In this document: positions 1 to 56,464 of the stretch, piece after piece
Layout: each line of letters begins with the position of its first letter
Numbering within the stretch: the first letter of the stretch is position 1
Source of the DNA: Clostridia bacterium
Lineage (GTDB): Bacteria; Bacillota; Clostridia; UMGS1810
Assembly (NCBI GenBank): GCA_045537365.1
Contig: JAZSPJ010000137.1
Location: forward strand, 1-56,464
Direction: 5' to 3'
DNA length: 56,464 bases
Made by a program: the position numbers and the translations under genes
Notes under the pieces: model-generated
What the model was told of the DNA's origin: nothing
Database searches by the model: none
Seen by the model: the letters and a program-made list of their open reading frames with translations, nothing else

Positions 1-19
1 GTAGAAGCCGAAAAACATA

Positions 20-58
20 GCCCTTTTGCAGAAAATAGCAAAGGGGCTTTATGATTTT
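20..58 (+). terminator. Terminator-like hairpin, probably ending a gene upstream of the window
   Basis: Arms GCCCTTTTGC / GCAAAGGGGC (10 bp, one G.U), 8-nt loop, followed by TTTATGATTTT. Confidence 0.5.
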
Positions 59-155
59 ATATAGCAAAGCAAACGCAACGAATCGGTGAGCGGACAAAAA
101 GGCATACGGGTATGCCGTCCGCGATAAAGTGGCGAATGCGAACAAGACGATATTC

Positions 156-195
156 AGAACAACTATTAAGCCAGGTAGTTGTTCTATTTTTATTT
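156..195 (+). terminator. Rho-independent terminator-like hairpin
   Basis: Perfect 10-bp stem AGAACAACTA / TAGTTGTTCT, 10-nt loop, then ATTTTTATTT. Confidence 0.55.
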
Positions 196-469
196 CAGGA
201 AATATATACTGTGGATTTTAATTATTTTTACAAATGTAAAATTTAAAGAAAAAATCTATAATCGTAATTATGTAGTTATATGCTATTCTCAATGGTTTAA
301 GGTGTTTTACCGCAATATCTGTACAATTTTTTATAAATATGTTATAATATAATAAAAAAACAAAGAAAGCTACTGTCCGTTAAATTGTACACATGTCATG
401 ATATAATGATAGTGTCAAGTGTTATAATTCGCTTAATTTGCATCAATAATTTATCCGGAAGATATAGAT

Positions 470-706
470 ATGTCTCCTGAAAATGTAGATTGTATTATTA
501 TGTGTACAGATATAAAAGACAAAATATATGGGGTGATGCAGGCAAAAAAATATATATTTGATTTTAAAACAGCGAGTAAATACTGTCTGGAAAATCTGTG
601 GGGAAATCACTTCGCGGAAAAACTAAATAAACTAAATATATTTTTATCAATCGTTGATAAAGAAAGAATTATTGATAGGAATACCTTTGAAAAAATAAAA
701 AAATGA
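470..706 (+). CDS. Hypothetical 78-aa protein in a very AT-rich islet
   Basis: ORF from the track. The RBS is weak (GGAAG) and I recognise no family. Confidence 0.3.
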   Translation: MSPENVDCIIMCTDIKDKIYGVMQAKKYIFDFKTASKYCLENLWGNHFAEKLNKLNIFLSIVDKERIIDRNTFEKIKK

Positions 707-716
707 GGTGAAAGCA

Positions 717-854
717 TTGACCGGACAAAGAGCAGAACTCTATTTACATACAATTAAGAGTACTATAGACACAGCAAGCACCGTTACAGATTACATAAAC
801 ACTGCAATACAAGAAAAAATGCTTTTCATAAAGAACTTTCAAACTCAAGTATAA
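717..854 (+). CDS. Hypothetical 45-aa protein (MTGQRAELYLHTIKSTIDTASTVTDYINTAIQEKMLFIKNFQTQV), TTG start
   Basis: GAGGTG RBS 6 nt upstream of a TTG that lies 11 nt after the stop of the 470..706 ORF. It is below the size cutoff of the ORF track. Confidence 0.2.
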   Translation: MTGQRAELYLHTIKSTIDTASTVTDYINTAIQEKMLFIKNFQTQV

Positions 855-906
855 ATAGATAGCCAGATTACAACCAACCTTTGTATTAATAAAAGTAGCA
901 TTTTTA

Positions 907-934
907 TTGACTTTTTTTCTTGTTATGATAAAAT
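907..934 (+). promoter_or_regulatory. Sigma-A-type promoter for the malic enzyme gene
   Basis: TTGACT, 16-nt spacer, TGaTAAAAT (extended -10). Confidence 0.4.
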
Positions 935-988
935 ATTATATATAGCAATTGAAAATTACAAGAATTATATACAGGAGCTGAATTAAAA

Positions 989-2161
989 ATGGATATAAAA
1001 AAAGAAGCACTTAAAAAGCATGAACAGTGGCAGGGAAAAATAGAGGTTGTATCGAGGGTGAGAATTAACAGCAAAGAGGCGCTTTCTCTCGCTTATACCC
1101 CCGGTGTTGCCGAGCCTTGTCTTGAAATACAAAAGGATATAAATAAATCCTATGAGCTTACAAGACGAAATAATCTTGTTGCGGTAATTACAGACGGCTC
1201 TGCGGTGTTGGGGCTTGGTGATATAGGCCCTGAGGCAGGTATGCCGGTTATGGAGGGTAAATGTGCTTTGTTTAAAGAGTTTGCCGATGTGGATGCATTT
1301 CCCCTTTGTATTAAAACGCAGGATGTTGACGAGCTGGTTCGTACAATATACCTTATTTCAGGTAGCTTTGGCGGTATCAACCTTGAGGATATATCTGCTC
1401 CCAGATGCTTTGAAATAGAAAAAAGATTAAAAGAGATTTGCGATATACCTGTTTTTCACGACGACCAGCACGGCACTGCCATAGTTGTAGCGGCGGCACT
1501 TATAAATGCCCTGAGGGTTGTTAAAAAAGATATAAAAAATATACGGGTAGTTATAAACGGAGCAGGAAGTGCAGGCACTGCAATAGGTATGCATCTTATG
1601 AAAATGGGAGTTAAAAACCTTGTTATGGCAGACCGTTTTGGCATTATTTGCGAGGGTATGGACGGGCTTAATGATGCACACAAAGAGCTTTCCAAAATAA
1701 CAAATCGTGAGCATATACAGGGTACACTTTCAGATGCAATGAAAGGAGCAGATGTGTTTATAGGGGTATCTGCACCCAATATAGTTACAAAAGAAATGGT
1801 GAGCACAATGGCAGACGGCTCAATAGTATTTGCTATGGCAAATCCCGTACCCGAAATTTTGCCGGATGAGGCAAAAGCAGGCGGTGCGATTGTTGTTGGA
1901 ACAGGACGTTCTGATTATCCAAATCAGATAAACAATGTTGTTGCATTCCCCGGCATTTTCAGGGGGGCGCTTGATGTAAGAGCAAGCGATATAAATGATG
2001 AAATGAAAATGGCGGCATCCTACGCAATAGCAGGGCTTGTAGCGGACGATGAGCTTAAGTCTGATTATATTCTGCCAATGGCATTTGATGAGAGAATAGG
2101 AAGTACTGTTGCAAAAGCTGTTGCCGATGCCGCAATAAAAACAGGTGTTGCAAGGATATAA
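989..2161 (+). CDS. NAD(P)-dependent malic enzyme (short form, no PTA domain)
   Basis: 390 aa with typical malic-enzyme blocks: AYTPGVA, ITDGSAVLGLGDIG, VFHDDQHGTAIV, INGAGSAG. Confidence 0.9.
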   Translation: MDIKKEALKKHEQWQGKIEVVSRVRINSKEALSLAYTPGVAEPCLEIQKDINKSYELTRRNNLVAVITDGSAVLGLGDIGPEAGMPVMEGKCALFKEFADVDAFPLCIKTQDVDELVRTIYLISGSFGGINLEDISAPRCFEIEKRLKEICDIPVFHDDQHGTAIVVAAALINALRVVKKDIKNIRVVINGAGSAGTAIGMHLMKMGVKNLVMADRFGIICEGMDGLNDAHKELSKITNREHIQGTLSDAMKGADVFIGVSAPNIVTKEMVSTMADGSIVFAMANPVPEILPDEAKAGGAIVVGTGRSDYPNQINNVVAFPGIFRGALDVRASDINDEMKMAASYAIAGLVADDELKSDYILPMAFDERIGSTVAKAVADAAIKTGVARI

Positions 2162-2177
2162 TAATGAGGTGAAAAAA

Positions 2178-2843
2178 TTGGCTAAAAACGATTTTAAAAA
2201 TATGACATTCAGGAAAAAACTGGAGCATTTTTGGTTTTATTACAAATGGCATACAATAATAGGGCTTGTTGCTTTGATTATAGTGGTTTACAGTGTGTAC
2301 GGCGCTCTGACACAAACAAAGTACGATTTTTATATTGATATGATTTGCAGTGATGTATCCTATGATATCGCAGAAAATATAGGCAAGACCTTAGAAAATA
2401 CAGATATTATAAAAGACTTAAACGGCGACGGAGAAAAGCATGTGCTTACATCGCTTATAGCATTCTCAAGCGAGGGCGACAGCCAGCAGGATATTCAGCA
2501 GATGCAGGCGGTTCAGGTAAGGATGCTTGTTGGAGAATCTACCGTTATGCTGGTTGGAAGCACCTTTATTACAGGCTACAGCACACAGGGTGTATTTGCG
2601 GACATAACACATATAGCGGATAAATATAATATACCCGATGATGCCCGCTTTATAGACGAAAACGGTGCAACCATAGGTATAAAACTGCACAACAATAAAT
2701 TTATGTACGACCATGGCACAGTTGCCGAGGATTCGTATATAGCAAAGCGAAATGTGCCTCATAACCATCAAAAGGACGAGCAGAAATTAAAGGAATATGA
2801 AATGTCGGATGCAGTTATTGAATATATTTTAAGCTACGAATAA
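2178..2843 (+). CDS. Hypothetical membrane-anchored protein (one N-terminal TM helix)
   Basis: The track ORF is 2145..2843. The preferred start is TTG at 2178, 6 nt after a GAGGTG RBS. The TM segment is IIGLVALIIVVYSVYGAL. Confidence 0.55.
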   Translation: MAKNDFKNMTFRKKLEHFWFYYKWHTIIGLVALIIVVYSVYGALTQTKYDFYIDMICSDVSYDIAENIGKTLENTDIIKDLNGDGEKHVLTSLIAFSSEGDSQQDIQQMQAVQVRMLVGESTVMLVGSTFITGYSTQGVFADITHIADKYNIPDDARFIDENGATIGIKLHNNKFMYDHGTVAEDSYIAKRNVPHNHQKDEQKLKEYEMSDAVIEYILSYE

Positions 2844-2870
2844 AATATGGAATGTAAAAAAAGCCCGGAA

Positions 2871-2911
2871 CAAAAAAGGCTGATTGGAAACAAAAAGTTT
2901 CTAATCAGCCT
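2871..2911 (-). terminator. Terminator of the rpsF-ssb-rpsR operon
   Basis: 15-bp stem AGGCTGATTGGAAAC / GTTTCTAATCAGCCT, followed by TTTTTTG on the minus strand. Confidence 0.75.
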
Positions 2912-2920
2912 ATTCGTTTA

Positions 2921-3157
2921 TTATTCAGTTGTATAAGGAATTAAAGCAATGTGTCTTGCTCTCTTAACAGCCAATGTAAGCTGTCTCTGATGTTTAGCGC
3001 AGTTACCGCTTATTCTTCTTGGAAGAATCTTAGCTCTTTCAGATACGTATCTTTTGAGCTTTGCAACATCCTTATAATCTATTTCTGCAACCTTATCTAC
3101 GCAAAATGCGCAAACTTTTCTTTTTGGTTTTCTGCGAAACTGTTTTTCTTCAGCCAT
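2921..3157 (-). CDS. rpsR: 30S ribosomal protein S18
   Basis: 78 aa, [13 protein letters not shown]...YKD...[18 protein letters not shown], typical of S18. Confidence 0.95.
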
Positions 3158-3185
3158 TGTATTTACCTCCTGTTATAATTTTAAA

Positions 3186-3620
3186 TTAGAAAGGAAGATC
3201 GTCATCGGTTGTATCAGGCATAGGCGAAAAGCCCATTGTCGGCGCTTCGTCTGCCATAGGAGCGGGATTGCTGTCAAAACCGACACCTGCACCCTGAGAA
3301 GCAGATTTGCTCTCAACAAAATGTACCTCATCAACAGAAACCTCGGTAACATAAACCTTCTGTCCGTCTTTGTTATCGTAGTTTCTTGTCTGAATACTAC
3401 CAACTACACCTACCATTCTGCCTTTGGCAAAATATTTTCCCAAAAGCTCTGCACTCTGACGCCAAGCTACACAATTAATAAAGTCAGCGTCGTACTCGCC
3501 CTGAGCATTTCTAAAACGCCTGTTTACTGCTATTGTAAACGAGCAAACGCTAATGCCGTTTGCAGTTGTTTTAAGCTCCGGGTCTCTTGTTAAGCGTCCT
3601 ACTAAAATAACTTTGTTCAT
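3186..3620 (-). CDS. ssb: Single-stranded DNA-binding protein
   Basis: MNKVILVGRLTRDPEL OB-fold N-terminus, Gly/Pro-rich linker, acidic DDDLPF tail. Confidence 0.95.
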   Translation of the reverse strand: MNKVILVGRLTRDPELKTTANGISVCSFTIAVNRRFRNAQGEYDADFINCVAWRQSAELLGKYFAKGRMVGVVGSIQTRNYDNKDGQKVYVTEVSVDEVHFVESKSASQGAGVGFDSNPAPMADEAPTMGFSPMPDTTDDDLPF

Positions 3621-3639
3621 TAGTAATCACCGATCCCTA

Positions 3640-3930
3640 TTATTTTTTAATTACAATAGTTCTCAATAAACCATCGGTTATATTGTAAACTCTGTTAAGC
3701 TCTGTAATAAACTCAGCTTCGCTTGTAAAGTTTACCAATACATAATAGCCCTCTGATTTAAAGTTGATTTCGTAAGCCAACTTTCTCTTACCCCAAACAT
3801 CAACAGAATCAATTGTTCCGTTAGCCTCGATAAGAGCTTTGAATTTTTCGGTAAGTGCGTTGATATCTTCTTCCGACAATGATGCGTCAATCACGAAGAT
3901 AGTTTCGTACTTGTTCATAATTTTTTCCAT
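3640..3930 (-). CDS. rpsF: 30S ribosomal protein S6
   Basis: The track ORF extends to 4065. The S6 sequence begins at the ATG at 3930 (MEKIMNKYETIFVI...), 7 nt after GGGAGGTG. Confidence 0.9.
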   Translation of the reverse strand: MEKIMNKYETIFVIDASLSEEDINALTEKFKALIEANGTIDSVDVWGKRKLAYEINFKSEGYYVLVNFTSEAEFITELNRVYNITDGLLRTIVIKK

Positions 3931-4027
3931 TTCACTGTCACCTCCCTTTTGGACTAAGGCTTTGGAATAAATAAGTAAATTTTTTGAAGTGATTCCAAAG
4001 CAAGGAAAAATATGCCCATTCGCATAC
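3931..4027 (-). promoter_or_regulatory. 5' leader of the rpsF operon (~95 nt) with a 9-bp hairpin, a possible S6:S18 autoregulatory leader
   Basis: Lies between the consensus promoter and the RBS. The stem is CTTTGGAAT / ATTCCAAAG. Confidence 0.3.
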
Positions 4028-4033
4028 TCTAAT

Positions 4034-4062
4034 ATTATATAACAGTTTTTTTTGCTTGTCAA
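4034..4062 (-). promoter_or_regulatory. Consensus sigma-A promoter of rpsF-ssb-rpsR
   Basis: Minus strand reads TTGACA, 17 nt, TATAAT. Confidence 0.65.
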
Positions 4063-4070
4063 CAATTTTT

Positions 4071-4096
4071 TTGCGAAAACAGGTGAAAGTGTCGAA
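4071..4096 (+). promoter_or_regulatory. Spo0A-box-like pair
   Basis: TTGCGAA at 4071-4077 and TGTCGAA (exact 0A-box heptamer) at 4090-4096, just upstream of the promoter at 4123. Confidence 0.3.
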
Positions 4097-4122
4097 AAAC
4101 CCGCATAAATTTACAATTTATG

Positions 4123-4151
4123 TTGATATTTACTGCGTTTTTTGATACAAT
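4123..4151 (+). promoter_or_regulatory. Promoter of the MBL-fold lipoprotein gene
   Basis: TTGATA, 17 nt, TGaTACAAT (extended -10). Confidence 0.45.
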
Positions 4152-4198
4152 AAAAATATAAAAACACAGAAAAGCTTTTGGAAAGGACAACAGTATTA

Positions 4199-5218
4199 AT
4201 GAAAAAACTGCTTTTATGCCTTGTTTTGATATTTGTTTGCGTAAGCCTTACGGCGTGCGGATTTTCAGCAAACCAAAATGTACTCGAAAATCCGTCTTTA
4301 AAAGTACATTTTATAGATGTTGGTCAGGGCGACTCAATTTTTATAGAACTTCCCGACTCAAAAACCATGCTTATAGACTGCGGTGAATACGAATATGCCG
4401 ATTTTGTTACTAACTATATAAAAAGCCTTGGGTACGACAGGCTTGATTATGCCGTTGCAACACATCCGCATACCGACCACATGGGCGGTATGGCAACCCT
4501 GATAAAAAAATTTAAACCACAAAATTTTTATATGCCCGATGCGGTGCACGATACCCTTGCCTTTGATAAAATGCTTGAGGCTCTTGCAAATTCGGGTTGC
4601 AGTGCCGAATATGCTGTTGCAGGCAAGCTTATTTTTGATGTAAACGGCACAAGAGCCGAGTTTTTAGCACCGCACAAAAACAGCTTTGCCGATTTAAACA
4701 ATCTTTCGGCGGTTATAAGGCTCACATATAAAAATTCATCATTTTTATTTACGGGCGATGCCGAAAAATATTCCGAAGCCCGTATGATTTCAAGCAAGGT
4801 CGATTTAAGTGCCGATGTTTTAAAGTGCGGTCATCACGGCAGCTCGTCATCTACAAGTGAGGCGTTTTTAAATAAGGTTAATCCAAAATATGCAGTTATA
4901 TCTGCCGGCAAGGACAACAGCTACGGGCATCCTCATATTGAAACCATTGCCCTGCTTGACCGAAAGGGCGTTGAGTATTACCAAACAAGCGAGGTGGGAA
5001 CTGTTGTAATTTCAACCGACGGCGAGGCTTATGCCGTGCAAACGATTGAAACTGCCGATAGTCGCAATATTGCCAATTACACTAATGTATATCGCACCAA
5101 AAAGGGCAAGCGCTATCACATAGAGGGGTGCGATGGTCTTAAATACACCAAAATACCAACAACCATAGAGGAGGCACAGCGCATGGGGCTTAAGCCCTGC
5201 AATGCGTGTATGCCATAG
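4199..5218 (+). CDS. Secreted lipoprotein, ComEC/Rec2-related metallo-beta-lactamase-fold hydrolase with a C-terminal His/Cys motif
   Basis: Lipobox LTAC after MKKLLLCLVLIFVCVS. MBL motifs HFIDVGQGDS and HPHTDHMGG. The C-terminus carries YH-x4-C...C-x2-C. Confidence 0.8.
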   Translation: MKKLLLCLVLIFVCVSLTACGFSANQNVLENPSLKVHFIDVGQGDSIFIELPDSKTMLIDCGEYEYADFVTNYIKSLGYDRLDYAVATHPHTDHMGGMATLIKKFKPQNFYMPDAVHDTLAFDKMLEALANSGCSAEYAVAGKLIFDVNGTRAEFLAPHKNSFADLNNLSAVIRLTYKNSSFLFTGDAEKYSEARMISSKVDLSADVLKCGHHGSSSSTSEAFLNKVNPKYAVISAGKDNSYGHPHIETIALLDRKGVEYYQTSEVGTVVISTDGEAYAVQTIETADSRNIANYTNVYRTKKGKRYHIEGCDGLKYTKIPTTIEEAQRMGLKPCNACMP

Positions 5219-5247
5219 TATTTACAAAGGACAAGGGGGAGTTTTTT

Positions 5248-5601
5248 ATGAGCGTTATTTTTATTGTTATTAATGTGTGCCTTGCAATTATGAGCGGTAC
5301 GGCGCACATAAGCCGTTATTTGAGGGCTAATACGGATTACTATGCCCTCGGGCACAAAAAAAGCATTTTGCTTGATACCTTTTTTGATATTACATACCGT
5401 ATAACCACCTTGCCTGTATGCTTTATATGCATAGGTTTATCCTTTGCCTGCGCCCTTTACGGTGTATACAAATATTTTGATGTATTTTTTGCAAAAAAGA
5501 TGGATAAAAAGCCCTTAAAAAGCTTTGGCTGGATAGTGTTTATATTGCTTGGTGCATATAATGTGTGGGGAATTATAAACATACTTTTTATGCATGTGTA
5601 A
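5248..5601 (+). CDS. Hypothetical small integral membrane protein (3-4 TM helices)
   Basis: ATG 7 nt after AAGGGGGAG. The sequence is hydrophobic. The track ORF begins at 5206. Confidence 0.5.
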   Translation: MSVIFIVINVCLAIMSGTAHISRYLRANTDYYALGHKKSILLDTFFDITYRITTLPVCFICIGLSFACALYGVYKYFDVFFAKKMDKKPLKSFGWIVFILLGAYNVWGIINILFMHV

Positions 5602-5649
5602 GAGGGGAATGTAAAAAAGTCCATAGTGCATAAATTAGTTTTAAAGCTT

Positions 5650-5687
5650 AAAACACCACTTGCCGTTAAAAGCAGGTGGTGTTTTTT
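5650..5687. terminator. Bidirectional terminator
   Basis: 14-bp stem AAAACACCACTTGC / GCAGGTGGTGTTTT with an A-tract on one side and a T-tract on the other. Confidence 0.65.
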
Positions 5688-5690
5688 AAA

Positions 5691-5987
5691 TTACACTCTT
5701 TGTTTTGGTTCAAATTTTATTTCGTACCCCAGAACATCCAAAATGCTGCACAGGGTTTTAAGTGTAGGGCTGTTTTCTTTATTTTCAATTCTTGATATAA
5801 CTTGCTGTTTGTTTCCGCTTTTTTCTGCAAGTTCGGTTTGAGACAGGTTGGCTTCTTTTCTTATTTTTACAAGTTCTGCAAGCAATTTATACTCGTTTCT
5901 GCTTTCGTTCCATAATGTATCAAATTCAGCATCTTTTTTTCTTTTTTCGGTAATTTTTTCGTTTACATTTATTTGTTTAAACGGCAT
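5691..5987 (-). CDS. XRE-family HTH protein, HigA-like antitoxin
   Basis: 98 aa. HTH segment LSQTELAEKSGNKQQVISRIENKENSPTLKTL. It starts 14 nt downstream of the toxin-like gene. Confidence 0.75.
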   Translation of the reverse strand: MPFKQINVNEKITEKRKKDAEFDTLWNESRNEYKLLAELVKIRKEANLSQTELAEKSGNKQQVISRIENKENSPTLKTLCSILDVLGYEIKFEPKQRV

Positions 5988-6001
5988 AACATTAGTCCTC
6001 C

Positions 6002-6340
6002 TTATATAAATGATTTATTTAGCAGTTTGCCAAGCTCTTTGGCTCTTGAAATAACAATAGTTTTATCTGTTGTTTCGGTTTTGTTCTTTTGCTTTCTGCA
6101 GGCATGCAGTAAGTAAAAATCCTCGTTTTCAATAGTAACATAAAAAATTCTATTATGCTTATAAAAATAAACCTCCCAAATTTTGCCCTGCCAGGGTTTT
6201 ATGTTAAGCTCGTTAATCCGGTCTTCCTCAAAAGCTTGCAAAACCGAATATCCGTCAACCTGTTCTTCTTTGGATAGTTTATCTATATATTTTAGAATCA
6301 AATCTTTGCCACTTGAATTTTGATATGTGTGTACTCTCAT
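6002..6340 (-). CDS. RelE/ParE-superfamily toxin, HigB / phage Gp49-like
   Basis: Starts at an ATG with GGAG 6 nt upstream (MRVHTYQNSSGKDLILKYI...). The toxin-first gene order is typical of higBA. Confidence 0.65.
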   Translation of the reverse strand: MRVHTYQNSSGKDLILKYIDKLSKEEQVDGYSVLQAFEEDRINELNIKPWQGKIWEVYFYKHNRIFYVTIENEDFYLLHACRKQKNKTETTDKTIVISRAKELGKLLNKSFI

Positions 6341-6365
6341 ATTATGCTCCAACATAAAATTTTTA

Positions 6366-6410
6366 TACAACTATTTTGTTGTATTTTTATTATACAACTT
6401 TTTTGTTGTA
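6366..6410. promoter_or_regulatory. Two copies of an 18-bp palindromic operator upstream of the toxin gene
   Basis: TACAAC-N6-GTTGTA at 6366-6383 and 6393-6410, spaced 27 bp centre to centre. Confidence 0.55.
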
Positions 6411-6457
6411 TTGTCAAGACTGTTTAAACATAATAAACTCAGAGAATGTTTATAAAA

Positions 6458-6502
6458 AACAGGCAAATCTAAGAGCGTTGCACTTACTTTGATTTGCCTG
6501 TT
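6458..6502 (-). terminator. Terminator of the citrate synthase gene
   Basis: 12-bp stem AACAGGCAAATC / GATTTGCCTGTT, followed by TTTTTTAT on the minus strand. Confidence 0.6.
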
Positions 6503-6512
6503 TAAGTTTTAT

Positions 6513-7874
6513 TTACCTCTTATTAAACTCAACATATTCCTGCTTTTCTTTAACATTTATATAAGCAGGGCGTATTATTTTTCCGTTATTTTGTATCTCC
6601 TCTATTCTGTGGGCGCTCCAACCTGAAATTCTTGAAATCGCAAATATAGGCGTGTAAAGCTCGCAGGGCAGTTCAAGCATTTTGTATATAAGTCCCGAAT
6701 AAAAGTCTACATTCGGGCTTACACCTTTATACATCTGCCGTTTTTCTGCAATGATTTCGGGCGCAAGGCGTGCAACGGTTTCATATAAAGCGTAATCGTC
6801 GTCATAACCTTTTGCAACGGATAAATCTTTTGCACAGCTTTTAAGCACATCGGCACGGGGATCGGATTTTGAATAAATTGCGTGCCCCATTCCGTATATA
6901 AGCCCTGCCTTATCAAATGCTTCTTTATTTAAAAGCTTTACAAGGTAATCTTTAATTTCACCCTCGCATTTGGTGTTTATATTTTCCTTCATATCGTCAA
7001 ACATCTGCACGACCTTAATGTTTGCACCGCCGTGACGGGGTCCTTTAAGTGAGCCGAGAGCCGCCGCAATTGCCGAGTATGTATCAGTACCCGACGAGGT
7101 TACAACATGGGTTGTAAATGATGAGTTATTACCGCCGCCGTGTTCTGCGTGCAGTACTAAAGCAAGGTCAAGAATTTTTGCTTCAAGCTCTGTGTATTTA
7201 CCCTCTCCCCTTAAAAGATGCAAAATGTTTTCGGCTGTGGAAAGCTCTGCCTTTGGCAGGTGTATATTTAAGCTTTGCTCGTTATAATAATGCTGAAACG
7301 ACTGATAGCCGTATACCGCCAAAAGCGGAAATACAGATATTAAAAATATGCTTTGCCTTAATACATTTTCTACTGATATATCATCGGGGTTATAATCGTA
7401 AGCATAAAGCGCAAGCACACAGCGGGCAAGTATATTCATCATATTACTGCCGGGTGCTTTTAGTATCATATCTCTTACAAAGGACGATGGCAGGGTTCTG
7501 TATTCGGCTAAAGTGCTTTTGAATTTTTCAAGGCTGTTTTTATCGGGCAACTCGGAAAACAGTAATAGGTAGGATATTTCCTCAAAGCCAAAGCGGTTGT
7601 CTTTTATAAAGCCCGAAACCAGTTCTTTTATATTGTATCCCCTGTAATAAAGCTCGCCGTCGCAGGGTATCTTTTCGCCGTTTGCGCCAATATCCTTTGC
7701 TTTAATGTTGGATATTTCCGTAAGCCCTGTAACTACGCCATTACCGTTTAAATCACGCAGACCGCGTTTTACATTGTGCTGTTGATACATCTGGGGCTGA
7801 ATGTGGTTGTTTGCACACGAAAGAGCCGAAAGCTCCTTTATGTACGGTGATATTTCAGAATATGGTTTTCCCAT
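6513..7874 (-). CDS. gltA: Citrate synthase
   Basis: 453 aa with HAEHGGGNNSSFTTHV and GPRHGGANIKV blocks. Confidence 0.9.
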   Translation of the reverse strand: MGKPYSEISPYIKELSALSCANNHIQPQMYQQHNVKRGLRDLNGNGVVTGLTEISNIKAKDIGANGEKIPCDGELYYRGYNIKELVSGFIKDNRFGFEEISYLLLFSELPDKNSLEKFKSTLAEYRTLPSSFVRDMILKAPGSNMMNILARCVLALYAYDYNPDDISVENVLRQSIFLISVFPLLAVYGYQSFQHYYNEQSLNIHLPKAELSTAENILHLLRGEGKYTELEAKILDLALVLHAEHGGGNNSSFTTHVVTSSGTDTYSAIAAALGSLKGPRHGGANIKVVQMFDDMKENINTKCEGEIKDYLVKLLNKEAFDKAGLIYGMGHAIYSKSDPRADVLKSCAKDLSVAKGYDDDYALYETVARLAPEIIAEKRQMYKGVSPNVDFYSGLIYKMLELPCELYTPIFAISRISGWSAHRIEEIQNNGKIIRPAYINVKEKQEYVEFNKR

Positions 7875-7910
7875 TAAACATCCTCCTTCAATACAGTATT
7901 CTGTAATTAA

Positions 7911-7939
7911 ATTATATCAGTATTAAAAGCCTGTGTCAA
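7911..7939 (-). promoter_or_regulatory. Consensus sigma-A promoter of the citrate synthase gene
   Basis: Minus strand reads TTGACA, 17 nt, TATAAT. Confidence 0.6.
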
Positions 7940-8017
7940 CAAAGGAAAACATTGCAGTTAAAAAATTAACAGTATGTTAATATATCAAATAATTTTTGAA
8001 AAACCTTGTATTAAAGG

Positions 8018-8046
8018 TTTACATTTTTAATGAAATGTGATACAAT
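8018..8046 (+). promoter_or_regulatory. Promoter of the miaB operon
   Basis: TTTACA, 17 nt, TGaTACAAT. Confidence 0.5.
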
Positions 8047-8092
8047 TATATAATAATGGATTAATATATACATTTTGATTTGGAGTTTGATT

Positions 8093-9526
8093 ATGAGAAG
8101 CAGAAAAGAAGTGCTTGTGTCGCCTGAGGAGGCGAAAAAGCAAAAGGATATATCAGGAAAAATTAAAGATTTTTTAAGTGAAAAACAGCTCAGCTTGAAA
8201 GCATATATAGAAACCTACGGATGTCAGCAAAATGTTAATGATTCCGAAATTTTAGCAGGTATGCTCAGCTCTATGGGCTTTGAAATTACGGAAAATAAGG
8301 ACGGGGCAGACCTTATTTTATACAACACCTGCGCGGTAAGAGAAAATGCAGAGCTTAAGGTTTTTGGAAACCTTGGGGCGCTTAAGCACATTAAAGCCAA
8401 AAAGCCCGATTTAATAATAGGCGTTTGCGGTTGTATGATGCAACAGGAAAGTATACAAAAGCAGATAAAGCAAAAGTACAAGCATGTAGATATTGTGTTC
8501 GGCACACATTCACTGTATAGCTTTCCGGAGCTTTTAAGCTATGTTATTGAGGACAGGCAGAGGGTTTTTGATATACAGGATATTGACGGCAGAATTGCCG
8601 AGGGTTTACCTGTTTTGCGTAAAGGCGGCGCGTGCGCGTGGGTATCGGTTATGTATGGGTGCAACAATTTTTGCACATACTGTATAGTGCCTTATGTAAG
8701 GGGCAGAGAGCGAAGCCGTGACAGTGCCGAGATTTTAAAAGAAATAACTTACCTTGCACAAGAGGGCTATAAAGAGGTAACCCTTTTAGGGCAGAATGTA
8801 AATTCCTACGGTAATGATTTTGAGCCTGACGAAAACGGTAACAAAACAGATTTTGCCGACCTTTTGAAAATGGTATGCAAAATTGACGGCATAGAGCGCG
8901 TGCGTTTTATGACAAGCCACCCAAAAGATATAAGCGATAAGCTTATAGACACAATGGCAGTCGAGCCTAAAATATGTAAGCAACTGCACCTTCCTGTACA
9001 GGCGGGCAGTAACAGTGTGCTCAAGGCCATGAACAGACGGTACACAAAAGAGGACTATCTTGCAAAGGTTAAAAAAATCCGTGAAAAGATGCCCGATATT
9101 GTGCTTACAACCGATATTATAGTAGGCTTTCCGGGTGAAACCGCCAAGGATTTTACGGAAACAATAGATGTGCTCGAAAAGGCACGGTATGACTCGGTAT
9201 TTTCGTTTATATATTCAAAACGTCCCGGAACACCTGCATCAAAAATGGACGATTGTTTAACCGATGCCGAGAAAAAGAAAAACTTTAATAAACTGCTTGA
9301 GGTGCAGGACAGAATTTCAAAAGAGATTAACGATACCTACGAAGGTAAAATTTTAAAGGTGCTTGCCGAAGGACCGAGTAAAACCAATCCTGATGTTCTG
9401 GCAGGCAGAACAGAGGGCGGTAAAACAGTTAATTTTAAAGGCGATGAAAGCCATATAGGCAAAATGCTTGATGTTAAAATTACCGAGGCAAAAACCTGGT
9501 CGCTTATAGGCGAAATAGTTGAATGA
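8093..9526 (+). CDS. miaB: tRNA-2-methylthio-N6-dimethylallyladenosine synthase (radical SAM)
   Basis: YIETYGCQQN N-terminal cluster, CNNFCTYCIVP radical-SAM motif, C-terminal TRAM domain. The ATG lies 8 nt after GGAG. Confidence 0.9.
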   Translation: MRSRKEVLVSPEEAKKQKDISGKIKDFLSEKQLSLKAYIETYGCQQNVNDSEILAGMLSSMGFEITENKDGADLILYNTCAVRENAELKVFGNLGALKHIKAKKPDLIIGVCGCMMQQESIQKQIKQKYKHVDIVFGTHSLYSFPELLSYVIEDRQRVFDIQDIDGRIAEGLPVLRKGGACAWVSVMYGCNNFCTYCIVPYVRGRERSRDSAEILKEITYLAQEGYKEVTLLGQNVNSYGNDFEPDENGNKTDFADLLKMVCKIDGIERVRFMTSHPKDISDKLIDTMAVEPKICKQLHLPVQAGSNSVLKAMNRRYTKEDYLAKVKKIREKMPDIVLTTDIIVGFPGETAKDFTETIDVLEKARYDSVFSFIYSKRPGTPASKMDDCLTDAEKKKNFNKLLEVQDRISKEINDTYEGKILKVLAEGPSKTNPDVLAGRTEGGKTVNFKGDESHIGKMLDVKITEAKTWSLIGEIVE

Positions 9527-9538
9527 GAGGATTAAAAA

Positions 9539-9934
9539 ATGGATAAAAATACAATACTTGAAAAAGCAAAAGAGCTTGGTATGATGATTGCCGAGAGTGA
9601 CGAGTTTAAACAGGCAAAAGAGGCAGAGCAAAAACAGTTAGACGACCCTGAGGCTCAGAAGCTTATGGCAGAATATATAAAAAGGCGCGAGGAGCTATCA
9701 GAGCGTGCATCTAATCCTGATCTTACAAAAGAGGAATACGAAAAAATCATGCTCGATGCACAGGCAGAATTTGCAAGACTGTGCATTAATGATAACATAA
9801 AAAATTACCTTGACAAAAACAAAGAGTTTTCCGATTTGGTGGAAAAGGTAAATGCCATAATAGTGCATTTTGTTAAGGGAGATGACCAGTCGGGTTGCTC
9901 AGGCAGTTGTTCGGGCTGTTCGGGATGCAGATAA
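9539..9934 (+). CDS. YlbF/YmcA-family regulatory protein with a Cys-rich C-terminal tail
   Basis: 131-aa helical protein whose tail is GCSGSCSGCSGCR. Its position between miaB and mutS is common in Firmicutes. Confidence 0.65.
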   Translation: MDKNTILEKAKELGMMIAESDEFKQAKEAEQKQLDDPEAQKLMAEYIKRREELSERASNPDLTKEEYEKIMLDAQAEFARLCINDNIKNYLDKNKEFSDLVEKVNAIIVHFVKGDDQSGCSGSCSGCSGCR

Positions 9935-9966
9935 TTTACAAAAGTTAACGAAAAGAGGCGTATGAA

Positions 9967-12585
9967 GTGAGCAAAGATGTTACACCTATGATGAAGCAGT
10001 ATATTGAAATTAAAAACGAATATGAGGATTGCATTTTGTTTTTCCGCCTTGGCGACTTTTACGAAATGTTTTTTGACGATGCAATAAAGGCATCCAAAAT
10101 ACTTGAAATAACATTAACGGGTAAGGATTGCGGTATGGAGGAAAGAGCACCTATGTGCGGTGTACCTTTTCACAGTGCCGAGGGTTATATAGCAAAGCTT
10201 GTAAAGGCAGGCTTAAAGGTTGCAATATGCGAGCAGGTTGAGGACCCTCAGACAGCAAAGGGCATAGTTAAAAGAGACGTTGTGCGTGTTGTAACACCCG
10301 GTACTGTTAATATGGATATTGCTTTTTCGGGCAGTGATAATAACTTTTTAGCATCCGTATATATTGGCGATGACGGCTATGGCGTAGCATTTGCCGATGT
10401 TTCAACAGGCGAGCTTGTTACATCTGACGGGGAGTTTGAAATAACCGAAAATCAGCTTTTAAATACAATTGCCTGCTTTAAACCCACCGAAATTATAATA
10501 AACAATAACGCATCAAGGTACTCAAAAATGTTTGGCGCTTTAAGACAGAGATTTGAGTTTTTTGACAGCTATTTAAGCGAGGATTTATACACTTGGGATT
10601 TTGCCGAAGGCAAGGTAAAGGAAAAATTTAAAGTATTTTCGCTTGACCGTATAGGCTTAGAGGGGAAACAAAACTGTGTAAAAGCCCTTGGCGCAATGTT
10701 AGATTACCTTGAACAAACCCAAAAAACCGACCTTTCGCACATAAGCGAGGTTAAATATTATAAGACGGGCGAATGCCTTGAAATAGATATAAATTCAAGA
10801 CGAAACCTTGAGCTTTGCGAAACCCTGAGGGATAAAACCAAAAGAGGCTCTCTTTTCGGTATACTTGATAAAACCAAAACCGCAATGGGTACAAGGCGGT
10901 TAAAAAGCTGGATAGACAGACCGCTAATATCCTCAAAGCAGATAAACCGCCGTCTTGATGCGGTAGATGAGCTTGTATCAAGGCTCGATTTAAGAGAGGG
11001 GCTTACAAATGCCCTTAAAAATGTAAATGATATAGAGCGTATTATAAGTAAAATAGTATACGGCACCTGCAATGCAAGAGACCTTATTGCACTTAAAACA
11101 AGCTTTGAGGTGTTTCCGGAAATATACAGCTATTTATCATCCGCAAGGAGCGAGTTTTTAGCATCTGTATTTGCCGAGTTTGATGTTATGAGCGAATTAA
11201 GGGAGCTTATAGAATCGGCAATAGTTGACGACCCGCCGATTACAATCCGTGAGGGCGGTATGATAAAAAGGGGATTTGATGCGGAGCTTGATAAGCTTGT
11301 TGAAATTGTAACAAACGGTTCGGGATACCTTGCAAAGCTTGAAGCAGATGAAAGGGAAAAAACAGGTATTAAAAACCTTAAAATATCCTTCAATAAGGTT
11401 TTTGGTTACTATATTGAGGTTTCAAACTCACAAAAGGACAAAGTACCCGAAACCTATATAAGAAAGCAAACCCTTGTAAATGCCGAAAGGTTTATAACTC
11501 AGGAGCTTAAGGATATAGAAAATACAATACTCGGCTCAAGGGAGAGGGTAAACAACCTTGAATACGAGGACTTTATGTATGTAAGGGGTGTAATTTCCAA
11601 AGAAATTGAAAAGCTTAAAAAATGTGCAAAGCTTGTTTCGGTAACAGATGTTCTGTGTTCGCTTGCAACCGTAGCTGTTGCAAACGATTATCAGCGTCCA
11701 AGTATTACAGATACAGATGTTATAGATATTAAAGACGGCAGACACCCCATAGTTGAAAAACATTTAACAGATACATTTTTTGTGCCGAATGATACATATT
11801 TAGATACGGGCGACAGTATGGTATCCATAATAACCGGGCCCAATATGGCAGGTAAATCAACTTATATGAGGCAAACAGCTTTAATTGTGCTTATGGCGCA
11901 GATAGGAAGCTTTGTACCTGCGAAATCTGCAAGCATCGGCGTTGTGGATAAAATATTTACAAGAGTAGGTGCATCCGATGACCTTGCATCAGGTCAGAGT
12001 ACCTTTATGGTAGAGATGAACGAGGTTGCCAATATACTTAAAAATGCAACCAATAAAAGCCTTATAATTCTTGACGAAATAGGCAGAGGTACAAGCACTT
12101 ATGACGGACTTTCAATAGCATGGGCAGTTGCCGAATATATAGGCGACAGAGAGAAAATAGGTGCAAAAACACTTTTTGCAACACATTATCATGAGCTTAT
12201 CCGACTTGAAAATAAAATGGACGGAATTAAAAACTACTCCATAGCAGTAAAAAAACGCGGTGACGATATTACCTTCCTCCGCAAAATTGTTAAAGGCGGA
12301 ACTGACGACAGCTTTGGTATTCAGGTTGCGCTTTTAGCAGGAGTACCCGAAGCGGTTACCGACCGTGCAAAACAGATACTTGCATCAATCGAGGCGGACA
12401 ACCCTAAAAAAGAGCTTGATATATCCCCTCTCGATAAAACGGAAACTTGCACACCCGTCTATACTGTGAGCGACGAAATTGCAGAGCAGATTTTAAATAT
12501 TGATATATCAACCTTAACACCTATTGAAGCTATGAACGAATTGTATAAATTGCAGAAAAAGGTAAGTGAATTAAATGAAAATTAA
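9967..12585 (+). CDS. mutS: DNA mismatch repair protein MutS
   Basis: 872 aa. TPMMKQY N-terminus and Walker A GPNMAGKST. Confidence 0.97.
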   Translation: MSKDVTPMMKQYIEIKNEYEDCILFFRLGDFYEMFFDDAIKASKILEITLTGKDCGMEERAPMCGVPFHSAEGYIAKLVKAGLKVAICEQVEDPQTAKGIVKRDVVRVVTPGTVNMDIAFSGSDNNFLASVYIGDDGYGVAFADVSTGELVTSDGEFEITENQLLNTIACFKPTEIIINNNASRYSKMFGALRQRFEFFDSYLSEDLYTWDFAEGKVKEKFKVFSLDRIGLEGKQNCVKALGAMLDYLEQTQKTDLSHISEVKYYKTGECLEIDINSRRNLELCETLRDKTKRGSLFGILDKTKTAMGTRRLKSWIDRPLISSKQINRRLDAVDELVSRLDLREGLTNALKNVNDIERIISKIVYGTCNARDLIALKTSFEVFPEIYSYLSSARSEFLASVFAEFDVMSELRELIESAIVDDPPITIREGGMIKRGFDAELDKLVEIVTNGSGYLAKLEADEREKTGIKNLKISFNKVFGYYIEVSNSQKDKVPETYIRKQTLVNAERFITQELKDIENTILGSRERVNNLEYEDFMYVRGVISKEIEKLKKCAKLVSVTDVLCSLATVAVANDYQRPSITDTDVIDIKDGRHPIVEKHLTDTFFVPNDTYLDTGDSMVSIITGPNMAGKSTYMRQTALIVLMAQIGSFVPAKSASIGVVDKIFTRVGASDDLASGQSTFMVEMNEVANILKNATNKSLIILDEIGRGTSTYDGLSIAWAVAEYIGDREKIGAKTLFATHYHELIRLENKMDGIKNYSIAVKKRGDDITFLRKIVKGGTDDSFGIQVALLAGVPEAVTDRAKQILASIEADNPKKELDISPLDKTETCTPVYTVSDEIAEQILNIDISTLTPIEAMNELYKLQKKVSELNEN

Positions 12586-14557
12586 TGTATTGCCCCCGCA
12601 TATAGCAAATATGATTGCGGCAGGCGAGGTGGTTGAAAGACCTGCCTCGGCTGTAAAGGAAATGATAGAAAATTCAATAGATGCAGGAGCCGGCAACATT
12701 ACTGTTGAAATTAAAAAAGGCGGTATGACATATATCCGTGTTACCGATAACGGCTGCGGTATTGAGTATGACCAGGCAGAAACCGCTTTTTTAAGGCACG
12801 CAACAAGCAAAATAAAAACCCAGCAGGATTTGGAGGCTATATATACACTTGGCTTTCGCGGTGAGGCACTTGCAAGCATTGCAGCGGTATCGGTTATAGA
12901 TGTATTTACCAAAACCCCCGATTCAAAGTTTGGAGCAGCTTTAAGCTTAGAGGGCGGAGTTGTTACGGAAAAATCCGAATCAGGATGCCCTGACGGCACA
13001 ACCATTGTTATAAAAAACCTGTTTTATAACACCCCTGCCCGAATGAAATTTTTAAAAAACGATGCTACCGAAACAGCTTATGTAACCGATGTGGTAAATA
13101 AAATGATACTTGCCAATCCAAATGTTAAAATTAAGCTTATAAACAACGGTAAAACTGTAATACAGTCGCAGGGCTCAGGCAGTCTTGCAGATGCGGTTTT
13201 TGCGGTTTTCGGCAAAGAGTACAAAGATAATATGATGACCATTGACTATACAAGCGAAGGTATTCACGTAAGCGGTATGGTGGGCAATCAATCTCTTGCA
13301 AGGCGGGACAGACGGCATCAGGTATTTTTTGTGAACGGCAGAAGCATAATAAGCAAAACTGCATCTATGGCTTTATCCGAGGCATTTAAAAACAACCTTA
13401 TGGTAGGAAAATTTCCTGTTGCGGTTTTAAATATTGATATAAATAATGCACTTGTTGATGTAAATGTGCATCCTGCAAAAACTGAGGTTCGTTTTTCTGA
13501 CGATAAGGCTGTATATCAGGCGATTTACTGGGCTGTAAAAAATGCACTTACAGATACAAAGTATATACCTGAAATGAATATTAAGCCCGCTTTTGAAAGA
13601 CCGATTGTTGAACAGGCAAAACCGATTGTGTCAAAAGAGGAATATGTACCTAAAAAGCCAGAAAGCATATCGGATATTGCACCTAAAAAGGCGGAGACAT
13701 CAAAGCCTATTGAGCCTGCTTTAAAAAAGGCAGAGCCAAAGGCTGAAAACACAGCTAAAGAGGAAGCGTATGTTCCTCAAAGGAGCACAAACAGCTTTAA
13801 CGCACCTAAAAAGGCTGATGTATCCATGCTTAAGGACGATTATATTGAATCGCCCAAAAAGGACGAGCCTTTAAAAGAGGTAAACACAGCTACACAAACA
13901 GAGCAATATGTGCCTCAAAGCGCACCTAAGACAGATGAAAAACAAACGGAACAGAGCCTTGTGTCAACCTCTGACGAAAAAATACCGTTTAAATATGCAG
14001 GGCAGGTGTTCGATACATATATAATAGCCGAAAGTATGGGCAAAATGCTGTTGGTTGACCAGCACGCAGGCCATGAAAGACTGTATTTTGAGGAGTTTTT
14101 AGAGGATTACAAAAACAAAAAGTTTCAGTCGCAGGTGCTTTTAATACCCGCTGTTGTAAAGCTTGATCCTGTTGCGTATCAGACGGCATCTGAAAGCCTT
14201 GAGTTTTTTAAGGAGCTTGGCTTTGAGCTTGACTTATTCGGCGACAGCGATATTGTGGTAAGAATGACGCCGTATATTATGGAGGAGCATATAATAAAAG
14301 ACACCGTAACCGAAATTGTGAACTTGCTTATAAAAAACAGGGTTGATGTAAAAGGCGGGCTTTACGAGGAAGCACTTCATACAATGGCATGCAAACGGGC
14401 GGTAAAGGGCAATCACACTCTTTCGCAGAAAGAGGCAGAGAGCCTACTTGAGCGCATACTTGCCCTTAAGGATATTAACACCTGCCCGCACGGCAGACCT
14501 ATTATGATAGAAATGACAAAGTATCAGCTTGAAAAGCAGTTTAAAAGAATAGTATAA
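12575..14557 (+). CDS. mutL: DNA mismatch repair endonuclease MutL
   Basis: IAAGEVVERPASAVKEMIENSIDAG GHKL ATPase N-terminus and DQHAGHERL endonuclease motif. It overlaps mutS by 11 nt. Confidence 0.97.
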   Translation: MKINVLPPHIANMIAAGEVVERPASAVKEMIENSIDAGAGNITVEIKKGGMTYIRVTDNGCGIEYDQAETAFLRHATSKIKTQQDLEAIYTLGFRGEALASIAAVSVIDVFTKTPDSKFGAALSLEGGVVTEKSESGCPDGTTIVIKNLFYNTPARMKFLKNDATETAYVTDVVNKMILANPNVKIKLINNGKTVIQSQGSGSLADAVFAVFGKEYKDNMMTIDYTSEGIHVSGMVGNQSLARRDRRHQVFFVNGRSIISKTASMALSEAFKNNLMVGKFPVAVLNIDINNALVDVNVHPAKTEVRFSDDKAVYQAIYWAVKNALTDTKYIPEMNIKPAFERPIVEQAKPIVSKEEYVPKKPESISDIAPKKAETSKPIEPALKKAEPKAENTAKEEAYVPQRSTNSFNAPKKADVSMLKDDYIESPKKDEPLKEVNTATQTEQYVPQSAPKTDEKQTEQSLVSTSDEKIPFKYAGQVFDTYIIAESMGKMLLVDQHAGHERLYFEEFLEDYKNKKFQSQVLLIPAVVKLDPVAYQTASESLEFFKELGFELDLFGDSDIVVRMTPYIMEEHIIKDTVTEIVNLLIKNRVDVKGGLYEEALHTMACKRAVKGNHTLSQKEAESLLERILALKDINTCPHGRPIMIEMTKYQLEKQFKRIV

Positions 14558-14569
14558 AAGGGTGATAAA

Positions 14570-15517
14570 ATGTTATCGGCAGTTGCAATTGTAGGCCCGA
14601 CGGGAGTAGGAAAAACCGAAACCTCGGTGCTTGTTGCAAAAAAACTTAATACTTGCATTATATCCTGCGATTCTATGCAGGTGTATAAAGGTATGGATAT
14701 TGGCACTGCAAAGGTTACTAAAGATGAAATGCAGGGTGTTAAGCATTATATGATAGATATTGCCGAGCCTACCCAAAGCTTTAGTGTAGGAGATTATGTT
14801 GAGCTTGCAAAGCCTATTATGGAAAAAATATGGGGTGACGGAAAAATACCCATAATTGCAGGGGGTACAGGCCTTTATGCCGACTCTCTTTTAAACGGAA
14901 CGGAGTTCGGCGAGGGCGAAAAGGATTTAAAATACCGCACTGAGCTTGAAAGCCTTGCCGAAAAGCAGGGCGCACAGCATTTGCACAGTATGCTTGAAAA
15001 TGTGGATTTTGAGAGTGCAAAAGCCATACACCCAAACAATATAAAGCGTGTTATAAGAGCGCTTGAATATTATCACATAACAGGTGAGCCAATAAGCGAG
15101 CATAATAAAAAAACACAAAAAATACCATCACCTTATAATGCCTGTTATATAGGGCTTACCAGAAACCGTGATGAGCTTTATGAGCGAATAGACCGCCGTG
15201 TGGATATTATGATGCAAAACGGACTGGTTGACGAGGTTAAGCGCATTGTGGCGCAGGGCGTCAACAAAAGCCATACGGCTATGCAGGCACTCGGTTACAA
15301 GGAAATATACGATTATATTCGGGGCTTTTCAACACTTGGCGAGGCGGTAAGACTTATTAAAAGGGATTCCCGTCATTATGCCAAAAGGCAAATGACATGG
15401 TTTAACAGAAACAAAAATATTCATTGGATAAACTTAAGTGAGGTAAGCAATTCCAAAGAGGCGTCCAAGCTTTGCACAGATATTATAAAAAGTGCGTTTA
15501 ATGAAAGGATTGATTAA
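14570..15517 (+). CDS. miaA: tRNA dimethylallyltransferase
   Basis: GPTGVGKT P-loop and DSMQVYKGMDIGTAK. Confidence 0.95.
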   Translation: MLSAVAIVGPTGVGKTETSVLVAKKLNTCIISCDSMQVYKGMDIGTAKVTKDEMQGVKHYMIDIAEPTQSFSVGDYVELAKPIMEKIWGDGKIPIIAGGTGLYADSLLNGTEFGEGEKDLKYRTELESLAEKQGAQHLHSMLENVDFESAKAIHPNNIKRVIRALEYYHITGEPISEHNKKTQKIPSPYNACYIGLTRNRDELYERIDRRVDIMMQNGLVDEVKRIVAQGVNKSHTAMQALGYKEIYDYIRGFSTLGEAVRLIKRDSRHYAKRQMTWFNRNKNIHWINLSEVSNSKEASKLCTDIIKSAFNERID

Positions 15518-16738
15518 ATGAAAAAACTGTTATTAAAAATACTAATTATCGTGCTTACGGTATTTATAACAGTAAATATAATAAAATGGGTATCTGCATC
15601 GGTAAAAACCGAAATTGCTATGAGCGGAACACTTGAAAAAGCCTATACCTACGAGGGCATTATAATAAGGGACGAGCATGCTGTAAGCGCAAAATCCAAA
15701 GGTGTGCTTGAAACCAAGGCAGGCGAGGGTGAGCTTGTAAAGAAAAACAAGCATATAGGCAGTGTTTATTACGGAGATATGGATAACGAAACACAAAAAA
15801 AGCTGGCATCTATAAATCAGCGTATAAACGAGATAACACAATCCCGCTCCGCAGGCGAAATATACTCTAACGATATTTATAAAATCGAGGCAGGCATAAA
15901 CTCAAAGGTAAACGATATTATAAATGCAGGCTTAAGCCGTAATATGGAAATGACGGCTCTTTTAAAAAACGAGATAGATGCTCTTATCGATAAGAAAAAA
16001 TCCATAAACGGCGAAACCGAAACAAAGGATAATATTTTAAACGATTTGTATAATCAAAAGGCAGAAATCGAGGGCAAGTACAATGCCACAAAAGAGGATT
16101 TGTTTTCACCCTCGGCTGGAATGTTCTCTACAAAGGTAGACGGCTTTGAAAATATACTAAATCCGTCAATTATAAAAAATATGACGGTTGAGGATTACCG
16201 TACACTTAAAAAGACCAAGCCCGAAAATGCTGAAAACGGCGAAAATTCAAGCGCAATATGTAAAATAGTAAACAGCTTTGAATGGTCGGTTTTAATACTT
16301 GCGAACTACGATTTAATGGACCATATAAAGCTTGGCAAACAGGTTTATATCCGTTTTGAAAATCAGCCCGATATACTTGCTTATGTTTCGTACATATCAC
16401 CTCAGGACGGCGGTAAATATGTTGTTGGCATAACATCAAGCTATAGCAGTAATTTTGCTATGAACAGCCGTTTTGCAAAGCTTGAGCTTATAACCGAAAA
16501 ATATACGGGTTTAAAAGTACCGCTTTCAGCCGTAAGAGTGCAAAAGGACGGCAAAAAGGGAGTTTATACAGTAAATAATTCGGCTATGAAATTTAAAAGC
16601 GCCGATGTTATATATAACGATGGCAAATATGCAATAATAGAGCAAAAGAATAATGAGGAAAACTACTTGCTTTTATATGATGAGGTAATAATATCCGACG
16701 GCAAGCACTACGACGGCAAACGGGTAGATTTACATTAG
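15518..16738 (+). CDS. Membrane-anchored coiled-coil protein, HlyD-like (hypothetical)
   Basis: N-terminal TM helix, a long coiled-coil, and a beta-rich C-terminus. The family assignment is tentative. Confidence 0.45.
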   Translation: MKKLLLKILIIVLTVFITVNIIKWVSASVKTEIAMSGTLEKAYTYEGIIIRDEHAVSAKSKGVLETKAGEGELVKKNKHIGSVYYGDMDNETQKKLASINQRINEITQSRSAGEIYSNDIYKIEAGINSKVNDIINAGLSRNMEMTALLKNEIDALIDKKKSINGETETKDNILNDLYNQKAEIEGKYNATKEDLFSPSAGMFSTKVDGFENILNPSIIKNMTVEDYRTLKKTKPENAENGENSSAICKIVNSFEWSVLILANYDLMDHIKLGKQVYIRFENQPDILAYVSYISPQDGGKYVVGITSSYSSNFAMNSRFAKLELITEKYTGLKVPLSAVRVQKDGKKGVYTVNNSAMKFKSADVIYNDGKYAIIEQKNNEENYLLLYDEVIISDGKHYDGKRVDLH

Positions 16739-16749
16739 GAGGTAATATT

Positions 16750-17430
16750 GTGTCAGTAGAAAAAAACTATACTGAAATTAAACAAAGGGTATATGATGCC
16801 TGCAGACGTGTTGGCAGAAATCCGGACGAGGTTACAATTCTGGCGGTTACCAAAACCCAGCCCGCTGATAAAATCAATCAGGCGGTTGAACTTGGACTTA
16901 ACCAAATCGGTGAAAACAGAGTACAGGAATTGCTATCAAAGTACGATAGCGTAAATGGCGGTGCCAAATGGCACTTAATAGGAAGCCTTCAGACCAACAA
17001 GGTTAAATATATTGCCGATAAGGTGTGTATGATACACTCGGTTGACAGCCTAAGGCTTGCAGAGGAAATAGACAGGCAGTGCAAAAAAATAAATAAGGTT
17101 ATGGATATACTTATCGAGGTAAATGTGTCGGGTGAGGAAACCAAGCACGGCATATCTCCAAATGAAGTTGAGAGCTTTATAAAAGAGCTTTCGCACTTAA
17201 AAAACATAAGCATAAGCGGGTTTATGACAATGGCACCATTTGATGCACCTGAGGATGAAATAAGAGCAGTTTTTGCAAATTTGTATAAAATGTATGTTGA
17301 CATATCGCAAAAAAAATATGATAATATTAATATGAGATATTTATCTATGGGAATGAGCAACGATTTTGAAATAGCAGTTGAGGAAGGCGCAAATATAGTA
17401 AGAATAGGTACAAGCCTTTTTAAAGATTAA
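16750..17430 (+). CDS. yggS: YggS/YlmE-family PLP-binding protein
   Basis: GTG start after AGGAGG. Motifs LAVTKT, HLIGSLQTNK and YLSMGMSNDF. Confidence 0.9.
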   Translation: MSVEKNYTEIKQRVYDACRRVGRNPDEVTILAVTKTQPADKINQAVELGLNQIGENRVQELLSKYDSVNGGAKWHLIGSLQTNKVKYIADKVCMIHSVDSLRLAEEIDRQCKKINKVMDILIEVNVSGEETKHGISPNEVESFIKELSHLKNISISGFMTMAPFDAPEDEIRAVFANLYKMYVDISQKKYDNINMRYLSMGMSNDFEIAVEEGANIVRIGTSLFKD

Positions 17431-17450
17431 TTAAATGGAGGATATTCGTA

Positions 17451-17951
17451 ATGAGTAAATTAATGGATTGGGTAATGAGTACAATGGGTGACGATGACGA
17501 TTTGGATGAAATCCAGCCCGAAAAAACTGAAAGACGGGAAAAAAGAGAAAGGGATATAAGACACAGACCTGAAACTGGCGACTATAACGATAATTCCTTT
17601 GGTTATTCGTTAAGCCAGAGAGGCGACGACACACCAAGAAAGAGCAAGGTCGTAAATATACATACAACAGCACAGCTTAAGGTTGTTGTGGTACAACCGC
17701 AAACTTATGACGACAGCACAGAAATTGTAGACCATCTTAAATCCAAAAAGCCTGTTATAGTAAATCTTGAAAAGCTTGAAAAAGAGCTTGCACGCAAGGT
17801 TGTAGACTTTTTAAGCGGTGCAGTATATGCGCTTGACGGAAGTATGCAAAAGGTATCACACGGTATTATACTTATGGTACCGTACAATATGGGCATAATG
17901 GGCGATTTCAGCGACGAGCTTAAAACACAGGGCTTGTTTGATATTTTTTAA
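17451..17951 (+). CDS. sepF: Cell division protein SepF
   Basis: Disordered N-terminus followed by a conserved C-terminal domain (VVVVQPQTYDDSTEIVDHLKSKKPVIVNL). Confidence 0.9.
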   Translation: MSKLMDWVMSTMGDDDDLDEIQPEKTERREKRERDIRHRPETGDYNDNSFGYSLSQRGDDTPRKSKVVNIHTTAQLKVVVVQPQTYDDSTEIVDHLKSKKPVIVNLEKLEKELARKVVDFLSGAVYALDGSMQKVSHGIILMVPYNMGIMGDFSDELKTQGLFDIF

Positions 17952-17957
17952 TTTGGT

Positions 17958-18743
17958 ATGATAAACAGACAAACGGCATTATTCGGTCTTACATCGCCAG
18001 AGGATAAAACTCTGGTTTCGTCAATGTGCGATAAGGCTGAAAAAAGCATTTTTTCGGGAACTGTAATGTTTACAAAATTTTTATCACCCCGTGAGGTCAA
18101 TATGGCGACCTCAAGGCTTGGACTTTTTGTTAGGGTTGAAAGCTTTGGCGGATTTAAAGATGCCGAAAGATGTGTAGTATCTTTTTCGGACAGCGCTTAT
18201 GACGGCGAAATACCGTCATATATGTACCCCGTGCAGGCAATTAAGATAAAAACAAAAAACAAAACAGTATATTCCCACCGTGATTACCTCGGCTCGCTTA
18301 TGAACCTTGGTATATCGAGGGATTTACTTGGCGATATAGTTATAAATGACAACTCGGCAGTGCTGTTTTGTCTTGAGGAAATTGCCGATTATATCATGTA
18401 TAACCTTACAAAGGTTTCAAATACGGGTGTTGTGCTTGAAATGTGTGAAATCATACAGCTTGATATGCCCGAAAAACAGTTTAAACAGCTTTCAAAAACA
18501 GTTGCGTCAGAGAGGCTTGACTGCATTGTAAGCACTTTAATCAACAAATCACGGTCATCGGCAAGCGAGCTTATAGACAGAGGACTTGTAACGGTGAACT
18601 ATGAAATAGTAAAAAACCAATCCCATCAGGTAAAAGATTGTTCAACGCTTTCTGTAAGGGGCTTTGGTAAATTTTATATTGAATACGGCGAGGGATTAAG
18701 CAAAAAAGGTAAAATTAAATTGAATATAAAACAATATATTTAG
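17958..18743 (+). CDS. ylmH: YlmH-like RNA-binding (S4 domain) protein
   Basis: C-terminal S4-like RLDCIVS...RSSASELIDRGLVTVN. It is syntenic with sepF and divIVA. Confidence 0.8.
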   Translation: MINRQTALFGLTSPEDKTLVSSMCDKAEKSIFSGTVMFTKFLSPREVNMATSRLGLFVRVESFGGFKDAERCVVSFSDSAYDGEIPSYMYPVQAIKIKTKNKTVYSHRDYLGSLMNLGISRDLLGDIVINDNSAVLFCLEEIADYIMYNLTKVSNTGVVLEMCEIIQLDMPEKQFKQLSKTVASERLDCIVSTLINKSRSSASELIDRGLVTVNYEIVKNQSHQVKDCSTLSVRGFGKFYIEYGEGLSKKGKIKLNIKQYI

Positions 18744-18778
18744 TATGCAATTTGATACACAAAGGAAAGGTGATACAA

Positions 18779-19222
18779 ATGATAACCCCATTGGATTTAG
18801 AAGCAAAAAAATTTGAAAGCGCAGCTTTCGGTTATAAAAAAAGCGATGTTGACGATTTTATGGAGTGCTTGGTACCCGATTATGAAGCTCTGTATAAGGA
18901 AAACATAAAGCTTGGCGAGAAAATAAGCGAGCTTGAACAGAGGCTTGAAACCTATAAAACTATGGAAGATACAATGAAAAACACCTTAATAGTTGCGCAA
19001 AACACAGCCGAGGATGTACAAAAAGCCGCAAACGAAAAAGCTGATATAATTATAGCCGAGGCAAAAGCCGAGGCAGGCAAAATAGCTTTGGAGGCTAATG
19101 AGGGTGTTAAACAGGCAAACGAAAAAATGGAGCAGATTAAAAGAGAGATGGATATATTTGTAAGCCACTCAATAGGTGCGCTTAAAGCGCAATTAGAATT
19201 ATTTGAAAAATACAACAAATAA
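18779..19222 (+). CDS. divIVA: DivIVA-domain protein
   Basis: ITPLDLEAKKFESAAFGYKKSDVDDFM N-terminus followed by a coiled-coil. The ATG lies after AAAGGAAAGGTG. The track ORF begins at 18752. Confidence 0.85.
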   Translation: MITPLDLEAKKFESAAFGYKKSDVDDFMECLVPDYEALYKENIKLGEKISELEQRLETYKTMEDTMKNTLIVAQNTAEDVQKAANEKADIIIAEAKAEAGKIALEANEGVKQANEKMEQIKREMDIFVSHSIGALKAQLELFEKYNK

Positions 19223-19414
19223 GGGATGTAAAAAAACTCCGGAACGCAAAAAGGCAAGTATAAAGAACGGCTTAAAAAAGAGCCGTCTGCAAAGTGGATT
19301 TAAGGATTGTCAATGGAGTTAATTTGAGGATTGTTTAGAAATTAAACCAGAGCTGTTTAAAAAGAATGTTTCGTAGTGTTCGACAGCCTCTCTTGTAATG
19401 CCCTCCTTGCCTAA

Positions 19415-19481
19415 AGGAGGGGGACCGCTTTAGCGGTGGGAGGATTCAGGAGGGGGACCAAGCTTTGCTTGGTGGAGATTC
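19415..19481 (+). repeat. Tandem duplication (33 + 34 nt) of a GGAGG-rich hairpin module
   Basis: Copy 1 is AGGAGGGGGACC-GCTTTAGC-GGTGGGAGGATTC. Copy 2 follows directly and is AGGAGGGGGACC-AAGCTTTGCTT-GGTGGAGATTC. Confidence 0.7.
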
Positions 19482-19539
19482 ATCCTACGAACCGTAAAGC
19501 GGACTTTTTAAACAGCCACTTGTTTTTGTAGGAGTTGTT

Positions 19540-20253
19540 ATGAGATTAGATAAATTTTTGTGCGACTGCGGTGTTGGAAGCCGTCGTGAAATAAAGCAAA
19601 AAGCCAAAACGGGGGTAATATGCGTAAACGGAAAAACCGTTTGCGATACATCGGTGCATATAAACGAAAATACCGATGAGGTTGTGTTTGACGGCAAAAA
19701 GCTCGTATATGCAAAATATGTGTACCTTATGCTCAATAAACCCGATGGCTACGTAAGTGCTACTTACGATAAAAAGCTCCCCGTAGTTTCCGACCTTGTG
19801 CCTGACGAGTTTGCTCATTTTGAGCCGTTTCCCGTCGGCAGGCTTGATATAGATACACACGGACTGCTTATTATGACAAACGATGGAGATATGTGCCATC
19901 GCCTGCTTGCACCCAAAAGCCATGTAGATAAAAAATATTATGTTGAAAGCGATATGCCCCTTACTGATGCTGACATACAAAAGCTTGAGGGCGGAGTGGA
20001 GCTTGACGACGGATATATAACAATGCCCTGCAGGGTTGAAAAGCTTGAGGATTGCTTTTCGTATATTACAATATGCGAGGGTAAGTTTCATCAGGTAAAA
20101 CGGATGTACGAAACAGTGGGTAAAAAGGTTGTATATTTAAAACGAATATCAATGGGAGCGCTTTTGCTTGACGAAAGCCTGCCCGAGGGCAGTATGCGTC
20201 CGCTAACACAGGAAGAAATAGATTTACTTAACAATAACCGAAGGGAGAGCTGA
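19540..20253 (+). CDS. rsuA: Pseudouridine synthase, RsuA/RluB family (N-terminal S4 domain)
   Basis: MRLDKFL start and GRLDIDTHGLLIMTNDG catalytic motif. Confidence 0.85.
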   Translation: MRLDKFLCDCGVGSRREIKQKAKTGVICVNGKTVCDTSVHINENTDEVVFDGKKLVYAKYVYLMLNKPDGYVSATYDKKLPVVSDLVPDEFAHFEPFPVGRLDIDTHGLLIMTNDGDMCHRLLAPKSHVDKKYYVESDMPLTDADIQKLEGGVELDDGYITMPCRVEKLEDCFSYITICEGKFHQVKRMYETVGKKVVYLKRISMGALLLDESLPEGSMRPLTQEEIDLLNNNRRES

Positions 20254-20256
20254 AAA

Positions 20257-22401
20257 ATGGATATAATTAAATGTCTTGCCGAGGAGCTTGGTATAACAAC
20301 CAGTCAGGCGGAAAATACAGTAAAGCTTATAGACGAGGGCAATACCATACCCTTTATTGCCAGATACCGTAAAGAGGTAACAGGCTCATTAAACGATGAG
20401 GTGCTCCGTAAGCTTAACGACCGCCTTACATACTTAAGAGCCCTCGACCAGAGGCGCGAGGAAATAATAAGGCTTATAGACGAGCAGGGCAAGCTTGATG
20501 CCGAGCTTGAGGAAAAAATAAACAAAGCTACTGTACTACAGGAGCTTGAGGACCTTTACCGCCCTTACAGACCGAAAAGGAGAACAAGGGCAACCGTTGC
20601 AAAGGAAAAGGGATTAGAACCGCTTGCACTTTTAATGTTTGAAAGTTGTGATAAAACCGGCAGTGTAACTGACGAGGCTCAAAAATATATAAATGAGGAG
20701 CTTGGCGTTTTAACCGCAGAGGATGCAATAGAGGGTGCAAAGGATATTATTGCGGAAATTTTGTCCGACGATGCGGATTTAAGAAAGCATATAAGAAGCA
20801 TTACCTTTAATCATGGTCTTATACGAAGTAAAAATTCGGGCGAGGAGGATTCTGTTTACTCGATGTACTACGATTTTTCACAGCCTGTTAAAGCTGTGGC
20901 GTCCCACAGAGTGCTTGCTATGGACAGGGGCGAAAAAGAGGAATTTTTAACCGTTTCAATAGTTACCGAGGACCAGGCTGTTTTAGAATATATGGAGCAC
21001 GCCGTACTTAAAGGCTCAATTTATGACGATATATTAAAAGAGGCAATTGCCGACAGCTACAAAAGGCTTATTGGGCCGTCAATCGAGCGTGAAATACGAA
21101 ACACACTTACCGAAAATGCAGGCGAGCAGGCAATAGGACTTTTCAGCAAAAACCTTTATCAGCTTTTAATGCAACCGCCATTTAAAAATGTTAATGTGCT
21201 GGGAGTAGACCCCGGCTATCGTACAGGCTGTAAGCTTGCGGTGGTAGACGAAACGGGCAAGGTATGTGCAACATCGGTAATTTACTGCACACTTGACCAT
21301 CATGATAAAGAAAAAAGCGCCAAAATTGTAACTGATTTAATTAATAAATATAATGTAAACCTTGTTTCAATAGGTAACGGAACAGCATCAAAGGAAACTG
21401 AGATTTTTATTTGCGATGTACTTAAAAATCTTGACCGCAAGGTGTATTATTTAATGACAAACGAGGCAGGAGCATCGGTTTACTCGGCGTCAAAGCTTGC
21501 AACAGAGGAATTTCCCGATTTTACCGTTGAACAGAGAAGTGCCGCATCCATTGCGCGCAGAGTTCAGGACCCTCTTGCAGAGCTTGTTAAAATAGATCCA
21601 AAATCAATCGGCGTAGGTCAGTATCAGCACGATATGAACCAAAAACGCTTAAGCGAGGCGCTTTCGGGAGTGGTAGAAAACTGTGTTAACTCTGTTGGCG
21701 TTGACCTTAATACTGCATCTGCACCGCTTCTTGCTTATATTGCAGGCCTGTCATCGCAGGTTGCAAAAAATATCGTTAAATTCCGTGAGGAAAACGGCAA
21801 GTTTAAATCAAGAAAACAGCTTTTAAAGGTTGCAAAATTGGGCCCGAAGGCTTACGAGCAATGTGCAGGCTTTTTGCGTATAGCAGGGGGCGATGAAATA
21901 CTTGACTCTACAAGTGTTCACCCCGAATCCTACGGTGCGGCTCTTGACCTGCTTTGCGAGGCAGGCTTTACAAGCGACGATGTTAAGGCACATAATATAA
22001 ACAATCTGCGCGAAAAAACAAAGGTTATAGATATGAAAGCCTTTTGCGAAAAGCATTCCATCGGTATGCCAACCGTAAACGATATTATAGACGCACTCTT
22101 AAAACCGGGGCTTGATCCCCGTGACGAAATGCCAAAGCCTGTGCTTATGTCCGATATTTTAAGTATGGAGGATTTAAAGCCGGGTATGGTGCTTACAGGC
22201 ACGGTGCGCAATGTAATAGACTTTGGCGCATTTGTAGATATTGGCGTGCATCAGGACGGACTTGTGCATATATCACAAATTTCCAATAAATATATAAAAC
22301 ATCCTACCGATGTACTCAGCGTAGGCGATGTTATAAAGGTAAAGGTGCTCGATGTAAATACCGGTAAAAAGAAAATATCGCTTTCAATTAAAGAGGTGTA
22401 A
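20257..22401 (+). CDS. tex: Tex-like transcription accessory protein (YqgF, HhH and S1 domains)
   Basis: 714 aa. IPFIARYRKE N-terminus and C-terminal S1 domain (GTVRNVIDFGAFVDIG). Confidence 0.9.
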   Translation: MDIIKCLAEELGITTSQAENTVKLIDEGNTIPFIARYRKEVTGSLNDEVLRKLNDRLTYLRALDQRREEIIRLIDEQGKLDAELEEKINKATVLQELEDLYRPYRPKRRTRATVAKEKGLEPLALLMFESCDKTGSVTDEAQKYINEELGVLTAEDAIEGAKDIIAEILSDDADLRKHIRSITFNHGLIRSKNSGEEDSVYSMYYDFSQPVKAVASHRVLAMDRGEKEEFLTVSIVTEDQAVLEYMEHAVLKGSIYDDILKEAIADSYKRLIGPSIEREIRNTLTENAGEQAIGLFSKNLYQLLMQPPFKNVNVLGVDPGYRTGCKLAVVDETGKVCATSVIYCTLDHHDKEKSAKIVTDLINKYNVNLVSIGNGTASKETEIFICDVLKNLDRKVYYLMTNEAGASVYSASKLATEEFPDFTVEQRSAASIARRVQDPLAELVKIDPKSIGVGQYQHDMNQKRLSEALSGVVENCVNSVGVDLNTASAPLLAYIAGLSSQVAKNIVKFREENGKFKSRKQLLKVAKLGPKAYEQCAGFLRIAGGDEILDSTSVHPESYGAALDLLCEAGFTSDDVKAHNINNLREKTKVIDMKAFCEKHSIGMPTVNDIIDALLKPGLDPRDEMPKPVLMSDILSMEDLKPGMVLTGTVRNVIDFGAFVDIGVHQDGLVHISQISNKYIKHPTDVLSVGDVIKVKVLDVNTGKKKISLSIKEV

Positions 22402-22443
22402 AAATCCCCGACTGCCGTACTATGCGGTAAGTCGGGGATTTTA
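22401..22443. terminator. Bidirectional terminator between tex and ftsW
   Basis: Stem ATCCCCGACT / AGTCGGGGAT, flanked by AAAA and TTTT. Confidence 0.75.
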
Positions 22444-22446
22444 TGT

Positions 22447-23676
22447 TCAATCATATTTTTTTGATATAGCAGTAAGTATTCCAAGCATTATAAAGCTTGA
22501 AACCATACTTGAACCGCCATAGCTTACAAAGGGCAGGGTTATGCCCGTAAGGGGTATCATTTTTATTACACCGCCGACTATTATAAAGGTCTGGTAAGCA
22601 AAACTGCTTACAAGTGCAACAGTTAAGGCTTTGTTAAACTCGTTTTTTGTTTTAAGAGCAATTTTAAAGCCACGGTACGAAAATATAAAGTAAAGCATTA
22701 TAATTGCAATGCCCGTAAACATACCCATTTCCTCGCATATTGCCGAGAATATAAAATCGGAGTGTACCTCGGGTATAAAGTAAGGATCACCGTTGCCTAT
22801 GCCTGTGCCGAAATAACCTCCCGATGCAATGGCTGTAAGCGACTGCACTATCTGGTAGCCTTTGTTTGTGGCATCTGCCCAAGGGTCGAGCCATGTGCTT
22901 ACTCTTGATTTTATATGCGATGTAAACATATATCCGCCCGTCATACCAAGCACGGCAAGGCAGGCATTTAGTATAATAAGTCTTATGTTGGAGTCGTACA
23001 GCAACAGCATTGTAAAGTATACCAGCATAAACAGTACCGCCGTACCCCACTCCCTTTGAATAACCAGAAAGCCAAGGCACATATACACATATAAAAACAA
23101 AATCCAGTCCTTGATTTTAACACCCAATTTTTTTTGATTCAATGCCTCAATTCTGCTTTCTTTTTTATAAAAAAAGCTTGCCATTGTAAAGGCATAAAGT
23201 ATTTTTATAAACTCCGACGGCTGAATGGTGTTTTGCCCTATTTTAATCCAGTTGCGCGAGCCGTTTACGGTTATGCCGAATATTAAAGTGCCCGCAAACA
23301 TTAAAAAGCTTAAAATAATGTAAAAATATGTAAGACTTGCCCATTTTTTAAACAAGCCGAAAATGGCATAGCTTACAAAAAATACTATAATACCTGCGCC
23401 AAACCATATTACCTGACTTGTGCCCTTAAAGGCATCTATGCGAAACAGCATAATACTGCCAATGCTTACAAGCATAGATACCATTAAAAACATATATACA
23501 TCGCCAAGCTCAAAACGGCTCATAATAAAGTAAACCGCAATGTTTACGGCGCACAGCGAAAGCCCGCAGTACACCACATACATATTTTCGGTTTTATAAA
23601 AAAAGTACAAAAGCAAAAAGCCTATAATGTTTATAAGCATCATCATAAGCATCGGGCGTATTCTTGTTTTAGTCAT
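22447..23676 (-). CDS. FtsW/RodA/SpoVE-family (SEDS) protein
   Basis: 409-aa polytopic membrane protein. Motifs IQPSEFIK, SDFIFSAICEE and PFVSYGGSS. Confidence 0.85.
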   Translation of the reverse strand: MTKTRIRPMLMMMLINIIGFLLLYFFYKTENMYVVYCGLSLCAVNIAVYFIMSRFELGDVYMFLMVSMLVSIGSIMLFRIDAFKGTSQVIWFGAGIIVFFVSYAIFGLFKKWASLTYFYIILSFLMFAGTLIFGITVNGSRNWIKIGQNTIQPSEFIKILYAFTMASFFYKKESRIEALNQKKLGVKIKDWILFLYVYMCLGFLVIQREWGTAVLFMLVYFTMLLLYDSNIRLIILNACLAVLGMTGGYMFTSHIKSRVSTWLDPWADATNKGYQIVQSLTAIASGGYFGTGIGNGDPYFIPEVHSDFIFSAICEEMGMFTGIAIIMLYFIFSYRGFKIALKTKNEFNKALTVALVSSFAYQTFIIVGGVIKMIPLTGITLPFVSYGGSSMVSSFIMLGILTAISKKYD

Positions 23677-23685
23677 AAAATCCCC

Positions 23686-24141
23686 CTACCTTACAGATGT
23701 ACTGTCTACAAATATAAAGCTCACATCGCCAAAGGATATTTTATCGTTATCCTTTAATTTGACCGGATGTGCCGTTGTTATTTCCTGACCGTTTACAAAA
23801 GTACCGTTGGTACTGTTTAAATCCTCTATAAAAAACTTATCCCTGTCAAAAAATATTCGTGCATGTGTTTTTGATAAATACTTGTCGTTAATATAAATAT
23901 CGCATTTTTTACTTCTGCCTATGGTAGCGTTTTCTCTTATGGAATAGCTTTCGTATATTTTAAAGTTTAAATCTTTTCTTAAGTTTATAAGCTTTAAATA
24001 ACCGTAGCCGTCCTCGTCTGCCTTGCTCATCCGGCGTGCATCGGATATATCAAGATACACCAGCTTAACAACGCTGTATATAAACATATATATTACTACA
24101 ACAAAAGCATATTTTAATATGTCGGATATAACAGTGTACAC
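23686..24141 (-). CDS. Membrane-anchored FHA-domain protein
   Basis: GTG start 7 nt after GGAGGTG. N-terminal TM helix, then FHA signature GRS...D..I....LSKTHARI...D.NSTNGTFVNG. Confidence 0.8.
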   Translation of the reverse strand: MYTVISDILKYAFVVVIYMFIYSVVKLVYLDISDARRMSKADEDGYGYLKLINLRKDLNFKIYESYSIRENATIGRSKKCDIYINDKYLSKTHARIFFDRDKFFIEDLNSTNGTFVNGQEITTAHPVKLKDNDKISFGDVSFIFVDSTSVR

Positions 24142-24163
24142 TTGTTTGCACCTCCAAATCGGA

Positions 24164-26980
24164 TTATTTTTGTCTTTCGAATATCTGTTTTAAATACTTG
24201 CCTGTATAGGATTTTTCGCATCTTGCAACTTCCTCAGGTGTTCCTGTACATACAATATTTCCGCCGCCGTCACCGCCCTCAGGGCCTAAATCTATTATGT
24301 GGTCGGCAATTTTTATTACATCTAAATTATGTTCAATTACCACCACAGTATTGCCTGTGTCAGCAAGCTGACCTAATATTTCAACAAGCCTGTGTACATC
24401 GTAGGAGTGAAGCCCCGTTGTAGGCTCGTCAAGTACATAAAGAGTTCTGCCTGTGGAGCGTCTGGAAAGCTCTGTTGCAAGCTTTACTCTTTGCGCCTCA
24501 CCGCCCGAAAGTGTTGTGGACGGCTGACCTATTTTTATATAGCCTAAGCCGACATCAAAAAGGGTTTGAAGCTTTCTTTTGATTTTTGGAATATTCTCAA
24601 AAAACTTAACGCCTTCCTCAACTGTCATTTCAAGCACTTCGTGTATGTTTTTACCTTTAAAGCGCACCTCTAAGGTTTCACGGTTGTATCGTTTGCCCTT
24701 GCACACCTCGCAGGGTACATATACATCGGATAAAAAGTGCATCTCTATTTTAATAATGCCGTCGCCTGAGCAGGCCTCGCATCTGCCGCCACTTACATTA
24801 AAGCTGAATCTGCCCGATTTGTAACCGCGCATTTTTGCCTCGTTCGTGCTTGCAAAAACATCCCTTATATCCGAAAATACACCTGTATATGTTGCAGGGT
24901 TTGAACGTGGTGTTCTGCCGATTGGCGACTGGTCTATTACTATTATTTTATCAAGGTTTTCTGCACCTTGTATTTCTTTGTGCTTACCGCCTTTGTTGCG
25001 TGCACGGTTTAAATCGTGGCTAAGCTGTTTTGAAAGTATTTCGTTTACAAGGCTTGATTTACCCGAACCCGATACTCCTGTAACACATATAAATTTACCA
25101 AGTGGGAATTTAACATCTATATTTTTAAGGTTGTTTTCCTCTGCACCCGTAACGGTAAGGGTTTCACCGTTACCTTTTCTGCGGTGCTTTGGTATATCTA
25201 TTTTTTCAGCTCCGCTTAAATACTTCCCAGTAATACTTTCGGGGGTTTGCATTATCTCTTTAGCTGTACCCTGGGCTACCACATAACCGCCGTGTATACC
25301 TGCTCCCGGACCTATATCAATAATATGGTCTGCCGAAAGCATAGTATCCTCATCGTGTTCAACTACAATTAAGGTATTGCCTAAATCACGCAGTTTTTTA
25401 AGTGTTGAAAGAAGTTTGTCGTTATCCCTCTGATGCAGACCTATGCTTGGCTCGTCAAGGATATACAGTACACCCGTAAGCTTTGAACCTATTTGTGTTG
25501 CAAGGCGTATTCGCTGTGCCTCACCGCCCGAAAGTGTGCCTGCGCTTCTGGAAAGTGTAAGGTATTCAAGACCTACATCGCTTAAAAAGCTTAAACGGGA
25601 ATTTATTTCCTTTAAAATTTGCTTTGCAATTATTTTTTCTTTTTCAGATAAGCTCAAATTTTCAAAAAAGCTTTTTGAGTTTGCTACCGCCATATCTGTT
25701 ACCTCGGCAATATTCTTGCCCCCAACGGTTACTGCAAGCACTTCGGGCTTTAAGCGTGTACCCTTGCACTCGTGGCATACCTTGTGGCAAAAAAGCTGTT
25801 CTATTTCCGATTTTCCAAAGCTGAAATTATCGTGAAAACGGCGGTCGATAATTGTTATAATACCCTCAAAGGGTTCGTGCTTTACCGCATTTTTATATTT
25901 AAAATCTATAGGATAGTCAGTGCCGAACAGCAGTGATTTTTGTGCTTCCTCGCTTAAATCCTGCCAGGGGGTATCAAATGTAAAGCCGTATATACCGCTT
26001 AAGCTTTTAAGCCAGCCGTAATAATAGGAGGTTTTTTCCATAACATTAAACCAGCCGTGGGCATTTATAGCTCCCTGATTTATGGATTTTGTTTTATCGG
26101 GTATAACAAGGTCAACATCAACCTCTTCAAGCGAGCCTATACCGCTGCACACGGGACATGCGCCCAAGGGGTTATTGAACGAAAACATTCTTGGGCTTAA
26201 TTCAAGCATATCAATACCGCAGTCACGGCAGGCATAATTCTGGCTGAATATAAGCTCCTCTAAATCGTTTATGGTTACTATTACAATACCGCCGCCAAGG
26301 TTAAGGGCTGTTTCCACCGAGTCGGCAATGCGGGCATCAATGCCATCTTTTATTTTAATACGGTCTATTATAATATCAATTGTGTGGCGGTGGTTTTTTT
26401 CCAGCTTAATGCTCTCATACAAGTCGTAAACCTTGCCGTCAATCCTTGCCCTTACATAGCCGTTTTTCTTTGCACTTTCCAAAACCTTGCTGTGCTCGCC
26501 CTTTTTATCTTTAACTACAGGTGCAAGAATTTGTATTTTTGTGCCCTCGGTATGGGCTTTTACTCTGTCTACAATTTCGTCAACGGTTTGCTGATTTATT
26601 TCTTTTCCGCATTTCGGGCAATGGGGTATACCTATTCTTGCAAAAAGAAGTCTTAAATAATCGTATATTTCGGTAACTGTTCCAACAGTTGAACGGGGAT
26701 TTCTTGCAGTTGTTTTCTGGTCGATGCTTATTGCAGGTGAAAGCCCATCAATGTTATCAACATCGGGCTTGTCCATCTGACCTAAAAACATACGGGCATA
26801 AGATGAAAGCGACTCTACATACCTTCGCTGTCCTTCGGCATATATCGTATCAAAGGCAAGCGATGATTTACCCGAACCGCTTAAGCCTGTTATGACAACA
26901 AACTTATCCCTGGGTATATCAATATTTATATCTTTAAGATTATGCTCTCTTGCACCTCTTATTTTTATATATTCCTTCAT
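24164..26980 (-). CDS. uvrA: Excinuclease ABC subunit A
   Basis: Two ABC modules ([18 protein letters not shown]) and zinc-finger Cys clusters. The start is taken at ATG 26980. Confidence 0.97.
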
Positions 26981-26985
26981 CAATG

Positions 26986-28941
26986 TTATTCACCCTTTAA
27001 TCGTATTATTTCGTCCCTGTAATGTGCGGCAATTTCAAATTCCATCTGCTGTGCCGCCTGTTTCATAAGACGGGTATATTCCTTAATGGTTTCCTCTTTG
27101 GTGAGCTTTTTGGTTTTTGTTGTTTGTGCCTCTTTGCTGTCGGCTGCAACAGTATTTAAAAGCTCTCTTATATCTTTTTTTACGCTCTTTGGCACAATAC
27201 CGTGCTTTTTATTGTAATCGGACTGTATTTTTCTGCGTCGCTTTGTTTCGGTAATGGCGCGCTCCATAGAGCCTGTTATTGTATCGGCATACATAATTAC
27301 CTTGCCGTCTATATTTCGTGCTGCTCTGCCTACTGTCTGCACAAGGCTTGTTTCGCTTCGCAAAAAGCCCTCTTTATCGGCATCGAGTATGGCAACGAGT
27401 GCCACTTCAGGTATATCCAGTCCCTCACGGAGAAGGTTTATGCCCACAAGCACATCAAACACGCCCATTCGCAAATCGCGCACTATTTCCATTCGCTCGG
27501 TGGTTTTTATATCACTGTGCAGATATTTAACCTTTATCTGTGCATCCCTTAAATAATCCGTAAGGCTTTCTGCCATTTTTTTGGTGAGTGTGGTTACAAG
27601 CACACGGTTTCCCTTGGCTGTGCATTGGTGTATTTCGTCTATAAGATCGTCAATTTGTCCTTTAACGGGTTTTATCTGTATTTCGGGGTCTATAAGTCCT
27701 GTGGGGCGTATAATCTGCTCAATAACACCCTGGGAATGTTCCCTTTCGTATTTTGCAGGGGTCGCACTTACAAATATAGCCTGATTTATACGGTTTTCAA
27801 ATTCCTCAAAATTAAGGGGGCGGTTATCGTAAGCGCTTGGCAGTCTGAACCCGAATTCCACAAGGCTGTCCTTTCTTGAGCGGTCGCCTGCATACATTGC
27901 ACCAACCTGCGGTATTGTTACATGGGATTCGTCAACAACAAGCAAAAAGTCTTTGGGAAAATAATCAAGCAATGTATACGGCGGACTACCAGGCTCTCTT
28001 GCACTTATGTGACGGCTGTAATTTTCTATTCCCTGACAAAACCCTATTTCCTGAAGCATTTCAAGGTCGTAATTTGTGCGCTGGGATATTCTTTGCATTT
28101 CTAGTATTTTATCCTGCTCTTTAAAATATGCCGTGCGCTCTGTAAGCTCGTCCTCGATGGTTTTAAGCGCTCTTTTCATTTTCTCGGCTGTGGTTGTATA
28201 GTGCGATGCAGGAAATATTACTATATGCTTTCTGTATGCCAGCACCTCGCCTGTTAAGGTGTCTATTTCGCAAATTCTGTCAACCTCATCACCAAAAAAT
28301 TCTATTCTTACGGCTTTTTCGTTTGTGTTAACAGGAAAAATCTCAACAACATCGCCCCTTACCCTGAATGTACCTCGCTCGGCGCTTATATCGTTTCGGT
28401 TATACTGTATTTCAACAAGCTTTTTAAGCAAAAAATCACGCTCGTATTCCATACCTGTGCGAATACTCAGCATAAGGTTTTCGTAATCGTCGGGGTCGCC
28501 AAGACCGTATATGCACGATACACTGGCAACAATTATTACATCACGTCTTTCAAAAAGCGATGCTGTTGCGCTGTGTCTTAATTTATCTATTTCGTCATTT
28601 ATGGAGGCATCCTTTTCAATGTAGGTATCTGTATGCGGTATATATGCCTCAGGCTGATAATAATCGTAATAGCTTACAAAATATTCAACTGCATTATAGG
28701 GAAAAAACTCCTTAAACTCACTGCAAAGCTGTGCCGCAAGGGTCTTATTGTGCGCAAGAACAAGGGTAGGTTTATTTACCCTTTCTATTGTTTTTGCTAT
28801 TGTATATGTTTTTCCCGAACCGGTTACGCCCATAAGGGTTTGAAATCTTTTTCCGTTTATTATGCCTTCGGATAAGCGGTCAATCGCCTGTATCTGGTCG
28901 CCCATAGGCTCAAAAGGGGATACTACTTTAAAATCAGGCAT
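26986..28941 (-). CDS. uvrB: Excinuclease ABC subunit B
   Basis: [14 protein letters not shown]-terminus, GVTGSGKT, and C-terminal UVR motif. The ATG lies after GGAGGAAAAAA. The track ORF extends to 28983. Confidence 0.97.
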
Positions 28942-29017
28942 TTTTTCCTCCAAAAAAATTATATATAATTCTACACAATACATTATACCAAATTAAATGT
29001 TACAATTCAAGTTTATT

Positions 29018-30829
29018 TTATTCCACAGTAACCGATTTTGCAAGATTTCTCGGTTTGTCGGGGTCAAGACCTTTATATATGGCAGTATGGTATGCTATAA
29101 GCTGAAAGGGTATTTGAGATACAAGGGGTGCAAAAAGCGGATTGCATGACGGAATATAAATACTTTCATCAAAAACTATATCCGAAATACCCTCGCTTAA
29201 TATGCCTGTAACTCTGCCCTCTCTTGCCTTAACCTCTTTTACATTATTTTCGTTTTTTTCAATAAGGCTTATTTGAGTGCAAAGGCATAAAACGGGCACA
29301 GTATTATCTATAAGGGCAATTGAGCCGTGCTTTAATTCGCCCGATGCATGCGCAAAGGAATGTATATATGAAACCTCTCTTAATTTTAAAGCTCCCTCAA
29401 GTGCAGATGCATAATCAAGACCTCTGCCCATAAAAACAGCACTTTTATAATTTGCAAGGCTTTTGCTTATTCTTTGGGCGACCGTGTTACAGTTCAATGC
29501 CCTTTCTATTAAGGAAGGTATTTCAAGCAGGGTGTTTGTGTATTCCCTCATAAGCTTGGTTGTAAGTGTACCCTTTGTCTTTGCCAGAAAAAGTGCAAAA
29601 TTATACATTGCTGTAAGCTGTGCAGTATATGCCTTGGTTGATGCAACGGCTATCTCGGCTCCTGCTTTTGTAAGGTAAACAAAATCTGCCTCTCTTGCAA
29701 TGGTACTGTCCTTAACATTTGTAACGGCAAGCACCTTTGCTCCTATAAGCTTTGAAAGCCGAAGCCCTGCAATAGTATCGGCAGTTTCGCCCGACTGGCT
29801 TATAACAATAACAAGGGTGTTTTCATCAATTAAAGGGGAGCGATACCGAAACTCCGATGCTATATCTGCCTCCACAGGGATTTTTGTAAAATTTTCGATT
29901 ATAGCTTTACCCGTAAGACCTGCGTGATATGCTGTACCGCAGGCAACAATATATATTTTTTTAACGGTATTTAAATAAGTTTCGCAAACACCGTCAAACA
30001 GTACGGGGATATTATGAGCTATCCGTCCGCTTAAGCAATTTTTAACTGCCTGTGGCTGTTCGTAAATCTCTTTAAGCATATAATGGCTGTAACCTTGCTT
30101 ATCTATATCCAAAGCATCATCTGTATATGTTTTGAAATTTTTTGGTATTTCCTGCTTGTTTTTGTTATAAATTTTAATATCATTTTTGCGGATATAAGCA
30201 AATTCACCGTCGTTTAGTATTAAAAAGCGGTTTGTATAAGGCATAATCGCCTGCATATCAGATGCAATAAAGGTGTCGCCGTTTGAATTGCCTATTACAA
30301 GAGGGCTGTCGGATTTAACTGCTATCATTTCCCCGTTGTCCTGATTTAAAACGCTTATGGCATAGCTTCCTTTAAGCTTTTCGGTGGCTTTTATTACCGC
30401 ATCTAAAAAATCCCCCTTATAGTAATAACTGATTAAATTAGGTATAACCTCTGTATCGGTCTGGGACGAAAAGAAAAATCCGTTTTGCATAAGGCTTGCG
30501 CTAATATCCTTATAATTTTCAATTATTCCGTTATGCACAACTGCAATTTTACCGTCACAGCTTAAATGAGGATGAGCATTTATAGTGTCGGGTACACCGT
30601 GAGTTGCCCATCTTGTATGGCCTATACCGCAATTGCTGTGAAAATCGCTTTTCGCAAGCTTTTGCTTTAAATTTTCAAGCTTGCCTGCGCTTTTTACAAG
30701 CTGTATTTTGCCTTGGCTTAAAAGGGCAACGCCTGATGAGTCGTAGCCTCTGTATTCAAGCCTTTCAAGCCCGCCGATTAAAAACGGCAGAGCATCACCT
30801 GTTCCCATATATCCGACTATTCCGCACAT
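29018..30829 (-). CDS. glmS: Glutamine--fructose-6-phosphate aminotransferase
   Basis: MCGIVGY N-terminal nucleophile, two SIS domains, C-terminal KSVTVE. Confidence 0.97.
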   Translation of the reverse strand: MCGIVGYMGTGDALPFLIGGLERLEYRGYDSSGVALLSQGKIQLVKSAGKLENLKQKLAKSDFHSNCGIGHTRWATHGVPDTINAHPHLSCDGKIAVVHNGIIENYKDISASLMQNGFFFSSQTDTEVIPNLISYYYKGDFLDAVIKATEKLKGSYAISVLNQDNGEMIAVKSDSPLVIGNSNGDTFIASDMQAIMPYTNRFLILNDGEFAYIRKNDIKIYNKNKQEIPKNFKTYTDDALDIDKQGYSHYMLKEIYEQPQAVKNCLSGRIAHNIPVLFDGVCETYLNTVKKIYIVACGTAYHAGLTGKAIIENFTKIPVEADIASEFRYRSPLIDENTLVIVISQSGETADTIAGLRLSKLIGAKVLAVTNVKDSTIAREADFVYLTKAGAEIAVASTKAYTAQLTAMYNFALFLAKTKGTLTTKLMREYTNTLLEIPSLIERALNCNTVAQRISKSLANYKSAVFMGRGLDYASALEGALKLREVSYIHSFAHASGELKHGSIALIDNTVPVLCLCTQISLIEKNENNVKEVKAREGRVTGILSEGISDIVFDESIYIPSCNPLFAPLVSQIPFQLIAYHTAIYKGLDPDKPRNLAKSVTVE

Positions 30830-30889
30830 ACATAAAACTCCTTTAAAATGAATATATATGTTATTTTATATTTTTTCGTCATTTTTATG

Positions 30890-30918
30890 TAGATTTTTAT
30901 TTTCAAATATGTTATAAT
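30890..30918 (+). promoter_or_regulatory. Extended -10 promoter reading toward the repeat array and comM
   Basis: TGtTATAAT at 30910-30918. The -35 is weak (TAGATT) at 17-nt spacing. Confidence 0.4.
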
Positions 30919-30940
30919 GAATTCAACAAAGTTGAATTCA
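30918..30940. promoter_or_regulatory. Perfect 23-bp palindrome overlapping the -10 and +1 positions (operator-like)
   Basis: TGAATTCAAC-AAA-GTTGAATTCA. Confidence 0.45.
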
Positions 30941-31086
30941 GATAAATTCGCTATTGCGAGCTAAATGTGCTTTGGCACGCTAAATTACTTCGTAGCTAAA
31001 TTGACCTTGCGGTCAGCTAAAAGCGAATTTAATTTAGCTGTTTCAAAGAAACAATTTAGCTATGCAACTTGTTGCAAAATTTAGCT
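30941..31086. repeat. Array of a constant 8-9 nt unit interleaved with different mini-palindromes. The unit runs forward five times, then inverted three times.
   Basis: Forward unit (A)GCTAAAT(T) at 30941 (degenerate GATAAATT), 30959, 30979, 30994 and 31015. Inverted unit AATTTAGC(T) at 31031, 31053 and 31078. The spacers are CGCTATTGCG, GTGCTTTGGCAC, (T)ACTTCGT(A), GACCTTGCGGTC, GTTTCAAAGAAAC and TGCAACTTGTTGCA. Confidence 0.7.
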
Positions 31087-31267
31087 AAAAAGAAATTGTC
31101 ATGATGTGAGTACAAGTTAATAATAAATAATTGTTGGCAAATTCGCAGAATGTTAATTTCATCAATAAATACGGTTAAAGGAAAATCTTAATGATGAGTT
31201 GATTACTAAATCGTTCACTAATTCTATAATGCAAAATATAATAGATTTGTAAAGGAGGAACGTATAT

Positions 31268-32806
31268 ATGTCGCTTTCTAATATATATTCTGCAGGAATT
31301 TTTGGCATAAACGGCTATGTTGTAGAGGTTGAAACCGATATGTCTAACGGCATGCCGGGAGTTGATATTGTAGGCTTGCCGGACAATGCGGTTAAAGAGT
31401 CAAAAGAAAGGGTTAAATCTGCTATAAAAAACAGCGGTTTTGATTATCCGCAAAAGAAAATAGTAATAAATCTTGCGCCTGCAAATGTAAAAAAAGAGGG
31501 CGTATTTCTTGATTTGCCAATTGCATGTGCAATTTTGGTATCGTCAGGTCAGATAGTAAACGATAATATATCGGATTATATGATAATTGGAGAGCTTGCA
31601 CTCGACGGCAGTGTCAGAAAGGCGGCAGGTGTGCTTTCTATGACAGTTGCCGCAAGAGATGAAGGCATAAAAAATGTGATAGTTCCCTTTGAAAATGCTT
31701 ATGAGGCATCGGTAGTTGATGGTATTAATGTTTACGGAGCAACAAGCTTAAATGAGGTGGTAAGCCATTTAAGGGGCAGTAAGCTTATGGAGCCTGCAAT
31801 AGCCGATATAGATAAAATGTTTTCCGAGAGTTCGTTTTACGATATTGATTTTGAAAATGTAAAAGGTCAGGAAAGTGCAAAAAGAGCATTGGAGGTTGCG
31901 GCGGCAGGAGGACATAACTGCCTTATGGTCGGCTCTCCCGGTTCAGGTAAAACAATGCTTGCAAAAAGACTTCCTACAATACTGCCCGACTTAACCTTTG
32001 AGGAAGCTCTTGAGGTAACAAAAATTTATTCAATAAGCGGTAAGCTCTCAAGCGATACGGCGCTTGTAACCAAACGTCCCTTCAGAAGTCCGCACCATAC
32101 TGTATCTAACGTGGCATTAACAGGCGGAGGCAGTATGCCAAAGCCCGGCGAGGTAAGCCTTGCACACAGAGGTGTATTGTTTCTTGACGAACTGCCTGAA
32201 TTCAGAAAGGATGCCATAGAAGCTATGCGCCAGCCTATTGAGGACGGACAATTTACCGTAGCAAGAGTGGCAGGCAATGCAACATTTCCAAGCTCGGTGA
32301 TGCTTATTGCAAGTATGAACCCTTGTAAATGCGGATATTTTGGCGATGCATCAAGGGAGTGCATTTGTACCCCCATACAGATACAAAATTATTTAAGTAA
32401 AATATCAGGTCCTATGCTTGACAGATTTGACATACATATTCAGGTGCCGTCGGTAAAATATAATGAGCTTTCGTCGGACAAAAATGGCGAAAAATCAAAA
32501 TATATTAAAGAGCGTGTTGAAAAAGCAAGGCAAATTCAGCTTGAGCGGTATAAGGATATGGGTATATTTACAAATTCACAGCTTGGGGCTTATGGTATAG
32601 AAAAGTTTTGCAGAATTGATGCACAATCGAGTGAGCTTTTAAATAATGTATTTGATAAGCTTGGCTTAAGTGCAAGAGCACACGCACGAATTTTAAAGGT
32701 TGCACGCACTATTGCAGATTTGGAGGCAAGCCCTGATATACAGTTTAATCATATAGCAGAGGCTATACAGTACAGAAGTCTTGATAAAAAATTCTGGTTT
32801 AAATAA
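31268..32806 (+). CDS. comM: YifB/ComM-family Mg-chelatase-like AAA+ ATPase
   Basis: 512 aa. Lon-protease-like N-terminal domain, Walker A GSPGSGKT, and VLFLDELPEF. Confidence 0.9.
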   Translation: MSLSNIYSAGIFGINGYVVEVETDMSNGMPGVDIVGLPDNAVKESKERVKSAIKNSGFDYPQKKIVINLAPANVKKEGVFLDLPIACAILVSSGQIVNDNISDYMIIGELALDGSVRKAAGVLSMTVAARDEGIKNVIVPFENAYEASVVDGINVYGATSLNEVVSHLRGSKLMEPAIADIDKMFSESSFYDIDFENVKGQESAKRALEVAAAGGHNCLMVGSPGSGKTMLAKRLPTILPDLTFEEALEVTKIYSISGKLSSDTALVTKRPFRSPHHTVSNVALTGGGSMPKPGEVSLAHRGVLFLDELPEFRKDAIEAMRQPIEDGQFTVARVAGNATFPSSVMLIASMNPCKCGYFGDASRECICTPIQIQNYLSKISGPMLDRFDIHIQVPSVKYNELSSDKNGEKSKYIKERVEKARQIQLERYKDMGIFTNSQLGAYGIEKFCRIDAQSSELLNNVFDKLGLSARAHARILKVARTIADLEASPDIQFNHIAEAIQYRSLDKKFWFK

Positions 32807-32823
32807 AGAGAGGTAAGTAAATT

Positions 32824-33666
32824 ATGAGTTCACCTATATTTAAAATTATAAAATTTTTAATACCTGTTATTGTAATATGGATAATGGCAACTGCCTTTGG
32901 ATGGATTGGCGGTGTGGTTGGTTTTGTAGCTTGTGCCGTAGTTATAGCATACACCGGCAGAGCAACATTTATGTTTCTGGCAGGAAGCTTTAAGTTTAAC
33001 GATAATAACGAGCTTGGCTTAAAGCTTATGGAAAAGGCGTATAAAACCGGTAAACTTTCACCTGAAAGAGCTCTTGCTTTTGCGTTTTTGGTGCTCCGTG
33101 ACGGTCAGGTAGAAAGAGCTGAAAAGCTTATAAATAAAATAACCTATTTAAAGAAAAACGAAATTAAAAAAGATTACCTTATGCTTGCAAAGGTACACAA
33201 TGCGCTTATTATGTGGAAGCAGGGCAATTTATCGGAGGCCATAAATTTACTTGAGGAGCTTTATGATAACGGTTACAAATCCACAACCTTTTATGGCACA
33301 CTCGGTTATTTTTATATACTTGACGGTCAGCTTTCAAAGGCTTTGCAGTTTAATCTTGAGGCTTATGAATATAACAGCACAAACTTTATAATTCAGGACA
33401 ACCTTGCAAGCAACTATCTGGCTTTGGCAGAGTATGACAAAGCACAGGAGCTTTACGACAAGCTTCTGGCTCAAGGTCCTAAATTTATAGAACCGTATTA
33501 TAACTTTGCAAAGCTTATGGAAATAAGAGGCAACAAAAGCGATGCAATTGAATATTATAAAAAGGCTCTTGAATTTGAGGAAAAGTTTTTGTCTACCATA
33601 ACGCACGACGATGTACAGTCGGCACTTGATGCGCTTTTAAATTCCAACGATACGGAGATGGAATAA
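32824..33666 (+). CDS. Membrane-anchored TPR-repeat protein
   Basis: Two N-terminal TM helices followed by TPR-like repeats (AINLLEELY, ALQFNLEAYEYN, AQELYDKLL, AIEYYKKALEF). Confidence 0.65.
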   Translation: MSSPIFKIIKFLIPVIVIWIMATAFGWIGGVVGFVACAVVIAYTGRATFMFLAGSFKFNDNNELGLKLMEKAYKTGKLSPERALAFAFLVLRDGQVERAEKLINKITYLKKNEIKKDYLMLAKVHNALIMWKQGNLSEAINLLEELYDNGYKSTTFYGTLGYFYILDGQLSKALQFNLEAYEYNSTNFIIQDNLASNYLALAEYDKAQELYDKLLAQGPKFIEPYYNFAKLMEIRGNKSDAIEYYKKALEFEEKFLSTITHDDVQSALDALLNSNDTEME

Positions 33667-34350
33667 TTGAAAATATTGTATTTTGACTGCTTTGCAGGCT
33701 TTGACCTTGAAAAGCTTTTAGGTGCTTTTGCTGACCTTGGGGTAAACAGCACGCTTATAGAAAAAGAGCTTAAAGGTATAGATGCCGACTGCTCAGTTGA
33801 TATAATTAATGTATCAAGAAAAGGCGTTGACGCAAAGCTTGCAGGAATAAATGCACCGCAAAAAACAATTGATTTTGACAGTATAGATGCTATACTTGAA
33901 AATATTTCAAACAACACATTAAAAAACCGTATTACAAGGGTTTTTAATATTGTATGGCAAAGTATGGGGAAGGCTTATACCTTTGAATACAGGGATGTGT
34001 TATACCTTATAGCGGTACTTACGGCAGAATTTTATCTGGACACAAAAAAATTAATAGTATCGCCTGTTGCGGCAGCTAATCAAAGCGATGCACATAAAAT
34101 ACTTAAAAATGCGAATATTGAGGCGTTTTGTGCAGATAATTCAGTCTGCACAGCCGATGTTTTTGGTTCGGCATATTTAAGTGCCTTTGCAAGTGAGGTT
34201 TGTGCATTTTGTGATTATGATATTATGAAAACGGGTTATGGAGCAGGTGCGTCAGATGCCGAAATATCAAATGTATTAAGAGTAGTATTGGCGGATGACG
34301 GAGAATTTGAAAGTACAGAGCTTTTTTTAAAAGAATTTATGACAATTTAG
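33667..34350 (+). CDS. Short LarC (DUF111)-like protein with a degenerate N-terminal motif
   Basis: TTG start 9 nt after GGAG. MKILYFDCFAGFDLEKLLGAFADLGV resembles the LarC N-terminus MKxLYxDCFSGISGDMxLGALxDLGV, but the GISGDM block is replaced. It is only 227 aa. Confidence 0.4.
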   Translation: MKILYFDCFAGFDLEKLLGAFADLGVNSTLIEKELKGIDADCSVDIINVSRKGVDAKLAGINAPQKTIDFDSIDAILENISNNTLKNRITRVFNIVWQSMGKAYTFEYRDVLYLIAVLTAEFYLDTKKLIVSPVAAANQSDAHKILKNANIEAFCADNSVCTADVFGSAYLSAFASEVCAFCDYDIMKTGYGAGASDAEISNVLRVVLADDGEFESTELFLKEFMTI

Positions 34351-34382
34351 TATCACACTAAACATAAAGGATGTAAAATTAA

Positions 34383-35330
34383 ATGAGAACAGTAATTGTA
34401 AACAGCAACGATGCAAATCAGCGAACGGATAAATTTTTAATTAAATATTTTAAAAATATGCCCCAAAGTATGATATACAAGGCTATACGCAAAAAGCGCA
34501 TTAAGATTAATTCAAAAAAATGCGAAATAAACTATATGCTTAAAGAGGGCGACCGTATAGATATGTACATTAACGACGAGTTTTTTGAAAACCGTACTTA
34601 TGAGGTTGATTTAAAAAATATTGATTATGAGCTTAATATAGTGTATGAGGATGAAAATATTATGCTTGTGGATAAAAAACCGGGTGTGATTGTGCACGAT
34701 GATGAAAGCGAGAAAAACAAAACTCTTATAAATTATATTAAAGCATATTTATATAAAAAGGGTGAGTATAATCCTGATTTGGAAAACAGCTTTGCACCGT
34801 CTCTATGTAACAGAATAGACCGTAATACAGGCGGTATAGTTATAGCGGCAAAAAATGCCGAAGCCCTTAAAATAATTAACGAAAAAATTAAAAATCGAGA
34901 AATAAAAAAATTCTATTTATGTCTGGTAAGCGGTAAGCTTAAAGTAAAGCAGGATACCTTGAAAGGCTATCTTGTAAAAAATACCGGCCAGAACAGAGTG
35001 TATATACATAATACTCCGCAAAAGGACGGTAAAACCATTGAAACCAAGTACAGGGTGCTTAAAGAGGGGAATTTAACAAGCCTTGTTGAAGTGGAGCTTT
35101 TAACAGGGCGCACACATCAGATAAGGGCGCATTTTGCGTCTGTCGGGCATCCCCTTGCAGGCGACGGAAAGTACGGTACAAACGAGTTTAATAAAAAGGT
35201 GGGAATGAAAACACAGGCACTGTATTCATATAAGCTTACTTTTAATTTTAAGGATGAAAATATGCTTTCATATTTAAACGGGAAAACCTTTGAAGTAGAT
35301 ATAGTACCGTTTTCAGAAAATATAATATAA
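34383..35330 (+). CDS. RluA-family pseudouridine synthase (RluC/D-like, N-terminal S4 domain)
   Basis: NRIDRNTGGIVIAAK catalytic Asp motif and GRTHQIRAHFASVGHPLAGDGKYG. Confidence 0.85.
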   Translation: MRTVIVNSNDANQRTDKFLIKYFKNMPQSMIYKAIRKKRIKINSKKCEINYMLKEGDRIDMYINDEFFENRTYEVDLKNIDYELNIVYEDENIMLVDKKPGVIVHDDESEKNKTLINYIKAYLYKKGEYNPDLENSFAPSLCNRIDRNTGGIVIAAKNAEALKIINEKIKNREIKKFYLCLVSGKLKVKQDTLKGYLVKNTGQNRVYIHNTPQKDGKTIETKYRVLKEGNLTSLVEVELLTGRTHQIRAHFASVGHPLAGDGKYGTNEFNKKVGMKTQALYSYKLTFNFKDENMLSYLNGKTFEVDIVPFSENII

Positions 35331-35385
35331 GGGGATGTAAAATAAAGCGCATACTGCTTATTCTGCATCTTATTTTCCTATCCCC

Positions 35386-35430
35386 AAGTGGGGTGTAAAT
35401 TAATTCTGTGAAATAATTTACACCCCACTT
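35386..35430. terminator. Bidirectional terminator between the rluA-like gene and mscL
   Basis: 17-bp inverted repeat AAGTGGGGTGTAAATTA / TAATTTACACCCCACTT. Confidence 0.7.
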
Positions 35431-35441
35431 ATTAGTTATTC

Positions 35442-35819
35442 TTATTTTTTTAACAAATCTCTTATTTCCTCAAGAAGTGCTATATCGTCGGGCTTTTTAA
35501 CTTCAACAGGTGGCTCTTCTTTAGGTCTTTTAAGTGAATTTACAACTTTTACCAAAACAAAAAGTGCGGCGGCTACTATAACAAAATCAACAATGTTTTG
35601 TATAAGCAGACCGTATTCAATTTTTGCATCGCCGATTGTAACACATAAGCTTGAAAAATCCTTACCGCCTATTATTATTCCCACAACAGGCATAATAATA
35701 TTTGCAACAAGTGAGTCCACAATAGCTTTGAAAGCAGCACCTATAATAACACCTATTGCCAGGTCAAGGGCATTGCCTTTTATAGCAAACTCTTTAAATT
35801 CCTGTAAAAACTTTTTCAT
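35442..35819 (-). CDS. mscL: Large-conductance mechanosensitive channel
   Basis: 125 aa. FKEFAIKGNALDLAIGVIIGAAF is canonical for MscL. Confidence 0.95.
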   Translation of the reverse strand: MKKFLQEFKEFAIKGNALDLAIGVIIGAAFKAIVDSLVANIIMPVVGIIIGGKDFSSLCVTIGDAKIEYGLLIQNIVDFVIVAAALFVLVKVVNSLKRPKEEPPVEVKKPDDIALLEEIRDLLKK

Positions 35820-35840
35820 TTTATATACACTCCTTCTTTT

Positions 35841-35880
35841 GTAAAAATCCCCGAAGGCTAAATGCTTTCGGGGATTAATT
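35841..35880 (-). terminator. Terminator of the MsmK-like ATPase gene
   Basis: Stem AATCCCCGAA / TTCGGGGATT, with a T-run on the minus strand. Confidence 0.65.
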
Positions 35881-35889
35881 TTGTATTAA

Positions 35890-37002
35890 TTAGTTTAACA
35901 AAGCAAGCTCTGTTTCTTTATCAAAGAGGTGGATTTTATTAACATCAACACCGATTTTGATATCGTCGCCGGCAGCTGCTGTTGTTCTTGGGTTAACTCT
36001 TGCTGTGAAAGCATTGTCAGAAATCTTGAGGTAGAGATATGTTTCTGCGCCCATCATTTCTGTTAAGTCAACATGAGCTGTAACAGTTGCATCAGGATAT
36101 GATGAAAGGAACTGCTCCTCATCGTGTAAATCCTCAGGTCTGATACCCATAATAACTTCTTTGCCGATAACACCTGCTTCTTTAACCTTTGAACCAACGC
36201 CGTCAGGTAATTTAATTGAGTTACCCGCAAAGTCAAGTGATACAACACCGTCTGTCTCATTTGCTACACAGCTTACAAAGTTCATCTGAGGGCTTCCGAT
36301 AAAGCCTGCAACGAACATATTGCATGGGTTGTTGTAAAGGTTTACAGGTGAATCTATCTGCTGAACAAAACCGTCTTTCATAACAATGATTCTTGTACCC
36401 ATTGTCATAGCTTCGGTCTGGTCGTGTGTAACATAGATAAATGTTGTCTGCAATCTCTGGTGGAGCTTACCGATTTCTGTTCTCATCTGAACTCTGAGCT
36501 TAGCATCAAGGTTAGAGAGAGGTTCGTCCATAAGGAATACCTTAGGTTCACGAACGATAGCACGGCCTAAAGCAACACGCTGTCTCTGACCGCCGGACAA
36601 AGCCTTTGGCTTTCTGTCGAGTAAATGTTCAATGTCAAGGATTTTAGCAGCCTCAACAACTCTTCTTTTAATTTCATCTTTTGGTGTTTTTCTAAGTTTA
36701 AGACCAAATGCCATATTTTCATATACGGTCATGTGTGGGTAAAGTGCATAGTTCTGGAAAACCATTGCAATATCTCTGTCCTTTGGTGCAACATCATTAA
36801 CGAGCTGATCGCCGATGTAAAGCTCACCTTCAGAAATTTCCTCAAGGCCTGCAATCATACGAAGTGTGGTAGATTTACCACAGCCTGAAGGACCAACCAA
36901 TACGATAAACTCTTTATCTTCAATATCAAGACAAAAATCTGATACAGCGGTTACGCCACCTGCGTATTTCTTATAAATGTGATCTAACTTTAAACTTGCC
37001 AT
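35890..37002 (-). CDS. Stand-alone carbohydrate ABC-transporter ATP-binding protein (MsmK/MalK/UgpC type)
   Basis: GPSGCGKST, LSGGQRQRVALGRA, and a C-terminal TOBE-like regulatory domain. There are no adjacent permease or SBP genes. Confidence 0.85.
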   Translation of the reverse strand: MASLKLDHIYKKYAGGVTAVSDFCLDIEDKEFIVLVGPSGCGKSTTLRMIAGLEEISEGELYIGDQLVNDVAPKDRDIAMVFQNYALYPHMTVYENMAFGLKLRKTPKDEIKRRVVEAAKILDIEHLLDRKPKALSGGQRQRVALGRAIVREPKVFLMDEPLSNLDAKLRVQMRTEIGKLHQRLQTTFIYVTHDQTEAMTMGTRIIVMKDGFVQQIDSPVNLYNNPCNMFVAGFIGSPQMNFVSCVANETDGVVSLDFAGNSIKLPDGVGSKVKEAGVIGKEVIMGIRPEDLHDEEQFLSSYPDATVTAHVDLTEMMGAETYLYLKISDNAFTARVNPRTTAAAGDDIKIGVDVNKIHLFDKETELALLN

Positions 37003-37297
37003 TATATAACCTCCTGTTATGCGCTACCGACGCACATTAAACTTTATGATAATAGTTTAACACAAACTTACCAAAAGTGCCAATGTTTAAATAACCAAAA
37101 TATTTTAAGTTTTGTTGTCTACATTGCATAAAAACCCACAACGCAGTTATTTCAACACTTTTAAGGTGTTTTTTTATTAGAGTTTATGCACAAAAACAAG
37201 CCTGATTTTTTCATATTCTTTTAGTTATAAAAGCCTTGAGGTATAATTTTGTTCGTCTTTTTTGTGTAATTTTTGTTTGTTTTTTACAATTTTCCTA

Positions 37298-39703
37298 CTA
37301 TCTTAATACTGCACCAAGCTTAAATTCAAGGTCTTTGAGTATTTTTTCGGTAAATTTGTCCATTTCCTTAGCAGATATTTCTTTTTGGTCAGGAGTAAAT
37401 GTTACATTAAATGCCATACTCTTTTTATTTTCGCCTATTTGTTTGCCTCTGAATATATCAAAAAGCTTAACATCTGTAACAAATTTACATGATTTTTTAA
37501 TACTTTCCTCAATTTCTCCGCAGGTTATGGCATCGTCGCATATCAATGCAAAGTCACGCTTTATAACAGAAAATGCCGGAATTGGTGTGTAACGGAAGCT
37601 TTTGTTGAATTTACTGCTTAATTTTTTATAATCAATTTCTGCTACAAATACAGGCTTTTGTATAACAAGCTCCTCGCATACTGTGTGCGAAAGTCTGCCC
37701 ATATAGCCTATAACCTCGCCGCATGAAACAATGTTTGCCGAAACACCGGGGTGCAAAAACGGCTTTTCGCCTGCATCGGGCTTTTCGTATACAAATTCAA
37801 GGTTAAACTCGTCTGCAATACCCTCTATAATACCTTTTACGGTAAAGAAATCCTCGCCGTCGCCGTATACGCCTATGCCTACTGTTTTTACCTCATCGGG
37901 AAGCCGGGTGAGCGGAAGCTCTTTTGCTTTATATACATTTGCAACCTCGAAAAATCTTCCGCCCTCGTTACCGTTGCGGTAATTTTTAACTATTGTGTTT
38001 ACCATATTTGGTATAAGGGTTGTAGCCATTATGGAGTAGTTTTCGCTTATTGGGTTTGCAATTCTTATAGCGTTTCTCTCAGGTGCATTTTCGGCATAGC
38101 CCAAAACATCCAAATCCTGATTTGAATAGAAACTGAATGTAATTGTTTCATAAGCACCCTGCATACGAAGTGCGTTTTTAAGCTTGAATTCAAGCTTTTG
38201 AGATTCATTCAAGCCACCGTTTGTAACCTTTGCGGTTTCAAGATATTTTGGCACGATTTTATCGTAGCCGTACATTCTTATAACCTCTTCGGAAAGGTCC
38301 TCAAAGCCGAATACATCCTCACGGTAAGGGGGTGCTGTAACTGTAAGATATGCACCGTTTTCCTCCACCTCAAATTCAAGGCGTTTTAATATATCGCATA
38401 TTACAGCTTTATCTACATCTATACCAAGCACTTTGTTTATTTTTTCGGGGGTGGTTTTAATTACTGCGGGGTTGATTTTGCCGTTTACCCATCTGTCAAA
38501 GTGTGTTGCACTTACTGTACCAGAGCCAAGCTCCTCTATAAGGTGCAAAGCCCTTTCCATTGCCTTGCCTGTGGTATACTCGTCTACACCCTTACAGAAT
38601 TTTGCCGATGAGTCGGAGCTTTGTCCGAGCGCTCTTGAAGTTTTTCTTACGCTGTCGCGGGCAAATTTTGCGCTTTCAAACACAACATCGGTTGTGTTTT
38701 CTTTAATTTCGCTGTTAAGTGCGCCCATAATACCTGCAAGGGCAACGGGCTTTTTACTGTCGCATATTACAAGGTTTGTTGTGTTAAGTGTAAATTCCTT
38801 TTCGTCAAGTGTGGTAATTTTTTCGCCGTCTTTTGCGCGCCTTACTGTAATTGCCTTACCCTCTAATGTTGAAAGGTCGAATGCGTGCATCGGCTGACCT
38901 AATTCAAGCAAAATAAAGTTTGTTATATCAACTATATTATTAATTGCATTTATACCGCAAAGTGCAAGGCGCTTTCTCATCCAGTCGGGTGACTGTTGTA
39001 TTTTTACATCCTTTACATAGTGACCTACATAGCGTGGGCATAAATCGGTTGCCTCAACAGTAACGGATATATCGTTATCGTTTGCGCTTTCAACTGCCTT
39101 ATAATCAAATGACGGCATTTTAAGCGGTTTGTTAAGCACAGCCGCAACCTCTCTTGCCATACCGAGTATGGACTGACAGTCGGGGCGGTTTGCTGTAATG
39201 CTTATATCGAAAATATAATCGTCAAGACCTACTGTTTTTTGAATTTCCTCGCCGATTGGAGTATCGTCTTTAAGTATAAGTATGCCGTAAACATCTGCAC
39301 CCTCGTACCAGTTATCGTTAATACCAAGCTCCTCGCCCGAGCAAAGCATACCATTTGATTCTACGCCTCTTAATTTACCCTTTTTAATTTTAATGCCATT
39401 AGGCAGGGTTGAGCCGTCAAGCGCCGCAGGCACTATTGCACCCTCGAAAATATTGTCCGCACCTGTAACTATTTGAATATCGTTTCCGTATTTACCACAG
39501 TCTACCTTACAAATCTGAAGGTGGTCGCTATCGGCGTGTTTTTCTATTTTAGTGATTTTACCTGTTACTACATTTGAAATCTCTGCGCCGAGGTAAATAA
39601 GCTCCTCTACCTCAAAACCGCAGGAAAAAAGCTTTTGTTCAAGCTCCTCGGGTGTAATATCTATATCTACATAATCTTTTAACCAACTGAAAGGTACTTT
39701 CAT
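37298..39703 (-). CDS. pheT: Phenylalanine--tRNA ligase beta subunit
   Basis: 801 aa. MKVPFSWLKDYVD N-terminus, with tRNA-binding, B3/4, B5 and FDX-ACB domains. Confidence 0.97.
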   Translation of the reverse strand: MKVPFSWLKDYVDIDITPEELEQKLFSCGFEVEELIYLGAEISNVVTGKITKIEKHADSDHLQICKVDCGKYGNDIQIVTGADNIFEGAIVPAALDGSTLPNGIKIKKGKLRGVESNGMLCSGEELGINDNWYEGADVYGILILKDDTPIGEEIQKTVGLDDYIFDISITANRPDCQSILGMAREVAAVLNKPLKMPSFDYKAVESANDNDISVTVEATDLCPRYVGHYVKDVKIQQSPDWMRKRLALCGINAINNIVDITNFILLELGQPMHAFDLSTLEGKAITVRRAKDGEKITTLDEKEFTLNTTNLVICDSKKPVALAGIMGALNSEIKENTTDVVFESAKFARDSVRKTSRALGQSSDSSAKFCKGVDEYTTGKAMERALHLIEELGSGTVSATHFDRWVNGKINPAVIKTTPEKINKVLGIDVDKAVICDILKRLEFEVEENGAYLTVTAPPYREDVFGFEDLSEEVIRMYGYDKIVPKYLETAKVTNGGLNESQKLEFKLKNALRMQGAYETITFSFYSNQDLDVLGYAENAPERNAIRIANPISENYSIMATTLIPNMVNTIVKNYRNGNEGGRFFEVANVYKAKELPLTRLPDEVKTVGIGVYGDGEDFFTVKGIIEGIADEFNLEFVYEKPDAGEKPFLHPGVSANIVSCGEVIGYMGRLSHTVCEELVIQKPVFVAEIDYKKLSSKFNKSFRYTPIPAFSVIKRDFALICDDAITCGEIEESIKKSCKFVTDVKLFDIFRGKQIGENKKSMAFNVTFTPDQKEISAKEMDKFTEKILKDLEFKLGAVLR

Positions 39704-39722
39704 TTTATTATCCTCCCTTTAA

Positions 39723-40757
39723 TTACTTGCATTGCTGTTTAAACTGCTCTAATGTTCTTATGTCGTTATCAAACAGAATGTGTATGTTGTTTATGCCGTA
39801 TTTAAGCATGGTTATTCTGTCTATACCAACACCAAAGGCAAGACCTGAATATACATCAGGGTCGATACCGCAGTTTTCAAGTACTTTTCGGTTTACTATA
39901 CCGCCGCCAAGTACCTCTATCCAGCCTGTGCCCTTACAAAGCTTACAGCCTTTTCCTCCGCATTCGCAGCAGGTAACATCTATTTCAACGCTTGGCTCTG
40001 TAAACGGGAAATATGACGGTCTTAATCTTGTTTTTGTATCCTCATTAAAAAGTGCTTTTGCAAGCATTTCAAGCATACCGTGAAGGTCGCATAGAGATAT
40101 ACCTTTATCCACAACAAGCCCCTCCATCTGATGGAACATTGGGGTGTGTGTTGCATCGTCATCGCTGCGGAAAACTCTGCCCGGACTTAACACCTTAATT
40201 GGTGGTTTTTTAGCTTCCATAGTTCTTATCTGCCCCGGTGAGGTTTGTGTGCGGAGCAATATTTCATCTGTTATATAAAAAGTATCCTGCTCTGCTCTTG
40301 CAGGGTGGTCGGCAGGTACATTAAGGGCAGTAAAATTGTAGTAATCGGTTTCAATTTCAGGGCCTTCAAAAATATCAAAGCCCATACCTGCAAAAATATC
40401 TATAAGCTCCTGACGCACAAGTGTGGTTGGGTGAATTGAGCCTGTTTTGTTTATTTTAGCAGGCATTGTAATATCAACCGCCTCGCTCAAATTCTTTTTG
40501 GCAAGCTCTGCGCCTTTTAATACTTCCTCTACCTTATCAAACTCTGCCTCTGCCCAAACCTTAAATTCGTTTATAATTTTACCCATAAGGGGGCGCTCCT
40601 CGGGGCTGAAGTTTCTAAGCTCCTGCATAAGCTTTGGTATTTCGCCTGCTTTTTTACTTAAATACTTTTCTCTTAACGCTTTGTAAGCCTCACGGTCGAT
40701 ATTTACATTAAGCTCTGCCGAAAGTTGCTGTTTAAGCGTTTCAATTCTCTGTTTCAT
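39723..40757 (-). CDS. pheS: Phenylalanine--tRNA ligase alpha subunit
   Basis: HPxR...FRxD class II motifs (HPARAEQDTFY, GRVFRSDDDATHTPMFHQMEG). The ATG lies 9-10 nt after AGGAAGGA. The track ORF starts at a TTG at 40766. Confidence 0.95.
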   Translation of the reverse strand: MKQRIETLKQQLSAELNVNIDREAYKALREKYLSKKAGEIPKLMQELRNFSPEERPLMGKIINEFKVWAEAEFDKVEEVLKGAELAKKNLSEAVDITMPAKINKTGSIHPTTLVRQELIDIFAGMGFDIFEGPEIETDYYNFTALNVPADHPARAEQDTFYITDEILLRTQTSPGQIRTMEAKKPPIKVLSPGRVFRSDDDATHTPMFHQMEGLVVDKGISLCDLHGMLEMLAKALFNEDTKTRLRPSYFPFTEPSVEIDVTCCECGGKGCKLCKGTGWIEVLGGGIVNRKVLENCGIDPDVYSGLAFGVGIDRITMLKYGINNIHILFDNDIRTLEQFKQQCK

Positions 40758-40794
40758 ATTATCCAATCCTTCCTGTAATTTTAAAGGAGGGCAA

Positions 40795-41078
40795 CAAAAA
40801 AAGCAACCCGCCCTTTATTAATTAATAAGGGACGAAATTGCTCGCGGTACCACCCTAATTCAAAGCAATAAAATGCTTTGCTCTCGTTTTTTCACTTTAA
40901 TGCAGTGACTACATCCAGATTAACGGTTTTATGTTTAAAAAAACCTTTTCAATGGAAACTCCGGCGCTGAAATTCAGCCCTTTGCCATCATAAGGTTGCT
41001 TACAGCCTGTGGCAACCCTCTCTCTTTATGAATTATGCAAATGCTTACTTACACGCCTTCACAGTCTTAATTTTCATA
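40795..41078 (-). promoter_or_regulatory. T-box riboswitch leader of pheST (Phe)
   Basis: The minus strand carries the conserved T-box AGGGTGGTACCGCG (40843-40856). It overlaps the 5' arm of a terminator hairpin (40803-40841) that is followed by TTTTTTT. The candidate UUC specifier sits in GCUGAAUUUCAGC around 40969-40971. Confidence 0.8.
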
Positions 41079-41084
41079 TTCTAC

Positions 41085-41113
41085 ATTATATATAAAAAAT
41101 ACATTTTTGTCAA
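41085..41113 (-). promoter_or_regulatory. Consensus sigma-A promoter of the pheST T-box leader
   Basis: Minus strand reads TTGACA, 17 nt, TATAAT. Confidence 0.7.
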
Positions 41114-41170
41114 GAGTGGATTTTTTAATGTGTTTTTTGTTTATATATTTTACAAGTATTTCAAAAGTAG

Positions 41171-41199
41171 TTGACAAAATGCAATTTGTTGAGTATAAT
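41171..41199 (+). promoter_or_regulatory. Consensus sigma-A promoter with no protein gene downstream
   Basis: TTGACA, 17 nt, TATAAT on the plus strand. Confidence 0.6.
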
Positions 41200-41205
41200 A
41201 AACAT

Positions 41206-41291
41206 AGAAAAAGGCAAGACCTCAAACGGTTATGCCAAAAGAATGTATTTATAAAAATAACGCTTCATTTGACGGTGGGCGTTATTTTTTT
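41206..41291 (+). ncRNA. Candidate ~85-nt sRNA (putative type I antitoxin)
   Basis: Bounded by the consensus promoter and a hairpin (ATAACGC / GCGTTAT, extendable by A-U pairs) plus a T-run. Its 3' end is antisense to the end of the 22-aa ORF. Confidence 0.4.
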
Positions 41292-41350
41292 ATGGAAATT
41301 ACTAAAAGTAACAGAATTATCATAAATGTAATTATGTATTCATTATCCAT
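41282..41350 (-). CDS. 22-aa hydrophobic peptide MDNEYIITFMIILLLLVISIKK (candidate type I toxin or small membrane protein)
   Basis: ATG 5 nt after AAGGGAGGTGG. An in-frame stop lies immediately upstream of the RBS. It has a single TM-like core and a KK tail. It has its own promoter and an ~89-nt 5' UTR. It is below the size cutoff of the ORF track. Confidence 0.4.
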   Translation of the reverse strand: MDNEYIITFMIILLLLVISIKK

Positions 41351-41445
41351 AGCAACCACCTCCCTTTAAAAGAGATGATGGCATAACCGCCCAGCTTTTA
41401 CACTGTTTTAAGTCTTACCTTTTATCGGATTTCTCCGACAGGAAC

Positions 41446-41474
41446 ATTATACAACATATTTTTTGTTATTTCAA
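41446..41474 (-). promoter_or_regulatory. Promoter of the 22-aa ORF transcript
   Basis: Minus strand reads TTGAAA, 17 nt, TATAAT. Confidence 0.55.
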
Positions 41475-41490
41475 CCGCTTTTTATAAAAT

Positions 41491-41507
41491 CTGCGAAAAA
41501 TGTCGAA
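41491..41507 (+). promoter_or_regulatory. Tandem Spo0A-box-like sites between two divergent promoters
   Basis: CTGCGAA at 41491-41497 and TGTCGAA (exact 0A heptamer) at 41501-41507, 10 bp apart. Confidence 0.3.
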
Positions 41508-41516
41508 AGAAAATCC

Positions 41517-41545
41517 TTGTAAAATGTTATATTGTGTGATACAAT
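41517..41545 (+). promoter_or_regulatory. Promoter of the orphan structured RNA
   Basis: TTGTAA, 17 nt, TGaTACAAT (extended -10). Confidence 0.5.
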
Positions 41546-41551
41546 ATGTAT

Positions 41552-41709
41552 TGAGCTAATAAATTTTAATATTATAATTGCGTGGAGATACACCTTTAGA
41601 AAAAGGTGTGTTCTCTCTATTTTCTATTCCACGCGATTAGATATTTATTAGCTCACTTGAGGGAATACACTTTTTCATGCGTTCCTTCGGGGGCGCATTT
41701 TTTATTTTA
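41552..41709 (+). ncRNA. Orphan structured RNA (~155 nt) ending in a strong intrinsic terminator. It could be an sRNA or a riboswitch-like leader.
   Basis: P1 is a 13-bp stem (41552-41564 with 41643-41655). P2 is an 11-bp stem, AATTGCGTGGA / TCCACGCGATT. P3 is ACACCTT / AAGGTGT. There is a CU-rich 17-nt internal strand. The terminator is ATGCGTTCC-TTCG-GGGGCGCAT followed by T7 (41677-41709). Confidence 0.4.
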
Positions 41710-41867
41710 GGAGGAAAATTACTGTGGTAGATTACAAAAAACTGTATTGTAAAATGTTTTGTGATTTTCCTGCCACTTATAAAAAAGCCTTAACGCAACC
41801 CTAATACGACCGCTACACTTGTAATTATATTAACCTAATTACGAGCGAAAAATCAGCATAGCGAAAT

Positions 41868-42389
41868 TTAAACAGTAAAAAACACTCTGCAAACCGCAAG
41901 GCTTACAAACAAACAGCAAAGGTCGGCAAGCAGGGCGCACTTTAAGGTGTACCTTGTGTTTATAACCTTTACTGCACCAAAATAAACGGCTATTGTATAA
42001 AAGGTGGTCTCGCTTGAGCCCATCATAACCGATACGGCTTTTGATGCAAAGCTGTCGGCACCTGTGTTTTTAAAAATATCCTGTGCCATAGCAAGTGACC
42101 CACTGCCCGAAACAGGGCGCATAACCGCAAAGGGTACAATATCGGCAGGAATTTTTAAAAAATTGCAAAGCGGTGCAAGGCACGAGGTTATAATATCCAT
42201 TGCGCCCGATGCCCTGAAAGCATCTATGGCAGAAAATAAGCCAATGAGCGGAGCGAGAATTGAAAATGCTGTGCCAATACCGCTTTTAACACCTGAAGTA
42301 AAATCGGCATAAACATCGCATTTTTTAAACAAGCCGTAGGCAATTACAAAAAATATCATAGCAGGTATTGCAAAGTCGCCTATGTTCAA
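41868..42389 (-). CDS. spmB: Spore maturation protein B
   Basis: 173-aa polytopic membrane protein with a nucleoside-recognition-type fold. It overlaps spmA by 4 nt. Confidence 0.8.
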   Translation of the reverse strand: MNIGDFAIPAMIFFVIAYGLFKKCDVYADFTSGVKSGIGTAFSILAPLIGLFSAIDAFRASGAMDIITSCLAPLCNFLKIPADIVPFAVMRPVSGSGSLAMAQDIFKNTGADSFASKAVSVMMGSSETTFYTIAVYFGAVKVINTRYTLKCALLADLCCLFVSLAVCRVFFTV

Positions 42390-42973
42390 TTAGTATCAGC
42401 CTCCCTACATTTTAAACGGCAAAGCCATACACAAAGTGCGCCAAAAACAAATACAAGGGCAGAGGTTATCCAAATAGGTAAAATTATTTCCGACGGGTTT
42501 TTAGCCCCCGCCTGCGACCTTAAGGCGATAAGAGTGGATGGTATAAGCTGAATACTTGCACTGTTAATTACCGCAAGCATACACATATCGTGGCTTGCGG
42601 TGTTTTTTTGCCCGTTTTCGGCATGCAGAGCTTTCATGGCTTCAATGCCCAGCGGTGTTGCAGCATTTGAAAGACCTAAAATGTTTGCTGTCATATTAAG
42701 TGAAATGGCGTTTTGTGTTTTTTTGTTTCGGGTGGTAAAAAGAAGGCTTATTAATGGCGAAAGTAATTTGGCAAATATTTTTGACATACCCGATTTTTCG
42801 CATACTGCCATAACACCTGACCAAAGCGCCATAACCGAGCCGACTTTAATTATAAATTCTACGGCATTTTTTGCACCGTCCATTAAAGCTGCTGCCGTCT
42901 GGCTTACTGTACCGCAGAAAAAAGAACATACTATTGATACTAGCATAATTGCGCACCAAATAAAATTAAGCAT
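42386..42973 (-). CDS. spmA: Spore maturation protein A
   Basis: Membrane protein. ATG 5 nt after AGGTGA. The track ORF starts at a GTG at 42982. Confidence 0.8.
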   Translation of the reverse strand: MLNFIWCAIMLVSIVCSFFCGTVSQTAAALMDGAKNAVEFIIKVGSVMALWSGVMAVCEKSGMSKIFAKLLSPLISLLFTTRNKKTQNAISLNMTANILGLSNAATPLGIEAMKALHAENGQKNTASHDMCMLAVINSASIQLIPSTLIALRSQAGAKNPSEIILPIWITSALVFVFGALCVWLCRLKCREADTN

Positions 42974-43017
42974 TTTAATCACCTGTAAACTATATGATTA
43001 AAATGCTTAATATATTA

Positions 43018-45399
43018 TTATTTTAATTCTACAACGGTAACGCCTGCATCGCCCTCGCCAAACACACCCAATCGGTATGATTTAACATAAGGCAGTCGGC
43101 GCAGATAGTCGTGTATGCCTTTTCGGAGCATTCCTGTACCTTTGCCGTGGATAATGCGTACCTGACCTAATGATGAAAGCACCGCATCGTCCAAAAACTT
43201 ATCTATTAAAACCACGGCGGAATCTACTGTTTCGCCCCTTACATCAAGCTCTGACGAAAGGCTCATTGTTTTTGTAACAGTTGCGCCCCCACTGTGGTTA
43301 GGTGTTTTTTTGGTGTTTGCCTTCGGTGTGCTGTCGCCTGTTAAGCGAAGGTCGGCAATATTGGCTTTTATTTTCATTATGCCTACTTTTACAAATAGCT
43401 CGCCGTTTTTATCGGGCAGGGTACAGACAGTACCTACCTGACCGAATTTAACAATTTCAACATCGTCGCCCAGCTTTACCTGCTTTGGCGCTTTATAAGC
43501 CTCTTTTACCTTAAACAGATTTTCGGCTATTTTTTCGCTGTTGCGTTTGTTTTTCTCGTTAAGCCTTTGTCTGGCTTTTTCGGCAAGACGGCTTGCTTCT
43601 TTGGCATCTTTAAGCTTTTGTGCATCACGGATTTCTTTTATGATTTCGTCGGCATCGTCCTTTGCGCCCTCAAGTATTTCTTTGGCTTCCATTCTTGCAC
43701 GCTCTATTATGCGTTCGGTTTTCTCGCGGATAAGGCGGTTGGTATTGGCTGTATCGTTTTTAAGCTTTTCGGTTTCACGGCGGTACAGCTCGGCTTTTTG
43801 CTTTTCCTCTGCCATTTGCCGTCTGCTTGCCTCAAGCTCGGTGAGTACATCCTCAAATTTTAAGTTTTCCTCGTTTATATGAGCTTTTGCGTTCTCAATA
43901 ATATCATCGCCCAGACCAAGCCTTGAGGATATTAAAAATGCATTACTTTTTCCCGGTACGCCTATAAGAAGCTTGTAGGTTGGCGAGAGTGTATTTACAT
44001 CAAACTCACAGCTTGCGTTTTCTACGCCCTTTGTGCTTAAGGCATAGAGCTTCAGTTCACTGTAATGTGTGGTTGCAAGGGTTTTTGCACCAAGCGACCT
44101 TACCTTTTCGAGTATACTTACTGCAAGTGCCGCACCCTCTATCGGGTCTGTGCCTGCGCCAAGCTCGTCGAAAAGGCAAAGCGAATTTTTATTATTATTT
44201 AAGCTGTTTAGTATGTTTACAATATTAACCATGTGGGCAGAAAATGTTGATAAGCTCTGCTCTATACTCTGCTCGTCGCCAATATCGGCATAAATATCGT
44301 CAAATACGGCGATTTGCGAATTTTCCTGTGCAGTTATATGCAAGCCCGTCTGTGCCATAAGTGTTAAAAGACCTGCTGTTTTAAGCACAACGGTTTTACC
44401 GCCTGTATTTGGTCCTGTTACCACAAGGGTATCAAACTCTTTGCCTACGGTAATATCGGTTGGCACTACCTTTTTTTCGTCAAGCAGGGGATGCCTTGCT
44501 TTTTCAAGATTGATATACCCCATATCGTTGAGCACGGGGCGGTATGCATCGTATCTGAGTGAAAATTTTGCCCTTGCAAAAATTAAATCAAGCTCAATTA
44601 TTGTGCCATAAGTCATATCAAGCAGCTTTGATATATCTGCGATTTTTTGGGAAAAAGACATTAATATTTTTTCTATTTCCTCTTTTTCCTTTATGCGAAG
44701 CTCTCTTATTTCGTTATTTGCTTCAACTGCTTCAACAGGCTCTATAAACAGGGTTGCCCCCGTTGCCGAGGTATCGTGTACAATACCTTTTACTTCACCG
44801 CGGAACTCTGCTTTTACGGGTACAACACTTCTGTCGCCTCTTACGGTTATAATTTGCTCCTGCAGGTATTTGGATTTCGGACCCGTAATAAAGGACTGCA
44901 GTACATCACGCACTTTATTTGCGCAGCCTTTTAATTTACGGCGCACCTCTAAAAGACCGTCGGATGCATCGTCCGATACAGAGTTTTCGTCAGGAAAGCA
45001 CCTGAAAATATCGTTTTCCAAAGCCTTATCGATATAAAGAGCTTCAAAATGCTCGTAAAGTGTTTCGGCGTGAATTTCCTCAGGATATGCTTTAAATGTC
45101 CTTGCAGTTTTTAAAAGCTTAGATACAAGTAAAAGCTCGCCAATTGATAGAACACCGCCTATTTCGGCACGCTTAAGGGGCGCTTTAACATCGCCCGAAA
45201 AGTATATGGGCGGTTGCCCCTTTTTGGTTATAAGCATAAGTGCCTGTGCAGTTTCGTCCTGCATTATATTTACTTTTTTTATGTTGTTTGAGGGTACAAG
45301 CTTTGTTATGTTTTCTTTTGTTAAATCGCATACTGCATACGCTTTAAGCCTGTCCAGTATTTTATCGAATTCAAGGGTTTTTAATGTTTTTTTATTCAT
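43018..45399 (-). CDS. mutS2: Endonuclease MutS2 (MutS ATPase plus C-terminal Smr domain)
   Basis: 793 aa. GPNTGGKT and C-terminal Smr (LDVRGETVDSAV...IIHGKGTGMLR). Confidence 0.95.
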   Translation of the reverse strand: MNKKTLKTLEFDKILDRLKAYAVCDLTKENITKLVPSNNIKKVNIMQDETAQALMLITKKGQPPIYFSGDVKAPLKRAEIGGVLSIGELLLVSKLLKTARTFKAYPEEIHAETLYEHFEALYIDKALENDIFRCFPDENSVSDDASDGLLEVRRKLKGCANKVRDVLQSFITGPKSKYLQEQIITVRGDRSVVPVKAEFRGEVKGIVHDTSATGATLFIEPVEAVEANNEIRELRIKEKEEIEKILMSFSQKIADISKLLDMTYGTIIELDLIFARAKFSLRYDAYRPVLNDMGYINLEKARHPLLDEKKVVPTDITVGKEFDTLVVTGPNTGGKTVVLKTAGLLTLMAQTGLHITAQENSQIAVFDDIYADIGDEQSIEQSLSTFSAHMVNIVNILNSLNNNKNSLCLFDELGAGTDPIEGAALAVSILEKVRSLGAKTLATTHYSELKLYALSTKGVENASCEFDVNTLSPTYKLLIGVPGKSNAFLISSRLGLGDDIIENAKAHINEENLKFEDVLTELEASRRQMAEEKQKAELYRRETEKLKNDTANTNRLIREKTERIIERARMEAKEILEGAKDDADEIIKEIRDAQKLKDAKEASRLAEKARQRLNEKNKRNSEKIAENLFKVKEAYKAPKQVKLGDDVEIVKFGQVGTVCTLPDKNGELFVKVGIMKIKANIADLRLTGDSTPKANTKKTPNHSGGATVTKTMSLSSELDVRGETVDSAVVLIDKFLDDAVLSSLGQVRIIHGKGTGMLRKGIHDYLRRLPYVKSYRLGVFGEGDAGVTVVELK

Positions 45400-45437
45400 A
45401 GGCGGTTGGTTTCACTCCCCTTTTTACAAACATTATT

Positions 45438-48400
45438 TTAAAAGAAGGTTATCTGGTCGCTTTCGGGCAAATCCTTAAACATACCCTGACCTCTCATAAT
45501 CTCTACAATTGTTTTGGTTACCTTTGCACGGTTTCTGAAATCGTCAACCGAGGCAAAAATCTGTTCATCTCTTGCCTCAACAATACTCTTTGCCGCATTT
45601 GTACCAAGACCTGCTATGGCATTAAGCGGCGGCAATATACCGTTTTCTGTTGGTATGAACTTATACGCATCGGATTTATAAAGGTCTATCGGTAAAAATT
45701 TAAGACCTCTTGCATACATTTCATTTACTACCTCAAATACGGTTATCATACCTTTTTCCTTTTCGCTTGCCTGCTTTTCGCGCTCTTTTTCTATAAGCAT
45801 TTTTGTAATCTGCAGTGCGTGGTCCCTTCCCTGTGCCATAAGCTCGGCATCGAAATCGTCTGCCCTTACGGTAAAGTAGGTGCAGTAAAATGCCATCGGG
45901 CAATATACCTTATAATAGGCTATTCTGTAAGCCATTGTAACGTATGCAACGGCATGGGCTTTAGGGAACATATATTTTATTTTTTTGCATGAGCCTATAT
46001 ACCATTCGGGTACATCATGGGCGCGCATTTCTTCCTCGTCCTCCGGCTTTAAGCCTTTACCTTTTCGAACGCTTTCCATTATTTTAAATGAGTGCGATTT
46101 ATCCATACCGTGATGTATTAAGTACATCATAATATCGTCACGGGTACAAATTGCCTCGGAAAGGGTTGTTTTGCCCTCCTGAATAAGGGTTTGTGCGTTG
46201 TTAAGCCACACATCTGTACCGTGCGAAAGACCTGATATACGCACAAGCTCCGAAAATGTTGTAGGCTTTGTATCCACAAGCATCTGGCGTACAAACTTTG
46301 TGCCGAATTCGGGTATTGCATAAGTGCCGACAGGTGAGTTTATATCCTCAGGTGTAACGCCGAGTGCATCGGTATTTAAAAATATACTCATTGTTTTTTG
46401 GTCACCAAAAGGTATATCATGTGCCTTTATGCCCGTTAAATCCTCAAGCATACGGATAACGGTGGGATCGTCGTGTCCAAGTATGTCAAGCTTTAACAGG
46501 TTTTTATCTATTTTATGGTAATCATAATGCAGGGTTATTATGTCCGACTGTGTATCGTCGGCAGGGTGCTGAATTGGCGAAAACTCGTGTACATCCCGGT
46601 TTTTGGGCACAACAATTATACCGCCGGGGTGCTGGCCTGTTGTACGCCTTACACCTGTTACGCCCTTAAGTAGTTTTTCCGCCTGTGCGTTGGATATACT
46701 CATATTGTGCTGTTCAAAGTATTTCATAACATATCCGTAGGCGGTTTTCTCCGCAACGGTTGCAATTGTACCCGCTCTGAAAACATGGCCTGTACCAAAA
46801 AGCTCCTCAATATACTTATGGGCAACAGGCTGATAATCACCCGAAAAGTTAAGGTCAATATCGGGCTCTTTATCGCCCTTAAAGCCCAAGAATGTCTGGA
46901 ATGGGATTTCGTGGCCGTCCTTATCCATAAGAGCTCCGCAGTTGGGACAGTTTTTATCGGGCATATCCCATCCGCAACCCACCGAGCCGTCGGTTATAAA
47001 TTCATTATGCTTACAGTTTGGGCAAACATAATGGGGCGGTAGAGAGTTTACCTCGGTTATACCGCTCATATATGCAACGAGCGACGAGCCGACCGAGCCT
47101 CGGCTTCCTACAAGATAACCGTCGCTGTTTGATTTAAAAACAAGCTTTTGTGCTATAATATAAAGCACCGAATATCCGTTGCTTATAATTGAGTTAAGCT
47201 CAATATCTATTCTTTCTTTTACAATTTCGGGCAAATTTTCGCCGTAAATGCTTTGTGCTTTTTCGTAGGTGAGCTGTCGCAAAAGCTCATCAGAGCCGGG
47301 TATTTCAGGCGGAGCCTTTTCATCGGGCACGGGTTTTACATTGTCTATCATATCCGCAATTTTATTGGGGTTTTCTATAACAACCTCGTGTGCAAGCTCC
47401 TCGCCAAGATATTCAAATTCCTTAAGCATTTCCTCGGTGGTGCGCAAATAAAGCGGTGGTTGAGTGTCTGCATCGTCATAGCCCTGACCTGCCTGAAGTA
47501 TTCGGCGGTAAATTTCGTCCTCGGGATTTAAAAAATGAACATCGCAGGTTGCAACAGTCATTTTATTATTGCGTTTTCCAAGCTCTATTATCTGCTTGTT
47601 TATATATTTTAAATCCTCCTCGCTTTCAACAAGACCGTCCCTTATTAAAAAGCGGTTGTTGCCAAGAGGCTGAATTTCAAGGTAATCGTAAAAGCTGATT
47701 ATTTCGTTTAATTTTGAATAATCAAGATTATATGGATTATCAAGAATTGCCCTGTAAAGCTCTCCCGCCTCGCAGGCAGAGCCTACAATAAGACCATTTC
47801 GGTATTGCCCAATAAGGCTTTTGGGCACTCTTGGCCGTTTGTAAAAATAATCAAGATGCGATTTTGAAATAATGTTATAAAGGTTTTGCATACCCTTTTG
47901 ATTTTTAACAAGCAAAATTGCGTGGTAGGTTTTAAGAGTACGAAAATCAACATCGCCTGCAAGCGATGTGTTAATATCCATAACATTTAAAATATTTCTT
48001 TCCTTTAAAATTTCGCAAAGCTTTAAAAATACATTTGCTGTTGCAAGTGCATCATCGCAAGCTCTGTGGTGGTTTTCAAGCTTTACTTTAAAATGCTTTG
48101 TGAGGGTATCGAGCTTATGGTTTTTTACATCCTTAACGGTTGCGCGGGCAAGGGTGAGGGTATCAAGCACGCAGAAATTGTATTCCATACCCAAATCAAG
48201 AGCCGCCTGTTTTATAAAGGATGTATCAAAGGACGCATTATGTGCTACAAGTACGCTGTTGCCCACAAATTCGTAAAATTTGGGAAGGATTTCGGCAATT
48301 GTAGGTGCATCCTTAACCATATCATCTGTAATGCCTGTAAGCTGTTGAATATTGTATGGTATTTCCTTTTCGGGATTTACAAACACATTAAAGCTATCGC

Positions 48401-49709
48401 ACACTTTACCGTTTGAAATTTTAACGGCGCCGATTTCGGTTATTTTTTCTCTGGCAGGCGAAAGACCTGTTGTTTCAAGGTCGAACACAACAAAATCGCC
48501 TTTCAATGAGCTGGTTGTTGAGCCTGAAACAATATTTACGGTATCGTTTACAAGATAACACTCAACGCCGTAAAGCACCTTTATATCCTCGCCGCCATTT
48601 GATGCACTGTATGCATCGCAAAATGCCTGTACAACGCCATGGTCGGTAACGGCAACTGCCTTATGCCCCCATTTTGCGGCGGTTTTAACAAGCGATTTTA
48701 CATCGGTCATAGCATCAAGGTTTGACATTGAGGTATGCATGTGCAATTCTACACGCTTTTGCTCGGAGTTATCCATTCTGCCTTTTGGTTTTGAACCTTT
48801 TGATATATCGTTTACCATAAGGGCATTTTCCTTTGCGTAGCTGTCGTACTGCATTCTGCCCTTTACTACTATATAGTTTCCGCATTTAAGGTCGCCTTTT
48901 ATTTCAGCATATTTTTCGGGTGCTACAAAAGCCTTACAGGAGTATGCATCGGTTGCATCTGCAATATAAAATGCTATAAGAATTTTGCCGTTTTTAAGCT
49001 CCCTTGAATCGGATTTTATTATTTCTCCGCCTGTTACAACAAAGGTTGTACCTTCCTCAAGCTCGCTTATGGGCACAGGTTCCTCTTTTATTTTTTTGCC
49101 TAAAATAACAGGGCTGTCCTCTCCGTCCTCCAAAACCTCTACCTTTGGCTTTGGCGGAGCCTTTTCAACAATCTCAATTTTTGGCAGGCTGTTTAAAATT
49201 TCCTGCTGTGCTTTCTCGATTTCCTCAGCGCAACTGTCGTCTTGAAATTCAACATCTATATTTTCGCCTGTTTGTGCCAAAATAAGCTTTTTAATAATTT
49301 CATTGCATTTAAGCTGATTGAGCATATCAATGCCGTACCTGCAATGTATGGTAAGTACAGTATCGTTAAGCTCAGCTCTGCTGTCTATAAAAAGGTGGCG
49401 CACACCGTGTACAATTTCGTTTACATAAAAAACAAGGTTAGAGTAATACTCGTCAACACCCAAAAGGCTTATGGTTGTATCGGTATATTTTACCTTAAGC
49501 AAAAATTCGTTTAAATTGTATTTAGTTTTAATGTAGCTTTTAAAATCCTCTATAACCTTATAATTTATAAGGGTTTCGGAGGAAACTGTAACTACCATTT
49601 TCCTGTCGCTTGCCGATGCTTTCGTATCAAAAAGCAATGCGTCCTTTAATTCTTCCGGCACGCTTGCATCGGGAAACACATTTTCAAGTTTAAGGTTTGT
49701 AGGTGACAT
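45438..49709 (-). CDS. polC: DNA polymerase III PolC-type alpha subunit (with internal 3'-5' exonuclease)
   Basis: 1423 aa. PHP domain (HMHTSMS), DEDD exonuclease insert (VVFDLETTGL, HNASFDTSF), and a zinc module CPNC...CPNC. Confidence 0.98.
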   Translation of the reverse strand: MSPTNLKLENVFPDASVPEELKDALLFDTKASASDRKMVVTVSSETLINYKVIEDFKSYIKTKYNLNEFLLKVKYTDTTISLLGVDEYYSNLVFYVNEIVHGVRHLFIDSRAELNDTVLTIHCRYGIDMLNQLKCNEIIKKLILAQTGENIDVEFQDDSCAEEIEKAQQEILNSLPKIEIVEKAPPKPKVEVLEDGEDSPVILGKKIKEEPVPISELEEGTTFVVTGGEIIKSDSRELKNGKILIAFYIADATDAYSCKAFVAPEKYAEIKGDLKCGNYIVVKGRMQYDSYAKENALMVNDISKGSKPKGRMDNSEQKRVELHMHTSMSNLDAMTDVKSLVKTAAKWGHKAVAVTDHGVVQAFCDAYSASNGGEDIKVLYGVECYLVNDTVNIVSGSTTSSLKGDFVVFDLETTGLSPAREKITEIGAVKISNGKVCDSFNVFVNPEKEIPYNIQQLTGITDDMVKDAPTIAEILPKFYEFVGNSVLVAHNASFDTSFIKQAALDLGMEYNFCVLDTLTLARATVKDVKNHKLDTLTKHFKVKLENHHRACDDALATANVFLKLCEILKERNILNVMDINTSLAGDVDFRTLKTYHAILLVKNQKGMQNLYNIISKSHLDYFYKRPRVPKSLIGQYRNGLIVGSACEAGELYRAILDNPYNLDYSKLNEIISFYDYLEIQPLGNNRFLIRDGLVESEEDLKYINKQIIELGKRNNKMTVATCDVHFLNPEDEIYRRILQAGQGYDDADTQPPLYLRTTEEMLKEFEYLGEELAHEVVIENPNKIADMIDNVKPVPDEKAPPEIPGSDELLRQLTYEKAQSIYGENLPEIVKERIDIELNSIISNGYSVLYIIAQKLVFKSNSDGYLVGSRGSVGSSLVAYMSGITEVNSLPPHYVCPNCKHNEFITDGSVGCGWDMPDKNCPNCGALMDKDGHEIPFQTFLGFKGDKEPDIDLNFSGDYQPVAHKYIEELFGTGHVFRAGTIATVAEKTAYGYVMKYFEQHNMSISNAQAEKLLKGVTGVRRTTGQHPGGIIVVPKNRDVHEFSPIQHPADDTQSDIITLHYDYHKIDKNLLKLDILGHDDPTVIRMLEDLTGIKAHDIPFGDQKTMSIFLNTDALGVTPEDINSPVGTYAIPEFGTKFVRQMLVDTKPTTFSELVRISGLSHGTDVWLNNAQTLIQEGKTTLSEAICTRDDIMMYLIHHGMDKSHSFKIMESVRKGKGLKPEDEEEMRAHDVPEWYIGSCKKIKYMFPKAHAVAYVTMAYRIAYYKVYCPMAFYCTYFTVRADDFDAELMAQGRDHALQITKMLIEKEREKQASEKEKGMITVFEVVNEMYARGLKFLPIDLYKSDAYKFIPTENGILPPLNAIAGLGTNAAKSIVEARDEQIFASVDDFRNRAKVTKTIVEIMRGQGMFKDLPESDQITFF

Positions 49710-49716
49710 TTTTTAT

Positions 49717-50760
49717 TTAACCTTCCATTTTTTCTATTTCTTGTTTAAGTACATCAAAAAGCATATCCTCGGGCACTTTTTTGTATGGCTCACCTTTTTT
49801 AAATATAAGACCCTCACCGTTGCCGCCTGCAATGCCGATATCTGCCTCTCTTGCCTCGCCCGGGCCGTTTACCACACAGCCCATAACTGCAACGGTAATG
49901 TTTTTATCTATGCCCGACAAATAATTTTCTACCTTGGTTGCAAGGGGTATAAGGTTTATGTTTGTTCTTGCGCAGGTGGGGCAGGATATAAACTTTGGCC
50001 CGCCGTCTCTTAAATCAAGGCTTTTTAAAATCTCTTTTGCAACAATTACTTCTTTTACGGGTTCATCGGTAAGCGATACTCTGATTGTGTCGCCTATACC
50101 GTCTGATAGCAGTGCACCAAGCCCTACTGCAGATTTTACAGTACCGCCTAAAAATGTTCCTGCCTCGGTTACTCCCAAATGCAGGGGATAATTGTAGGTT
50201 TTGCTCATTAATCTGTATGCGTCGATTGTAAGCCTTACATCCGATGCTTTTAATGATATTACAATATCGTCAAAGTCATATTTATTTAGCATATCTATAT
50301 GCTTTTTTGCACTTTCAACCATACCCTCGGCACAGGGCTTTTTGTATTTTTCCAGTATTGATTTTTCAATAGAACCGCTGTTTACACCGATTCGTATGGG
50401 TATATGATTCTTTTTTGCCATTTCGGCAACAAGGCGTACCCCCTCCTCGCTTCCTATGTTACCTGGGTTAATTCTTACCTTATCAACGCCGTTTTCCATA
50501 CTCATTAGAGCAAGGCGGTAGTCAAAATGTATATCCGCAACAAGAGGTATATGTATTCTTTTTTTAATTTCCTTTATCGCAAGAGCGCTTTCCTCATCGG
50601 GCACGGCAACTCTTATTATATCACAGCCTGCGTTTTCAAGCTCTGTAATCTGACGCACGGTGTCCTCGGTATTTTTTGTGCGTGTGTTGCACATAGACTG
50701 TATAAGCACGGGGTTATTACCGCCTATTTTTTTGCCTCCTATGGTTACACATTTTGTCAT
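49717..50760 (-). CDS. ispG: 4-hydroxy-3-methylbut-2-en-1-yl diphosphate synthase
   Basis: 347 aa. [15 protein letters not shown], and C-terminal FISCPTCAR...[10 protein letters not shown]. Confidence 0.95.
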
Positions 50761-50776
50761 TTTATAAATCTCCTTA

Positions 50777-51808
50777 TTATCCGAATGTAAGCTCGTTAAA
50801 AGACGGCATTATCTGTATATAGGTATTGCCGGGGTTTAATAAAAGCTCGTCGCCGTTTTCAAGTGTATAAACGGTTTTTGCATTTCTTGACGGCTTTGAC
50901 CAGTTTATTTTTACAGCCTTTGAATTTGTAAAATACCAGCCCTCTCCGCTTCCGATGTTTTTAATATCCTGCCTGCCTTTGTTTTCGCCGTCATTTAATG
51001 TGTAGTTTGATACCTTATATACTATAATATTTTTTGCATTTAAAACCTCGCCTGTTTGAGATGTGTGTGCTTCACCGTTTATACTGCGCTCGTACAAGCC
51101 AAGCTCCTCGTTATATGTGTATGTAACCCTGTAACCCTGCGAGTATGTTATATTAATTTGGGTTGCATTTGTTTCGCTTTTAGGTGTTTCGTCCTGCTTA
51201 AGGTATTTTAAAACCTTATTGTTTTCACTTTCAAAGCTGTATTTTTTTGTTTCCTTTGCAAAATCTGTTACCTTTTTAAGTGATGTATACAGGTTGTGCC
51301 AGGTTTTATCGTAGGTGTAATCTCTCCAGAACACGGAGCCATCGCCACCGGTTACGCCATTTATATTATTAATACCGAAATTTCTTAAATCTCTTGCCGC
51401 CTGCGGGCTATATCCGCAATGCACGTAAATGGCATCGTTTTCCATAGCATAGTCAATAAAATAATGCCTTGACGAGCGCACAGGCCCTAATTTTTCTATG
51501 TTGTAATCGTCAAAAAGTGCCATAAATCGGGTTGCTCCGCCCTCAACTATTATTTCATATACCAGGTAGGCGCTCTCAAGCCCAAGCTGCGGCCTTGCCC
51601 GTTTATCGTCGTTATCTATCATAAGGGCAATAGGTCTTGTTTTAAAATTTTCCATTCGTGTGTAAAAAGGGTGGTCCTTTAGTGTCTGCTCCTCTTGTTT
51701 AACGGGTTCGTGTGTAGTGTTATCCTGTGGTGCTTGCTTTTTCGGTGAGCAGGCTGAAAATAAAAATGCTGCTGCAAGTATTACTGCCCATAATTTTATA
51801 AGCTTCAT
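50777..51808 (-). CDS. DUF3048-family (YerB-like) lipoprotein
   Basis: Lipobox LFSAC after [15 protein letters not shown]. The [42 protein letters not shown] block is typical of DUF3048. The track ORF starts at 51838. Confidence 0.8.
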
Positions 51809-51827
51809 AGTTGCATCCCCCTTTAAA

Positions 51828-52040
51828 TTAAATTTCAAAATTTTCTTTAGTGTAGTTACCTGTTTTTAATTTTGCTTTGGGCTTTATAACCCTTTTAAAT
51901 ACATCGTACTCAAAGCGTTTGCAAACATAGTCGTTTGGCTTTTTACCGCCGAATTCACACTTGATGTTTCTTGAGCCGTCTATAAACTCTGCGTGCTTGC
52001 AGAGATTACATTTTGGATTTTCACATTTTCTGTAAATCAT
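51828..52040 (-). CDS. Small (70 aa) Cys-rich, zinc-ribbon-like hypothetical protein
   Basis: ATG about 10 nt after GGGAGG. It carries C-x4-C-x2-C ... C ... C. I recognise no family. Confidence 0.45.
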   Translation of the reverse strand: MIYRKCENPKCNLCKHAEFIDGSRNIKCEFGGKKPNDYVCKRFEYDVFKRVIKPKAKLKTGNYTKENFEI

Positions 52041-52149
52041 AAACTTTTTTCCTCCCGTATGAGCATAAAACACCATTGTTTATTTTATACTATTTTATCA
52101 CAAGCTCAACACAAAATCAATAAAATTATGATAAATTAAACGAAAACAG

Positions 52150-52178
52150 TTGTAATTTTATAAAATTAATTATATAAT
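52150..52178 (+). promoter_or_regulatory. Promoter of cysS-mrnC
   Basis: TTGTAA, 17 nt, TATAAT. Confidence 0.5.
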
Positions 52179-52232
52179 ATAAGTTGGATGTAAGTATACA
52201 GCGCTAATTTTAAGTAACAGGAGTTGATTACT

Positions 52233-53621
52233 TTGAAACTTTATAACAGTATGACAAGACAAAAAGAGGAATTTATACCGCTTGAGGAAAACAAGGTAAA
52301 AATGTATTCCTGCGGACCTACGGTATATAATTACTTTCATATAGGAAATGCCCGTCCGTTTATAATTTTCGACACATTGAGAAGGTATCTGGAGTATATA
52401 GGCTACGAGGTAACCTTTGTGCAGAATTTTACGGATATAGATGATAAAATGATAAAACGCGCCAATGAGGAAAACATTACCGTAAAAGAGCTTGCGGACA
52501 GGTTCATCGGTGAGTACTATACCGATGCCGAGGGCCTTGGTATAGAAAAGGCGACCGTGCACCCAAAGGCAACCGAGAATATAGATGCAATAATTGAGCT
52601 TATATCGGAGCTTGAGAAAAAAGGCTTTGCTTATAATGTTGACGGCGATGTTTATTTCAGCGTAAAAAAATTTAAAGAGTACGGCAAGCTTTCGCATCAG
52701 CCTCTTGAAAATTTAGAGCTTGGTGCAAGGATAGCTGTTGGCGACAAGAAAAAAGAGCCTATGGATTTTGCTGTGTGGAAAGCACAAAAGCCCGGTGAGC
52801 CTGCATGGGAAAGCCCATGGGGAATGGGACGTCCAGGCTGGCATATAGAGTGCTCGGCAATGGCAAATAAGTATTTGGGTAAAACAATAGATATACATTC
52901 GGGCGGTAAGGATCTTATATTCCCTCACCACGAAAACGAGATTGCACAGAGCGAGTGCGCAAACGGCTGTGAGTTTGCAAGATACTGGCTACATAACGGC
53001 TACATAAATGTTGACGGGCAGAAAATGAGTAAATCCTTAAACAATTTCTTTACTGTAAGGGATGTTTCAAAGGAATTTAAATATAAAGTAATAAGATTTT
53101 TTATGCTTTCGGCACATTACAGAAACCCCATAAACTTCAGCGATGAGCTTTTAACACAGGCACAGGCGGGACTTGAGCGAATAAACACCTGTATAAAAAA
53201 TCTTGAATTTTTAAAGGGCAATGCACCCGATGCCGAAAAGGATGTACAATTATCCGAACAAACCCTTGCATTTAAACAGAATTTTAAAGATGCAATGGAC
53301 GACGATATAAACACAGCCGATGCAATAAGTGCAATATTTGATTTGGTTAAATTTTTAAATACAAATTATAGCGAAAATACAGCTCTTTTAAATGTGAGCG
53401 AGGCACATGAGCTTATTTGTGAGCTTTGCAATGTGCTTGGCATTTTAGATGCCGCAGAGGCAGAGTTTTTAGATGATGAAATAGAGGCACTTATAGAGGA
53501 GAGAAACAACGCAAGAAAAGAAAAGAACTTTGCCCGTGCCGATGAAATAAGGGATATGCTTAAAGAAAACGGCATTATACTTGAGGATACACGAGGCGGA
53601 GTAAAGTGGAAAAGAGTGTAA
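52233..53621 (+). CDS. cysS: Cysteine--tRNA ligase
   Basis: TTG start 9 nt after AGGAG, giving [14 protein letters not shown]. Motifs HIGNARP (HIGH) and KMSKS. The track ORF starts at 52224. Confidence 0.95.
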
Positions 53622-53625
53622 AAGA

Positions 53626-54036
53626 ATGCTTGATTTTGAGTTTAATGTAAACTTAAGGGAGGTATCGCCTTTAGTGCTTGCGTATATAGGCGATGCAGTT
53701 TATGAGCTTTATGTGCGCACTTATCTGGTGCGTGATAACAATATGCCTGTTGCAAAGATTCATAAAAAGGCAACAGCATTTGTAAAGGCAGGTGCACAAA
53801 GCAAAATTATAGGCGGTATAGAAAAAAACCTTACCGACGAGGAGATTACTGTATTTAAAAGGGGCAGAAATGCTCATTCATATACAAGTGCAAAAAATGC
53901 AGATATTGTAGATTACAGACGGGCTACGGGCTTTGAGGCACTTATAGGCTATACTTATTTAAAAAAAGACGAAAAGCGGCTTAAGGAATTGCTTGATATG
54001 AGCATCTGCTATAAATGCGAAAGCGAGGCAGAATAG
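53626..54036 (+). CDS. mrnC: Mini-ribonuclease 3
   Basis: LAYIGDAVYELYVR RNase III-like signature. Its position after cysS is conserved. Confidence 0.9.
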   Translation: MLDFEFNVNLREVSPLVLAYIGDAVYELYVRTYLVRDNNMPVAKIHKKATAFVKAGAQSKIIGGIEKNLTDEEITVFKRGRNAHSYTSAKNADIVDYRRATGFEALIGYTYLKKDEKRLKELLDMSICYKCESEAE

Positions 54037-54076
54037 TTTTATAAATTACGGGCATATTTTTAAAAGGTGATAAAAT

Positions 54077-54940
54077 ATGCAAATAATTGGTAATTTAAAA
54101 GAAAAAGCTGCTTTTAAAACAATAAAAAGCTATACCCAGTTAACTCTAGGTGCGCTTTCAACCGCACTTGCGCTTAACTGGTTTTTGACACAGAACAATC
54201 TTGCGCCGGGAGGTGCAAGCGGTTTGGGTACAGTGCTTTTTAAAAGCATTGGTATACCGGTTTCGGTAACCGTGCTTGCGGTAAATATTGTGCTTTTGAT
54301 AGCAGGCTTTAAGCTTATGGGAAAAGCGGTTTTATTTAAAACTGTAATTGCAACGGTGCTTATGTCGGCTTTTATACAGATGTTTTCTCATATAAGTACA
54401 TTAAGTGACGATTTAATACTTTCTGCCGTGGTAGGCGGTGCTCTTTTAGGGCTTGGCACAGGGCTTACGGTTGCAGCAGGCGGTTCAACAGGCGGAACAG
54501 ACCTTGCGGCAATACTGCTTTCAAAGGTTTTTGGCGGTGTTTCCATAGCCAAGCTTATTTTGATTGTGGATTCATTTGTAATTCTTTTGTCAGGACTGGT
54601 ATTCGGCGATTACGAAATTATGCTTTATTCGGCACTTTCGCTTTTTATAGCTACCAAGGTTGCCGATAATATAATAGAAGGCGTAAATTTTGCGGTAATG
54701 CTTTATATTATCAGCAATAAGGGCAGTGAGATTGCAAAAGAGATTATAGTTAATATGCGTCACGGAGTAACCTCAATAAAGGGTACGGGTGAATATACGG
54801 GTAATTCTTATCCCGTTTTAATGTGCGCTATCAGAAAAAACGAGTTTGTTCACCTGAAAAAAATAGTAAAATCAATAGACGAAAATGCTTTTATAATCCT
54901 TACCGATGCAAGAAGCGTGTACGGAAAAGGATTTAATTAA
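54077..54940 (+). CDS. YitT-family membrane protein (C-terminal DUF2179)
   Basis: Polytopic N-terminus with GGSTGGTDL, and a C-terminal soluble domain. Confidence 0.85.
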
Positions 54941-54980
54941 TATTAATTTTTTAACACAAAAACAAGGAGGAAAAAGTATT

Positions 54981-55823
54981 ATGTTAAGCAATACCCAGTT
55001 AGAGCTTACTGCATACAAAATAAGAAAGAATGCAGTTACAGCTGTGTACAGTGCATCATCGGGACATCCGGGAGGCTCGCTTTCTGTTGCGGATATTCTT
55101 TCGGTACTGTATTTTGATTCGATGAATGTAGACCCGAAAAACCCTCAAAATCCGGACCGTGACAGGTTTGTGCTTTCAAAAGGACACTGTGCTCCTGCGC
55201 TTTACGCAACTTTGGCAGAGAAAGGATTTTTCCCTACAGAGGATATAAAAACTTTTAGAAAATACGGAAGCTACCTTCAGGGGCATCCTGATATGAAAGG
55301 TGTTCCGGGTGTTGATATGTCAACAGGCTCACTTGGTCAGGGAATATGCGCCGCAAACGGTATGGCACTTGCCGCAAAGCTTGACGGTAAGGATTACAGA
55401 GTATATACAGTTCTTGGCGATGGAGAGCTTGAAGAGGGCCAGGTTTGGGAGGCAGCTATGTTTGCTGCACATTATAAGCTTGATAATTTAACTGCATTTG
55501 TTGATTTTAACGGCTTGCAGATAGATGGCGATATTACAAAGGTTATGAACCCAACACCAATCGACAAAAAGTTTGAAGCTTTTGGCTGGAATGTAATTGT
55601 TATTGATGCTCATAATATAGAGGAAATAAAAAATGCTGTTGCAAAGGCTAAAGAAACAAAAGGCAAACCAACTGTAATAGTTGCAAAAAGCATAAAAGGC
55701 AAGGGCGTATCGTATATGGAAAACAACGCCGCTTGGCACGGAAGCGCTCCTAATGAGGAGCAGTATAATCAGGCAGTTTTAGAGCTTGATGCAAAAATAA
55801 AAGAACTGGAGGCGGCAATATAA
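54981..55823 (+). CDS. Transketolase, N-terminal (TPP-binding) subunit
   Basis: ATG after AAGGAGG. Motifs [19 protein letters not shown] and [13 protein letters not shown]. The track ORF starts at 54906. Confidence 0.9.
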
Positions 55824-56464
55824 TGGCAGAAAAGAAAATAGCTACAAGAGAGGCATACGGCAGTGCCCTTGCAGAGTTTGGCTGCAATGAAAATGTTGTT
55901 GTAATGGATGCCGACCTTTCAAAATCAACTAAAACCGATAGCTTTAAAAAGGTTTATCCCGAAAGATTTATAAACACAGGCATAGCCGAGGCTAATATGA
56001 TTACAACCGCTGCAGGCCTTGCAACTTGCGGAAAAACAGTATTTGCAAGTTCCTTTGCAATGTTTGCTGCAGGCAGAGCCTTTGAGCAGATAAGAAACTC
56101 GGTTTGCTACCCAAAACTCAATGTAAAAATAGGCGCAACACACGCAGGTATATCTGTTGGTGAGGACGGCGCAACACACCAGTGCCTTGAGGACATCGCG
56201 CTTATGCGCACTATTCCGAAGATGACCATTCTCAACCCCGCGGACGCAGTTGAAGCAAGAGCCTGCGTTGAAGCGGCACTGAATATCGACGGTCCCGTTT
56301 ATATGCGATTCGGCAGACTTGCGGTTCCGGTAATATTCGGCGACGACTACAAGTTCGAGGTTGGCCGTGGCGTTGATCTCGTCAAGGGTAATGACGTAAC
56401 GATCATCGCGACCGGATTTATGGTAGGCCCCGCACTTGACGCCGCAAAGCTTCTCGCAAACGAG
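55823..56464 (+). CDS. Transketolase, C-terminal (pyrimidine-binding) subunit, truncated by the window end
   Basis: The ATG overlaps the upstream TAA (TAATG). [20 protein letters not shown]...FINTGIAEANM...GEDGATHQ. The frame stays open to position 56464. Confidence 0.9.
   Translation, partial: MAEKKIATREAYGSALAEFGCNENVVVMDADLSKSTKTDSFKKVYPERFINTGIAEANMITTAAGLATCGKTVFASSFAMFAAGRAFEQIRNSVCYPKLNVKIGATHAGISVGEDGATHQCLEDIALMRTIPKMTILNPADAVEARACVEAALNIDGPVYMRFGRLAVPVIFGDDYKFEVGRGVDLVKGNDVTIIATGFMVGPALDAAKLLANE

Follow-up and report, generated by a model that had tools for sequence, protein, structure and literature searches.

Two described entities lie closest to the locus analyzed here. The RNA motif Gut-1 (RF01706) has been an Rfam orphan since 2010, known only from human gut metagenomes and without context or function, and it was rated as certainly RNA (Weinberg et al. 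2010, Genome Biol 11:R31). Its Rfam model comprises three hairpins only, and the published description contains no long-range helix, inverted half, promoter junction or linked protein gene; it is classed as a free-standing small RNA with no role assigned. In the flanks of its seed alignment, GUGAUAU occurs as a forward and AUAUCAC as an inverted unit, and seeds occur as tandem copies with a 240-nt period (PMC2864571, Additional file 4). The second entity is the four-helix-bundle family PF05635/TIGR02436, a large set of highly abundant small genes to which no role has been assigned beyond diversity-generating retroelements (DGRs). The family comprises the 23S rRNA intervening-sequence proteins (S23 family) and the DGR protein Avd, a pentameric, positively charged barrel resembling S23 ribosomal proteins, for which an Avd-binding RNA element has been described (bioRxiv 10.1101/2023.10.23.563531). 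Its members are small genes lodged within other loci, such as rRNA intervening sequences and cas operons, where they are linked to CRISPR arrays (PMC3936711, PMC10910872), and as Avd they reside in DGR loci (PMC10053308). In the literature on the bundle family we found no report of a repeat-hairpin leader or of a promoter location, and the literature on the bundle family, Gut-1 and mobile promoters gave no functional match.

The window (the whole stretch of 56,464 nucleotides analyzed, from a Clostridia bacterium) and its relatives connect Gut-1 RNA with PF05635/TIGR02436 genes. Overall, we are confident that the element between glmS and comM in the window is best explained as an internally deleted copy of a small cassette, widespread in gut and rumen Clostridia, that has a Gut-1-like plus-strand RNA core and normally also a four-helix-bundle gene.

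The original prediction had described an extended -10 promoter, a 23-bp palindrome overlapping it, five forward and three inverted copies of a short unit, and mini-hairpins as spacers; all of them are present in the sequence (Table 1). The inverted units in the form AATTTAGCT start at 31031, 31053 and 31078, and the start-to-start distances of consecutive units are 19, 19, 16, 21, 16, 22 and 25 nt. The heptamer GCTAAAT is rarer than expected in the window (9 exact matches against 20.6), and six of the nine fall in the 125-nt array stretch; the remaining three are isolated, leaving one array in 56 kb. All six inter-unit spacers are end-to-end hairpins, with stems of 4, 5, 3, 5, 6 and 6 bp. The per-spacer hairpin probabilities multiply to ~1e-8, and the total stem length observed was reached by none of 100,000 random spacer sets. 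When the 183-nt array stretch is folded, its z score is -5.7 for the plus and -5.4 for the minus strand. The array is a genuinely structured element rather than noise.

Table 1. Features of the inserted element and its surroundings, in window coordinates.
Feature	Position	Strand	Basis or remark
glmS	29018..30829	-	divergent host gene, outside the element
Host glmS-comM spacer proper	30830..30916	+	matches empty-site relatives up to ...AAATATGTTATA
Extended -10 box TGTTATAAT (P1)	30910..30918	+	TG and upstream part are host sequence
P0, perfect 10-bp palindrome/hairpin TGAATTCAAC-AAA-GTTGAATTCA (23 bp)	30918..30940	+	left end of inserted element
Forward half, Gut-1-like core, units U1-U5: GATAAAT 30941-47 (degenerate); GCTAAAT 30960-66, 30979-85, 30995-31001; GCTAAAA 31016-22	30941..31022	+	repeat/hairpin parsing, Rfam Gut-1 alignment
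Forward-half hairpins	S1 30948-59, S2 30967-78, S3 30986-94, S4 31002-15	+	
H1 5' strand TAAATTCGCT	30943..30952	+	overlaps U1 and 5' arm of S1
H1 3' strand AGCGAATTTA	31022..31031	+	element centre
Inverted half, units I1 31032-38, I2 31054-60, I4 31079-85	31032..31085	+	
Inverted-half hairpins	S5 31039-53, S6 31061-78	+	
Leader tail and RBS region of lost four-helix-bundle gene	31086..31112	+	homology ends at the gene's start codon
Bundle-gene remnant YKLIINNCWQIRRMLISSINTVKGKS, last 26 codons and stop	31111..31191	+	translation, tblastn
Cassette right-end motif CTAAATCGTTCACTAATTC	31206..31224	+	also in L179, L144/146/148, variant in L135
TATAAT 31225-30, then GCAAAA, then TATAAT 31237-42	31225..31242	+	first TATAAT is the second element-flanking -10 hexamer
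comM (YifB-type Mg-chelatase-like ATPase)	31268..32806	+	downstream host gene, outside the element

The original prediction had matched the array to no RNA family, and had noted the absence of the glmS ribozyme from a place where one might be looked for. Rfam scans confirmed the latter: with the gathering threshold applied to the whole window, the ribozyme (RF00234) had no match, nor did 30500-31600 contain one when E <= 10 was allowed. At gathering thresholds the whole window gave only a T-box, elsewhere, and an E-value scan of 1.1 kb around the array gave nothing relevant and no Gut-1 match. The claim of no known family thus stands at the Rfam threshold, but the array follows the grammar of Gut-1, a match that surfaced only after related loci had been scanned. 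The Gut-1 model aligns end to end (positions 1-77) to 30939-31006 on the plus strand with 18.0 bits, below the gathering score of 50 bits (E = 0.25 in a 181-nt search), in the register U1-S1-U2-S2-U3-S3-U4 and with the linker GCUAAAU instead of GUGAAAU. Related loci score higher: L132, whose promoter and P0 are homologous, reaches 46.5 bits (E 1.4e-8), and L165 has matches of 37.6 and 29.5 bits.

As in Gut-1, the same 7-nt linker stands on both sides of three consecutive hairpins in the window, and the stems vary in a compensatory manner across the array family. Both share a conserved 7-nt linker (GUGAAAU/GUGAUAU in Gut-1, GCUAAAU here) before at least three short covarying hairpins, and a habitat of gut metagenomes and uncultured Clostridia. 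The likeness extends to the flanks of the Gut-1 seeds, with their P0 hairpin, pairing of the first unit and arm with the centre, inverted half and tandem copies; two seeds that we parsed (BAAZ01000095.1 and BAAZ01025322.1) contain a pre-unit hairpin, a centre complementary to the first unit, and inverted units. The window differs in its unit sequence, its shorter stems and its score of 18 bits, and the array here heads a gene cassette, in contrast to a free-standing small RNA. Judged from its sequence, the array is a divergent relative of Gut-1. We found no description of the context in which this variant of the motif occurs, and it extends the Gut-1 architecture by a P0 hairpin, a long-range helix and an inverted half.

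Because RNAalifold, run on sequences aligned with MAFFT, put hairpins out of register and confused the unit pairings, we used a module-based structural alignment (Python) instead. Across 18 parsed elements, 107 of 116 spacers are hairpins; stems were picked per sequence, which makes the paired percentage no independent measure, unlike the random-spacer test above. With 13-16 distinct copies compared for each hairpin, two to four kinds of base pair occur at the majority of stem positions in S1-S4; at the third pair of S2, for example, GC and AT are each found four times and TA and CG three times. G·U wobbles read on the plus strand in both halves of the array. A pairing between AAATTCGC and GCGAATTT (at 31023) had been proposed; it is real and covaries, with AAATTCGC located at 30944 rather than at 30945. 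The long-range helix H1, which spans these segments, has 92% canonical pairs in 13 elements, with compensatory changes at six of its ten pairs and one mismatch in three copies; slid registers gave 21-44%, and shuffling 0/1000. H1 and S1 are mutually exclusive, because the 5' strand of H1 shares bases with U1 and with the S1 5' arm.

The proposed pairing of forward with inverted units was borne out as well, in that complementarity is kept over three unit types (GCTAAAT/ATTTAGC, TCGATAT/ATATCGA and GTGATAT/ATATCAC). It is imperfect in places: L184 has AUUUCGC against GCUAAAU, and L165 mixes unit types. Nested pairing is possible in two registers, with scores of 96% and 95%, and variant units are too few to tell one from the other; a nested structure can accommodate H1 or the unit-to-unit pairings, but not both. 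The covarying hairpins, the plus-strand G·U pairs and the covarying H1 support the view that the array acts as one plus-strand RNA, and the RNA reading of the original prediction fits better than chance.

The palindrome had been read as an operator. It is identical in L179, its symmetry is held by compensatory changes in L114, L132, L006 and L192, and it is replaced by unrelated hairpins in L182, L168, L184 and the Gut-1 seeds. Because the symmetry is kept in this way and the replacements are themselves hairpins, the comparison leans towards P0 as the left-end hairpin of the element over a fixed operator. As a point against the favoured explanation, P0 could not form in the RNA from P1, because a start ~7 nt past the -10 box would fall in its 5' arm.

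Downstream of the array, a gene remnant and the right-end motif (31111-31224) had been missed by the original prediction. These identify the array as the leader of a decayed cassette. Intact, Avd-like TIGR02436/PF05635 genes stand behind the same succession of promoter, hairpin and array in six unrelated gene contexts of gut Clostridia (L114, L135, L145, L174, L179 and L184). An intact homologue was assigned to the family by Pfam (E 4e-29), TIGR02436 (E 2e-34) and PDB 2RLD (E 8e-33), the nearest solved structure, whose entry holds five chains. The remnant at 31111-31188 is 77% identical to residues 92-117 of 122 (tblastn, E 5.5e-8), and no intact bundle ORF is present downstream of the window array, codons 1 to ~94 having been deleted. 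Aligned block by block, the window and the L179 cassette are 87-100% identical per major block; 31063-31112 matches L179 1451-1499 at 88-100%, and the right-end motif matches L179 2199-2223 at 88%. The tandem copies of L144/146/148 have the motif where they join, and L135 has a variant of it. The window copy lacks bundle codons 1 to ~94, the second ORF and one array module, its inverted half being one spacer and unit shorter than in intact copies. Because the RBS of the bundle gene, its last 26 codons and the right-end motif are retained, 30919-31224 is, on sequence grounds, an internally deleted cassette copy.

The cassette gene is a member of a family already known from other loci; neither a reverse transcriptase nor a template repeat nor an rRNA setting is present here. 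Arrays without any bundle gene were found in L192, L006, L003, L132, L161, L165, L168 and some Gut-1 seeds, of which L161, L165 and L168 are phage or prophage contigs; a protein scan of viral contigs with the bundle protein gave no relatives. Because arrays occur without the gene, the bundle protein is optional cargo, and a putative binding partner of the array. Tandem cassette copies occur in L144, and L114 and L127 differ by the presence or absence of array and gene. Against the favoured explanation, L184 and L185 have a terminator ahead of the array and a TGTTATAAT promoter behind it, before the bundle gene; in this subfamily the array is not the leader of the bundle gene.

Comparison with relatives of the same uvrB-glmS/comM synteny located the ends of the element. 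L189 (95% ComM identity) and L193 (83%) have an empty glmS-comM spacer of 131-144 nt; the site is filled in the window and in L192, and empty in L189-191 and L193. In an alignment of the window with L189, L193 and L192 (90%), conservation ends at ~30916. The P1 hexamer occupies the position where empty sites read TATACT, and the empty-site sequence homologous to 31225-31242 is TATACT-ATATAT-TATAAT. A second filled/empty pair is formed by L179 against L196 and L194/195: the L179 junctions read ...TGG/TATAAT/GAATTC... and ...GATTC/TACAAT/..., and the empty site reads TGGTACAAT. At other filled loci, a host-specific -35 box (TTGAnn) stands 17 bp upstream of the TATAAT/GAATTC junction. L184 and L185 are 97-100% identical rightward from P0 and unrelated leftward, with the breakpoint just 5' of P0. 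The same element was found upstream of DJ-1, PHP, GNAT, lipase, AlaX-like and radical-SAM genes. At two independent loci, each with empty-site relatives, the position of the cassette thus coincides exactly with the -10 hexamer of a host promoter of extended -10 type, and the same cassette recurs in unrelated contexts with its breakpoint at P0.

A -10-like hexamer is present at both flanks (TATAAT/TATAAT in the window, TATAAT/TACAAT in L179, TATAAT/TATAAT in L135, TATAAT/TATAAA in L114), an imperfect duplication, as TATAAT against TACAAT illustrates. Because the left copy is nearly always TATAAT despite host TACAAT (L196) or TATACT (L189), the element may carry its own hexamer. Only GAATT(C) is common to both element ends, so that any terminal inverted repeat would be ~5 bp. 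ORF lists and precomputed Pfam tables contained no transposase- or recombinase-like ORF in or beside the copies examined, although an enzyme could act in trans. With filled and empty relatives sharing the same junction, as in mobile elements, the cassette is probably mobile. It resembles miniature elements (MITEs) such as the Correia elements of Neisseria in its size of a few hundred bp, its cargo-free copies, its filled and empty sites, the short sequence that recurs, not always perfectly, at both flanks, and as a hairpin-folding, transcribed element (transcription of the cassette being predicted) that would alter downstream drive. It differs from them in having no clear terminal inverted repeat beyond the ~5 bp of GAATT, in targeting a -10 hexamer rather than TA, and in its interior of units and hairpins in place of one long inverted repeat. 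This location at -10 boxes, with filled and empty relatives, adds context to the Gut-1-type unit. At the right end of the insertion, TTCACT (31214-19), a 17-bp spacer and TATAAT make up a possible promoter for comM (P2).

An intact cassette is organized as follows. At the left, a host -35 box and TG precede the TATAAT hexamer and the P0 hairpin. The forward half consists of four to five GCUAAAU units, each followed by a spacer-filling hairpin according to the Gut-1 grammar; a centre that can pair with the first unit and with the arm of the first hairpin (H1) leads to an inverted half of three to four AUUUAGC units, each with a hairpin. An RBS and the TIGR02436/PF05635 gene, encoding a homologue of the pentameric RNA-binding protein Avd, come next, sometimes with a second small ORF; to the right follow the right-end motif CTAAATYGTTCACTRATTC, a second -10-like hexamer and the leader of the host gene. 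The captured promoter may drive a plus-strand array RNA that would double as the 5' leader of the host gene behind it, comM in the window. Such an RNA would display 7-nt single-stranded linkers between clamp hairpins in an H1-closed junction, and the linkers may alternatively pair with the inverted units. Our best guess is that the array RNA would form a multivalent, switchable platform whose likeliest ligand is the pentameric bundle protein, in autoregulation or in RNP assembly. We put forward more tentatively, as a possibility only, that Gut-1-type arrays are the cis core of an unrecognised class of mobile cassettes of gut Clostridia and their phages, which would insert precisely at TGnTAnAAT -10 hexamers, take over the host -35 box and TG, place a downstream housekeeping gene behind the array RNA, and carry the Avd-like pentamer as optional linker-binding cargo. 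If this holds, a single system would unite Gut-1 RNA and the widespread PF05635 genes, both orphans so far, as its two halves. Because its partner gene is dead, the array in the window itself is most likely a relic merely riding in the comM 5' region, and this decayed copy probably alters only comM transcription.

Two alternative readings place the function of the array in DNA. Its hairpins and units could be single-stranded mobility signals, as in IS200/IS605, REP/RAYT or attC, with transcription incidental. The P0 hairpin lies exactly on the left boundary, insertion is precise at a -10 hexamer, a stretch whose strands are separated when a promoter complex is open, and a long terminal inverted repeat is lacking; mini-elements of ~240 nt without cargo and tandem copies fit as well, and strand-specific G·T pairs are tolerated in DNA hairpins too. 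We nevertheless regard this reading as unlikely: in ORF lists and precomputed Pfam tables, the neighbourhood of the copies contained neither an HUH nor a tyrosine transposase, the hairpins include UUCG-type loops that stabilise RNA rather than DNA, a strong promoter is positioned to transcribe the array in most copies, and a hexamer on both flanks is unlike IS200/IS605 insertions. REP/BIME elements with RAYT resemble the array in having a short conserved motif at the hairpin foot and clusters in both orientations, but REPs conserve the sequence of the hairpin, have no more than a tetranucleotide fixed and are dispersed in hundreds of copies per genome; here every hairpin is different, and the 56 kb of the window contain a single array. 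Acting as duplex DNA, the units could instead be sites for a sequence-specific protein (a repressor, a partition or iteron-type factor, or an enzyme such as a recombinase or transposase), with the palindrome as operator. Forward and inverted units do track each other over the three unit types, unit position 3 varies between T and G in both orientations whatever the pairing partner (L165, L184), full AGCT-centred palindromes lie at both ends (GAATTYAGCTAAATTC and AAATTTAGCTAAAA), P0 covers about -7 to +16 of P1, and the element behaves like an insertion with defined ends. A duplex site array has no need, however, of spacers that are each a different covarying hairpin, and it does not account for wobbles on the plus strand only, for the covariation of H1 between a unit-plus-arm segment and the centre, or for an irregular unit spacing of 15-25 bp; the four-helix-bundle cargo gene lies outside the forward/inverted pair, unlike cargo between transposon ends, and Gut-1 was rated certainly RNA by Weinberg et al. 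The iteron- or centromere-type array suggested originally fails in the same way, not explaining the strand-specific G·U pairs and the stem covariation; iterons and centromeres are phased direct repeats with spacers that need no self-complementarity, and the array is not of this kind. We consider duplex DNA function quite improbable.

The favoured reading of the array as RNA leaves two further alternatives. Array RNA and bundle protein could form a toxin-antitoxin or abortive-infection system similar to type III (ToxIN, CptIN), which shares with the cassette the order of promoter, repeated RNA units and small protein gene. Orphan arrays persisting after gene loss (window, L127, L003, L132) and tandem array amplification are compatible with it. 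Phage-borne mimic arrays are known for ToxIN, and the gene-less arrays on viral contigs, including one phage with terminase and portal genes, would then be decoys. ToxN cleaves at AA^AU, and the array unit contains AAAU. PF05635 genes, furthermore, have been reported in CRISPR-cas loci and, as Avd, in DGR loci (PMC3936711, PMC10910872, PMC10053308). Type III systems differ in having identical 34-36-nt repeats, a terminator between array and gene, and a ToxN-type endoribonuclease of unrelated fold. The cassette protein does not have the fold of ToxN, CptN or TenpN; units of 16-21 nt with variable hairpins stand against identical repeats of ~36 nt, and in the window the unit spacing is 16-25 nt, the hairpins differ and the array-gene terminator is absent. 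PADLOC gave no match, and capturing housekeeping promoters would be odd for a toxin, which makes this alternative, in our judgement, decidedly improbable. Least probable is that the array, together with an operator, evolved at this site as a dedicated cis-regulatory leader or small RNA serving comM or glmS. The array does lie between glmS and comM, on the comM strand and downstream of a good promoter, and comM-upstream arrays occur in four lineages (window, L192, L006 and L003). Yet the nearest relatives with identical synteny lack it, only two of 80 comM loci from GTDB species scanned for repeated heptamers have one (L003 and L006), the same element precedes many unrelated genes, and a dead gene and a cassette end separate the window array from comM. 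An element specific to glmS/comM, or a substitute for the ribozyme, as the original prediction might suggest, is thus contradicted by its absence from the closest syntenic relatives and its presence upstream of unrelated genes elsewhere. For annotation, such arrays before housekeeping genes like comM should be taken with caution, as inserted cassettes and not dedicated riboregulators.

Repeats at four other comM loci (L064, L072, L074 and L044) were unrelated to the array. In a metagenome scan for the pattern of promoter and palindrome, three of 54 loci were relevant (L114, L127 and L132), and the others were unrelated GAATTC-rich repeats or coding sequence. By inspection, we rejected a coding repeat (one frame contains stop codons and the spacings are not multiples of three), a CRISPR-like array, and a binding array of TRAP, HutP or CsrA type (motif mismatch). 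The palindrome is also unlike a LexA box, whose consensus is CGAAC-N4-GTTCG. Finally, a second copy of AAATTCGC, at 31139, lies inside the bundle-gene remnant (...QIRR... codons); it is not kept in other copies and is probably coincidental.

Every element predicted for 30910-31090, namely the promoter (P1), the palindrome (P0) and the forward and inverted units, was found in the window (see table). The six inter-unit spacers are all hairpins spanning the first to the last spacer base. The observed total stem length was reached by none of 100,000 random spacer sets of matched lengths and local composition, and the product of the per-spacer hairpin probabilities is ~1e-8. The GCTAAAT heptamer is under-represented across the 56-kb window as a whole, and six of its nine exact matches lie in the 125-nt array stretch. 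The predicted absence of a glmS ribozyme also held, with no match in the region in an Rfam search. The sole Rfam family above threshold anywhere in the window was a T-box leader (RF00230; 40825-41071, minus strand; 104.8 bits, gathering score 93).

Features of the window element and of the loci compared with it
Feature	Location	Strand	Detail
Extended -10 box (P1)	30910-30918	+	TGTTATAAT
Perfect palindrome (P0)	30918-30940		TGAATTCAAC-AAA-GTTGAATTCA
Forward units (U1-U5)	30941; 30960, 30979, 30995; 31016		GATAAAT; GCTAAAT; GCTAAAA
Inverted units	31031, 31053, 31078		AATTTAGCT
Spacer hairpins 1-3 (S1-S3), in order			TCGC-TATT-GCGA; GTGCT-TT-GGCAC; TAC-TTC-GTA
Spacer hairpins 4-6 (S4-S6), in order			TGACC-TTGC-GGTCA; TGTTTC-AAA-GAAACA; TGCAAC-TT-GTTGCA
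glmS, one flanking gene		-	
comM (YifB/ComM-type ATPase), other flanking gene		+	
Window block retained vs L179: -10 box, P0, U1, S1, U2			92% identity
Window block retained vs L179: centre			91%
Window block retained vs L179: tail and ribosome-binding site, to the gene's start codon			88-100%
Window block retained vs L179: last ~26 codons			87%
Window block retained vs L179: 19-nt right-end motif	31206-31224		CTAAATCGTTCACTAATTC; 88%
Presence/absence polymorphism	L114 7915-8478 vs L127 (rc) ~6800-6815		
L192 array in glmS-comM spacer	85-312		four forward and four inverted TCGATAT units; no bundle gene
P0031 context			glnA / bundle gene / GNAT
P0062 context			M50 peptidase / bundle gene / radical SAM
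P0098 context			short-chain dehydrogenase / bundle gene / GDSL lipase
P0086 context			pyruvate formate-lyase / bundle gene + ORF2 / AlaX-like
P0115 context			RtcB, or NadA with tRNA / bundle gene / DMP19-like
H1 variant, window			TAAATTCGCT/AGCGAATTTA
H1 variant, L184 and L185			AGTTATATTCGC/GCGAATATAATT
H1 variant, L168			TAAATTCACT/AGTGAATTTA
H1 variant, L192			GATATAAATCTC/GAGATTTATATC
H1 variant, Gut-1 seed			TGTTATATTCGCC/GGCGAATATAATA

A search of related genomes for homologous arrays, as originally suggested, found them, with the unit grammar kept and the hairpin stems covarying. A scan for ComM relatives, with one genome per GTDB species, gave 80 loci from uncultured gut and rumen Clostridia (best ComM match 77% identical), two of which have an array ahead of comM. 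The L003 array is built of four or five AGCTAAAT units and their hairpins, of which two are the same as in the window, and lacks an inverted half; in L006, TGATATAAT is followed by a palindrome GAATTCAC-AAA-GTGAATTC and a different unit, TCGATAT, in three copies with hairpins plus one inverted copy. Arrays thus lie directly upstream of comM in four lineages (window, L192, L006 and L003). A metagenome scan for promoter plus palindrome gave three further relevant loci: L114, with the architecture of the window, L127, and L132, with three GCGATAT units upstream of a PHP-domain gene. The array architecture recurs with different unit sequences and ahead of different genes, and its presence ahead of unrelated genes, such as that in L132, speaks against the element dedicated to glmS/comM that had been proposed.

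In L114, a 118-codon ORF starts 20 nt after the array. Family matches are to PF05635 (23S_rRNA_IVP, E 4e-29) and to TIGR02436 (“four helix bundle protein”, E 2e-34), and among solved structures the nearest is 2RLD (E 8e-33; an entry with five chains). L127, from the same species and locus, lacks this bundle ORF and the array beyond the first unit, and retains the promoter, P0 and the first unit, with a 15-nt filler CGTGTATGGGGTGAA at the junction. A database search gave at least 8,000 bundle-protein homologues, all with E <= 1e-10; the best 120 of these are 81-100% identical to the query, each in its own 90% cluster. Genomic context was retrieved for five homologues among the best 120, and in all five the bundle gene is preceded by the same hairpin and AGCTAAAT array. 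The window translation of 31111-31191 reads ...YKLIINNCWQIRRMLISSINTVKGKS and then a stop codon, against ...YKAIVSNCGQIRRMLISSIKTVKEHTK and a stop in L114. This remnant is 77% identical to the intact protein over residues 92-117 of 122 (tblastn, E 5.5e-8), and tblastn across the window found no other copy. In a block alignment with the intact cassette of L179 (array, bundle gene and right-end motif), the window is missing one array module, codons 1 to ~94 and the second ORF. These comparisons indicate that the array is the leader of a four-helix-bundle gene, whose remains the window holds. The second AAATTCGC (31139), which had been listed with the array, is part of the remnant coding sequence, and other alleles do not preserve it.

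The second small ORFs of L179 (1869-2192) and L145 (2866-3324) are translationally coupled to the bundle gene by stop/start overlap; in Pfam, one weakly resembles a pyrophosphatase (E 2e-4, short of the cut-off) and the other matches nothing. L184 and L185 (1262-2821) have a terminator-like hairpin 5’ of the array, a TGTTATAAT promoter between array and bundle gene, and a 319-aa DMP19-like (DNA-mimic family) ORF 3’ of the bundle gene; in L185 a tRNA gene lies directly 5’ of the cassette.

The window and its closest ComM relatives share uvrB-glmS/comM-TPR-LarC-RluD synteny, with a glmS-comM spacer of 131 nt in L189-191 (95% ComM), 144 nt in L193 (83%) and 438 nt in the window. Four kinds of locus (window, L189-191, L193 and L192) can be aligned up to ...AAATATGTTATA (alignment A2). 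Past this point the empty sites run on as CTATATATTATAATAATTCG...GGAGG-ATG, the window as ATGAATTCAAC..., and L192 (90% ComM) as ATGATTTCATC-GAA-GATGAAATCA followed by a complete TCGATAT-type array; hence two different array types occupy this junction, which is empty in two lineages. In a second, independent pair, the empty sites L196 and L194/195 read TTGATT-N17-(TGG)TACAAT-ACTCTAAAGGAAG...ATG, and the filled site L179 reads TTGATT-N17-(TGG)TATAAT / GAATTCAAC...cassette on the left and cassette...CACTGATTC / TACAAT-ACATATAAGGAAG...ATG on the right, so that the cassette sits precisely on the -10 hexamer of an extended -10 promoter. A hexamer is present on each side of the cassette. Eight filled sites have TATAAT as the left copy irrespective of the host hexamer, and L182 has TAGAAT; the two copies may stem from duplication of a 6-bp target, or the element may bring a hexamer of its own. 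The alignments show the window element as an inserted, internally deleted cassette at a captured promoter.

Further signs of mobility are a breakpoint at P0, tandem copies (also among the Gut-1 seeds described below) and arrays on viral contigs. From P0 rightwards L184 and L185 share 97-100% identity over more than 1 kb; to its left they are unrelated. L144, L146 and L148 (2030-2480) carry the leader (P0 plus array) twice in tandem, at a ~241-nt period, the copies being joined via the right-end motif and TAATAAT (in L148 the first copy contains a run of N); the L144 locus in other samples (L145 and L147) has a single leader copy. Arrays were also found on the viral contigs L161, L165 and L168, of which L165 is a phage contig with small and large terminase and portal genes. 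The L165 array (4165-4435), of mixed GCTAAAT/GCGAAAT units, is located at the end of the contig, immediately 5’ of the small terminase gene, and starts and finishes with ATTCCAA. On the minus strand, the order is tRNA, terminator, array in L168 (125-365) and hairpin with T-run (terminator-like), array, promoter, tRNAs in L161 (10160-10345); no bundle gene was found among the nearby ORFs examined in these two.

The array had been said to match no known RNA family. No Rfam family reaches threshold in the region, but the array has the grammar of Gut-1 (RF01706; gathering score 50 bits). Sub-threshold alignments to Gut-1 were obtained for window 30939-31006 (18.0 bits, full-length register) and L132 (46.5 bits, E 1.4e-8), and for L165, where the forward half scored 37.6 bits (plus strand) and the inverted half 29.5 bits (minus strand). 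The Gut-1 consensus is CAaUGAAAU[hairpin]GUGAAAU[hairpin]GUGAAAU[hairpin]UGAAAU. The motif was described from 43 examples, all in human gut metagenomes, and classed as certainly RNA and probably not cis-regulatory, with no function given (Weinberg et al. 2010, PMC2864571). The flanks included in the seed alignment of that study (PMC2864571) show the extended architecture. A hairpin lies 5’ of the initial unit, which reads GUUAUAU and leads into UCGCC..GGCGA; GUGAUAU units come next, and beyond a centre ...GGCGAAUAUA... the inverted unit AUAUCAC is present four times, again with hairpins. Tandem Gut-1 seeds have a 240-nt period, and one seed lies directly 3’ of a tRNA and its terminator. Although under the Rfam threshold, the window array has every architectural feature in common with Gut-1, and this together with the sub-threshold alignment makes it a divergent member of a wider Gut-1-like class. 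The RNA core of the cassette is a new variant of this known orphan motif, and the window copy is decayed. Neither the link to four-helix-bundle genes nor the placement at -10 boxes seems to have been described in the literature searched.

Across 18 parsed elements, 107 of 116 spacers form end-to-end hairpins, with several pair types at equivalent stem positions (S2 third pair: GC four times, AT four, TA three, CG three). Wobble pairs read as G·U on the plus strand, in the forward and the inverted half alike; L168 and L161 match the grammar only on their minus strand. The competing or pseudoknot pairing of the original prediction corresponds to a long-range helix, H1, in which the 3’ part of U1 and the 5’ arm of S1 pair with the centre. 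On a module-based alignment not fitted to it, H1 is 92% canonical in 13 sequences, with compensatory changes at 6 of 10 pairs and one mismatch in each of three copies; helices slid by 1-3 columns gave 21-44%, and the observed value was reached in 0 of 1000 column shuffles. H1 fixes the polarity of the element, and it is predicted to compete with hairpin S1. The proposed nested pairing of forward and inverted units is upheld in that complementarity reaches 95-96% whichever nested register is used, and the two orientations change together across three unit types; however, some copies have a central unit mismatch (e.g. GCUAAAU against AUUUCGC in L184), and these pairings are not nestable together with H1, so that the RNA would have two alternative global folds or a pseudoknot. 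For the window element, then, plus-strand covariation points to an RNA structure of Gut-1-like type, and the cassette comparisons tie it to a gene of the Avd family.

The window and L179 have the same P0 sequence, and elsewhere its symmetry is kept via paired changes (AAC/GTT, ATC/GAT, AC/GT; in L192, GAATTC/GAATTC to GATTTC/GAAATC). Unrelated hairpins, some terminator-like, stand in its place in L182, L168, L184 and the Gut-1 seeds. The supposed palindromic operator is a genuine palindrome overlapping P1, but the paired changes and the replacements argue for a hairpin at the left end of the element rather than one fixed operator. Since P0 spans about -7 to +16 of P1, an RNA started at P1 would lack the P0 5’ arm; P0 may serve as an operator, as an end structure in DNA or single-stranded DNA, or, if transcripts read through from upstream, as a hairpin in RNA.

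Transcription of the array would start at P1 and provide a leader for both the cassette gene and the host gene downstream. No terminator was found in the array region of the window, and comM could additionally be driven from a possible second promoter (TTCACT-17-TATAAT, 31214-31242). Held between clamp hairpins, the repeated single-stranded linkers may form a multivalent site for an oligomer, for which the bundle protein is the obvious candidate; Avd, which is homologous to it, forms positively charged pentamers and has a defined RNA-binding element (bioRxiv 10.1101/2023.10.23.563531). By competing internally, the inverted units could create a switch. Gene-less arrays, and the L184 subfamily with its promoter between array and gene, imply that binding of the bundle protein is not the whole story.

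Other readings were weighed against an RNA leader. The hairpins and units could be transposition signals in single-stranded DNA, which we consider unlikely; insertion at -10 hexamers stands on one side, and on the other no transposase was seen within or beside any copy examined. It is slightly less likely that the units are binding sites in duplex DNA, given the way forward and inverted units track each other on the one hand and the covarying stems with plus-strand G·U wobbles on the other. Less likely still is that array and bundle protein form a type III-like toxin-antitoxin pair with phage decoys, a reading favoured by the gene-less arrays, those on viral contigs included, and opposed by a protein fold unlike that of ToxN. 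The window element is most likely a relic affecting only how comM is transcribed. The finding is real, and of more interest than a local oddity, though not in the way originally proposed.

The scans also returned other repeats. Dozens of irregularly spaced ATATGAATTCATAT palindromes on freshwater metagenome contigs (L082, L083, L084, L104, L109 and L134) share the search pattern only and seem unrelated to the cassette. L107 (1695-1978) has three tandem 127-bp repeats with TATAATGAATTCATTCAAGGCATGAATTCA in each, and L074 (150-330) has clustered GC-rich REP-like hairpins ACGGGGCGGAGCCCCG in both orientations. In L064 (651-770), about five copies of a 23-bp tandem repeat, TTTCGATTTCCGAAAGTCTTGAC, lie 2.3 kb upstream of comM and look like an iteron array.
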